From Leucoraja erinacea (lineage: Eukaryota): DNA of 64,000 bases. The first letter of the stretch is position 1; each line of letters opens with the position of its first letter. A program made the translations under genes and the position numbers. Where the stretch lies: assembly GCF_028641065.1 (NCBI RefSeq), contig NC_073392.1, positions 23,684,001 through 23,748,000 of the forward strand, in the 5' to 3' direction. The notes under the pieces were generated by a model that saw only the letters and a list, made by a program, of their open reading frames with translations, had not been told where the DNA came from and searched no databases. Below are positions 1 to 64,000 of the stretch, piece by piece.

Positions 1-648
1 GTAGATGCTTGTGCCATACCAATACTGGAACATCTTGGCTGGAGTTCCAACTAGCTCTGCAGTAATGCAGCTGGATTTCACCTCATCCAGGAGCTTTTGT
101 TGTATCCAGTGCTCTAAGCCAACATCACATAGAGTGAATGGAATTGGCTGAAGATTGCTCTATAAAGATGGGGATCGCAGAAGGAAGATGGATCATACAC
201 CTGGCACTTGTTGTGGTAAACGGTTAAGAATTTCTCAGCTTTGTCCTCAGTGTACACACTATGACGTACTCTATAACCCCGCGTCACTCCCATTATTGTT
301 GCAGCAGCACCCAAAGCCAGACCCCATTTGTGGGGCGTCATCACATAACACACTGCACTTGGTCCAGTCCATGACCTTGACAATGTCTGACCATAACTCT
401 CAGGATAAGCTCAGCCCAGTCACAACCTTTGGTCGCAGATCCTGGGCTAAATCCAGGAGTGGGCCCAGTTGCCAGGACCTCGCTCTCGCAGTGCATGTTT
501 ACACCTGGCCAGCCAGTCTTGGGTGTCAGATAACCAGCTGCAGGCTGAGCAATGGCTGCCTTTGTTGTGGTGATTACCACCCTGAGATTTGCCACTCCAT
601 GTCAAATCCCGTTTACATATCAAGGCCTCTCGGCGGTAAAGCACATAC

Positions 649-805
649 CCAGGTCCACATCTTCCACCCTCGGCCATTGGGAAAATGGAACATTCTTGTA
701 AAAACCTTCCAGAATCTTCTCCTTTACTTGACTGATGGAGTCACTGTCCATCACCCGGACAGTGATGGAGTCCATACCACATCCTTGGAATGACACGTTG
801 AGATT
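649..805 (-). CDS. plxnd1: plxnd1 exon 27 (Rho-GTPase binding domain start)
   Basis: caacag|[13 protein letters not shown]...WPRVEDVDL|gtatgt, 157 nt, phase 0-1. Confidence 0.95.
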
Positions 806-3800
806 CTGTTGCAAAGGGAGAGATTGGTAATTATTGATGCTGGTTGCAATAGGAGCGTGAGCTGCTTTGTATCGGAGCGTATCATGGACAGATCCCAGGC
901 CTCAGACCCCAGGTGCATCGTGATGGGTGGAGGAGGCAGGCTTGGTCGTGAGCTTCCCCAGAAAGTTTTCACATTGTGGCCATTCACTCCTTCCACTCTA
1001 CATATCTCCTGGCAGTGCAGTAAATGTCATTATCCACTAAAAATACTGATCTCTTTAGTCAGAGATCAGGTAGTTAATCTGTGGAACTCATTGCAACAGA
1101 GGGCTGTGGATGCAAAGTCAGTGGATGTTTTTAAGGCAGAGATAGACAAATTCTTGATTAGAACAGGTGTCAAGGGTTATGGGGAGAAGGCAAGAAAATG
1201 GGATTAGGAGGCAGAGACCAGCCATGATTGAATGGTGGAGTGGATTCGATTGGCCGAATAGCTTAATTCTATTCCTATAACTTGTGAACTTCCTCCCACT
1301 ACTTTTTAAACAGAGCATCGTATCACCTCAGTTTGCATTTGGTGCATTTTACGGTATTTGTACTGATGGGTGGGGATAAAACAGTGGACCCACGGTAATT
1401 AACCTCTAAAAGGATCTCCTGACATCCAGGTAAATGACATACAGAATAAAGTTTAACAGATCATGTGCTTTCTGCAAAAGGTTCTGAATGAGGTATTGAA
1501 ATCATGAAGTATAGAGAAAGAATGTCCCAACTAGCATAAGGATGCAGAATTAAAGAATTAGGATGGAGGCATTGGCAACAGAAGCAGAAGTGACATGAAC
1601 CTTTATCAAGCAGTTCAGATCTAGGATACGCAGTCAGAGGCGGCGTTGGAGGTGGATTTAATTGCAGAGTTCCAAAGGAGGCTGGATAGTGTCTAAAAGG
1701 GAACAAGAGTTTCAGCTACAGGGAGAGGTTGGATACATTTGGATTGCTTTCTCTGGAACGAAGATTGAGGGGAGACTTGATAGAAGTATGTACAATTATT
1801 AGAGGCATAGATAGAGTAGTTAGAACCATTTTCCCCCAGGGTGGAAATATTCAACACTAGAGGCCGTAGCTATGAGGTATGAGGGGAAACGTTTAATGGA
1901 GATGTACGGGGTAAGTTTTTTTTTTTTACACAGAGCGTAGAGGAACGCATTGCTGGGATGATGGTAGAGGCAGGTACAATAGTGGTGTTTAAGTGGCTTT
2001 TAGATGGGCACATGAAGTGCATGGAATTGAGGGATATACAGGCAAATGAGATCAGTTTAACTTGGCATCATGTTCGGCACAAACATTGTGGGCCGAAGGG
2101 CCCGTTCCTGTTCAGGAGCGATGCCAGACTCAGAACGCTGCTGACAAGATATTCCCGGCAACTGCTCTACCACACTGCTCCTCACCGTTGCTTTGGCCTC
2201 AATGTTCTCCCTCAGCAGCCACTCTTCGTTGAGGGTGTAACGAGCCTTGCCGGTGATGGCATCCACTGAACCTTTGTTAATTTGCTGCTTCATTGCACAC
2301 AACAGCAAGAAAAATGGCTCCCCCACGGTTTCCTGCAAGACAGCAATAGAACAGACATGGAAGCCTAAGAGTAGTTCAACATGCAAGTGAATGTGTCGTG
2401 GCAATGTCCACTGCATGGTGCAATATGTCACCGTGTACACTGTCACTGTGTCACGGGATACACTGTCACTGTGTCACGGGATACACTGTCACACGGGATA
2501 CACTGTCACAGGGGATACACTGTCACAGGGTACAATCACTGTCGCTGTGCCGCGAGTCACACAGTGGCCTCTTCGTGCTTTCACTGAGGAGAAGTTCACC
2601 TTGATGACCTTCCATTTTGCATTTGTTTACCTCATGACCACACACAATTCTCCTTGTACCTCTGATGACTGCAGTAACAAAGTCCATGCAGTTAACATGT
2701 TACGCAGACACTATTATTTCCCACCATATTGAGCAGGGTTATAGCCAGAGATGGTAATATGTTGCAGAGGGTCTGGGTAGGTTGGGAGGGTGCGGTGGGA
2801 AGTGATTGAACTTGTTGGTGAATGTCTGAGCAGCAGACCAGAGGGTGCAACCTTTACCTTGAGGAAGCTGTACATGCAGATGGACATCCAGTTGGTCAGC
2901 ATCTTCTCCACCACCGACTCTGTCCTCCGCAACATCAGCTTCGGGTTCTTGGAAGCTGAGGCGTCAATTAGATCCACCAGCAGGTCCTTCATGATACTTG
3001 TGAAGTACTCCAGTTTACTGTGCAGTGCAATGGTCAGCAAGGAAGCTATGTTACACCTGTGAGGAAACAGCTACATTAGGGCCATGCTCAGCCTCCTGTT
3101 TCCCTGCCTCCGGTTCCTGTTCATAGATGGTCAGATGTGGTACTGGGTCACGTAGCCCACTGCTCGAAGCTCCCCTCTCCCATGAAAGCGGGAAATAGAG
3201 GGTCAGATGTATAGACTGATTACAGAAGGATGCTAAAACCTGTCCCATTCCCTGCCATTCTACAGTCCTGAAGCAATACATCATACAAGGTGGCCATCCT
3301 AATTGTTGCAGTTGAGAATCTGTGGAATTTTCTGCCACAGAAGGCAGTGGTGGCCAATACACTGGATATTTTCATGAGAGAGTTAGATTTAGCTCTTAGG
3401 GCTAACGGAATCAAGGGATATGGGGGAAAAGCAGGAACAGGGTACTGAGTTTAGATGATCAGTCATGATCATATTTAATGGCGGTGCTGGCTCGAAGGGC
3501 TGAATGGCCCACTCCTGCACCTATTTTTCTATGTTTCTATCCAGGGAACTATAGGCCAGTGAGCCTCACGCCAGTGGTAGGGAAAGTATTGGAGAGAATT
3601 CTTCAAGATAGGATTGAAAGAGAATGGGCTAATTAGGAAGAGCCAGCATGGTTTTGTACACGGCAGGTCATGTCTCATGAACTTGATTGAGTTTTTTTTT
3701 GTGGCGGTGACCCAGAGATTGAAGGCAGGGTGGTGGATGTTGAATGCATGGATTTTGGTAAGGCTTTTCATAAGGTCCCACATGGTAAGCTGATCCAGAT

Positions 3801-6800
3801 GATTAAGATGTATGGTATTCATGAAGACTTGGTCGTAAGGACTCAGAAACTGGCTTATTCATAGAAGGGTTGTAGTGGAAGGTAGCTATTCTGCCGGAGG
3901 TGTGTGACTAATGGACTTCAAGGATCTGTGCTGGGATCTCTGTTGTTTGTGATATTTATAGAGATGACATAGACATAAATGCGGATGGGTTGGCGAGTAT
4001 GTAGACGACACCAAAATTGGAGGAGTTGCAGACAGTGGGGTATACTGTCAGTGAGGAACTGATACAATGAGGGAGGGGAGCAGTGAGGGAGGGGAGCAGA
4101 GGAAGGATTTGACCTGAAGTGATGTAAGTCAGCTGGGCTGTCAGGTCTCAAGATATAAAGGCGTAAGGTCACGTCCCTATATTCCTATGTGGCTGTGGCT
4201 AGAGTTAACACGGTCCCATACCCCACAAAAAATCATTCTCACACCTGTCTCGCACAGCAAAGTCCTTCTGCTGTTCCAGAGAATGTACAAACGTGATGAG
4301 GAAGTGTTTGTTGCTCAGCAGCATGGAGAACAAGGCAATGCCCTCCTCCATGTTGTGCCGAGAGTTTTCAGGGACCTGAAACAAAGAGGGAGAGCAAGTG
4401 AGTGAGGACTCTGCTCCAAGTCTCCCACACTCCAGTGGGGCACAATGCCTGTATCTGGACAAGTCGCCACAATCCCCCTCCACCCCACAGCCAGGATGTG
4501 CGTTCCGCTCCTGTAAACTGACTGCCCCCCCACAGATTGGCTACCCGCTCACAGGACAAACACAGACCCAGCACACATGTAGACGGTCGTCTGTGCTCTC
4601 CGTCCCCTACAGCCAGATCTCCCACACCCCCACAAGAGGGTCTCAGACCTCTAGAGCTGAGAGTTATGATTCCTGACCAGACCCCCACAAGTACTCAGAC
4701 CAGAAACTGCCAGGAAAGGTTTTGAATACACAACTGCATCTATCTCAGCCCCACAAAACAGCAGACTCATTGGTCCTATCCCAGTGCATTCCCCAGTTGT
4801 GGCTTACCTTCCACTCAAGCTGCAGCAGTGGGTGGGTCTCTGGTCGGTTGCTGGAGATGGTAGCCTCTCTGGACTGGGCATTCAGCTGATGGAAACACTC
4901 GGGGCTTCTGCTTTCACAATCAATTGAACACTGGAATGAAGGATTGGGTTTGGTGAGTCCTGAAATTCCTTTAGGTAACCTGTCTCTCCTGCACGCCATA
5001 TTTCACAGGAACCAAGGGGTGGATTGTTCCAATCCGTCCTCCTGACCCGAGATGTTGGCTGTCCATTCCTTCCACATGTCCTGTCTGACCCATTGAGTTC
5101 CCCCAGCACTGTGATCTTTGCTCAAGATTCATGCATTCAAGCAGTCTCTTGTATCTCTGTTCTCACCCACCACTTACTCTGATTGCTTTCAATTTGTTCT
5201 TAACAATTTATGCCACCCATCGAAATATGGTCTACCAGATCATATAATATTAAAAACATTACCACACATTACCCTAAAACAACTACAACCATTATACCTG
5301 TTATAAATTCGACATCTCCCAGATAAAATAAATCTTGCCAATCATTTGGGAAAAGTGAAAGGGGAAGAGGAGGCAGGTGGAGTGAGGGGGGAAGCTGGCT
5401 ACAGGTTGGAAAGGGTATGTAAGGGTAAGTGAGGGGAAGGGGAGAGACAGAAGGAGGGAAGAGAGAGAATGGGGATATTCAAGGTGGAGTGTGAAAGGGG
5501 GGAGTAGAGAGAGTGGAGGTCCTAGAAATTGGACCACCTATGAATGACATGTTAAACAGGTGCTGCACATGGTGCTAGCTCACAACGCAGTGACAACCCC
5601 CAGCCCTAATAATTGTGAAATTGGTGGGAGAAAGCAGAGTGGCAATGAACACAAATTGACTCACTTTTGGGAAAAAGGTGCGAATGACGAAGTACTTGTA
5701 CTCGAGGAAGGGAATACCCTGGCTCCGGTTTAGCTCCTTGGTGAGGTCAGTCATATCAGTCTGCAACTCAGCAAAACCTGCAGCATAAGAGAAGGGGGGT
5801 AAGTACCTGCCTCTCAACAAAGAGAAACACGTACATCTATGTAGCACCACTTAATATTCCCAGCTTATTGTAGCCAACAGTTGTCTGTATTCTCTGCTCA
5901 TCTCGCAGCCCACCCAACTTCGATTCCCCCTTTTTTCATGCTCATTCCTCTCATTTTGTCCCCTTCCTCCCTTGTCCCTCCCTTTGGCTTTACATTTTTC
6001 TCGTATTCCTTCCTTACCTAACTCTCTTTTGTTTCCTTTACACCTCCAGCTTTGTCACTATCTGCATCCAAGTGCTAATCACCCCCCTTGCCTATATCCA
6101 CCTATCACTTGCCAGACTATCCCCCAACCCCCATCTCTCTTTTCCAGCTTTCTCGCCCTTATTCTATCAGTTAGAACAAGGGTCCTGAGCCAAAACATTG
6201 TCTGCCAATTTCCCTCCAGAGGCTGTCTGAAGAAGCCTGATATGCTGAGTTTCTCCAGCTTTTTTGTATAACCTCCCTCCAGAGGCAGCCTGATATGCTG
6301 AGTTCTAACCCACCACATTACTTGAGGACTACATTTAAGGCAGATTACCATATTGGACCGTATCCTAATTTGCTTCTGTCCATTATTGAAGAGAGAGAAC
6401 TTTGAAGGTGTGCTTTTGACTATGTTGTACTGTTGGACATGCCCACTGGGCTTAACACTATGATTGAAGTTTACTGTTGTGGTTGTCCCATCTAGAAGAG
6501 GTATTGTACATGTATTTTGTTGTCCAGTAAATGGGACCTCTGGTCTGCTCATCCCCAATGGCCGGCAAAGCTCGTACCTTTCCGAATCTCCTCCCTGATT
6601 TGAGCCTCCATCTCTTCCATCTGAATCAGAGTCTTCTGCCAATATCGCTCAGCTCGACGGCTCTTTGTACAGAAGATGACCAAGGCTAGAAAACACAGAA
6701 TAGTTACAAAATGGAGACTATTTACCCGCAGAATCCACATTGGCTCTGCGATCCAGCTGGACTAGCTCCCCTGCCCTCCCCTGCCCACAAAGAGGAGAGT

Positions 6801-9800
6801 TGGATATACAAAAGACATTCCCACCAGTCATGAACAGTTAGTTCAGGTTAGAACACTGGATCATCCCCGGGAAAGAGGGAGCAAGGTGGGAACGCAGGAA
6901 GCCATTCAGCCTGTGAACCAGAATGCAGGAAATAGAGTGAGAAGGGAGGGGGCATGTGTGAGTAAAGGAGGAGGGTAAGTGGGAGTGTAAGAGAGGTGGG
7001 AGTGTGGGGAAAGTGGGAAGTGGGGGGGGGGGGGGGGGGGGGAGAGGAAAGATGGGAGTGAAGAAGGTGAGAGTGAGGGAGAAGTAGGGACAGAGAGGGG
7101 AAGGGGTGGCAGTGAGGAAGGAGGGAGTGAGGAGCAAAGGGAGGTGGGAGTTAAGGAAGAGGGGGAGACAGGAGTGAAGAATGAGAGGAAGTGGGAGCGG
7201 AGAAGGAAGAGATGTTAAAATGAGGTGCAAGGAGTAAGAATGGGAACGCGGGCGTGAGGAGGGATGGGGAAGTGGGAGGGAGATGGGAGTGAGGTAGGAG
7301 GGAGCTGGGAGTGAGGTAGGAGGAAGAGGTGTGAGTGAACGGGGAGGGGGATGTGAATGTGAGAAAACACAACAATAACACAACAAGGAGTTTCTTCCCA
7401 GAGGCAATTCGGACTGTAAACGCCTATCTCACCAGGGACTAACGCTACAGAACGTTTTTCCTTCTATTATTTATTATGTAAAGGAATATGTGTGTTATGA
7501 TTGTGTTTATAATTTGTTTGGTTGTTTTGTTGTTTGTCTTTTGCACAAAAGTCCGCGAGCATTGCCACTTCTTTCATTCCACTGCACATCTCGTATGTGT
7601 ATGTGACAAATAAACTTGACTTGGCTTGACTTGACTTGACTATCTGGACATCTGATATTTGCTTCAGTGCTCCAGTCCTGGAACATTAGTTGCTTCTCTC
7701 TGCAGATGCTGCTCACCCTGCTGTGTTTCCAGTAATATTTACCAACCAGAGGGGTGAATTTCTTACCAATGCCACAAGCCAGCAGCAACAACAGGCAGAC
7801 CACGATCGATATCACGACTGAAGTCGTACTCTCTCCCAGTTGTACCATCGCAATCGTCTCATTGTAATTTCCCACTTGCACCTACAGCAGAGCGCACAAG
7901 AGGGGAAGGTCATGTGAGCAAGGAGGACAAGTGGGAGAGGAAGCTGCTCTTCAGGTCCCTGTGCATAGATTTACCCTATCTATCCCCCTCATGATCTTTT
8001 TTTTTTTTAATGTTTATTTTATTAGATGCAATTGTACAAGAAGAAAGAAATCGACATAACAATTATACAATTTTTATATGACTTCAGTTTTAACATTTTA
8101 TAAACTGATAAGTGAATCGTAAAAAAGTAAAAAGGAAAGAATGAAGAGGAAGAAGAAAGATACGAAAAAGAAAGAAGAAAAAAACCCTGAAAAAGAAATG
8201 AAAGAAAAAAAAAAAGCAGATATGTCCCACTATCCTTCCCTACACACCCGCTCCCCCAACCCGAGCATCAGTTTCGAATTTGTGTTCAACCATTCTGTTG
8301 TTGAACAAATTCAATGAAAGGAGACCATATTTTGGAAAATTGGTCTGATTTCTCAGCCAAAACAAGCCTTATTTTTTCTAAATGTAGTGTCTTGGTCATT
8401 TCTGTGATCCACATCTTCACTGTGGGACTGTTATCTTTTTCCAGAATTTAAGTATAGTTTTTTTCACACCCTCATGATCTTCTACACCTCTTTAAGATCA
8501 CCCCTCATCCTCCTGCACTACAAGGAATAAAATCCTAGCCTGCTCAAACTCTCCCTGTAGCTCAGGCCCTATGTTCTTCAGAGATGTTGCCTAACCTGCT
8601 GAGTTACTTTCTTTCTATTTAAACAATAAGATTTATGCAAATGTTGCTATTGTCCAGTTTCTCTTGTTTGCCATGAACCCAAGCCCTGTGCTGAGTGAGC
8701 AGCAACGTATTCACTTCCATCAACTCTCCCAGTGCTCCACTGTGCAGTGTCTGTTCCCCGTGACAGCCCACAGTCCAGCAGTCACCTCATGCCTGAAGAC
8801 TTGCACCAAGTGAGGGTGATGAGGCTAGGAGAGGTGGGAGTGTGGAGGAAGTGGGAGGTGGGAGGAGGTGGTTCAAACACGGTCGCTCTAACTTTCTCTT
8901 GCTTACCGTGACAGGCAACTGCTGTTCATTAGAATCGATCGACACATTCATGGTGCAGTGAATCTTTCTCTTAACAACGTAGATGTCACAAGGAAAAGGG
9001 CCAATCGTCACTTTGTATTCCTCAGGAGCCAAGTTCAAGTTGTCTGGTATCTTCTGTGAAAGGAGAAAGTTAGCAATGAAAGATGTGGGGAAATAGTCAT
9101 TGGCCAGATGCAGTTATGAATCAGGGAGAAGAGAGTGATGGGGCAGAGAGCAGAATGCAGAGAGAGCAAGGCAGACATGAGATGATGTGTAGCCTTTCTC
9201 CTCCCTCTGTTTGTCAATGAGGGAGGAGAGAAAGGGCAGATATCTGAAGAAGGGTCTCAACCCAAAATGTCACCTATACCTTTTCTCCAGAAATGCTGTC
9301 TGACCCGCTGAGTTACTCCAACTATTTGTGTCTTAGATTTCTTGTCTAACTCTATGATCAGAGACAATACCTCATCTGATTCTCCCCTCTCTCAGGCAGG
9401 TTTCCAGGGCAATTATCAGGAGGAGGAACCCTGGATAATACTTCTCTCTTGCTCAATGCTATCATGCCAGTTGGTTGGGAGCAGGGATCCTGCCTGTCTG
9501 TCTTCCTAGACAATGATAAAACACAGCAGGACGATTCAGGATTCATTGATCAGAAAGAGAAGGTGGTTGCACAGGAGACACAAAAGCCAGAATCTGGCTC
9601 AAAAAACAAATTGTTGGAGGAAACGCTCAGCAGATCGGGCAGCATCTGTGGAGGCAAATAGATAGTCAACATTTTGGGTGAGAGCATGCCTGAGAATGTA
9701 GAAGGGAGAGAGCTAGGATAAAGAGGATAGATAGGTGATGTGTGGAACAGTGAAGGGGTGGAGATGGGCAAATGGAGCCAGGGGGAGGAGGGGAGAGTTT

Positions 9801-12800
9801 ATAGGGAGAGATAATGCAGGTGATAAATGTAAACAGAATAAGAAAAAAACATTAGCAGATGAAACCAGATGGGACAAGGAGGGTGAAGGTAGAGACGGAG
9901 GTTACAATGTGATGGGTGGACCAGATAAGGGAGAAATGATGGGAAATGGAACCAGGTAGGAAAGGGTAGTCACCGTGAGGGGGGGGAAACAGATATGTAG
10001 GCAGATTTGCGAAATATGCCAAAGTGGCAGGGTTGTCTTCGTGTGTGACTTTAAACATCTGACTGGAAATTGACTGGAAATTGCTCCATGGACCTGTGGA
10101 GTGAAAGTGTGGACCAGGCGAAGATGGAAATGGGATGGTGTCTTTACGGAAGACAGGATGGGGGGAGGTGGAGTCGAGTTAGTGGGTTTACAGTAAATTT
10201 CAGTGGACAGATTATATCCTGTAATGGAGATTGGGAGATCCAGAAAAGAGAGAGAAGTGTGAGAAATGGTCCGTGGATTTGACGGCAGGAGGAATGTTCA
10301 CAGCAATGTGGAGTTCCACACACAGAAGATGTCGGGTGGATTTCGAACAGCGCATTAATGATGGATGTGTGTTGAATAAATGTGTCAAGGCTAGTTGCAA
10401 GGATCACTCACCTCAATCACCAGAGTGAGAGGCTCTCCCTGATGGTGCTTAATCAACTTCTCCTTGCGGGAGAACTGTGGATCGTTGAAATATTTCATGG
10501 AGAACCCTGGGCTAAGTTTCTGATAGAGAATCCCATTGATATAGAAATTAATGATCACTGTGGAAACCGAATAGGCTGGAGATGGACAGATGAGAACAGA
10601 ATCATTCACGACTTCACATGTCTGAAAAACAAAAAGAAAATTTGTCTCATTAAAAGTACAACTAGTTTCTTTACTTCGCACACCTGCATGAATAGGAAGA
10701 AAGATGAAACACTTATAATTTGTGGCTGAACCTGTGAGTGTGTGGTTGGAAAAGATGTAGCAGGATCACACAGGTGCTGGAGTTTTTGAAATGTATTCTT
10801 AAAGGAGCCTGTGAACTGAGAGTCAAGAGTATTTTATTGTCAAATGTCCCGAAACACAAGATGAAATTCTTACTTGAAGCAGCACAACAGATATGTCAAC
10901 AAAATAACCGAGGTTCAGGCAGTGATGATATTGTATCGTCCATAAAGTGAGCACAAGCATGGGATCTACAACATTACCCAGTGTAGGCTCAGCATTATCC
11001 AGGTAGGTCTTAGCTCCATGGCAACTTCAGGTCAAGAAAGTGCCGAGCTGCAGGAAGATAAAGGGTATGGCACACAGGATGCTGGCTTAAAGAGCACAGG
11101 CGTAGAATCTGTTTGCTGTCATTGTAGTGTCACAATATAGCGGTCAATAGCTTGCGTGAAAGCAGAGCAAGAGTCAGAGAGTCATACAGCATTAAGAGTC
11201 CCTTCAGTTTGCCATGTTTATGCTGACCATGCACTCATTTATGAGCATTTGGTCCGTAGCCTACTGTGAAGCCAGAGGAGACCTCATGATGTAGTGTCAG
11301 AGGTTAAAGATGTCTGTGAATACCTCTGCCAGCTGGTCCACCCTGAAGACAAGACCAGGGACTCCATTTGGACCAGTTGCTGTCCATACATTCACTCTCA
11401 GGAAGGCTGATCTTACACCTGCCACTACAACCGTTGGTACAGACGTACCCAAGAATGACGGAATGGGTGGCATTCCTTAACCACCCTTTCTCAATATGAC
11501 CCTCCCCATACAATAAGGTCACAGGTGCTAGAAAATAAAAGGGATGTGTACTCCATCAAAACAAAGCCTCTGAGCTTTAACCTCACAAAGGCAATTTTAA
11601 AACCTTATGCTCTGCACCAGTTCCACATCCATAGCTTGATCCATTGGAAGCACAAATTCAGGTTGTACACACACTTCATATTGATGTCAAAACTATCCCA
11701 GTTGACTTGAATATCAATGTAAGAAAAGTTCAGATATTTATTTTCAACTAGAATAAGAAACTCACCGACTGAGCCCATCCAATTAGTTTAACCATCATGA
11801 CGACATTCTGTATCAAATTGAAACGCTGGCCTTTTACTGTGATCTTCCGTCCACCACTGCAGAGAAAGCAGGATGTTACTATACAGTTATAGTGACTTGT
11901 ACTTCAATGACACGGGAACCCAAGTTCTGCAGCCTGATGCTGTGGTAACTGATATCAGTCTGACATCAGCCTACAAGACAGTTACAGACCAGCACCATGA
12001 TACAAGAGCGACTGACTGATACCATAAACACAGGCAAGGAGACCTGCTTTTGATTAGCACCTTCTGCTCTTCTGCAGATGATGAATAGAGTCATAGAGTG
12101 ACACAGTGTGAAAACAGGCCGTTTGGCCCAACTTGCCCTCACCGGCCAACATGGCCCAGCTACACTAGCCCAACCTGCCTGTGTTTGGTCCATATCCCTC
12201 CAATCTATGCTCTTCATGTTGAACAACCATATGTAAGAAGCACTGATAATAACAAGGACACAGAACATACTCATTGTAGGGACTTCGAGGTCCATCACCA
12301 AAACCCGCTTACCAGCACCATCACTACCTAAACTAACCATCCTGAAGGTCTGCAGTAGATAGTGAGCAAATCAACAAGAGATACAAACATATTTGACTTA
12401 ATTGTCACCAATCTTTGCGTGAGAGATTCCTGTGTCCAGTGCAGCATTGATAGATTGATAGACTCATCCCCTGATATGCCAAGGCCTTTCCACAAACTAA
12501 AAGCCTCAAATCAGGACCTGATGGAGCTTCCCTCCATTTGCCTGTATGTGCAGCTCCAATGGTTCTTAGGAACACGCACATTATCCAAACCATAGCATCC
12601 TGCATAGATTCCCCATCCACTACCATAGATGCCCACTGGCTATAGTCTATCCTATCCACAGAATGTACTGGAATGATTAGTAAAAGAGTCATACAACACA
12701 GAATCAGGCCCTGCGGCCTAACTTTTTCATGCTGACTGAGATGTCCCATATATGGTAATCCACCCACGCTTGGCCCATATCATTCCGAACCTTTCCTTTC

Positions 12801-15800
12801 CATGTACCTGTCCAAGTGTCTTTTAAATGCTCTTATAGTACCTATCACAACTACCTCCTCAGGCAGCTCATTCCATATACGTCACACCATCCGAGTGAAA
12901 AAGTTGCCCATCAGCCTCATTAAATCTTTCCCCTTTCACCTACTGTATGTCTCCTGGTTCTTGATTTCCCTACCCTGAGTAAAACAATCTCTGCATTCAC
13001 CCTGTCTAATTCCCTCATCATTTTATAAACCTCAATAAGATCACCCCTCAAGCTCCTGAGCTTCAAGGAATAAAGTCCTAGCCAACCTTTCCCTATAGCT
13101 CATGCTCCGGAGTCCTGACAATATCTCGCAAATCTTCACTGCACTCTTTCAACCTCTCGTAGGGCGACCTAAACTGAACACAATACCCCAAATGCAGACT
13201 CACCAATGTCTTGTGAACTGTAACATACATCCCAACTTCTATTGTTACTACCCTAACTGATGAAGGCCTTTGTACTTGTGATACCAATAGCTTATTCGGA
13301 TTCTCTCTCTCTAATGGCCCTCTCCCCCTTTACCCATTGACTGGATGACCTCTGCAAAATTATCCTCACCACAACCCTAGCCACACCCTGACACGATATT
13401 ACCTTTGTTCTCCCCACATTCATTGCAATTTGAAGCCAACTTGTTTTCTCTCTTTCTCATTTCCGAAGAAGGATATCTGATGTGATAAGTTCTATTTCTC
13501 GTTCCAAATATGTTACCTGACCGGCTAAGTTTTTGACTTTCATATTAAATATGGAGATATCCATCATCATGCAGAGTGAAAAAGGGTCTCGACCCGAAAT
13601 GCCGCTTATCCGTGTTCTCCAGAGATGCTAGACACAACATGGTAGAGTAACTCAGCAGGACAGGCAGCATCTCTGGAGAGAAAGATTGGGTGACGTTTCG
13701 GGTCGAGACCCTTCTTCAGACTGATGTCAGGAGAGAGGGAGATACATAGATAAGGAAGTGTAAGGTGTGGAAACAGGACAGAGGGAATGGAGATCAAGGA
13801 CAAAGAATAAATCATTCTATGATCATCCAGAGATGCTGCCTGTCCCGCTGAGTTACTCCAGCATTTTATGTCTATGTACAGTTTAAACCAGCATCTGCAG
13901 TTCCTTCCTACACATTTCTCCATAGATGCTGCCTGACCTGCTGACTTACTTCAGCACTTTGTGTCTTCTTAAAAAAACCCATCTGCAGTTCCTGGTTTCT
14001 ACTGTTTATGAAAAAATTCCATCTTACCTGATGTAGCTGGTGTATGGGCTGATACTTTCTATCAATGGGTTCTCTCGATACTTGTAGGTCATGGTATTGT
14101 TGGTGCATTCTCCATTCTCAAACTGGACACAGATGGAAATGCTTCCCTCAGCTACATGCATGGCCGGCATTACACAGACAATGGCACTCTGGTTCCGTCT
14201 ATGAAAAGGAAAGCTTGCATTTATATAACATGGCCGGCAGTGCAGCGAGCCCAAGAGTAGACACGGCAATCATTTCAGCAAATACTTTTATGCCAAGGCC
14301 TGTTGGATCTCCTCGTTGCTATCTATTTGAACCCATCTTCCCATTCTCATACTGACCTTTCTGCCTTGAGCCACCTCCATTGCCAGAGGGAGACCACATA
14401 CAAACCAGAGGAACAACACCGCATATTCCACTTGGGTTCCTTAATGGTGTGAATATTAAATTCTCCAATTTTCAGTAACTACATAACCTTCCACCTTTCC
14501 CATCTTCCTCCATAACCTCCCCACCTGGACTTGCATCTATTTCTCTCCACCCCCTACCCTTCCACCTGTATTCATTCCTCTAGCTTCACAATTCACAACT
14601 CTACAATCTTTTTGTCTCACACCTTCTGCCTCTTCATCGCTGGCCTTTGTCTAATCATCTGCCAATCAAATAACCTCCTCACCTGTGAAGGGCTTTTACC
14701 TGCCAGGCTTTGTTCTGCCCATCCTCTCTTCCAGCTTTGTTCTCCCCCTCCCGACCCAAAACTTCGCCCGTCCACATTCTCCTGAGATACTACCTGAACC
14801 ACTGAGCTAATTCAGCACTCTATGTCTTCTTTTGCAATTATATAACATCTCTCATGGAATCATTACACCACAAAGCACTTTACAGCCAATGATGTACCTC
14901 TGAAGTGTAGTTCCTATAGAAAGCATGGCAACCAACATGTGGCCAAAATCCTCAAATTATTCACTGAGGAAATGTTTTAATTAATTCATTTATTTAATCT
15001 TCATGATTTGGGCATTGCTGGGAAAACCAATGTGACCTGAGTGATCATTCCAGAGGATGCTGGTAGGTCTGAAGTCATGTGCAGGTGAGACAGATTAAGA
15101 AAAACAGATATCTTCCCTAGATGGGCATCAGTGAACCAAATCACCTTTTTACATAGTTTTGTAGTTTTGTGGTTCATTTTTACTCATTTAAAGAATGTTT
15201 TTGAATTCCACAGCAATTATGGTGGGATATAAACCAGTCTCTATTGTTAGATTCAGATTCAGATTAGTTTATTGTCATTTATATCAGGTTAAAATGAAAT
15301 TCTTTATTCACATGAACCTCATATAGTACATGGGATACATAATAAATGCAATGATGAATGCAAAACAGCAGAATGGTGTAGTGGAATCCGAAGTAGTCTG
15401 GAACTTAGGGCTTTCAAACTCTTGTATCTTCTCCCAGAAGGTAGAAAAGAGAAGTGGGAACAGAGAGGGTGATGGGCATCTTTGATATTACTTCTAGCCT
15501 TCCCGATACAACACACCAAGAAGATGAACTGAAGGGAGGTGACAAGCCTATGGTGAACAGGGCAGTTCAGGAACTGGGCAGTTCAGGAACATCTGCAGGT
15601 TCGGTTGGTGAGGTGGGGAGGAGGAGAGAAGACCCTAGTTGGTGGAGGGATGGGGAGAAGATCTTTGTGAGGATGGTCCAGGTAGCCTCTAAGATGTGGC
15701 CTTTCTGGTGGGTGGTGAGGGCCAATGTAGCTGAGGGAGTAAGTGTTTTGCTGAGGTTGCAGTTAAGGAGAACTGGAGAGGATGCACTGACTAAATTTAA

Positions 15801-18800
15801 TTTAGGTCTGCTGAGTACATTTGGTGAAAGACTCAATCTGAAATGTTTTTAAAGCAGAGTTAAAATAGTCATAGCATCATAAAACATTCCCTTCGGTCCA
15901 ACCTGTCCTTGGCGACCAAGATCCCCCATCTAAGGCTTCATTTGGCAGCGTTTGGCCCATATCCCTCTAAACCTTCCCAATCTATGTACCTGTCCAAATA
16001 TCTGTTAAATATCTGTTATTCTACCTTCCTCTGGCAGTTTGTTCCAAAGGTTGCCCCTCTGGTGTCTATTAACTCATTCCCCTCTCACCTTAAACCTATG
16101 TCCTCTAGTTCTTTATTCCCCAACAGTGGGAAGAATGCTTTGAGCATTCACCTGATCTACTCCCCTCGTGATTTTATACACGTCTAGAAGATCACCCCTC
16201 GGTCCTTGATGCTGCAAGGAATAAAACCCTGCCCAACCTCTCCCCGTGGCTCAGGCCTTTTGATCCTGACAATATCCTCCTAAATCTTCTCTTCACTCTT
16301 CCCAGCTAAATGGCACCTTTCCTATGGCAGGGTGACCAAAACTGAACACAATACCACAAGTGCGGCCTCACCCACATCTCGTACAAAACAAGATACTCAA
16401 AAGGGTCCAATCTGAGAAAGTGTTACATCATTAGATCTCTCAAAAGCATAACCTGAATATCTTCAAGTTCTGCCTTTACACCCTTATTAAGTTGCATTCA
16501 GTGATGTTCTGTTTCACATATACTTTGTGCTGCCGTCAAAATGAGTTGATCCATCAATAATTATTCAGGCTGCTGTTCAAGTGACTTACCTTACATTGAT
16601 ACAGTCCTTGGCATCATTGACAATGATCCTGACTGAAGAACCAATGTGTAGATTTTTGCCGCTGATGGTGACTCTGGTGCCTCCAGCTTTGGGTCCTTGA
16701 TCTGGCACTACCAAGATAGTCTCAGGAACCTATCCAGGAAAAACACAAGTTCAACCGATAAATATCTGGAATAAAAAAATCTAAACCATGCCCACAGATA
16801 GAAAACAAACATGCAAGCATCCAACAGCAATGACAGCCAGTGTGAAAAGGTTGAGGGGTAACTGGGTAAAAATCTCCAGGACGATTCAGTGTTGCTTCAT
16901 TGGGGACGTGTTGCACAATCCCATGACACTCGACACTGGTTATGGACATTCACTGCAAATGTGCACTGGCTTATGTACATAACATGCACACACCCTCAAT
17001 ATGTATTAAAACTATGCATTCCAGGAATTAGTAGGTTAACCTATGATGAGCGTTTGTCGGCACTGGGCCTGTACTCGCTGGAGTTTAGAAGAATGAGGGG
17101 CGACTTCATTAAAACATACAGAATAGTGAAAGGCTTGGATAGATTGGATGTGGAGAGGATGTTTCAACTAGTGGGTGAGTCCAGGACCAGAGGTCATAGC
17201 CACAGGATTAAAGGACATTCTTTTAGGAAGGAGATGAGGAGAAATTTATATAGTCAGAGGGTGGTGAATCTGTAGAATTCTTTGCCACAGAAGGCTGTGA
17301 AGGCCAAGTTAGTGGATATTTTTAAGGCAGAGATAGATAGATTCTTGATTAGTACAAGTGTCAGAGGTTATGGGGAGAGGGAGGGAGAATGGGGTTAGGA
17401 GGAGAGATAGATCAGCCATGATTGAATGGCGGAGTAGACTTGATGGGCCGAATGGCCTTATGACCTTTTGCACCAATGCACATTGCAGCTTCTAGTTATC
17501 AACACGCATGCATGCATACAATACATGAACATACACTACTGTAGACTCACCCCACTCTACATTAATCTCAGATCACTCAAACAAACCAACACTTACCCCA
17601 TTGTTATATGTTATTTATACATATCATCACTTCACACATGTATCCATAATATATTTCAGATTCATATACTGATAATGTACAGTAAATGTCCCTACAAATG
17701 AGAACGATAGAGGATTTGGAGATCAGTGTGGAGAATATGCTGGGGAGTTTGAGATCAGGAAGCACATGGTTAATGGTTGGCATGGACACAGTGGGCTGAA
17801 GGGCCAGTATCTGTGCACTATTGTGAAGGGCCAGTATATGTGCTCTATTACATCATCCCACCAAGTCTATCCAAAATAAACCCCGATTAATTAATTTAGT
17901 TTAGTTTAGCGATACTGAGCGGAAACAGGCCGTTCGGCCCACTGAGTCCGTGCCGACCAGCAATCACCATCTACACTACCGTGGTCCAACACACTACGGA
18001 CAATTTACAATTTTTACCGAAGCCAATTAACATGTACGTCTTTGGAGTGTTGGAGGAAACCGGAGCACCTGGAGAAAATCCAGGCAGCCAAAGGGAGAGC
18101 GTACAAAGTCCGTACAGACAGCACCCGCAGTCAGGATTGAACCCGAATCTCTGGTGCTGTAAAGCAGCAACTCTACTGCTGTGCAACTATGCCGCCATAA
18201 TTACTTAGGCTGATCTGATTACTTATCTGAATTTAAATCCCACAGCTGATGTGATTTGAACTGAGGAGCGTAACAGACAATTGTACCATTTTAACAAGTT
18301 ATCCCATTATAGGACGATCCAGAACATTGGGACAAAGGTATCTGAAGCAATCTGGCAAATTGCATCTAAAATTGGTCGGGTGATAGGAGGCTGAGTATAG
18401 TTGTGGAAAGGTGTTTTTCCAGACTTTGATATATGTAACAAGTGATGTGCTGCAAGGATTGGTGCTGAGACCGTTGGTATTTGTATTATATATAAATTAC
18501 TTTGCTGAGAATGTAGTGGTCTGATCTGTCAGCTTGCAGATAACACAACAGTTGGGGGTGTTGTAGATGGCAAAGAAAGCTGTCTCAAGACAAAGCAGGA
18601 CATAGATCAGTTGAGAAGTTGGGCGGTGTGGTGGCAGATGCAATTCAATCCAAGATAACTATCAAGTATTGCACTTTGGGAAGTCAAAATCTGGTAGGAC
18701 ATACTCTAAAAGGCACGGACTTCTGGAGCATTGCTGTACAGAAAGACATTGGGGTTCAAGTCCACAGCTTCTTGAAAATGGCGAGCAGGTGGACAGGACA

Positions 18801-21800
18801 GTGAAAATGTATTAGGTGTACTTACCTTGCAGACAAGACATGGGCCAAGGAATATCATGTTGCGGCTGAACAAAACATCAGTTGAACAGCACTAAGAGTA
18901 TTAACATAGAGCATAATGTATAGAACAGTTGAGCAGAGGCCCCTTGGCTCTCAAAGTCTGTACTGATCATGATGTCAATTTACCTAGTTCCACCTGCCTG
19001 CACGTGGTCTATATCACTCCATTCCCCACCCATAGGGCCTGATCCATGCTCTGTGACTCAATGATTCGATTTCCTTGTCTGTTTCCTTGCCACGTTTGGA
19101 TGATCTTAGTGAAATTGTGACTTACCAAGAAAGAGAATCTTTGCTTGGAGCTTTCTTCCTCCTGGACCCTAACGCTTACTGCGTTGGTGAACTCTCCGTT
19201 GGCCGTTTCAGTTATGCACACAATCCTGAAAGACAAACAAACATTCAGTATCACCTCACTCAGCTTCTCTTTATTTCCATCTGCTCCTCTTCTCAACTGC
19301 ATATTCCTTCCCCCACCCCAGCCAATCTTGTGCATACGCAGACTCAGTTCAAACTGATAAAGATTGCACACATAAAGAACCAGATTGTGCCACCTAAGCA
19401 CAAATTACCGTAACACACATAAACCACGTTCACACATACAAAATCACGGCTCTCACTGGCTCGGCACTCACCGACAAGTGTGCACGGAGCCTGTGATTGC
19501 TCAATGCATTAAGGGTTAGTGGTTACTATTATCACATGTTTTCATGCCCAGAATGGAGAAAAGGAAATGGTGAAACTACATACTGTGATGAGACAACATA
19601 ATCTTCCTGTACAGGGATACATGAAACGACACCAATGCGAACACCATCAGCGATGTCACTGAACCTGCGGCCCAGGTTCCGGCCTCTAATAGTGAGGTGC
19701 GTGCCACCATGCACAGGACCAGTCAGTGGTTCTATCTGAAAGAAATAGTAGAGCTTTCCATCGGCCTGGTGTCATCGTCCTCAGCGCAATACTCTACAAA
19801 TACTATATGCACAAGTGGTCAAAATCCTGCAGTCACCCACATTCTGTCACCACACAATATAATCAAAAACATGAGTTACTGCGGAACCCTCACAGGCTCA
19901 CCAACCCCATAACACATCCACTCACTCACTCACTAACCCAACACACCCAGCCACACACTGACCTCACAACACCCTCACCCTGACCCCCACAACATCCTCA
20001 CCCTGACCCAACACTCACCCACACACTGACCCCACAGCACCCACTCACTCACCCACACACTCACCAATCCCACAACACCCTCACACAATCACCAAACCCA
20101 CACCTTCACTAGAATTTCGAAGAATGAGGGGGGATCTTATCGAAACTTACACATTTCTTAAGGGGTTGGACAGGCTAGATGAAGGAAGATTGTTCCCGAT
20201 GTTGGGAAAGCCCAGGACAAGGGTTCACAGTTTAAGGATAAAGGGGAAATCCTTTAGGACGAAGATGAGAAAAACATTTTTCACACATAGAGTGGTGAAT
20301 CTCTGGAACTCTCTGCCACAGAAGGTAATTGAGGCCAGTTCATTGGCTATATTTAAGAGGGAGTTAGATGTGGCCCTTGTGGCTAAATGGATCAGGGGGT
20401 ATGGAGAGAAGGCAGGTACAGGATACCGAGTTGGATGATCAGCCATGATCATATTGAATGGCGGTGCAGGCTCGAAGGGTCGAATGGCCTCCTCCTGCAC
20501 CTATTTTCTATGTTTCACCCACTCACCAACCCCACAACACATCCACTCACTCACTCACTAACCCAACACACCCAGCCACACACTGATCCCCTCACACCCA
20601 GCCATACACTGATTCCACAACACTCTCACCAACTCACCGACCCCACACCCTCACACACTCACCAACCCCACAACACCCTCACACATCTGAGGTTGAGAGG
20701 ACTGTACACCTGGAACATGAATAGAATAGGCTGTGATATGGGGAATTGCCTCCCTGGGGTGGGGAGCACAGGCAGAGAGGATAAGATGGTTGGTGCAAGG
20801 CGAGGCTGAGGGAGTGTGAAAGGCATGGGGTAGAGAAGGCATACTCACCCTGTGAATCTCAGGAGCAGGACAAACGTCAGCGATCTGCCTGCACTCACTT
20901 TGTAACTTACAGCTCTGGGTGGTCCCACACCAGATGCACTGATGGCCACGGTTCTGTCGCCCCCAGCACTCTGAGCAGTCTGAGCTCCCACTCGCACAGT
21001 TGTACACCACCACTGCAGAGACAGAATGTCCAAGTCATGTCTCATTCCCTACTTTCATGCCCAGGCTTAATGAGCTTTGCAAGCAGTTGAATAAGCAATG
21101 TGTGGTGATTTCCAGCCGGCCATTAACAAACCATATTCATCGTATTTTTAGCATCTAATGTCATTTCAAGAAATCCAGGTCCTTTTCCAGATTTCATATC
21201 TTAATTGAGTCAGGTCTCTTAATTCTCAATGCACATGTAGATATGAAATAAATGCTGCCTCTACACTGCCAAGTCAACACTGCCAGAAGAGGGAAAGCAC
21301 AGGTTACATACAGTTCATGGCACCCTGTGCACCATCCCAAACATGCCTATTGCTAGCATAGGGACAACACAGATATGATAGAGGGTAAAATTCCATCTCC
21401 ACTGTCTGAAACATTCCCATTCCTGAGGCAGGGACAGTGTGGATCAGTCAGGGTAAAACTCCTTCTTCACTCCCTCAAACATTCCCATTGCTGGGTTAGG
21501 AACAGCACAGGTCAGACACAGAGTAAAAGTCTGTCTGCATTGTCCTGTAACACATCCCATGGCAGAGACAGCACATATCAGACATAGTATACAACTCCCC
21601 CAGACATTGCCAGGTTGGTAAGAAGCACAGGTCGGCTAACTGGACTTTGGATGTGCCTGAATCCAACCGAAACAACCATTCTCATAGTAACCATCTAAGG
21701 CCATTCAGAGATGGGTTCGCGTGTCTCTTCATTAGGAGCTTCATCCAACACGGAATTCACGTATTATGGAATTCACTCCTGTGGAGAGCACCTCCCTCTT

Positions 21801-24800
21801 GGGGACCACTCCGCTCCTGTGGGAATCACCTAGAGAGATCTCTTCACTCCTGCAAGGATCATTTGAAGGAATCTCTCCACTCCTGCAGGATCACCCAAGG
21901 GGATCTCCACTCCTTCAAGGATCTCCAACAGTAAACTCTCTGCTACTATAGGGCTCGCCAATGGAGATTTCACCACTCCTGCAAAAGATCTGCAGCATGT
22001 AATTCCATTCTAAATAATACAGGGAGAATCAGTCTGACAAGATCTAGCAAGACAAGGCCGGGCAACCTGTTATACATGCCAAGGTGCATTAACGCATAGT
22101 TTACCAAACCTGAGATGGTGCTGGGATTGTCAATCAGCTTCTCTGGGTCTTCCTTCAGCTTCAGACTGATGGGAAAGTGCTGGCTTGAGTTGGCTGTAAA
22201 CAACTGTGAACAAAGTAAATGATGAGCTGCATGGGACTCCAGGAGGCAGCAGGGATCAGAGAGGGGTAAAGGTGTGCAGGTGAAAGCCAGATAGGTGCAA
22301 TTGTGCCAAACCTTTCCCATTAATGCACGACCACCTTTGGACCATCACCGATGCACAATTCCCCATGCACTATATGTTCCCACGCACTGGAAGCCTCCAA
22401 CCACCAGCTCCCATTGCAAGCTCCAAGTGAAAGCTCTTGTGCACAACCACCCCTGCATCACAAGTTCCCATACAAAAGCTGCCATGCATGGCAAGCTCCT
22501 GCACACCACAAGCTCCCACATGCAAATTCCCATGCACGCTGCAAGCTCCAACATATATAAGCCAATAGGGACTAGATAAATTACTTTTGGAAATGCTAGT
22601 TAAGGTTACCGTGCCCAATAGCTATTGGGCACGGTGCCAGGGGTAAGTCATCTACCCCTTTTCAAATAGTACCATGGGCCTCTTGCGCTCATCCAAGGGA
22701 TGACGGTTTCAGTCAGTGTACTTTTCCCAAGGCTCATTCCACACGCGGAAGACCCACAAAATTCAGACTTAGCGTGGTGCTCAGATCCCTGGGATATTCT
22801 TAAAGGGAAGATCCCATCAACAGAGTCACATCTGACAGAGGTGTTTGAGAGGCCGATGAGGCTGGTAGCTGATGTTGTAATGTTAGATCAAGGAGGCTGC
22901 TGAGTCCAGTGTGCTGCTGTGGGTTGGATCTCCTTTGCCATGCAACTATTTAATTCCAATTGTTTGTGGTCAAGGCCCTGTGGAAGAATAGTAGAGGTAT
23001 AGCACTGTACTCACCCTGACATCCTCACACAACACCTGGGAACTGTTGAGCCACCGCGCCTCGTATACCTGGTGTCCAACCTCACACTGCAGTTTTCTGC
23101 CCTAGAACAGAGAAGAATACTCTAAGAATGACATCTACTCTCACCCAGGTCAGCCCCACATCCTGCCCTTGCCTCATTCTGTTCCCTCCCGTTAATGCCA
23201 CTGTCTTAACTCTTAGTCCCTCGTCTCTTTACCTGCACCATCAGCACTCTAAGGCCCTCAGGTCCAACCCTCCTGTTCTGACCAGCTGCTTCACTCACCT
23301 GTCCCCATCCCCACCTATCTTCTCTGAACCCTATCTACACCAGCCTTGGTATGGACCTTCAGATCAATCCTAATCCCCTCCTCACCAGCCTGCGCCCTCA
23401 GCTCGGACTCTTTGAGATGCGACCCCTTCCACCACCCCCACCATGAGTGCTGGTGTAGTGATGTGGAGGGGAATGTGCATGTGATGGTGTCCCCCTGCTC
23501 CGGCTCAGGGTCCTGTGGTTGGGGCAGGTGAGGTTATAACAAACAGCGTGAACTCATTGTGACATCTGTGACTGGCTACGCTCCAAGATCACCTGACAAG
23601 TTGTCCAATATTCAGTTGACCATTGTCAAATGTTCTTCAGGCTTCATGCCCAGTAACTGCCTTTATTCTGGCCATTTTATGCTGGTTATCTAATCAGGGA
23701 AAAGTCTGCAGTGGTTACCTGGAGCGGTGCACTGTTCTTTATGGAGACTGGGAAGCTTCGGGTGGTCCCAGTGGAAACTGGCAGGACTTGAACCGGCATC
23801 ATTTGGGGGCACTGTGCGAAAGTCTGCAACAGAAAGAAGCAGAGAATTAAAGCAAGCACCCAGAAACCCATCCAAGAGCACCTCCTCAGTAATGGACTGA
23901 CGATTCCCATATCCAGCAGAGACATTCCCAGCCCTCAGCCCGAGAGCGGGAGGCTGGACAGGTAGTCGTGCAAACCTCCTGCTTCATTATTCATTGACGC
24001 AGATAAATAAGACTGAAGACACTGTCACCAAGAAGTGGAAGCTGACAAAGCTGACATTCAGTCCCAAATCTGCTCCCCATTCATTTATCTTCTGCAATTT
24101 ACCTGATTAATTTATTTTTTTGGAGAGTAAAAATGTAATGTTTGACCTTAAATATGCACAAATAATGAGTATTTACAGCTCACTGGCAGAAAGTTTTCTA
24201 CCTGAGAGAAAGCGCAAGGTGTTACTCCAGCACTTTGTGTTCTTTTGTGTATTAACCAGCATCTGCAGATCTTTGTTTCGACTGCATAATATGCTTGGCC
24301 TTCATTGTTCAGGGCATTGAGTGTAAGAGTCACAAAGTCATGCTACTGCATTATAAGACTTTGGTTAGCCTGCCTATGTAGTATTGTCTGAGGTTTTGAT
24401 CGTCCCATTACAGGAAGGATGTGGAGGCTGTGGAGAGTGTGCAGATGGGATGCCACCTAGATTTCTGGGTAGTAACTATAATAAGAGGCTGGCAAAATCA
24501 GATTGTTTTCTCTGGAGTGTCAAGAGATTGTGGGGAAACCTGACAGATGTACAGATATATGAAATTTTGAGAGGCATAGATAGGGAAGACCTTCTTCCTA
24601 AGATGGAAATGTCAAAGACTGGAGGGCAAAGTTTTAAGATTAGGGGGCAAAAAATGAAAGGAAATATGCGGAGCAAGCATTTTTTACACAGAGAGTGGTG
24701 GGTGCCTGGAATGCACTGCCAGGGTGGGTGTGATTTGATTGTGGCATTAAAGAGACTTTTTGATAGGCACATGGGTATGCAGGGGATGGAGGGGTATGGA

Positions 24801-27800
24801 TCACATACAGGCAGAGATTATTTCAAAATGGCATCATGTTCAGCATGGGCATTGTGGGCTGAAGGGCCTGTTCCTCGGATGTATTGTGCCATGTTATCTG
24901 AATTTAAGGAGCATTCCTCTCTTCACAAGTATGGACACTACCTTACCTCAGGTACTGCACCAGTTACACTGCTCTTGCACTCTGCTTTCTGTGAGACACA
25001 CTTGTGATTGGGTACACACCAGAAGCAGGTCCAACGAGTTTGTAAGCAACTTCTGCATCTGAAAAATCCAAAGAACACCAGTAATGACAATGCACAGAAA
25101 TAACAGACGCCTAACCCCAGTTGCATGCTCATTGGAAATGTAAAACAGACACATTTTACCTAGCAATCAAGTGGAATTAACTAGAACCAATGATGTCCTA
25201 AGTGTGGGAATGTCACAACATATTCTTACACAATCCCACTGCATTTGGTCCCTCCATCACAACACAACATGCTGATACAGATCCATCACTGCTGGCCATC
25301 CCCTGCCCGACAAACACACACATGCACTTTGACTCTAGGGATACAGCATGGAATACACCCTTCAGTCCACTGAGTCCGCACCAACCATCAATCAACCCAT
25401 GGACTAGCATTACCCTATGCCCATTGGGAACAATTTACAATTTTACCGAAGCCAATTAACATACAAACCTGTACCTCTTTGCAGTGTGGGAGGAAACCCG
25501 GAGCACCAGGAGTATCCCAGGACGACTAGGGATACTGTCTGTATGGAATTTGCACGTTCACCCTGTGACTACATTGGTTTTCTCCGGCTGCTCCAGTTGC
25601 CTCTCACATTCCAAAGATGCACAGATTTGTAGGTTAGTTGGCCTCTGTAAGTTGTCCCTAGTGTATGGGTGATCGCTGGTTGGCATGGACTCGGTGAGCT
25701 GAAGGACCCGTTTCCACGCTGTATTTCTAAACTAAGATGTGAATAAAGGGATGGTGTAGAGGGTGGGCTTCAGATTTCTGGATCTCTGAAATGTTTTTTG
25801 GGGAAGATGGCAACCTGCACAAGCTAGAATAACAGTGTTAACAGCATTGATGTACAGAGGGGTCTTGGGGTTCAAGTCCATATCTCACAGAAATAATTTG
25901 GTATCATATTCACACAGATATTGTGGGACGGAGGACCTTTTCCTGTGCTGTACTGTTCTGTGTTCTATCTATCCGTGGGGAGATTTGTTGGTGCTGCTGG
26001 AGAGTTGGCAAGGGAATGAGACACAGTCTGAAGAAGGGTTTCGGCCCAAAACGTTGCCTATTTCCTTCGCTCCATAGATGCTGCTGCACCCGCTGAGTTT
26101 CTCCAGCACTTTCGTCTACCTTCGATTTTCCAGCATCTGCAGTTCCTTCTTAAACAATGAGACACTGTGTCAGTGTAGGGGGTGGGGGCGCAGGCCTGGA
26201 GTCACAGTTAAATGTAGAAAGCCAAGTCAATCCTATAGGCGGAGCAGACGTGGATGTTTTAAAGCACACGGTAAGAATGTGAGCTGAAATGTTAATTCAA
26301 GGATTCTGACGAGCAAGGCAGATGAACTTAGAGGACTGATCAACACATGAGAATATTGATATTGTTGCTGTCACAGAGACATGGTTAAAAGAAGGACAGT
26401 ACCAGCACCAGATCATTCATTGGCGCACAAACTTCCGATGTGATGCGAGGGTTTATGATCGGAAATGCAACAGGGAAGGGGCATTGTCATATTCTGTAAA
26501 GAGTCCACGCAGTAAGAAGGGAGGATATCCTGGAAGGAAGGGCTTTTAATGGGGCTGTGTGGGTCATCGCTTTGGTGAGGACATACTACACACCACATAG
26601 CAGTCAGCAGGAAACAAAGCAACAGATATGTAGGCAAATTGTAGAGGTGTAAAACTAATAGAGATGAATTCATAAGAGTTTTCATTTTTCCCAATATTAA
26701 CTGGGTTCGCCTATTTGTGAAAAGCTGGGAGAGGGAGGAATTTTTAACGTATATCTAGGAGAGCTTCTTGAGCAAGAATTTAGATAGTCCTACTGAAGAA
26801 GGACGGTACTGGAGATAATCTTAGGAAATATACCTGGGCAACTATATGAAATGTCAGTGGGAAAACATCTCGGAGATGGTGGTAATATTACTGCAAAGTT
26901 CAAGATACATAGAACAGGGGATAAAGAACAGTACAACACAGGAACAAATCCTTCCGCCCACATTGTCTGTGCCGAACTTGATGCCAAGTTAAACTAATCT
27001 CCTCTGCCTGAACATAATTTATATCCCTTCGTTCCCTGCATATTCATGTCCAAGGTAGTTAGAGTTATGGGTGGTCCAGAAAATAAGATCCTGAATCAGA
27101 AGGAAAGGTCAATTTCAACATCATAAGAACTTGGAATAAGTAGATTGGGGTTTGACAAGTAGGAATCATTGAGAAATGAAATAATGGATGTTGCACATTG
27201 CTACAAGGATGGAAGACTTTCAGGGCTAGAGAAAGTGTGGGCGAGTACTTAAAATGAGGCTAGGAAAGCAGAGGTTGCACAAAATATCACAGACAGATAA
27301 GATGAGGTAAAATCCCACGGAATTTTATAATAGTAGAGAAGGTTAATTCACATTAGATCTACAGTGAGAGTAAATTGGATAAATATTGGCTTGGTCGTGG
27401 AAGATAATGGGTAGTAGAGGAAGGTATTTCTCTGACTGGCGGTGTTACCAACTGTGTTTGGCAAGCAGCAACGCTGAGAACCTCTGTTGTTTATGATGTA
27501 CACAAATAATTTGAATGAAAATGTAGGAGATCCGATCAGTAAATTTGCAGATGACACAGAAATAGCTGGAAATGGTGAGGCAGGTCACCAAAGGATGTAG
27601 CAGGGTACAAATCAGTTGGAAATTTAGCAGAGAAATAGCAGGTGCGATTTAATCTGGACAAGTGTGCGATGCTGCACTTTGGAAGGAGAGAAGTACACAG
27701 TAAGGGCAGGACCCTTGGAAGCATGGATGCACAGAGGATCGGGCTGAAAGTCCACAGCTCCCTAAAAGTGGCACAAGTAGATAGGGTGGTAAAAATGAGT

Positions 27801-30800
27801 AGACTGCCTGCCTTCATGGACAGGGCACTGGCAATAAAAATTGGTAAGCCATGGTGAGCTGTTTTTGGAGTATTATGTGCAGCTCTGATTGCCACATTAT
27901 TGGAACAATGTGGAGGCTTTGGCAAAGGTGCAAAGGCGATTTACCAGTGTTGTTTGGATCGAAGAGTGTTTAGCTATATGAGAGGCTGAACAAAGTTGGC
28001 TTGTTTTTTTCTGGAATATTGGAGGTAAGGGGCGACCTGATAGAAGTTTACAAAATTATGAGAGGCATAGTAGGGTAGAAGGTCTGTGACTTTTTCCCAG
28101 GATGGAAATACCAAATACTAGGGTTAATAACTATAACGTGGGAGGGTGGATGTGTAAAGGAAATTTACAATGGATATTTGTTTTTTACAGTGGATGGAAA
28201 GTGTTGCTACAGGAATGGGTAGAAAGAAGCAGATACAATAGCAATGTTTAGGAAGTGGTTAGACTAGACGAAATGGAGGGATGTGGACGATGTCCAGGCA
28301 GATGCGATTAATTTAATTTGGCATCACGGTCAGTGCAGACATCAGGAGTCGAAGGGCCCTTTCCTATGTTCTCTCTGGGGTCAGTGAATGGAGGATTTTC
28401 CTTTTCTTGGGTTTAATGATAAAGGATATTCAGTTTGCCCAGGGCCGTGCTTCTCTGTGAATCGATATAGAGACACAACATAAGCAAGAATGGTAACAAT
28501 GGGCGACTCACGCTGTCTTTGCATCAACCTTTCCTGTTCTCTCACAATCATAGAAGGTTACATTTCCAGACACGATCAATCGATTGTCCACCTCGATTGC
28601 CACTGTTACAATAACATGATCTAAATATTAAATAAACAGTATTAATCAAGGCCGTGCCAATCTTACACCAGAAGAACACAGAGCTAAAATACACAGTGCT
28701 TGGAGGAACTCAACGGGTCAAGCAGACGACATTTCGGGTTGGGATCCTTCTTCAGACTCAGAGGAGGAGGAGAACTTTGTCAACGTAGGCATACTTTGAG
28801 GAGACTTCAGAGTGGAGCACTAAAATGGAGGGTTTTCATCAAGATTCCTGCACTAACTCCTCTCCCATTCCCACACTGACCTTTCTGTCCTGGGCATTCT
28901 CAATTGTCAGTGAGGCCCAGCGCAAATTGGAGGAAAAGCAACTCATATTTCGCAGAGTGTTTAAGAAAAGGGTCTGAAGAAGGGTTTTGGCCCGAAACGT
29001 TGCCTATTTCCTTCGCTCCATAGATGCTGCGGCACCCGCTGAGTTTCTCCAGCACTTTTGTCTACCTTCATATTTCGCTGAGGTAGCTTCCCCCTTCCGT
29101 TCTCCGGCCAGTCTTATTGTCTTCAACTATATTTGTTGTTAACTTCTCCCAGCTAACAATTATCTATTATACACTTCAATTGATTTCCATTCTCTTTATC
29201 CTGTTTTTATACCTTACACTTCCTTATCAACGTATCTCCCTCTCCCCTGATATCAGTCTGAAGAAAGGTCCCGACCCAAAATGTCACCCATTCCTTCTCT
29301 CCAGAGATGCTGCCTGTCCCGCTGAGTTATTCCAGCATTTTGTGTCTATCTAAGATTCCTGCATCATCTATAGTTTTGTGAGAGCTGTAAGGTTAACAGA
29401 ATTTTACAGAGCTATAAGTTTAACCAAGGCAGTGGGAAATGTTACAGAATAATTATCAGGAATAGAACTTGCAGTGAATGGATTTAAGAAAGATTGGATG
29501 AATGAGTTAAAGGCAAAGCACCTCTTAATAGCAGCTGTGTTTTTGCTGAAAATTTAGATAAAGTAGCACAAGGGTTTGGAAAGAGAAATGTGGATGATGT
29601 CATATATATGGGTTTCCAAAGACATTTGATGAGAGTCACATATATCTGTCATCATATGTAAAGGATGTGGATTAATTGAGCTGTGGCAGCTTTTTGGGAA
29701 AGGTACAGTGAGGGCACAAGGGAGGGGGTGGTGAGAGAGGGGGTGGGAGTGAGAAAGTGGGTTGTTGGAGAGGGTCAGTTAAAGGTTATCTAAAATTGGA
29801 GGATTCAGTGTTCATACCATTGGGTTGTAATCACCCCAAGTGGAATATGAGATACTGTTCCTCCAGTTTGCGTGTGGCCTCACTCTGGCAATGGAGGAGG
29901 CCCAGATCAGAAATGTCGGAATGGGATATGGGAATGAAAGATAAAATGGTTAGCAATCAGGAGATCCAGTAGGCCATGGTGGACCAAGCGCAAATGTTCA
30001 ACAAAATAGTCTAAGCCTGGTCTATCAATCAGCAAGAAGTCAAGCTTCTACATAGAGTCTACATACCTTTATCGGACAAGAACGCTGGGTACTTGGCCTT
30101 CTGTAGGAAAGGACAGTGCACCATCTGTGACGGGCCTGAATTATTTTCAGAGATGGTAGCTGAAGTCTTCTCCACATTAACATAATGACAGCGAACATCC
30201 CTGCCCATTAACTGTGGGACATGTCCATTGATGATGATTTCAATGTTCTACAAAGAAAGGAAGACCGCTTTCAGCAACAGTGGGATAGACAGAGACAACT
30301 TGCATAAACTTCATATCTTTTGACATAGATAGATCACAACTGGAGACTTAGCACACAAAATTAAAATTGACCACAGACTGCAGTAAATGCTTGGTAAACG
30401 CAGATGTTTTTCAGGACTAAATTACAAAAGTGAGAAGATAAGAGGCAAACGCTTCAGGAGAGGATTCCATAGCTTTGGCATATTCAACAATCATGGACAG
30501 CAGAAATAAAAGATCTACATTTCTTGCACGGTTCTAGACCCAGAAGAGAACGCAGAGATAGAAAGGAAGACCATATACAGATCAGAAAGCTCTATGTTGC
30601 TGGAAGAGGGGCACTAGATTAGCAAGAAGATGGGACCCAATGCTGTAGTACGGCAGGTGGGAGGTTGTAAATCAATAAGGAAGTCAATGACTGCAAAAGA
30701 CAGAGTGCTGGTGTAACTCAAGTGGTCAAGCAGTACTTCTGGAAGGCATGGAGAGGTGAGGTTTTAGGTTGGGATCCTTCTTCAGACTAATTGTAGTAGT

Positions 30801-33800
30801 GCCGAGGAGGGTTTTTTTTTTTTAAACAGACAAGTGGACAAAGACCAGAGATGAAAATAAGATTAAGGCTATTAAGAGTGAAGGGGAGTAAATTGTGAAG
30901 CCAGAGTAAGGTATAAAAGTGGAAGGAGGCCAAGTGAAGGAAAAGGGGGGCAGTATTGTGAGAGAAAGGTGTGTGGGACCCAGAAAGGAAATATGGGGAG
31001 TGTGGATGGATAGTTACTAAATTTGGGTGCCATCTGTGTAGAGTTTGCATGTTTCTACATCCCAAAGACATGCAGGTTTGTTGGGTAATTGCCCAGGGCA
31101 AATTGCCCCTAATGTGGAGGGAGTGGATGAGAAAGTGGGATAACAGAGAAATAGTGCGAATAGATGCTGGGTGTGGAATCAGTGAGCCAAAGTGCCTGTT
31201 TCTATGCTGTATCTCTACACTCCTACTCTGGCAATGGAGGAAGCCAAAGACAGAAAGGTGAAATGGGAATGGGAAGTTGAGCTGAAAAGGTTTGCAACTG
31301 GGATACCCAGCAGGTCTTGGCGAACCAATGACAATGGTCACCTAATCTACGCTTGGTCTTACTGATGCAAAGGAGGCCACATGGGGAGCAGTAGATGTGG
31401 TTAGAAGAGATGCTTGTGAACCTTGTTGCAAGGGCTCTAGGATCCCTGGGTGGTTGCACGGAGGTGAAGGAACAGGTGTTACATCTCCTGTGGTTGCAGG
31501 GGAAAGTACCTGGGTTGGGTGGGAAGGGATGAGTGGACCAAGGATTTGCAGAAGAAGTGGTCACTTCAGAAAGCAGAGATTGGTGGGGATGGGAAGATGT
31601 GACTGGTGGTGGGCTCATGTTGAAGGTGTCGGAGAATGATGTGCTGGTTGCGGAGGCTGGTGGGGTCAAAGGTAGTGGCCGGGGGAACTCTATCCTTGTT
31701 CCATCCGGGGGAAGGAAAGCTAGAGCAGAACTGCGGGCCAGAGGAGGCACTAGGTGAGGGCTCCATCAACAACAGCATGAGGAAAACCTGCAGGAGGGAA
31801 ACCACGTTTACTAAAGAAAGAGGACAACTCAGATGTTCTAGAATGGAAAGCCTCATCTTAGGAGCAGATACAGCGATGGCAGTGAAATTCGGAGTATGGG
31901 ATATCATCCTTGCAAAATACAGGGTGGGAGGAGGTGTAGTCCAGATAACAATGGGAGTCAGTGGTTTATAATAGACGCCAGTCAATAGAAAATCTGAAGA
32001 AGGGTTTTGACCCGAAACAGATATGCTATCTGACCCGCAGAGTTATTTCAGCATTTTTTGTCTATCGTCAATCAATAGCTAACCCCAATGTTGGAGACAA
32101 AGAGATGGAGAAAGGGACGAGAGGTGCCGGAGATAGTCAAAGTGAATATGATGGCAGGGTGTTAGTTAGTGGTAAAGTTTATGAAATCAATGAGTTAGCT
32201 ATAGCCATTACACATTACTGGCTAAGGGCGAGACAGTACTGGCAGCTTAATGTTAAAGGGGAACAAGACAGCAGTGGTCTGTGATGGCATTACTAATGGT
32301 TTGTCCAGTGAGGCTGTGTGGGTGATCACCTTGTTGGGAGTGTACCCTAGGCCCCAAATAGTCAATAGGAATTAGAGGAAGAAATATGCCAGAAGATTGC
32401 AGCCAACTGTAAGACTAATACGAGTTGTAATAGTATGGAAATTTAGCTTTCCCAATATAGACTGACAGCCATGGTACAAAGGGTTTTACAGGGAGGAATG
32501 TGTCAAATGTGTTTAGGAAAGTTTCTTCAGGCAATATATAGAGCACCATAGAAGGGAGGTGGCAAACCTTGATCTAGGGGAATCAAGAACTAGAGGGCCT
32601 AGGTTTAAGGTAAGGGGAAAGATTTAAGAGGAACTTGAGAGGCAACTTTTTCACACTGAGATTGGTGGGTAACAAGTTGCCAGAAGAAGTTGTTTATTCA
32701 GGTACAATTTGGACAGGCACATGGATAGGAATGATTTGGAGGGATATGGGCCAAATGCAGGCAAATGGGACTAGCTTAGACAGGGCATCTTAGTCGGCGT
32801 GGACAACTTTGGCTGAAGAGCCTGTTTCCATGCTGTACGAATCTATAACTCAGATATAAATACAGCCTTGCAACTTCCAGACAAGAAAGACTGATAGACC
32901 TGAGATGAAAAGCAGCCTTTCAGTATAATAACAAAGATTCTGGTTATTATTAGCATCCTGACTACAGTCTATATTGTTTCTGCTGCAGTCAATGACAGCC
33001 TTAGTTCATTCAAACCATTCTTGAGTCATCGTTTACAATGTCTCACTCAATCCTGTTAGCAATATCCTTTGTGACCCTAGCCCCCTTGCACCGTTCACCA
33101 TATTCACTGCCTCTGGACAGTGTTGGTGCCCACAGGTTCTGATATAAATATATGTTTAAAATCCATTCAAAAATCAGAAAACACCAAGCATTCAGTCACT
33201 GTTATCAGGAGAGAAACCAAGAGATATACAGAACCTTTACGGCTGCAAGGTTATTGTCGATTTCTGACGGAGTAATGTTCATGGTTGGACATTTTGCTAT
33301 TCCAGAGTTGAGGTCGATCCAGAATGAGGGTTGAGTGGAATTAGCACAATCCTGCTGTAGAGTACAGCTGGGAAAGAAAAGTCATAGTGTGGGTTATGCA
33401 CAGGCAGCTCAAAGACTCTGTACAACATAATCATGCACATACGAGGCATGCACAGATTATTCCGAGGACGTTTTAGCAGAAACTGAGACCAAGCACACTG
33501 GGGTGACAGGTGAATATCATACACAGCTCAGATTGAGACATATACAGACCACAAAATGCTTGCAGCCCAGCAGTATGAACATTGGCTTCTCTAACTTCAA
33601 GTAGCCCTTGCTTTCCCTCTCTCTCCAACCCCTCTCTCTTCCCAGTTCTCCTACGTCTTACTGTTTCTGACTACATTTTATCTTTGTACCGCCCACTCCC
33701 ATGACAAGTCTGAAGAAGGGTCTCAACCCGAAATGTCACCCATTCCTTCTCTCCAGAGATGCTGCCTGTCCCGCTGAGTTATTCCAGCATTTTGTGTCTA

Positions 33801-36800
33801 CCCACAAAACTCGAAACATTGTTGACATAGGCAGGCTGCTCGAACATCTTACTCACAATGTACTTAATCTATGAACCAATGTTGTATAACGTTAGTACCT
33901 CCACCAATGTAAAGCACTTTGGCCAACGAGAGTTGTTTTTTAAATGTGCTATAGAAAAAAGTGATTTGACTTGACAAAGACTGAGACAAACACAAACCAT
34001 TCAAAAGCAATACACAGCATAGACTAAAACAGATACATGCTGCTCAAAAATTATGCACAGTACAAACTGAGAGAACCATAGTCGGCACCAACAAGACACA
34101 CAGCGTAGACTGAGCAATTCATGGTCTGCACTAACACTATACAAAGCACAAACTGAGACAGACACGGGCTGACCAACACTATACCAGGCAGGGACTGAAA
34201 CCATAAGAAACACACTCAAACACTATTCAAGGCACAGATTGAGACAAACATGGGCTGACCAACACTATACACAAAGACCATACACAACACACTCAAACAC
34301 TATTCAAGGATTACTAACTATATCTGTGACTGCACAACTTAGCATGAGATAAACACAGCTTCTAAATTATACTTCTTCATGAACTGTGGCATCCCCTCCA
34401 CCAATATGGACAGAGTCTGAATGGTATCTCATCTGTTTCACACACTTCTGCTCATATCACCTCTCAACCTGGTTAGAGGAAGAACGGAGGGTCCCTGGTC
34501 CTCACCTTCCACCTCAGCAACATCTACACTCAATGGATGATCTTTCACAATTTTGTTTCAGCTCCAATATGATTCCACCCTCGAACACATAAACATTGAA
34601 CATTCAGTGTATGCACAGCAGTGTGAGTGATACACGTTGGGCAACCATCCGATACATGTGTCAATCAGAGTGATATGTCACTAGTCATTTACTCTATAGA
34701 GAGCACAGTGTGTGATGTATAGCGTGAATGTGCTGTATATGTTAATCACAATCAGTATGTCTAGTGTAGTCACTCAGAATTACTGAAGCACTCAGCAGCA
34801 CTGAACCAGGCCTTTCAGCCCACCACGTTCATGTCAATTGCTTTACTCCTACAGTAATCCCTTTCATCCATACTAGGTCCATATCAGTCTATGACTTGCT
34901 AATTTAAGTGCCTGTTGAGATGCCTCTTAAATATAGTTATTGTATCTGGTTTCTCCACCTCCTCTGACAGTATGCTCGGTATGCGGCGCGGCTCTGGCCA
35001 GCAGCGGCCTCTAAAAACAAGTCCCGTTTTTTAAACTCATTCCTTCATCTTCAATCCATGCCCTCTTGTATGTTGGGGGGTGTGTGGGGGAAGAGGATTC
35101 AGGTGGGGGGGGGGGGGGGGGGGAACATTTTTGAATCTCTCCCTGCACTGGAGACCCTCACCTTTGCTCTAGGGGGTCTCAGGTGCCGTTGATCTCTCTC
35201 CAAAACTAAATTCCCGAGGAGCGGCCTCCAACGGGATAAGAAGCCGGGTACTCTAATTTGCAACTACCTTTTTGCCGTCGCGGAGCTTTACAAAGACGGT
35301 TGCGGGTGGAGCGGTGGAGGAGCGCAGCTGCTGCTGATGGTTGCGAAGGCTGCTAGGCAACGTTTCGGGAGTCGGATCCTTCTTCAACGAAAGGTCTCGA
35401 CGGCGAAACGGGAGCCCGCTATTTCCTTCGCAGGGAGATGCTTTTCCTCACTCCTGCAAGTTTCTTCCCCCAGCATTTTTTGTCTACCTTCGATTTTCCC
35501 GCATCTGCAGTTCCGTGGCTGGAAACACTACTCTTGCGCACACCGGGGGTCTGACCCACCAAGACCGACTCACCGACCTTTCGCCTTCACGGATGATTTT
35601 TGGCCCATTAATCGCCATCCAGCAGTTGGTTTTGACTGAATATTTGACATCGGGGGGGGGATCAGTCAGTGAGAGATAAGTTTATTTGGCCTTCCATCAC
35701 AGCATAAATATCTGAATGTAAAATGCCAATGTTTATCTGCAGCTTGGGGACTATTTGCATGGGCATGTATCTGCTAACTTCCTCGTTTGGACAGCTCCTG
35801 TGGTCCAAACACAATGACTGGGGATTTCTAGAAATGCTCTCTTATTTCAACATTCTCTATCCCACAGATCCCACTGCTGATTCTTTTTTCCTTTCCCTTA
35901 TTTATCTGTTTGTTTATACCACCTCAAGACAGATGAGCTGTAATTAACAAACCTTCCCTGCTCTCACCCGCTGTCATCCTGTCACAGACATTCCCTTTGC
36001 TCCCTCCACCCCTCCCCAGTTACTGCAACTGGTTTCTCAGTTCTGATCAGACGTCATTTTTCTGAAACATACTTTGTTGCTCCCTCTGCCACTGATGCTG
36101 CCTGGCCTGCCCTGTCCCTCCATCTGAAGTTCCTTCCTACACATGTCCCTCCAGCATTGTCTGTTTTTATTTAAGACTTCCAACATCTGCAGTGTTTCGC
36201 TTTTTGCAGATCCAGCCGTAATCTGATTGAGGTTTGGAACATGTTTAAAGAGAAGAATTATCATTATCTTAAATTCTTCCATACCGGCTCTCCAAGGTAC
36301 ACCATCCGCAGTAGGCATCATGTGCTCCTAAACACTCCTGGCAGGACTGGGACTGGTTGCAGGAAGCAACCCTCACCCGACTGATCTGTGAAAAGCAAAG
36401 CAAAGCTGAGGATTCAGTGGTGAAACGACCAGTGTGGAACCACCCAGTGAACTTAATCGACTGGGCATTAACCAATGTGACACTGCAAGAACACACATCA
36501 CTCAATGAGCAGCAGCAAAACTTGTGGGAGATCTAAGCAAATCATGTCACCAAAGACTTAATGAACAACGGAGCTCACAAGGAAACTAACGCCTTTAACA
36601 ACTGTGCACGGGGAAGGTAAGGGCTGGAGTTTGTGGTGGTCCACTTGGTGCTGGATTGTGTGGTCCTGTGTCAACATCAACCACAATGAGCAGAAGCAAA
36701 TCCCAGGACACGAGTGAGTGAGGGAAATGACAAGACATGCAGGGATAGACAGGGCTAACATTCAATATTAATAACATGGAATGGAATGAAGAATTACAAC

Positions 36801-39800
36801 AAATCAGTCCAGGTCTGGATTTAACCAAAGACAGGCATAAAATGCTGGAGTAACTCAGTGAGCCTGGCAGTTTCTTTGGAGAAAAGGAATAGGTGACTTT
36901 TTGGGATGAAACCTGAAGAAGGGTATTGACCAAAAACATCACCTGTTCCTTTTTTCTAGAGATGCTGTCAGATACGCAGAGTTACTCCAGCATTTTGTGT
37001 CTATCTTTGGTGTAAACCTGCATCTGCAGTTCCTTCCTACACATGTCTGGGTTTATTTTATTTTATTTTTTTAGTTTAGAGATAGAGCATGGAAATAGGC
37101 CCTTCGGCCCACTGTGTCCATGCTGACCAGCGATCACCTGTACACTAGTTCTATCCTAAACACTAGGGACAATTTTCAGTAGCCAATTAACCTACAATCA
37201 TAGGGAGAACACACAAACTCCGTACAGGCAGCACCTGTAGTCAGGATCGAAGCCAGTTCTCTGGCTGGCAACTCTACCACTACGCCACTGTATCCTGGAT
37301 ATTGGGGGAAGGTACTTAATTAGGACAAGGCAGATTACAATGTCATTAGGCAGAAGCTACGGAGGGTAGATTGGAAGCAGTTGTTATGGGATAAGTCCAC
37401 AGATGATATGTGGGAGGCGTTTAAAGTTGAGCTGATCAAAGTGTAGGATCAGCATGTTCCAGTAAGGAGGATGGATAAGAACAGCAAGGTAAGGGAACCG
37501 TGGATCACCAAGGAGATTGTAAACTTGGTGGAAGAAAAAGGAAGTTTGTCAGGTTTAAGAAGGTCATTTCGGATGGGGCTTATGAGGAATATAAAACTAT
37601 AAAGCGAGCAGGAAAGTACTCGTAGGCGATTAGAAGGGTCAAAAGGGGCCAAGAAATGTCATTGGCTAGTCAGATTAAAAAAAATCCTAAGGCTTTTTAT
37701 ACGTATGTTATAAATAACATACGTATAAAATCCATATCGAGGAGGACCTGACGTGGAGCGTGAACACCACTGCGCTGCTGAAAAAGGTCCAGCAGAGACT
37801 GCACTTCCTGAGGGTGCTCAGGAAGAATAACATCACTCAGAGACTGCTGCTGTCCTTTTATCGGTGCTCCATTGAGAGCATACTAACATACTGTGTATGC
37901 GTGTGGTACACCAGCTGCACAGCGGCTCAGAGGAAAGCGCTCCAGAGGGCCATTGACAATGCCCAGAGGATTGTCGGCTGCCCTCTCCTTACCTTGGAGG
38001 ACTTATACAGTTCCCACTGCACCAAAAAATCCCAGAATATCATAAAGGACATTTCCCACCCCGGACACTCCCTGTTTGAACTGTTGCCGTCAGGCAGACG
38101 GTACAGATCTACGAGGACAAGGACAAATAGACTAAAAAACAGTTTTTACCCCACTGCTATAAAAGCACTAAATGTAGCCGCCAAGGAACGCAGGGGCGAT
38201 ACAGACTAAGGGACTGTGGTAACTGTGGAATCGACAGAAGGATGGAGGGTTGGGTGTGTATGCGTGCTTTGTCCGTGATATTTATTTAGTTGTTTATCTT
38301 TAATATTTTACCTTGTATGTATCGTTAGCTTTTAGAAATGTTTGAATGCTGCACTGACTGGCTGACATTTTAAATTTCGTTGTACATGGTTCATGTTACA
38401 ATGACAATAAAGAAACTATTCTATTCTATTCTATTCTAAATAAGAGGATACCAGGGAGAAGGTAGGACTGCTCAAGGATAAATGAGGATGTAGGTGAGGT
38501 ACTAAAGGAATACTTTGCATCTGTATCCACTGAGGAAAAGGACTTGTGGAGAATACAAATATGTTCGGGCAGTTTGAGATCGAGAAGGAGGTGGTGCCAT
38601 GGCTCTTAAAGAGTGTTAAGGTGGATAAGTCCCCAGGGCCAGATGGGATCTATCCCAGGTGATGGTGCTGAAGTTTCTGCAATTGCCTGTTCAATGAATA
38701 ACGTGTAGTTTGTAAGGATAGATTAGGCCTGTGAGATGAGAACAGCTCTTACCCAGGACCAGAAGCGGGGAAAGCCCAATCATTTACTCAGGGCACAAAA
38801 CATAAGGTGCTGGAGGAACTTAGCGGATCAGGCAGCATTTATGGATCGAATGGATAGATGACGTTTCAGGTTGCGACCCTTCTTCACACTGATTGTAGTA
38901 GTGGAAAGGAAGCGGACAATAGGTGGGACAAAACCTGCCATTTTCTTTGGATACATGTAAGGGGGATTTGATTGGCAAATGGGTGACAAAGGTGAGAGAT
39001 GTAAAGGAAATAAAGAATGTCAGGGAAGGAGAGAGGATAAATGAAATGTTGAGGCAGAAGGAGGGATATAGGTGGAAGGCGATTGTGGGGAAGGGGGGCA
39101 GAATAGTTGGATAAAGGGGGCACACGAGAGCTGGGGGGCACAAGAAAGAGAGATGGTGAATAGAGGGGTGTTACTTAAAATTGGAGAATTCAATGTTCAT
39201 ACCATAGGCTTGTAAGTTACCCAAGTGGAATATGAGATGTTGTTTCACCAGTTTGCATGTAACCTCACTCTGACAACGGACGACAGAAAGGTCAGGATGG
39301 GAATGGGAAGGAGATTTAAAACAATTTCCTCACAGGCTGGCAAAGGACTGCTTGCTATTTAACAACATGTACAGAAGTGTATCCCATTGCATCAGCAACA
39401 TTGACCTGGCCAGTGAACACCAGCTAGCAAATAGTAACAGTGGCCGGCCTGTTTCTTTGCTAGTAATAAATGCCGGTATGGCCATCAATAACAACAATAT
39501 CTGCAGTTGAGGGTGTAGTGTATGTTATGGTTCCGTCCTCTTTTAGCAACGTTCCAATAATTTAAACACTGAAGTCAGATTACCATGGCAAAGATAGGCT
39601 TTGAAAGTTCACAGACCTGGTGCATGGTCATCACGTAGAGATAGTTCTGGTCCTCCGGGTCAAAATGCATGATGTGATGGACAGCCTCATCCGATGCCAC
39701 GAGAAGAACCTCTCTCTTCAAAATCTGGTTATTCTGCAAGTTCAGCTGGAAGAGTAGGGCCAGATCATCAGACAGGTGCTGAACCTCCAACCACTGCCAC

Positions 39801-42800
39801 CTCCCCGCAAACAGTCCTCACTTCCCATCCCAGCTACCACAGCGCAAAGCCAGTCACGCGACACAGGGGCTTCCAGCTACATACACAATGAAGAGATGCT
39901 CTGAAGCACTGACCTTCGCCCAGCTTGCTTTCATTTGAATATGTTAAGGAAAAGTGAAGCAATGAGGCAGGGCAAGTGTGGCAGTGGCTGCCCACAATAA
40001 AAGTGGGGAAAGTGGGTGCTGATGGTCCGTTTGGCCAGCAGACAGCAGCGGTGATTTCAGGAGAGATGGAAGTCAGTGCTTGCTGCCTGTTGGATACAAC
40101 AGACAGGGCGGGACAGTGAACATACCTTTAGAAGTTGGCCATTGGCTGTGCCTAGAAACACCACTGTATGGTTATTCAGACTTGATACTGCCACCGAGGT
40201 CAAGCCACTCTCCTCCAAGATCGGGGAAGCCTTCACTGGGTCCCTGATGGCTAGAGGGTGCTGCAGATGGGCAGCCCCACAATCCAGCTGTTCTTCATGC
40301 AGCTGCAAAGAAAGGAAAACATTTGGCTCAGATACCTTTTCCTTATCCCCGGCCAATACCACCTTTCAGGAGCCACTCGCTCGCTAGGGCCTGGAAATGT
40401 CTCTAAATTCTGCTCAGTCTAAAGCCCTACAATAGGAACCCACAATGACCAGGATTGCACATGTGGACCAGGTATTAACATGAATTTAAAGCGACAATAT
40501 GGCCTTATCAATTATTAGTACCCATATCTCTTCACTTTCATCTAGACGTCACTGCCTGTTTTACTCCACAAACATTCCAGCAAAACCCTCACACCCTGGA
40601 TCATTAATTTCAATGGTATTTCTGGACCCCTCCTTGAAGTTCAGTCTGCAAAGATTCACTAGATTAATTCCTGAGATATTAAGCAGAACAATTTTCTAAT
40701 CTCGAGTTTTGTATGTGAAGCTATTTAATTGATACATGTAATACTCACAGAGCTTCACAGAATAACTGTAAGGATATGTTGTTCTTTGGTCAACGTGCAG
40801 AACCATAAACCTCGATCTCCAAATAAGGAGTTGGGCAAAAGATCGAGAAAGGAATTCTTCACAAAGAGTGGCAAATCTGGACACATTCAAGGATAGGCTT
40901 TCATCAAATCAAACAAGGACTGGAGGATTAAGAGAACTAAGGACCAAACAGGATCTCTCCAGGGGATTTGAAGAGAATTGGTGACAGCATTAGAGATGTC
41001 CTGACTTTAATTTCCAAAAAAACCTCAATTTGGCAACCCTTTCTTTTGATGGTACAAGTCAATTTGCTATTTATGAAAGGTGAGAGGAGAAAACCAGGGA
41101 ATTATAGATCACCTAGTTTAATTTCTCAAAATTACTAAAGTCTATAATTAAGGGTCGGTACACCGTAATTTGTCAGATGATTGGAGAGAACCCAATGTAC
41201 TTGTAAAGCTTTTTGAAGGGATGACTAAAGTGGTTAAAGTGGAACATATATCTATGGATGTGATTTATATGGATACCTCATACGAGAATGCCAACTGACA
41301 CTATTCATTGAACCAAAGACAATTTCTAGGACTGGGTGAGGATTTGCTGAGTGGCAGAGATGGAATATAAGGTTAATAGGCAAACAATCAAGCTGACATA
41401 ATGTGCAAAGTGGTGACCATCAAGGGCGAGTACTGGACACAAATTCTATTCAACTATTTATAAATGGCTTGACAATGGAGTTGAAAGCTGCACATTTAAA
41501 GCCAGATAACACAATGGTGGGTGGCATTGTAGCAAGTGTAGATTAACCATTGTATTGCAGACAGATATAAATAAGGAAAATGGAAAATGAGGGAAATGAA
41601 TTTCAGTGTAAACATCTCAGAGGTCATTTGTAGCTGAAAGGACCAAATACTTTCTGAATAATGTAATGTGGAACAGTGTATAACCAGAAAGGCCAGGATA
41701 CCAGGATTCATTAAAATGTCAAGGACAAGAGACCAACACAGGACATGAAATGAAGCTGCAGGCAAGATAAATGAAAACCCTAAGATATACTAAGAGTAAA
41801 AGATTGGCTAGGGAAGAATAGTCCCCTTATGCTGGTCTTTGTGTTGTGCCATAGAAATGGGCGATATAATAAATGAATACTTCTCATCTGTTTTTACTGA
41901 GGAAAAGATCACAGAAGGTAAGGAATTGAGGTTAGAGTTGCGATGTCGTAGATCAGATACAAAATTATCAAAGAGGAATTGATTGTTTCATAGTGGATTA
42001 TGGTGGATAAATCTCCTGGCATGACCTAGTGCATCTGTGGAGCTCATGGGGAAACTAGGGAGGAAACTGCAGAAGCCCTTGCAGAGATACTTGCATCATC
42101 TATAGCCAAGGGGGAAGTTGCAGGAAACTGGAGGATGGCTAATGCTGTACTGTTATTTAAGTAGATCAAAAGAAAAGGATAAGCCAGGCAACCACAGGTC
42201 AGTGCACCTGACATAATTGGTGGGAAAACTGTTGGAGGATATTTTTAGGGTTATGATCCACCAGCATTTGGATAGACAGTGACTGATCAGAGATAGTCAA
42301 TGTAGCGTTGTGTGAGGGAAATTGTGCCTCACAAATCTAATGGAGTTTTTTTGAACAGGCCATCAAAAGGTTTGACGAAAGCAGGGCAGTAGACGTTGCC
42401 CATATGGAGTTTTGCAAGGCCTTTGACGAAGCCACACATGATAGGCTAGTGGAACGTTAGAGAGCATGAACTCTTAGGCAAATGGATTCAAAATTGGCTT
42501 GGAGGAAGGAGTCATAGGGAGGGTTGTGCAGAGTTGTTTTTCTAATGGAGACCTGTGACAAATGGAGTGCCACGGAGATCAGTACTGGGCCCAGTATTGT
42601 TTGTTATCTACATGCACGATTTGGAGGACAATGTAGTTAACATTGTTAGCAAATATGCAGATGACATCAAAGTTGCCACATAGTAGACAGTGAGGAAGGA
42701 TACCTAAGTTTACAAGAAGATCTAGATAACTTGGGATGGTGGGCAAAGGAATGGCAAATGGAATTTAACTCTGACAAGCGTGTGGTGCTGCATTTTGGTA

Positions 42801-45800
42801 TTTCAAACTAGGGCAGGTCTTGCACAGTAAATAGTGGACCCTGGAAAGTGTTGCAGAACAGGGAGATCTGGAAGAACAGGCGCATGATTCCCTGAAAGCG
42901 GCAAATCAGGTGGACATTGACCCACATGTCCATAGTCCTACAATACAACAGGATATATCCTGGTTACATTTCATCAGGAGAAACATGAACATTCCTAGCA
43001 CCATACATTAGGAAGGAGAGGCTTCTGTACGATTTATGAGAATAATGTCTCAACCCAAGGTAAATTGCAATGAGAAATTATACAAAGATGGGGTTCTATT
43101 TTTTTTCACTTGTATACTCTGACCCGAGTATATTGGGGGTGACACTGAACAGGTTAAAGTGTTTAGGTAAAGATTGAAACAACCCAAAAAATTGCCTATT
43201 CATATCCTCCAGAGATGCTGCCTGAGCCGCTGAGCTACTCCAGCACTTTGTGTCTTAATTGAATCAAATTTTTCAAAATATTTATGTACCACTGAAAGGG
43301 GAAACGGAAAGGAAATACCTGTACATCGACCAGCAGAGGAGTTGCCGATCCCTTTCACCCATGGTGAGTCCCCTTATTGAACCATTGCAATCTTTTAGCT
43401 AAAGGAACTCCCACTGTTATTGGGGAGGGAATTGCAGGATTTAGACATGTATTTCTAAACAAGAATAGTGTGCAATTTGAAGGGTAGTAGTGCTGTGGTG
43501 CTGCCTTTATCAGGATACAAAACGGGCCTTTATGACTCACCTAGAAGAAAGTCGTCAACACAATCATTACAAATGGGTTACATAGGCAATGTTAGCAACA
43601 CTTGAGAAATGATAGGAAATATGACTTACTTCCAATCCTGTCCATTGTCCTTGTTGGTAGGGGCTTGGATTTGGGAGATTTTATCAGAGTTGGACGTAGG
43701 ACATTACCCTGAGGAACATCTGTAGGTTCCCACCCGGCCACCTTCCTTTGTGTGAGGCATGACCACTCATTGCAGTGTTTCCCCCATCATGCCACTTGAC
43801 ATGAGTTTTACCAGCGTGCCTTAATGCCATACACAGTCAAATGATACCTTGATGTGAGGTAATTCAGCCTCACATCACCTCTGCTATTCAATTCTTGGGT
43901 TCAGGGTGGAGGAACAGTGAGGGGGCCAGAGGGTGAAGTGAGGCAGAGAAGAGAGGGAATAAGCGAGTTCGGTATTCCGGCTGCGGGGAGAGAGAGGAAG
44001 AGGGGTGATCTGGAGATGCGGAAAAAATAAGAAAATGAAAATGAGACAAGAGGGGTGATGGTGTAGGGAGGGGGAAGGGGAGGGCATGGGTAAGGGGGAA
44101 TGGAAGAGATTGGGTAAAGGAGAAGGGGAGGGCGGAGTTGAGGGGAAAGGGAAGGTTTGGGCCTGCAAGAGTGAAGGGGTGATGCTAAGAGCATGAGAGG
44201 TTGAGGACATAATCTTCCGAGCCAGACTATCAAAAGGAACCGTGAAATCCATGTAGACCCATCTACTGTCCTATTATTTGATACTACCTCAAAACATTCA
44301 ATCAAATATGAGAGACAGGACCTATCCTGCATAAAGCCATGCTGCCTATCCCTAATAAGTCCTTGCTTTTCCAAATGCAAGTAAATCTTGTGAAACTTCC
44401 CCAATAATTACACTACCACTCATTCGAAGGTTCTCCGGCTTGTAAATTCCTCATTTTTTCCCTGTTTTCTGTCTTAAACAAAATAACAACATTGGCAAAA
44501 AACAATTTGCTGGATGAATTCAGAGGGTAAGGCAGCATTTGTGAAGTGAAATGAACAGAAAACATTTGGGTCAGGAACTTTCTTTGAGACCAAGAATGGT
44601 CCCAACTCGAAAGGCCATCTGTCTATTTCTCTCCACAGATGCTGCGTGACCCATTGACTGCCTCCACCAGTTTGTATTTGCTCACAATCCCAACGTCTGC
44701 AGTTTTTATGGTCTCCGAACAATACTGGCTATTCTCCAATTCTCTGAGACTTCCACCATGGCTATAGATGTCATAGTCATTGTTTCCCTTGCTACCCTCA
44801 GTATCCTGGGATAGGTCCCATCAGACCTTGGATATTTAGTCACCGTAATATTTTTGAGATTACTACTTCCTCCTTAACATCAACATTCTCTGGAATATCA
44901 ATATATCCCTATCATCCACGTTCTTCCCAATGCAAGATACAAGATACTCATTAAGGACCTCATCCATTTCCTGTGACTCCATGTATAAATTCCCTCTTTT
45001 TTCCTTGAGTCGACCTATCCTACCCCAAACTATCCGTTTGCTTCTAATATATGTATAAAATGCCTTGGAATTTTCCTAATCTTTCTTGCCAAGGATATTC
45101 CATGGAATTTTTTTGTCTTTCTTGTTTTTCTTTCCTGCTTCCTTTATATTCCTCAAGGATCTTGTCTGATTTCAGTTTCCTAAATTTTATATTATACTTC
45201 CTTTTCCTCTTTGACAACTTACAATGTCTCTCGTCGTCCGAGGTTCACAAATCCTGCCATCCTTATCTTAAAGGAACATGTTAGACTTGAACTCTAACTA
45301 GCCGGCCTTTGAAGGACTCCTACATGACAGGTGTGGACTTTCTTCCAAACAGCCACTCCCAATCTACGCTCCCCACAGCTGTATTCCATCTGTGTAGAGC
45401 CATTCCTGTGCCTTCTCCGGAGGCGGTTGGCAGGCCTGGCTTTACCGGGGCCAGGGGTGGAGGTGGTTCTCTCAGCCTACGCCGATGATGTCATTCTGAT
45501 GTTCACCGACCCTGTTGACCTGCGGAGGAGTGCCAGCAGGTTTTCTCGGCTGCATCCTCTGGCAGGATCAACTGGGGGAAGTGTTCTGGTCTCTTGGTGG
45601 GTTAGTGGGAGGTGGACTCCCTGCCGGAGGAGATGACAGCTTAAGCGTGGAGCACCACGCACCTCCTCTACCTGGGGGTCTACCCGAGTCCCACTGAGGG
45701 GGCTTGGCTGGTGAACTGGCAGGAGCCGGAGGCGAAAGTCATCACCCGGCTAGGGTGTTGGTCAGGCCTCCTTGGCGTGCTCTCTTACCAGGGGAGTAAA

Positions 45801-48800
45801 CCAGCTGGTGGCCTCTATGTTGGGGTACTGGCCGCCCACTCTGGTCCCACCCTCTTTATTTGTCACCATGATCCAAAGGAGGTTGGTGAACATCTTCTGG
45901 GGAATCATTGGGTCTCTGCTGGGGTTCTGTGTCTCCAGTTGGAGGAGGGCGGTCAGTTGCTGGTTTGCGTCCGTACCCAGGTGGCGGACCCTGCGGAGGT
46001 ATATGTATTCCGAGAGTCCTCCTAAATGGCACGCGCTGGCGACGTACTTTTTCCGCCAGGGTCGCTGCTTCCAGGAGGGCACACAGCTCCCGCTAGCGGG
46101 TACGAGTCGACACGCTAGGCGGGAGTTGCCTGGCTTTTATCGAGATATACTTAAAGCCAGGAATCTGGCCACCTTCCGCTGACCAATCTTAATCTTATCA
46201 GATCTATCTGCAAATTTATGGAATTATGTAACCTGTTGCTGCAAATGCTCTCCCACTGAAACATTGACCATGTGACCAGGCTCATTTCCCAATACAAGAT
46301 CTAATATGGACTAATTCCTAATTGCATTATCGAAATATTGTTTCAAACAATCCTCCTATATGTAACTAACAAATCTGCCCTTCAGAGCCCCTGGCACTGA
46401 GAGTGTAAATAATGGAGAAATTAAGATCACCCACCACAAAAATTCTGATGTTGAGACACCTTTTCGTGATCAATCTTCACATTTGTACATCAAGCTGTAC
46501 ATCTGTATATCTTTTAACTGGCACACGTAAACATGAGCACATTTCGCACATTTTAGCCTCACTCCACTGGTTGCCTATTCAGTTTAGGATCCATTTTAAA
46601 ATTATTTTATTTGCTTTTAAATCCCTAAATGGTCTTGCCCCGCCCTACCTATCTGAGCTTCTACACCCTTATACACCTGCCCGCTCTCTCAGGTCAGATA
46701 ATCAGCTGCTCCTGAGTGGGCCTAAAACTAAGCAGAAGCTCAGAGGGGACCGTGCCTTTGCTGTGCCGGCACCCAAATTATGGAACAATCTGCCTCTCCA
46801 CATTAAACAGGCCTCTCCTCTGTCTGTTTTTAAATCACTTCTTAAAACCTATCTCTTCTCCGTGGCCTTTGATACCCAGTAAGATGTCGACTTTATTTAC
46901 TTGATTTAATTTCTTATTTTGATTGCTTTATTGCGTGGTTATTATTTTTACTCATGTTTTATGTCTTTTAATTTATTGTTCTATTTCATATGTAATGTTT
47001 GCACTTTATGTGAGCTGTTATGTTGTCTGTTTATGATGTCTTGTTTATTCTTCTGTACAGCACTTTGGTCAACATTGGTTGTCTTAAAGTGCTTAATAAA
47101 TAAAGTTGGATTGGACCACCATAGTGATTGCACTGTTCTTATTTATGAGTTCCAGCCACATGGTTACAATGGATGAGCCCTCCAGGATCTCCTCACAGTC
47201 ATGACATTCTCCCTGATTAGTAATGTAACTCCCCCACCTATTTTACATCCTTCTCCGTCATGACCTGGGTGTCATGGTACACCAGTCATTGAAAGTAGGC
47301 ATGCAGGTGCAGCAGGCAGTGAAGAAAGCGAATGGTATGTTAGCTTTCATAGCAAAAGGATTTGAGTATAGGAGCAGGGAGGTTCTACTGCAGTTGTACA
47401 GGGTCTTGGTGAGACCACACCTGGAGTATTGCGTACAGTTTTGGTCTCCAAATCTGAGGAAGGACATTATTGCCATAGAAGGAGTGCAGAGAAGGTTCAC
47501 CAGACTGATTCCTGGGATGTCAGGACTGTCTTATGAAGAAAGACTGGATAGACTTGGTTTATACTCTCTAGAATTTAGGAGATTGAGAGGGGATCTTATA
47601 GAAACTTACAAAATTCTTAAGGGGTTGGACAGGCTAGATGCAGGAAGATTGCTCCCGATGTTGGGGAAGTCCAGGACAAGGGGTCACAGCTTAGGGATAA
47701 GGGGGAAATCCTTTAAAACCGAGATGAGAAGAACTTTTTTCACACAGAGAGTGGCGAGTCTCTGGAACACTCTGCCGCAGAGGGTAGTCAAGGCCAGTTC
47801 ATTGGCTCTATTTAAGAGGGAGTTAGGTATGGCCCTTGTGGCTAAGGGGATCAGAGGGTATGGAGAGAAGGCAGGTACGAGATACTGAGTTGGATGATCA
47901 GCCATGATCATATTGAATGGCGGTGCAGGCTCGAAGGGCCAAATGGCCTACTCCTGCACCTAATTTCTATGTTTCTATGTCTGAAATATCCATACCACGG
48001 AACAATGAGCTGCAAGTCCTGTCCTTCTCAACTAAGTTTCTGTAATGGCTACAATGTCAGAGTTCTCTGTATTAATTCATCTTCTTTACCCAGTATACTG
48101 TCAGAGCACTCTCATGCCCGAGAATGCATCCTGCATCTACGGGTGGCACCAGTGCATCAGTAAATGCTGATAGCCATGCCAATGGTACTTGCCTTCCCTT
48201 TGCAGGTAGAAACATTGAAATGCCGATGCCGGTTTACAAAAAAAGAGACACAAAGTGCTAGAGTAATTCAACAGGTCAGGCAGCATCCCTGGAAAACATG
48301 GATAGGTGACGTTTTAGGTCAGGACCCTTCTCCAGTCTGAACAAAGGTCCCGACCTGAAATGTCACCTGCAGGTGAGTGAGACAACGGGAAATGTCTCAA
48401 TCAGTGATATATTCCGACTCTGCTACACACTGATTCCATACCCAGGCCCAGAACCTGCCTTCAGTTTCATGAGCAACTTCAGGTCTCAGTGCTGTTCCAA
48501 ACCCCCAATGCACTCACTGTGATGTTGCGTTGGATGCAGGCTGGTCCACTTCCTTGAATCACGCTGTCCAGGACGGTCACCTCCTGGCTGTGCTTCTCCT
48601 TGAAGCACTGGCGTCGGGCGCTCCTCATGCTGTGGTCGATGTCGCTGAAGTTGAAGACGCAGAGGGCGGAGCGCTGCTCGCTGTCCTCGGGCCCCTGGAA
48701 CAGGCCGTACAGCCGGTGTCCCGGGCCTGGCCACACGGAGAGCAGGCGGCCGAAGAGGGTGGGATCGGCGAAGCAACGTAAGCCCAGCTGGATGTAGGAC

Positions 48801-49723
48801 TCGGTCAGCTTGCGGCTCTCGGATGGGCGGGAGCCCCGGGCTCCGGTGCAGATGCGGGCCAGCAGGCTGCGGGCGCGGCCTCCCTTGCCGCCGGAGTCGG
48901 CGTCGTTGTTGAGCGCCAAGTAGGTGTAGTTCTGGTAACTGAAGGCCCTCACGAAGCTCAGCCGGTTGCGGGCTTTGGCCTCGGCCTTCACCTTGAAGAC
49001 GTTGTCCTCGGACGGGTTGATGTCGTAGGTGAAGAGACGGGACGACTGGCGGGTGTCCAGGGCGCGGATGGCGATCTCGGGCGTGTTCTCGAAGCGCAGG
49101 TCCTCACGGCTGCTGTTGGTGGGGAAGTAGCGGGTGCCCAGGCCCGTGTAAGTGGAGGCCACCAGCAGCCGGCTGCCGCCACCGCCGCCCAGGCCAGGCA
49201 GCACCAGGCCCACGGTGGAGGCCTGCGGGTGGTTGGCCGCCACGTACAACATGCTGGGGAAGACCAGGCCGCTGCCGTCGGCGGGCGGGAAAGGCACGGC
49301 CAGCTGGCTGATGTTGGCCAGTTGCCGCAGCTGGCAGAAGCCCTGGTGCACGGAGCCGCACACCACCAGCAGCCCCTGGCTGGCGTCGGGCAGCAGCAGC
49401 TTGTTGTAGCAGTCGGTGTGCCGGCGCAGGTGCTCACAGCTGCTGTGCGGGAGCTGCGGTGCGTGGCACAGGGCGTTGTCCTGCACCGGGCCCGTCCTCA
49501 CCCTCGCCTCCAGCCCCAGCTTCCAGCCTAGCTGGTAAACAGCGTTCACCGAGCCCACGTACACCCGGGGCCCTGGCTGCGGCCCGGCCTGCACCGCCAG
49601 GTTGTTGGTGGGTGTGTCGCTGCGGAATTTCTGGCACACTTGCATGGGCAGTGCCGGGGGCAGTATCAGCACCAGCATCAGCCCGGCACGGAGCAGCATT
49701 CTCCCCAGGCTCAGCATCATCAT
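649..49723 (-). CDS. plxnd1: Plexin D1 gene, coding exons 1-27 (3' end lies beyond the left edge of the window)
   Basis: 27 GT-AG exons join in frame. Peptides recognised as PLXND1-type include [60 protein letters not shown] and [17 protein letters not shown]. Domain order is Sema-PSI-IPT-TM-GAP-RBD. Confidence 0.96.
1070..1290 (+). mobile_element. CR1 LINE 3' fragment
   Basis: [15 protein letters not shown]...[12 protein letters not shown], typical CR1 ORF2 C-terminus plus 3'UTR. Confidence 0.85.
1690..2110 (+). mobile_element. Degenerate CR1 LINE 3' fragment
   Basis: CR1 ORF2 end and 3' tail motif GGGCCGAAGGGCC. Confidence 0.75.
2186..2332 (-). CDS. plxnd1: plxnd1 exon 26
   Basis: ttgcag|[34 protein letters not shown]...AKAT|gtgagg, 147 nt, phase 0-0. 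Confidence 0.96.
2436..2533. repeat. Minisatellite in intron 25
   Basis: Units of (GGGA)TACACTGTCAC with or without TGTGTCAC, 5 copies. Confidence 0.9.
2858..3056 (-). CDS. plxnd1: plxnd1 exon 25 (GAP, arginine motif LRRTES)
   Basis: tcacag|[17 protein letters not shown]...[27 protein letters not shown]|gtaaag, 199 nt, phase 2-0. Confidence 0.96.
3315..4035 (+). mobile_element. Two adjacent CR1 fragments (3' end with TTTCTATG tail, then an RT fragment)
   Basis: CR1 3' end at 3315-3540; RT-like NYRPVSL, DF-KAF-KVPH and QGSVLG motifs at 3543-4035. Confidence 0.8.
4245..4375 (-). CDS. plxnd1: plxnd1 exon 24 (GAP)
   Basis: tttcag|[17 protein letters not shown]...[11 protein letters not shown](R)|gtgtga, 131 nt, phase 0-2. 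Confidence 0.95.
4808..4930 (-). CDS. plxnd1: plxnd1 exon 23
   Basis: ttccag|CSIDCESR...[12 protein letters not shown]|gtaagc, 123 nt, phase 0-0. Confidence 0.9.
5665..5777 (-). CDS. plxnd1: plxnd1 exon 22
   Basis: ctgcag|(G)[37 protein letters not shown]|gtgagt, 113 nt, phase 1-0. Confidence 0.96.
6578..6685 (-). CDS. plxnd1: plxnd1 exon 21 (juxtamembrane coiled coil)
   Basis: ttctag|(A)[35 protein letters not shown]|gtacga, 108 nt, phase 1-1. Confidence 0.95.
6930..7360. repeat. Purine-rich low-complexity tract including a G21 run
   Basis: Almost all G/A on the + strand; G at 7022-7042. Confidence 0.85.
7440..7640 (+). mobile_element. 3' end of a non-LTR retroelement with (CTTGA)n tail
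   Basis: GTGACAAATAAA followed by CTTGA repeats; family (Rex1-like) is inferred. Confidence 0.6.
7767..7881 (-). CDS. plxnd1: plxnd1 exon 20 (transmembrane helix)
   Basis: ctgtag|[38 protein letters not shown]|gtaaga, 115 nt, phase 0-1. Confidence 0.94.
7999..8468 (-). mobile_element. 5'-truncated L1-clade insertion with poly(A) tail and 13-bp TSD, nested in a CR1 fragment
   Basis: Minus-strand ...[19 protein letters not shown]...FSKIWSPFI (fish-L1-like ORF2 end), AATAAA plus A-run; CCCTCATGATCTT at 7986-7998 and 8469-8481. Confidence 0.85.
8907..9053 (-). CDS. plxnd1: plxnd1 exon 19
   Basis: tcacag|[18 protein letters not shown]...QLPVT|gtaagc, 147 nt, phase 0-0. Confidence 0.93.
10412..10621 (-). 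CDS. plxnd1: plxnd1 exon 18
   Basis: tttcag|[15 protein letters not shown]...[14 protein letters not shown]|gtgagt, 210 nt, phase 0-0. Confidence 0.94.
11766..11856 (-). CDS. plxnd1: plxnd1 exon 17 (IPT; not in ORF track)
   Basis: ctgcag|[20 protein letters not shown]...WAQS|gtgagt, 91 nt, phase 2-0. Confidence 0.92.
12745..13265 (-). mobile_element. CR1 LINE 3' fragment
   Basis: [15 protein letters not shown] and CR1-like 3' tail. Confidence 0.75.
13575..14000. mobile_element. Cluster of Penelope-derived short elements in both orientations
   Basis: Shared GAAGGGTCTCGACCCGAAACGTCACC...AGAGATGCTGCCTG...GAGTTACTCCAGC motif, repeated throughout the window. Confidence 0.75.
13688..13723 (-). 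ncRNA. Minimal type I hammerhead-ribozyme-like motif
   Basis: Minus strand CAGU-CUGAAGA-A-GGGUCUCGACCC-GAAA-CG-UC-ACCC: intact core boxes and stem II, but stem I is only about 2 bp. Confidence 0.5.
14028..14198 (-). CDS. plxnd1: plxnd1 exon 16 (IPT)
   Basis: tcatag|[11 protein letters not shown]...[15 protein letters not shown](S)|gtaaga, 171 nt, phase 2-2. Confidence 0.93.
15320..15520 (-). mobile_element. Rex1/Babar-like LINE 3' fragment
   Basis: IKDAHHP...[13 protein letters not shown] motif. Confidence 0.7.
15875..16385 (-). mobile_element. CR1 LINE 3' fragment
   Basis: Reverse-complement similarity to other CR1 3' ends in the window. Confidence 0.75.
16590..16729 (-). CDS. plxnd1: plxnd1 exon 15 (IPT; not in ORF track)
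   Basis: ggatag|[31 protein letters not shown]...CINV(R)|gtaagt, 140 nt, phase 0-2. Confidence 0.93.
17020..17460 (+). mobile_element. CR1 LINE 3' fragment
   Basis: [14 protein letters not shown]...RVVNL plus 3'UTR. Confidence 0.88.
17897..18197 (-). mobile_element. tRNA-derived SINE (HE1/V-SINE-like)
   Basis: tRNA-like head with B-box GGTTCAATCC, central GGTGCTCCGGTTTCCTCC domain, CR1-like tail ending CTAAACTAAA. Confidence 0.8.
19126..19225 (-). CDS. plxnd1: plxnd1 exon 14 (IPT)
   Basis: tttcag|[12 protein letters not shown]...QRFSFL|gtaagt, 100 nt, phase 2-0. Confidence 0.92.
19584..19735 (-). CDS. plxnd1: plxnd1 exon 13 (IPT)
   Basis: tttcag|[22 protein letters not shown]...YVVSS(Q)|gtatgt, 152 nt, phase 0-2. 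Confidence 0.95.
19895..20690. repeat. C/A-rich diverged repeat interrupted by a CR1 3' end (20111-20515, + strand)
   Basis: CAC/ACTC-rich units; CR1 ORF 20124-20438; ~65-bp direct repeat on both sides. Confidence 0.8.
20849..21012 (-). CDS. plxnd1: plxnd1 exon 12 (PSI 3)
   Basis: ctgcag|(V)[18 protein letters not shown]...CPAPEIHR|gtgagt, 164 nt, phase 1-0. Confidence 0.95.
21750..21935. repeat. Diverged ~30-bp tandem repeat
   Basis: Variants of GGATCTCTCCACTCCTGCAAGGATCACC. Confidence 0.7.
22110..22203 (-). CDS. plxnd1: plxnd1 exon 11
   Basis: tcacag|[17 protein letters not shown]...IDNPSTIS|gtttgg, 94 nt, phase 0-1. Confidence 0.9.
23015..23101 (-). CDS. plxnd1: plxnd1 exon 10 (not in ORF track)
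   Basis: ttctag|[29 protein letters not shown]|gtgagt, 87 nt, phase 0-0. Confidence 0.9.
23719..23823 (-). CDS. plxnd1: plxnd1 exon 9
   Basis: ttgcag|[10 protein letters not shown]...NSAPLQ|gtaacc, 105 nt, phase 0-0. Confidence 0.9.
24285..24890 (+). mobile_element. Degenerate CR1 LINE 3' fragment
   Basis: [10 protein letters not shown]...FKIRG...LFDRHM...MEGYG. Confidence 0.8.
24947..25058 (-). CDS. plxnd1: plxnd1 exon 8 (PSI 2)
   Basis: tttcag|[14 protein letters not shown]...GAVPE|gtaagg, 112 nt, phase 2-0. Confidence 0.92.
25333..25735. mobile_element. Two HE1/V-SINE-like fragments in opposite orientation
   Basis: Same central domain as 17897-18197. Confidence 0.7.
26295..28370 (+). 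mobile_element. Old, fragmented CR1 LINE (endonuclease to 3' end) with nested pieces
   Basis: Degenerate [15 protein letters not shown] and [13 protein letters not shown] motifs with many stops and frameshifts. Confidence 0.7.
28512..28620 (-). CDS. plxnd1: plxnd1 exon 7 (not in ORF track)
   Basis: atttag|(D)[29 protein letters not shown]...KT(A)|gtgagt, 109 nt, phase 1-2. Confidence 0.9.
28970..29005 (+). ncRNA. Minimal type I hammerhead-ribozyme-like motif
   Basis: GGGU-CUGAAGA-A-GGGUUUUGGCCC-GAAA-CG-UU-GCCU: intact core, stem II, 4-bp stem I with G-U pairs, palindromic AACGUU. Confidence 0.5.
30067..30247 (-). CDS. plxnd1: plxnd1 exon 6 (not in ORF track)
   Basis: ttgtag|[22 protein letters not shown]...YPAFLSDK|gtatgt, 181 nt, phase 0-1. 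Confidence 0.88.
31215..31975 (-). mobile_element. Penelope-like element fragment (RT thumb to GIY-YIG endonuclease)
   Basis: GVYYKP..., [37 protein letters not shown], frameshifted. Confidence 0.8.
33235..33367 (-). CDS. plxnd1: plxnd1 exon 5 (not in the ORF track frame)
   Basis: tcccag|[16 protein letters not shown]...[13 protein letters not shown]...; the donor is either after 33241 (GTAAAG) or after 33235 (GTTCTG), and both are in frame. Confidence 0.87.
33975..34310. repeat. Diverged tandem/direct repeats
   Basis: ACTGAGACA...GGGCTGACCAACACTATAC and CACACTCAAACACTATTCAAGG each duplicated. Confidence 0.7.
36285..36385 (-). CDS. plxnd1: plxnd1 exon 4 (PSI 1)
   Basis: tcacag|ISRVRVASC...[11 protein letters not shown](R)|gtatgg, 101 nt, phase 0-2. 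Confidence 0.95.
36830..37045. mobile_element. Head-to-head inverted pair of the Penelope-derived short element
   Basis: AAAATGCTGGAGTAACTC...GAGTTACTCCAGCATTTT arms. Confidence 0.7.
37731..38436 (+). mobile_element. Young 5'-truncated Rex1/Babar-like LINE nested in CR1
   Basis: Open ORF 37760-38209 ([10 protein letters not shown]...[13 protein letters not shown]...LPSGRRYRS...NSFYP), (CTATT)n tail, TSD TAAATAA at 37711-37717 and 38437-38443. Confidence 0.88.
39617..39745 (-). CDS. plxnd1: plxnd1 exon 3 (end of Sema)
   Basis: ttccag|LNLQNNQ...YLYVMTMHQ|gtctgt, 129 nt, phase 0-0. Confidence 0.92.
40126..40302 (-). CDS. plxnd1: plxnd1 exon 2 (Sema)
   Basis: ttgcag|[17 protein letters not shown]...GQLLK|gtatgt, 177 nt, phase 0-0. 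Confidence 0.95.
41860..42920 (+). mobile_element. Degenerate CR1 RT region
   Basis: [20 protein letters not shown] and KYADD-like motifs, frameshifted. Confidence 0.75.
45355..46180 (+). mobile_element. Tx1-clade (L1-Tx1) RT fragment
   Basis: [21 protein letters not shown]...[10 protein letters not shown]; GC-rich, frameshifted. Confidence 0.75.
46505..47115 (+). mobile_element. L2 LINE 3' end
   Basis: [30 protein letters not shown]...GDRAFAV...LWNNLP...[10 protein letters not shown]; tail AATAAAGTTGGATTGGA. Confidence 0.88.
47262..47980 (+). mobile_element. Young CR1 LINE 3' portion
   Basis: Uninterrupted ORF 47274-47888 ([15 protein letters not shown]...[20 protein letters not shown]) and (TTTCTATG)n tail. 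Confidence 0.92.
48518..49723 (-). CDS. plxnd1: plxnd1 exon 1 (signal peptide and most of the Sema domain)
   Basis: First ATG ([11 protein letters not shown]...) is followed by a hydrophobic signal peptide. 402 codons end at ...CIQRNIT, then donor GTGAGT. The ORF-track start at 49744 is a TTG. Confidence 0.93.
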
Positions 49724-49734
49724 CCTCACACGCC

Positions 49735-49960
49735 CTCTCCTCAAATCCCGGGGACCCTCTCCTCAAATAATACTACCACTCGAATCCTGGGACACTCCCT
49801 CTTGAATCCTGCAACCCCTGCACAAATCCTGGGAGCCTTGCCTCAAATCCCGAGACTCTCTCCTAAAGTACTGGGAACCTCTCTTCAAATTCCGGGACCC
49901 ACTCCTCAAATCCCTGGGACACTCTCCGCAAATCCTGGGATCCTCCCAAAATTCAGGGGT
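49735..49960. repeat. Diverged ~21-bp tandem repeat immediately upstream of the start codon
   Basis: About 10 variants of CTCAAATCCCGGGACCCTCTC. Confidence 0.8.
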
Positions 49961-50184
49961 CGTGCTCGACGAATCCCGCGATCGCTGCCCCTCCAACCTC
50001 GCTTCCTCGGGGACCACTGGGCCTCCTCGGGGGTGTCCTGATGTTGTGCTTGGGACGTTGTTGAGTCGTTGTGGCCAAGTGTCAACCCGATCCTCGTTGC
50101 CTCAGTCTCTCGTCAGTCTCCCTCTCTGTACCTTCCGATTCATCGTCGCGCTGGGACCCATCTCATACGGTTGTGGGGAACTCG

Positions 50185-50400
50185 TTTCCCCTCCCGGTGC
50201 GGGACTCTCACGGTCCCCAGGCTTGGGAGTCCCGCTCTCTCCCGATGCTGGACTCTCTCGCTCTCCCACGCCGTGAGACTCCCCCGCTCCCCACCGGTGC
50301 AGGGCTCGCTAGCTCTGTCCCGCTTCGGGACACTCTCGCTTTCCCCCCGTGCGGCACCCTCTCCCGGCGCGGGTCTCTCTCTCTCTCGGTGCGGGCTCGG
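50185..50400. repeat. Diverged GC-rich tandem repeat in the promoter/5'UTR
   Basis: Recurrent CCGGTGCGGG(A)CTCTCGCTCTC variants. Confidence 0.65.
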
Positions 50401-51629
50401 GGTTTCGTGACCGTGCCCCGCTGCCTCCGCCTGCTGTCTCCCTGACGATGTTCCCTCTTCCAACAACCCTACAGGAAGTCTGTTTCCTGTCAATCCTTCC
50501 TCGGCAAGAGCTCCGTCACAGCTTCGAGCACCTCACAGCATCGCCCGCAGCCCGAAGACCCCGGACCGAGGCAGGAAACACAGCGGTGATGCTCCCTCGC
50601 TCCCTTACCCTCAGATGAAGCTCCCTGTCTACACTCCTCGCCAGCGAAGCTCCCACGCTCTATTCCCCGCCGGCGAATCTCCCTTACTTCATTCCCCTCC
50701 AGTGAAGTTTCCTCATTCCACTAACAGATGAAACTTCACATACTGCCCACTATCCTCTATTGAAACTCCCTCACTGCCCACTACCCACTACCCTCCAGTG
50801 AAGCTTCCTCAACAATTTATAGTCTATGTTTACAACGTGGATAAAGCGACTGAAATTATTGTAGCCAAATCGATTAACGATATCAAGGAAATTGATTAGC
50901 AAGTAGTGATGAAGATACAAGGAGCTTGCAGAGGGATATTGACAGGTTAAATGAATGGGCAATAAATTGGCAGATGGGGTATAATGTGGCAAACATAAAG
51001 CTGTCCTATCTGCTGAGATCTTTCAGCATTTTCTGCTATTTTGAATGAAATAACAAATTAAAATGGAGTGATACGACAAATATTGTGGTACAAAGGGACC
51101 TGGGGATCCTTTGTATTCTGAAAGGCATGGATAGGGTAGATAGCTAGTGCCTGTTTTCAATTGTAGGAGTATCTAAAGTAAGAGGGCATAGTTTTAATGT
51201 GAGAGGGAGGAGGTTTAACAGGGATCTGAGTAGTAATTTTTGCACACATTCTAGTTGGTATCTGGATGAGCTGCTGGGTCAGGAATAGTAACAACATTTA
51301 AGAGGTTTCTGGACAAGTACTTGAATGAGGATGGTAAAGAGGGATATGGAAGTAATGCAGGCAAGTGGGATTTGGCAGAGTTAGGCAGAGAATCACAGAG
51401 GCAAACTGAACAGAAATAGACCTATAGGTCCAACTTGTCTAAACTGACCAAGAAGCCCAATCTAAGTAATCCTAGCCTGCCCAACCTTTCCTTGTAACTC
51501 AGGCCCTCAAGTACTGGCAACATCCTCATAAATCTTCTCTGCACTCTTTCCAGCTTAATGACATATTTCCTATAGCGTAGTGATAGGGCAATGCGATCTT
51601 GCACATATCATCCCAAGTTCTATGTGTAA

Positions 51630-51845
51630 GAAGGAACTGCAGATGCTGGTTTAAACTGAAGATAGACACAAAAAGCTGGCGTAACATCAGCAAGACAGGC
51701 AGGATCTCTAGAGAGAAGGAATGTGACGTTTCGGGTCTTGACCCGAAACGTCTAAATAAGGGTCTGGACCTGAAACGTCGCCCATTCCTTCTCTCCAGAG
51801 ATGCTGCTTGTCCCGCTGAATTACTCCAGCTTTTTGTGTCTATCC
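51630..51845. mobile_element. Palindromic (inverted-pair) Penelope-derived short element
   Basis: Arms GATAGACACAAAAAGCTGG / CCAGCTTTTTGTGTCTATC; internal hairpin at 51725-51752. Confidence 0.75.
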
Positions 51846-52129
51846 CAACTTCTGTATTCATTTCCCCGACCGATGAGGGCCAGCATGTCAAAAGCCTTCT
51901 TCACCACTGTATCTGCCTACAATCCCACTTTCAAGGAGCTATATGTTTGTACATTCCCATAGGGTCTTACAGCGTGGAAACAGGCCCTTTGGCTCAACCT
52001 GCCCGCACCGGCCAACATGTCTCATCTCAACTAGTCTCTCCTGCCTGCATTTAGCCCATATCCCTCTAAACCTGTCCTATTCATGTACTTGCCTAAATGT
52101 TTATTAAATGTTGCAATGGTAAAACTATG

Positions 52130-53500
52130 GGCCTGTAGTTCCCTGGAATCTCTCTATTTCCATTCTCAAACAAAGGAATAACATTGGCAACAATCCAGTC
52201 CTCTGGGACCTTGCCTGTGGCTAGAGAAGAGACCAAGATCCATGTCAAGGCCCTGTAATCTCCTCTCTTGCTTCCCTCAATAATATAGGATAGATCCCAT
52301 CAGGCCTTGGGGACCTATCCACCTTGATGCTCTTCCCTGATGCACCATCACCTCCTTCTCAATCTCAAACTGTCCTAGCATATTTGTGTTCTCCACACTG
52401 ATCTCGCTGTCGAAGTCCTTGGTGAATACGGATGCAAAGTACTCATTCAGTACCTCACCTTCATCCTCTGACTGCATAGATATCCTCCTTTGTCCTTGTT
52501 CCTGGCCACCCGATTGTTTTTAACATACATATAAAAAGCTTTACGATGTTCCTTAATCCGACTTGCCAATGACATTTCATGACCCTTTTGGCCCTTCTGA
52601 TCGCTAGCTTGAGTTCTTTCCTACTTGCTTTATATTCCTCATAATCCTCGTCTGATGCCACCTTCTTGAAACTGATATACGTTTCCTTTTACTTCCTGAC
52701 CAAATTTACAACTTCCTTGGATATCCACGATTCCCTAATCTTGCCCCCCTTATCCCTCCTACTTACTGGAACATGCTGAACACATTTGGCAAATTCCAAT
52801 TTGTCTATAAACTCTGAACACTATGACCCAGACTCAGTTTATATTGGGAAAGTTTAAATTCCCGACTATGACAACACTGTCAGTCTTGCAGCGCCTACAA
52901 TCCTGAGTAACAGTAGCAAACCTTCCCCTCCAGTTCTGGTGTCCCTCTTGAACAGCTCTCCTCTGCCCCAGAAGAGATCCCAAAGATCCAAAAATCTGAA
53001 TCCCAGCCTCCTGCACCAACTCCTCAGCCATAAACATTAATCTATCCTATCTTCCTGTTTCTACCTCCACCAGCACGTGGCATTGGGAATAATCTCGCTT
53101 ATTCGCAGTGATCACTACCCTCGAGGTCCAGCTTTTTAACCTTTTACCTAACACCCCATTTACATTTTTCAGTACCTCTTCCCTTTTCCTACCCATATCA
53201 TTTGTACCAACATGTACAATAACTTCTGGCTGCTCATGCTCCTCCATGAGAATGTCGTGCAGCCGCTCTGAGACATTCTGGACACTGGCACGAGGGAGTT
53301 AACACACCATCCTGGAATCTCGATTGCTGCCACAGACTCTTCTGTCCTATCACTATGGCTCTGCCTGACATTAGTCTTCCCAGCTGTGCCTCAGATCCAG
53401 GCTCTGTGCCATTGATGGGTCATTCCCCCTTAATATTCTCCAAAATGGTATAACTGCTTTGAAGGGAAATGGCCACAGGGGCCATTTGCACTCTCTGCCT
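52130..53500 (-). mobile_element. Degenerate CR1 5' portion (ORF1 SGNH esterase and endonuclease)
   Basis: PEVIVHVGTNDMGRK (esterase), VVIVGNLNFPNIN (endonuclease), EVLNEYFASVFTK. Confidence 0.8.
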
Positions 53501-53894
53501 ACTCCCTTTACTCGAGGTGACCGTTCTCTTTAAGAAGACAGCATTAAAATGCTGGCACACAGTGGCGCAGCGGTATAGATTTTGCCTTACAGCGCTAGAA
53601 ACGCAGGTGCTGTCTGTACGGAATTTTTACATTCTTCCTGTGAGCGCGTAGGTTTTCTCCAGTTGTTCCAGTTTCCTTCCACATTCCAAAGACATGCAGG
53701 TTTGTAGGTTTATTGGCTTCTGCAAAATTGCCCCGAGTGCTCATGGCAACAATTGCCATAGGTGGAGTCATCAGGCAAACCAGCAGTATCGCTGACTTCC
53801 CACATCCTGCAGGAGGAGCATTGCACCATTTTACCTGTCATCTCTACTGCACAATAACCAAGAAAAATAAATCACAACAAACATACACAAGAAG

Positions 53895-54110
53895 CAACAG
53901 TGAGGGGCTGATGTTACAGTCTGCTGTTGAGGTGCTGTTCCTATTGTCTGCTGGTGAGAGGGCTATTCACCCAGTCTACTGGTGAGGGATGTTCCCATAG
54001 TCTGGGGGGGCTGTTCCTACATTCTGCTGGTATGGGACTGCTCCTGCAGTCTGCTGGTATGGGACTGTTCCCACAGTCTGCTGGTGAGAGGCTGAAACCC
54101 ACAGTCTGCT
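53895..54110. repeat. ~27-bp minisatellite
   Basis: CTGTTCCCACAGTCTGCTGGT(GAGAGG/ATGGGA) variants, about 8 copies. Confidence 0.8.
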
Positions 54111-55649
54111 CACTCTGGATCTGAAATGTCACCTATCCATGTTCTCCAGAGATGCTGCCTGACCTGCTGACCCCTTACTTCAACCCTCTGTGCTTTTTGG
54201 TCAAAGTTCCAGCATCTGCAGTTCCTTGTGTCTACTGTTCCAATCGTCTGTTGGTCAGGAGCTGAGAACTGCTGATTGGGACCCGAGACCCACACTCTGT
54301 TGGTGGGGAACTGAGGTTCTCCAGGGATAGAACATTTTAGAGTTGGTCTCCACACAGCTGAAGGAAAGTCAGAGAAGGAGTAGGTGGCCAGGCTTTGCTC
54401 AGAGTCGTCTGATTGCTCATGGGTCATGTCCAATGTTATATGTCAGTGAGTACAGGAATGGGAAGATCATTAGATGAATGTGTGGCCAAAGGGCTGGTGT
54501 AAGGGGGAGTGCTTTAAATTCCTGAATCACTAGGATTGTTTCTGTGGAAAGTGGGACCTGTACAAAAAGGGTGGATGATACCTGAACTGGACTGGATCCC
54601 ACATCTTGCAGGGAATCTGGCCCGTTTTGTTGGGAAGGATTTAAACTGATGTGTCCTGGGAATGGACATGTACAGTGGGGCGGGGGGGGGAACTGGTGGG
54701 AGGAGCAGTCAAGTACAGAAGGAAAACCAAATCAGTCCAGCAGACACAACATGATGAGGCACAAGGAAGGAATGCAAGGCTGGGTTATATATATTTTGAT
54801 GCAAGAAGTTTAACTAATAAGGAAAATAAACTTGGAAGGAGACCAAGAGATGCTAGAATCTGGAGTAAAAAAAAATGCTGGAAGAATTCAGTGGGTCAAC
54901 GAGCATCTGCTGACAGGAGAGGAACTGTGGCTGTTACAGGTGAGACCCTGCATTAGGATTTCAACTTGCAGCTTGTAACATTGATTAGTACAAGCAGAGA
55001 AACATTTTTGAAAGAAGAAGAATGGTGTAATTCTATGTTCCAGGGTATAGAGGAGGTAGCAGTGTGATACTGACAAGGAATCTGTTACTAAAGTAAAGAG
55101 GGGGGATTATCTCAGAAGGTTCTTCAAATGAGGACATATGGGTAGAGTTTCGGGACAAAAAGGGGACCAATCATTCGGGATGAACAATAGGCCTCCTAAC
55201 CATCAGCAGGAGATATGAGCAGATATGTAGATAAATTACCGAGAGATGTAACTGCAAGAGGGTTAATGTAGAAGGGGAAATCAACGTGCCTGATATTATC
55301 TGAGATCGATTTAGTGAGTTAAGTGTAGAGTGGATGGAATTATTAAAGTGAGGGTTTTGCTAACCCATATGTAGATAGTCCTAGTAGGAAAAGACAGTAC
55401 CGGACCTAACCATAGGGATGTATCCCAGCAAGAGGTTGAAGAGCCAGTGTGGAGCATTTGGAGATTGTAACCATTGGTTGCAAGGACCAGTAACAGAAAC
55501 AAAGAAAATAGGTGCAGGAATAAGCCATTCAGCCCTTCGAGCCTGCACTGCCATTCAATGTGATCATGGCTGATCATAAAACACTGCTATTTGAATACTC
55601 AGACATCTCAGAGGTTTGGCATCTGGCTCACTGAATGACGTTTGCCACA

Positions 55650-55915
55650 CTCCTTTCTAATTTACCAGATCTGTTCCTCAATTCCCATCCAATTTACCCG
55701 ATCTGGTTCCTGAACTCTTGTCCAACTTACCAGGCCCTGGTTCATCAACTCCCTCACAATTTATCAAGACTCTGATTGCTGAACTTCCTTACAATTACCG
55801 TGTTGTGTTTCTCAACTGCCTTACAACTTACTGGATCCAGTTCCTGCACATCCTTCCAACCTAGCAGGATCCAGTTCTCAAACTCAGTTTTTCCAATCAC
55901 CTGGTTCCCAAGTTC
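55650..55915. repeat. Diverged ~35-bp tandem repeat
   Basis: AATTTACC...ATCTGGTTCCTGAACTC variants. Confidence 0.6.
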
Positions 55916-56026
55916 CATTTTAGCTTACATGGTTCACTGGAAAATATATTCTAGTATTGCTGTAATATCTTGAAATAAGTCAATTTAAAATAAGTTGGAA
56001 TATTAATCGAACTAAGGTAGCAATTA

Positions 56027-56300
56027 GGGCGGTATAGTGGTGCAGCTGGTAGAGCTGCTGCCTCACAGCAACAGAAACCCAGGTTCAATCCTGTCTGTGT
56101 GGAGTGTGCACGTTCTCTCTGTGATTTTCCTCTGGGTGCTCCAGTTTCCTCCCGCATCCCAAAGACATGTGGGTTTGTAGGTTAATTGACCATAATTCAC
56201 CCATTAACACTGGCTCTGTGTGCCACTTTCACAAACACTACCTACACACTAGGGGGCAATTTACAGAGGCCAATTAACCTATAAACCCGCACATCTTTCG
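56027..56300. mobile_element. HE1/V-SINE-like copies
   Basis: tRNA-like head, GGTTCAATCC and V-domain-like core. Confidence 0.7.
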
Positions 56301-56784
56301 GATCACTGGAAGAGAGGATTAAGGAAAATCCTAAGGCATATTAAGAGAGTAACCAGAGAATGAATGGGACCATTTGGAACACAAAGGACAATCTGTGTGG
56401 AGCGAGAGAATGTGAGTGAGGACATAAATGAATACATCTCATCAATATTGACCACGGAGGAAGACATTGTAGTTATGGAGACAAAGAGACGTTAAGTGCT
56501 GGAATCTTGACCAAAAAGCAAAGTGCTGGAGTAATTCAGCGGGTCATGCAGCATCTGTGGAGGGAAGTGGACAGTCAATATTTTGGGTTGGGAGCGTTCT
56601 TCAGACCGACTCCTATTCAGACTGTTGTGGATTGTAGACATTGTAGCTGGGGATTTCTCAAAGGTGAAAGGGATGGAACACAGACCAGTACAGCACATGA
56701 ACATGCCCTTCGGCCCACAAAGTCTATGCCGAACATGATGCCTAACCGTAGACCAACTCTTATCTGCCTGCCTGTAATCCATAT

Positions 56785-57480
56785 AGGGTGGCGCCCATAA
56801 TGGCCGCCTCGCTAGCAGTCTGTCTTGTCTTTTCTCTGTTTTTATTATGTAAGTATGTCTTGAATGTTTGTTTTAATGCCTCTTGGTATATTTTATGTGG
56901 GGGGGAGAATCGGGGGAACCTTTTTCCAGCCATTTACCTCGACGGAAATGCGATTTTTCTCCGTGTCGCAATTTCGTCCCCCGTCCCCGCCTGCGGCCTA
57001 TAACGTGGAGTGATGCGGCCTTTTATAGACCGGATTTGAAGCTTCAAGTCACGGGTGCGACGCGGACTTACCATCGCGGAGCCTGGGATCTTTTGCCGAG
57101 GATCGCCAGTGTTGGAGATTTATCACCGTGACTTTAACACCGTGAAGCAGCGGTCTCCGATGAGAAGCGTCTGACTCGGGAGTGTTCCGATCCATCCCAA
57201 CGCCGGAGTTTCGATCATCTCGATGATAGGGCTTGAACAGCGGACCGTCGGCAACGGCCCCGTTTAAAGGCCCCAACCACGGGTGATCAGAGGAGGAAGA
57301 TGACTGAACTTTATTGCCTTCCATCACAGTGAGGAATGCGGATTCCACTGTGGAGGATGTTTATGTTAAACTTTATTTCATGTGCTGTGTGTATTTTTGC
57401 TTTTTACTTAATATGGCTGTATGGTAACTCAAATTTCATTGTGCCTTAATTGGTTCATGTGACCATTAAATTGAATCTTG
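56785..57480 (+). mobile_element. Unclassified ~700-bp non-coding insertion with 9-bp TSD
   Basis: AATCCATAT at 56776-56784 and 57481-57489; CpG-rich body; TTGAATC tail; interrupts a CR1 tail. Confidence 0.75.
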
Positions 57481-60099
57481 AATCCATATGACTGTGTAAA
57501 AGTCACTAAAATGCCATTATCACATCTACCACAATCATCATTCCCGGCAGTCGATTCTAGGCACTCACTGTCCTCTGTGCAAGTTGCACCACACATCTCC
57601 CTTAAACTTTGCTTCTCTCACCTTAAAGCTATATTCTCTGAAGAAAAGTCCTAACCCGAGACGTCATCTATCCGTGTTCTCCAGAAATGCTGCCTGACCC
57701 ACTGAGTTACTCCAGCACTTTGTCTTTTTATTTGTAAACCAACATCCACATTTCCTAATTTCTACATTTTCTGCCCTCTAGTTTTTGATTTTTCCATCTT
57801 GGGAAAAACATTCTGACTGTCTATCCTATATAGGCCTCATAGTTTTATATAGGTCTATTAAGTCTCCCCACAAACCCCAGTGCACCAGAGAAAACAATCC
57901 AAGTCAATCCATGTCCAACCGCTCCCTATAGCTAATACCCTTCTAATCCAGGCATCATTCTGGCAAATCTCTTCTGCACCCTTTTCAAAGCTTTCACATC
58001 CTTCCTGTCATGAGAGGAACAGAACTACACACATTACTCCAAATGCGACCAAAATAAAGTCCATTAAAACTGCATCATGACTTCCTGACTCGTGTACTCA
58101 ATGTGAGGGCAGCGTGAGGGATTGAAGAGGGCAGTAAGTGCTTTGCCCCCATACGTTGGAGCACACTGAGGGTCTGTGTGAGCAGTGAAAGGAGCACGCT
58201 ACCCCACACGGGAGTCCCTGATGTCCCACCCACACGGGAGTCCCTGATGAGATCACCCGTACATTAGTTCTATCCCACGAGACAGAAGCCAATTACCGCC
58301 GACACCACCACCCCTCCTTCTCATGCCCGATCACCGGTTCATGAGTTGGATGGGATGCTGGACTTTGCGTGCGATGTCGCGCCCGTGCCAAAACTCCTCA
58401 GCTGGCCCTCCGGCTGGGCTTTGTGTGCAGTCTAGCACCTGGGCCAACCAGCCAGGGCCAAATCAGTCAATGAATTGCCGTCGGGAATTTGTCCCTTATT
58501 TTGATCTTTTGTCCCTTATTTGGAGGTGAGAAAGTTGGCAACCATTGTCTGCTGGTCAGGAGCTGAGACCCGCAGTCTGCTGGTGTGGGCCTCAGATCCA
58601 CTGTCTGCTGGTGTGGGCCTAAGACCATTGACTGCTGGTTAGTATTTTGTCAGTGGGTTCATAGTCAGTAACAAATCATCCCATCCGTGGGAAAATGCAG
58701 GAGAATTATATTCCAGTATGGTCTGGAATTTCTCCAAATAAAGCAGCCAGCAAACAGATCTGCAAATCTCATGTCACCCAACAGCCAGCCTATAACACCA
58801 GAGCTTTGTAAACTCTAACATATTGGAATGATTGCCTTGGCTGGAGTTGAGCCAAGAGCAGGGAGTCAGGGTCCTAGAATCGACTTAGTCATGACGGAGG
58901 AGTAGCCTTGGGTCACAGAGAGACCCAGAGGCTGGACAGCGGCCAATTGGCAAGGACACATTGAGCGGGCTGGATATTGCTGCAAACAACAGTACAAAAA
59001 CTGCCGAGGCAGAAAATCTGAAACAAAAGCAGAAGATTATGTAAACACTCGGCAGATCAGGGAGCAGCTGTAAGAAGACTCCTAGAGACATGGACCCACA
59101 CAACAGGGAAATAGGCCTTCAGCCCAAATTGTCCATGCAGACCTAGTTGGCCTACTGGGCTAGTGCCATTTGCCTGCATTTAGCTCAAATTCCTCTAAAC
59201 CCTTCCTATGCATATATCTGTCCAAATGTTTGTTCAAGTTATAATTTTCTCCTATAGCTTCCCCTGGCAGATCATTTCAGATAACGACTACTCTCTGAAT
59301 GAAAAATTTGTCCCCGAGGTCTCTCTTACATCTCTTGCCTCTCGCCTTAAGCCTATGCCGTGTAGTTTTAGAAACCTCTATCCTGAGGAGAAATGACAGT
59401 GTTCACTTTATCCGTGCTCCATGATCATATTGAATGGTGGGACTAGGACTAGGCTTGAGGGGCCAAGTGGCTTTTTCCTGCTTCTGTTTTACTGTGACAT
59501 TATATCAACGTGTGCGAGTGTGTCAGATAATGAGATTCGGTGATTCCAAGTGTCAGTGTAACAGACAGTGGGAGATCAATGTGTCAGAGTGAGTGAGTTG
59601 GTGTGACACAGTGAATGTGAGTGTTAGTGTGTCAGACAGTGAGAAATTCTGACACACTCAGAATGTCAGGTGTCGTTCAGTGAGAGAGTGTGTCAGAGTG
59701 GCTTTACAGCAATAGTGTTTGTGTATCAGAGAGAATGCATGTACTTATGTGCTGGAGTGGTGGGAGTAGGTGTTTGAGTGTTTATGTATTTGCGCTTATT
59801 ATGAGAGTAAAAAGATATTAGTATGTTGCTGTGTGTTTCTGTGAGTGTGGGATTTTCCTCGCAGTGTCCATGTGCAGGGTGATTGTGCCTGAGGTGCTGG
59901 AGTGAGTGTGGTTAGGTGATGATGCATATTATCGAGAGTGCTTCCAGAGCTCTCACCTCCCCCCACCCCTTCTCCTGCCTCTGCCCCTCCCTTGGTCACA
60001 GTGTCCGGGACCTGGTGTTGGGCCTGCAGAGCACCAGAGACCTGACCTTATCCAGCACACGCCGCCCCTGATGCATTCAGATTCCAGTCGCCATCTCCG

Positions 60100-60320
60100 A
60101 CTCAGTGCTTGGGCTTCCTGTTTATCGTGTTTGCTGCTGCAAATCAGCAGGAAGCAGGCATTTGTTTCGTTTATCTTGGCTAGTGCCCTGTATTTCAAGG
60201 AGACAATGGGAAGGAATAACAAATCGCAATGGGAGCAGGAAGCAGAAGGGGAAATGTCTCTGGGGGATTTGAACCAAAGCTGTGAGCTAGGAACACGACA
60301 ACATTACATCAAGATAAAAA
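60100..60320. promoter_or_regulatory. Candidate endothelial enhancer
   Basis: FOX:ETS-like composite, extra ETS, GATA and SOX motifs in a TE-free island; motif evidence only. Confidence 0.4.
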
Positions 60321-60724
60321 TACAGAGAACAGCAGCGATCAACCCTCAGCAGCCTCCCCGTTCTCATTTTGCCACAGTGCTCTGGAAACCTGGCAAAAAA
60401 TCCAGCACCAGAAATCTTATGGCTTGGCTTCCCTGCACCACGATTGAATATTATCCAAAAAACAAATAACCAAGTATAGAGACAAAGAACTGCATATGCT
60501 GGTTAACACACAAAAGGACACAAAGTGCTGGAGTAACTCAGCAGATCAGGCAGTATCTCTGGAGAACATGGATAGATGACAATCAACCTTTCCTCTCCAT
60601 GTATCTGTCCAGATGTCTTTTAAACATTGTGATAGTACCTGTACCTGCCTCACCAAGGTCCTTTGGCAGTTTTTTCCATATGCCCACTACATTTTGTGTA
60701 AAATGGTGGTGATTTGAGTTAATA

Positions 60725-61095
60725 TACGTCGAGTGTTTGAAGGCACTGGGCCTGTATTCGCTGGAGTTTAAAAGTATGAATGGCGACCTCATTGAAACCT
60801 ACTGGATAGTGAAAAGCCTGGATAGAGTGAATGTGGAGAGGATGTTTCCACTAGTGGGAGAGTTTAGGACCAGAGGCCATAGCCTCAGCATAAAAGGATG
60901 TACCATTAGAAAGGAGATGAGAAGGAATTTATTTAGTGAGGGTGTTGAATCTGTGGAATTTATTACCGCGGACGGCTGTGGAGGCCAAATCAATGGATAT
61001 ATTTAAGGCGTGTTAATAAGCGTGTCAGGAGTTATGGGGCGAAGGCAGGAGAATGGGGTTGAGAGGGATAGATCAGCCATGATTGAATGGCAGAA
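60725..61095 (+). mobile_element. CR1 LINE 3' fragment
   Basis: [10 protein letters not shown]...GDLIETY. Confidence 0.85.
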
Positions 61096-61409
61096 TAAAC
61101 TTGATTCTGCTCCTAGAACTAATGAAGTTTCCCCTCAGGTTCCTATTAAATCTTTTCCCCCTCACCAATTTTCCTGTGTTTTTTGATTCCCCAACTCTGG
61201 GTAAATGACTCAGTGCATTTACCATAAATATTCCACTCATGATCTTATACACCTCTATACTATTACCCCTCATCCTCCTGTGCTCCAAGGAATAAAGTCC
61301 TAGCCTGCTAAGCCTCTCCCAATGCTCAGACCCTCGAGTCCTGCCAACATCATCATAAATCCTCTGCACCCTTTCCAGTTTAAGAATATCAAGTGTTCAA
61401 TGAAACAGT

Positions 61410-62180
61410 TGCCTAATCTACATGATCTCACTGATATACAGGAGGTCGTATCAGGACCGCTGGATGCAGTAGATGCGGTTAGAGGAGGCGCATGTGAACC
61501 CCATGTGGACTGCTGTGGCCCCTGGTTGGAGGCGAGGGAGGAGGTTTAAGAACAGATGTTACATCTGCTGTGGTTGCAGGAGAAAATACCTAGGGGGGGT
61601 GCGATTTGTGTGGGAACCAAGGAGTTATGGAGGGAGTTATCTGCGGACGGTGAAAATGGGTGGTAATGGGAAGTTGTGACTAGTGGGTGATCACGTTGGA
61701 GGTGACGATAATGTCAGAGTATGATGTGTTGGATTCGGAGACTGGTTGGTGAGAGGTGAGAATCTGGGGAACTCTATTCTTGTTTTGTCTGGGGAGGTGG
61801 AGCAAGAGCAGAATTGTGGTACATAGAGGAGATGCAGATGAGGGATAGTGGGTGAAGTTTATTATAAAGCCCATGAGTTGCACGGGAGGAGGAGGTAGCC
61901 CCGATATAGAAGTCAATGTGGCGGAGGAAGAATTGGGGGATAGAGCCAGTGCACTGTATGCCTGGAACAACGACTGGTCAATGTAACCGACAAAAAGGCA
62001 GGCAAAGCTGGGGCCCATGCGGGTGCCCATGGCTGCACCTTTAACTTGGGGGATGTGAGAAGAGTCAAAGGAGAAGTTGTTGAGGGTGAGGCTAAGTTCC
62101 ATCAGGCAGAGGAGAGTGTTAGTAGAAGGAAATTGATTGGGTCCTTGTTAGAAGAAGAAACGGAGGGCCTTGAGACCATC
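61410..62180 (-). mobile_element. Penelope-like element fragment (RT and GIY-YIG region)
   Basis: ELSLTLNNFSFDSSH...QVKGAAMGTRMGPSFACLFVGY. Confidence 0.85.
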
Positions 62181-62799
62181 AGAGGTGGATGAGAGTCTCG
62201 TTTTTTTTTTTTTCTCTCTGTCTTGGTACAGTTGCATTGGTGATGGCAGGTAAGTTGGTACAATGTCCCTCCTCCAGGATGTGGGAAGTCAGGGAAACTG
62301 CTGGTGTCCCTGAAGACTACACCTGTGGGAACTGAATCCAGGTGGAGGCTCCTTAAAGACCGTGTTAGTGAACTGCTTCTACAGCTGGATGAGCTCAGGA
62401 TACGGCCCACGTATAGTGAGGTTGTCATGCCCAAGGACCAGGAAGAGAGAGTGTGGGTGACAATGTGGAAGGGAAATAGACATGGAGTGCAGATTACCCC
62501 AATGGCTATACCTCTTCATAAACATCATTTTGGGTGCTATCAGGGGGAAGACATATCAAGGTTGAGCAGCAGTACCACATAGGGCTATGGCACTGAGCCT
62601 GGCATGGAGGCTCAGCAGGGAAATGCGACAGGCAGTCATAGTGGAATCCAATCAATTCAGATAATAATATGTATAAATGCCATCAAGCCAAAATAAAGTA
62701 CAATAAGTAAAATGAAGATAAAGATACCAGAGTGGAGATTGTAGATCTCATTATAGCATAATCATCCCAGAGAAAATGTTCAATGTCCATAATGATCTC

Positions 62800-63930
62800 A
62801 TTCCTAAACGACGATCATCCAGTGGCCTTGACACCCACCATCATGAAATGTTTTGACAGGCTAGTTATGGAACGCATTAAATCTAGTAGTCTACCATGCG
62901 GCCTTGACCCACAGCAGTTCACCTTCCGCCACAATCGGTCCACAGACTATGCCATCACCCTAGTCCTACACTTATTCAAGGATAAGAGAGTCGCTCACAT
63001 CAGACTCCTATTCATAAACTACAGCTCTGCCTTTAACACCATTATACCATCCAAGCTTATCACCAAACTCACGGTGCTTGGAGTCAGCACTCATCGCTGC
63101 AACTGGATCCTCGACTTCCTGGCCAACAGACCCCAATCAGTGAGGATAGGGGACAAATCATCCTCTATGATGATTCTCAACACTGGTGCTCCTCGAGGAT
63201 GCGTTCTCAGCCCCTTTCTTTACTCCTTGTTCACCCACGAATGTACAGCCATGTACAAATCTAATTCAATTTTTAAATATGCAGACGACACCACCATTTT
63301 GGGGCCAGATATCAAATAATGATGAGACGGAGTACAGGAAGGAGATTGAGAACCTCATGTCCTGGTGTCGAGACAACAACCTTTCTCTCAATGTCAGCAA
63401 CACAAAGGAGATAGGGTTGGACTTCAGGAAGTGAAGTTTGCATTGACAGTGCCGTAGTGGAGATGGTTGAAAACTTCAAATTATTAGGAGTCACTATCAC
63501 CAACAACTTCTCTTGGACCACCCATATTGAAGCAATGACCAAGAAAGCACACCCTTAGAAGGCTTAGGAAGTTCGGCATGTCCCCAACAACTCTCACCAA
63601 CTTCTACAGATGCACCATAGAACGCATTTTATCAGGATGCATCACAGCTTGGTTTTGGAACAGCTCCATCCAAGACCGCAAGAAATTGCAGCGAATTGTG
63701 GACGCAGGCCAGCCCATCACACAAACTAACCCCCCTTCCATTGACTCCATTGATGCCTCACGCAGCCTCGGTAAGGCCAGCAGCATAATCGACTAATCAC
63801 ACCCTGGCTACTCCTCTTCGCCCCTCTCCCATCGGGCAAAAGGTATAGAAGTGTGAAAACACACACCTCTAGATTCAGGAACAGTTTCTTCCCAGCTGTT
63901 ATCGGGCAACCAAATCATCCTACCACAACT
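62800..63930 (+). mobile_element. Rex1/Babar-like LINE RT region, frameshifted
   Basis: [62 protein letters not shown]. Confidence 0.9.
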
Positions 63931-64000
63931 AGAGAACAGTCCTGAATTACTATCTACCTCATTGGTGATGCTCGGACTATCTTTGATCGGACATTACTGG

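What the first reader, a model, noticed from the sequence alone, without database searches (positions are those of the whole stretch)
13688..13723. Hammerhead-ribozyme-like motif in a dispersed Penelope-derived element, sense to the plxnd1 pre-mRNA
Seen: the minus strand reads CUGAAGA-A-GGGU(CUCG)ACCC-GAAA-CG-UC. That is both hammerhead core boxes (CUGANGA and GAAA), a stem II hairpin, a palindromic ACGU in place of stem III, and a GUC triplet. The motif recurs at least a dozen times in varying states of decay (e.g. near 9244, 26028, 28730, 28974, 29258, 30760, 31994, 33710, 36913, 38860, 48310, 51725, 57637), and Penelope RT/GIY-YIG fragments lie in the same window. Known: Penelope-like elements carry minimal type I hammerheads thought to work as dimers. 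Inference: this is a highly amplified, non-autonomous ribozyme-bearing (retrozyme-like) family. This copy sits in intron 16 in transcript orientation. Its stem I is only about 2 bp, so activity is uncertain.
Basis: partly seen in the sequence, partly recalled or inferred. Interest (0 to 1): 0.7.

Follow-up and report, generated by a model that had tools for sequence, protein, structure and literature searches.

The report
Penelope hammerhead relic in plexin intron
The motif is a known miniature self-cutting-RNA sequence from the end of a Penelope-like jumping gene that fills this skate genome, and this copy in a plexin D1 intron is likely an inert passenger that does not cut the host RNA.

Summary
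The motif is real: 13719-13692 (- strand), in intron 16 of plxnd1 and sense to it. It has 15,042 exact copies genome-wide (control 0).

It is the minimal type I hammerhead of the end repeat (pLTR) of a Neptune-type Penelope-like element, not a retrozyme. It follows the GIY-YIG ORF in 29 of 30 protein-selected copies. Copies span the cut site (536 of 658) and end about 66 or 101 nt beyond it, the known PLE 'tail', so they were likely copied from uncut RNA.

This copy is a 5'-truncated insertion nested in an older antisense copy, whose remnant is predicted to pair with the whole core.

In 1.4 Mb of introns there is no strand bias: 324 sense vs 334 antisense, and 67 vs 69 with an intact core. The catalytic G12 is altered in 30% of copies, as at neighbouring CpG sites. 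So there is no sign that host pre-mRNA is cut.

Open lead: short copies start at a conserved Initiator-like TCAGT just before the core. The scan has already reported this family in many other windows of this genome.

The parts
13688..13723 (-). Minimal type I hammerhead: C3 at 13719, stem II 13711-13708/13703-13700, GAAA 13699-13696, palindromic ACGU, predicted cut between 13692 and 13691, 2-bp stem I
13630..13825 (-). 5'-truncated forward copy of the PLE 3' end (196 bp): about 105 nt of pLTR/3'UTR, the hammerhead, and the short end about 60-66 nt past the cut site
   Evidence: the same upstream sequence follows a GIY-YIG ORF end in L112 (same place as L102) and L177
13826..13915 (+). Inverted PLE end piece with the long 'tail', head-to-head with the forward copy; likely part of the same insertion
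   Evidence: same subtype as the forward copy, 43 of 48 bases alike
13575..13629 (+). Head half of an older antisense copy with a decayed hammerhead; predicted to pair with the focal hammerhead in the pre-mRNA
13916..13996 (+). Likely tail half of the same older antisense copy
13615..13629 (-). Right copy of the likely 15-bp target-site duplication
   Evidence: 14 of 15 identical to 13930-13916
13916..13930 (-). Left copy of the likely 15-bp target-site duplication (alternative: an exact 12-bp repeat at 13837-13826)
14030..14200 (-). plxnd1 coding exon 16 (approximate ends), upstream of the insertion
   Evidence: tblastn with skate plexin-D1 P0001

Best explanation
The motif is the minimal hammerhead in the end repeat of a Neptune-type Penelope-like retrotransposon, and this copy is a 5'-truncated insertion nested in an older antisense copy that likely does not cut the plxnd1 pre-mRNA. 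Shown: it is linked to the GIY-YIG ORF, copies run through the cut site and end at two points, copies decay at CpG sites in the core, and introns show no strand bias. Inferred: the element's RT started internally about 66 or 101 nt past the cut site on uncut RNA and stopped early, as shown in vitro for the anole PLE. Also inferred: in the parent element the hammerhead works, if at all, as a weak dimeric or protein-assisted ribozyme. Predicted: in the pre-mRNA this copy has no stem III as a monomer, has no intact sense partner in the gene, and is paired with the antisense remnant about 90-140 nt downstream.
For: 29 of 30 loci chosen by the GIY-YIG protein carry the motif 82-116 nt after the stop codon. 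L122 has a 5' pLTR hammerhead, an ATG 136 nt past the cut site, and a second hammerhead 3,726 nt on. A younger subfamily with long open RT-EN frames carries a one-sided variant with 17,430 exact copies. 536 of 658 pieces span the cut site, 4 end at it and 13 start at it; 3' ends peak at +66-72 and +100-102, matching the 30-40 nt tail and internal RT starts in PMC11167929. Sense vs antisense: 324 vs 334 overall (CI 45-53% sense), 67 vs 69 with intact core, 23 vs 25 with the full fold; core substitutions 143/1905 vs 146/1841; G12 altered in 100 of 338. Stem II probability is 0.51 alone, 0.04 with the tail, and 0.00 with the downstream antisense piece; forcing the hammerhead fold costs 11-34 kcal/mol in context. 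Only 1 of 8 sense pieces in the gene has the full fold. No pile-up of read ends at the cut site.
Against: Within plxnd1 itself the pieces are 8 sense vs 19 antisense (p about 0.05 by hand), a hint of depletion that the 1.4 Mb sample did not repeat. The first 1 Mb alone leaned the same way without significance: 225 vs 253 overall, intact core 42 vs 55. Non-CpG core positions vary slightly less than tail positions (5.7% vs 7.8%), though the search favours copies with a matching core. The sampled genes are giant CUB and laminin-G genes whose strand was inferred from exon clusters, and they may be weakly transcribed. Folding is at equilibrium, whereas in transcription the core is free briefly before the antisense piece appears. 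The RNA runs had no reads on exon 16, and fragmented libraries cannot show ribozyme ends.
Confidence: 0.88

Rival explanations
1. The short copies are an independent non-autonomous retrozyme family that self-cleaves, circularises and is reinserted by the PLE enzyme.
For: 159 of 343 hammerhead-covering copies have unique flank right before the motif (an upper bound), and 28 of those 159 have direct repeats of 8 bp or more vs 3 of 159 in a control. Family sequence is abundant in RNA, about 0.16-0.54% of reads. 10.64898/2026.07.22.740005 derives retrozymes from pLTRs.
Against: Ends do not fall at the cut site. Copies are dispersed: 4 intact same-direction pairs within 500 bp among 307. Head-to-head pairs (107) far exceed tail-to-tail pairs (19), as for PLE insertions. 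The hammerhead is the minimal PLE type, and the same sequences sit on ORF-bearing elements.
Confidence: 0.06
2. This intact sense copy cleaves plxnd1 pre-mRNA in cis or in trans with another copy and affects host expression.
For: It is the only sense piece in the gene with a complete minimal fold, and sense pieces in plxnd1 are fewer than antisense, 8 vs 19.
Against: No strand bias and no strand-specific core decay in 1.4 Mb. The core is predicted to be sequestered by the antisense remnant. The intact 28-mer is simply the commonest haplotype. Single minimal hammerheads showed no cleavage in PMC4209133, and the anole one needed the element's protein (PMC11167929).
Confidence: 0.04
3. The motif is kept in the parent element as a promoter, RT or endonuclease signal and no longer cleaves at all.
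For: Copies come from uncut RNA. Hammerhead mutants did not affect insertion in vitro for the anole PLE (PMC11167929). The young subfamily is not predicted to form stem II in its leader. No two-sided covariation was seen.
Against: Both master haplotypes keep all catalytic bases, the ACGU palindrome and an allowed NUH triplet, and their differences keep pairing (U-A to U-G at two pairs). Related PLE hammerheads cleave in vitro (PMC4209133, PMC11167929). This rival concerns the parent element and is compatible with the best explanation for this locus.
Confidence: 0.25

Closest known systems
Minimal type I hammerheads (min-HHR) in pLTRs of metazoan PLEs (Cervera and De la Pena 2014, PMC4209133; read parts 1-2 of 4, results to methods)
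   Same: Both core boxes, an extra base between 9 and 10.1, a G10.1-C11.1 pair, palindromic 15.2-16.2, no stem III, position in the pLTR, and mostly single truncated copies.
   Different: Stem I is only 2 bp (4-5 bp in the schistosome families; 2 bp in D. virilis). Copy number is far higher: over 32,000 exact copies of two haplotypes vs about 4,000-9,000 in coelacanth and Xenopus. Cartilaginous fish are not mentioned in the parts read.
Poseidon element of Anolis carolinensis, PAc (Frangieh et al. 2024, PMC11167929; read parts 1-2 of 4)
   Same: Two 3' ends defining a tail downstream of the hammerhead; uncut RNA as template; no read ends at the cut site.
   Different: In PAc the ORF starts at stem II. 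Here the ATG is 136 nt past the cut site and both ends lie in the 5' UTR. This element is Neptune-type.
EN+ PLE insertion units, Neptune clade (PMC8557442 and PMC3846280; passages read)
   Same: 5' truncation, partial tandem forming the pLTR, an inverted 5' copy with the tail at one end, target-site duplication, a CX4CxxC linker before the GIY-YIG domain, and a nested insertion in opposite orientation as for Pen2a_Av.
   Different: Here up to about half of the copies are 95-135 nt stubs starting at the hammerhead, at about one piece per 2.1 kb.
Metazoan non-LTR retrozymes (PMC7229834, passages; 10.64898/2026.07.22.740005, parts 1-3 of 5)
   Same: Type I hammerhead, small size, relation to PLE pLTRs.
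   Different: Retrozymes are tandem repeats of about 170-400 nt that yield circular RNA, with canonical hammerheads in PMC7229834. These copies are dispersed, minimal and not bounded by the cut site.

Membership tests
PLE minimal type I hammerhead | CUGANGA and GAAA boxes, NUH triplet, stem II with G10.1-C11.1, extra base after A9 | tested here: met
PLE minimal type I hammerhead | Palindromic 15.2-16.2, no monomeric stem III | tested here: met
   ACGU in both master haplotypes
PLE minimal type I hammerhead | Located in the pLTR of an RT/GIY-YIG element | tested here: met
   29 of 30; both pLTRs in L122
PLE minimal type I hammerhead | Compensatory covariation in stems | tested here: inconclusive
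   only one-sided U-A to U-G changes between two masters; no second family in the sample
PLE minimal type I hammerhead | Self-cleavage as dimer or with protein | not testable with these tools
   needs a bench assay
EN+ Penelope-like element, Neptune type | Single RT plus C-terminal GIY-YIG ORF | tested here: met
   open frames of 750-960 aa with YIDD/YVDD; Pfam RVT_1 E 1e-4 and GIY-YIG E 0.04, both below the curated cut-off
EN+ Penelope-like element, Neptune type | CX2-5CxxC linker before the endonuclease | tested here: met
   CX4CxxC read in L122 and L062 translations; criterion from PMC8557442; this motif does not separate Neptune from Nematis
EN+ Penelope-like element, Neptune type | Placement in the Neptune clade by RT phylogeny | not tested
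   no reference set fetched
EN+ Penelope-like element, Neptune type | Partial tandem, inverted 5' copy, 30-40 nt tail, target-site duplication | tested here: met
Non-LTR retrozyme | Head-to-tail tandem units, each with an intact hammerhead | tested here: not met
   focal copy is single; 4 intact pairs among 307; genome-wide count not obtained
Non-LTR retrozyme | Units bounded by the cleavage site | tested here: not met
   536 of 658 span it, 4 end and 13 start at it
Non-LTR retrozyme | Circular RNA | not testable with these tools
   short-read lays only

The most novel reading that the evidence does not exclude
The element's mRNA starts at an Initiator-like TCAGT that overlaps stem I, so the hammerhead is the first 30-35 nt of the capped RNA, which would explain the 2-bp stem I. 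The hundreds of thousands of 95-135 nt stubs are then complete cDNA copies of that leader, from two internal RT start sites. The ribozyme acts only in the element's dimeric RNP, as a switch that removes the cap or trims read-through RNA. This genome would then be a huge natural record of the PLE copying cycle.
Probability: 0.3. Interest if true: 0.6.

Novelty: new member of a known kind. Interest (0 to 1): 0.25.

Why it matters
The locus itself is ordinary. The family gives two useful things. First, a direct test, negative here, of whether tens of thousands of intact minimal hammerheads in vertebrate introns cut host pre-mRNA; the flat strand ratio supports the view that these ribozymes need a partner or the element's protein. 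Second, the sharp 5' and 3' ends of very many copies make the open question of how Penelope elements start, prime and use their hammerhead testable.

Tried and rejected
- Rfam: no hammerhead match at E<=10.
- RNA holders: none listed for the stretch; this is not evidence either way.
- RNA reads on 13400-14300 came from many family copies and none covered exon 16, so they say nothing on this locus.
- My early idea that the ORF starts inside the tail was wrong: the ATG is at +136.
- An apparent antisense excess in the first 1 Mb vanished at 1.4 Mb.
- Self-targeting as a rule: only 7 split elements among 658 pieces, with the family covering 4.6% of the sample, so nesting here is compatible with chance.
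- Which older half pairs with the head at 13575-13629: a top-15 best-match test favoured the 13826-13915 piece (14 of 15), but it appears dominated by shared hammerhead identity. Diagnostic bases (3 vs 0, and 5 vs 1) and a rank correlation of 0.42 favoured 13916-13996. Both readings are nested insertions.
- No other hammerhead family was found in 1.06 Mb.
- A genome-wide count of tandem pairs was not obtained; the sample was used instead.
- One search had a one-column offset; its feature counts were discarded and redone.
- Paper searches showed no study of this skate family, but I saw only their listings. No supplements were read, and those of PMC4209133 and the 2026 preprint (which sampled one chondrichthyan) may list it.

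Full report
Observation. C3 is at 13719 and the predicted cut lies between 13692 and 13691. Exon 1 of the window's gene is 95% identical to thorny skate plexin-D1, so the genome is a skate's. tblastn with that protein places the motif between exons at 14200-14030 and 11858-11766 on the minus strand; this is intron 16 when one undetected exon is counted. All 13 listed extra sites exist. A profile finds 34 pieces in the window; 17 cover the hammerhead and 2 of these have the complete minimal fold. The exact 28-mer occurs 15,042 times in G000 and its reversed control 0 times. Rfam does not recognise it.

What it belongs to. Of 30 loci taken by the exact motif, two shared about 950 bp upstream, which is the 3' end of an ORF with a GIY-YIG-like C-terminus. 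Taking loci by that protein instead, 29 of 30 have the motif 82-116 nt after the stop. The one without it runs into unrelated sequence near the ORF end. Searching with a more N-terminal part gave many copies with open frames of 750-960 codons. Their hammerhead is a variant with loop UUCG, a closing U-G pair and a GUU triplet, with 17,430 exact copies. L122 is a full-length unit: a truncated ORF end plus pLTR, the hammerhead, an ATG 136 nt past the cut site, and a second hammerhead 3,726 nt later. Its frame from that ATG stops after 348 codons, with the RT-EN part in another frame. A CX4CxxC linker precedes the endonuclease, the Neptune/Nematis mark in PMC8557442 (passages). The focal copy's upstream 105 nt belong to a subfamily with a longer 3' UTR that also joins a GIY-YIG end (L112, which covers the same place as L102, and L177).

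How copies were made. I sampled 140 stretches of 10 kb inside giant genes whose strand was inferred from CUB and laminin-G exon clusters. The profile finds 658 pieces, one per 2.1 kb; this would be roughly a million genome-wide if the sample is typical. 536 of 658 span the cut site, 4 end within 3 nt of it and 13 start just after it. Among 345 copies covering the hammerhead, 3' ends peak at +66-72 and +100-102. This is the 30-40 nt tail that PMC11167929 (parts 1-2 read) traced to two internal RT start sites on uncut RNA. Of 343 copies classified by upstream context, 159 have unique flank, 102 shared pLTR and 82 an inverted copy. In 32 of 305 anchored copies with an exact direct repeat of 8 bp or more (control 22 of 909), 24 have their 5' boundary 0-6 nt before C3. 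TCAGTCT precedes and includes C3-U4 in 47 of 50 ORF-linked copies. It fits the Initiator consensus, which I recall and did not take from a call; PMC3846280 (passages) notes an Initiator-like site in a rotifer pLTR.

The locus. A forward 5'-truncated copy (13825-13630) is joined head-to-head to an inverted piece with the long tail (13826-13915). On either side lie two antisense pieces (13916-13996 and 13575-13629) whose model positions overlap, flanked by a 15-bp repeat with one mismatch. Diagnostic bases link these outer pieces to one subtype and the inner two to another, on small counts. The likely history is one classic inverted-plus-forward PLE unit inserted into an older antisense stub. 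An alternative with an exact 12-bp repeat also makes the focal copy a nested insertion. Such splits are rare, 7 among 658 pieces, and compatible with chance.

Can it cut? Alone, stem II forms with probability 0.51 and stem I with 0.03. With its tail stem II falls to 0.04. With the downstream antisense remnant the whole core is paired and stem II is 0.00; forcing the fold costs 11.5-33.8 kcal/mol depending on the span. Two free copies prefer an extended duplex (-21.1 kcal/mol) to the palindrome-joined form (-12.7, stems I not included). No other sense copy in the gene has the full fold. If intronic copies cut host RNA, intact sense copies should be scarce. They are not: 324 sense vs 334 antisense overall, 67 of 175 vs 69 of 170 with an intact core, and 23 vs 25 with the full fold. 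Core substitutions are 143 of 1905 vs 146 of 1841, and G12 is altered in 50 of 173 vs 50 of 165. G12 lies in a CpG and is altered in 100 of 338 copies, against 98 of 336, 63 of 339 and 61 of 325 at three other CpG guanines. Against this reading, plxnd1 itself has 8 sense vs 19 antisense pieces, and the first 1 Mb leaned antisense without significance. The confidence interval for intact cores (41-58% sense) leaves room for a weak effect. The two master haplotypes differ only by one-sided changes that keep pairing, so covariation is not shown.

RNA. Six raw RNA runs carrying a related or the same species label were laid on the locus or on L122 (four runs each). Family reads are 0.16-0.54% of reads and fall on both strands; none covers exon 16. 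No pile-up of ends appears at the cut site, but fragmented libraries are insensitive to such ends. On L122 the N-terminal ORF has low, strand-biased coverage in X15 and X13. This fits sense transcription of full-length elements if the first mate is antisense, which I could not calibrate.

Comparison and verdict. It works like, and meets the testable criteria of, the PLE minimal hammerheads of PMC4209133 (parts 1-2 read), where single motifs did not cleave and dimers did so weakly. It fails the tandem and boundary criteria of retrozymes (PMC7229834 passages; 10.64898/2026.07.22.740005 parts 1-3). Earlier notes of this scan reported the same family many times in this genome. I took the 'complete leader copy' idea from one of them and tested it only partly. 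Verdict: a new member of a known kind; the focal copy is likely inert; interest 0.25.

Noticed in passing
window 13837-13826 and 13629-13618: The inner end of the inverted piece stops at the same 12 bases as the target-site duplication in the older host copy, which may point to homology-guided priming when the element inserts into its own kind.
   Followed up: partly
window 36815-37044, 44505-44707, 48216-48365, 51621-51854: Head-to-head pairs joined in or near the hammerhead; 107 head-to-head vs 19 tail-to-tail pairs in the 1.4 Mb sample.
   Followed up: partly
G000:C18:26567500-26576500 (L115): Two near-identical long copies of the young element, head-to-head, each with an open frame of about 800 codons.
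   Followed up: no
L122 (G000:C11:2268000-2274000): Structurally full-length element with a long proline-rich, repeat-containing stretch between the N-terminal domain and the RT; low strand-biased RNA coverage over the N-terminal ORF.
   Followed up: partly
L229:9259-9710: Tandem run of about seven 66-bp units of the element end starting at the GAAA box; other short tandem runs in L194, L179 and L197.
   Followed up: no
L122:5406-5449 in RNA reads: Many read joints that go back 31-34 nt across the hammerhead; these may be short tandem duplications or mis-split palindromic junctions.
   Followed up: no
window 14315-14443 and 14752-14834 (+): Antisense PLE endonuclease fragment and end piece in intron 15, close to exon 16.
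   Followed up: no
run X6 on window 13650-13900 and L122: Single-cell reads over the family are 2-4 times more abundant on one strand relative to the element; library chemistry is unknown, so the direction is unresolved.
   Followed up: no
window 45300-46200, 47229-47885, 60713-61396, 62762-63900: Fragments that look by translation like other retroelements' RT or 3' ends; not identified further.
   Followed up: no
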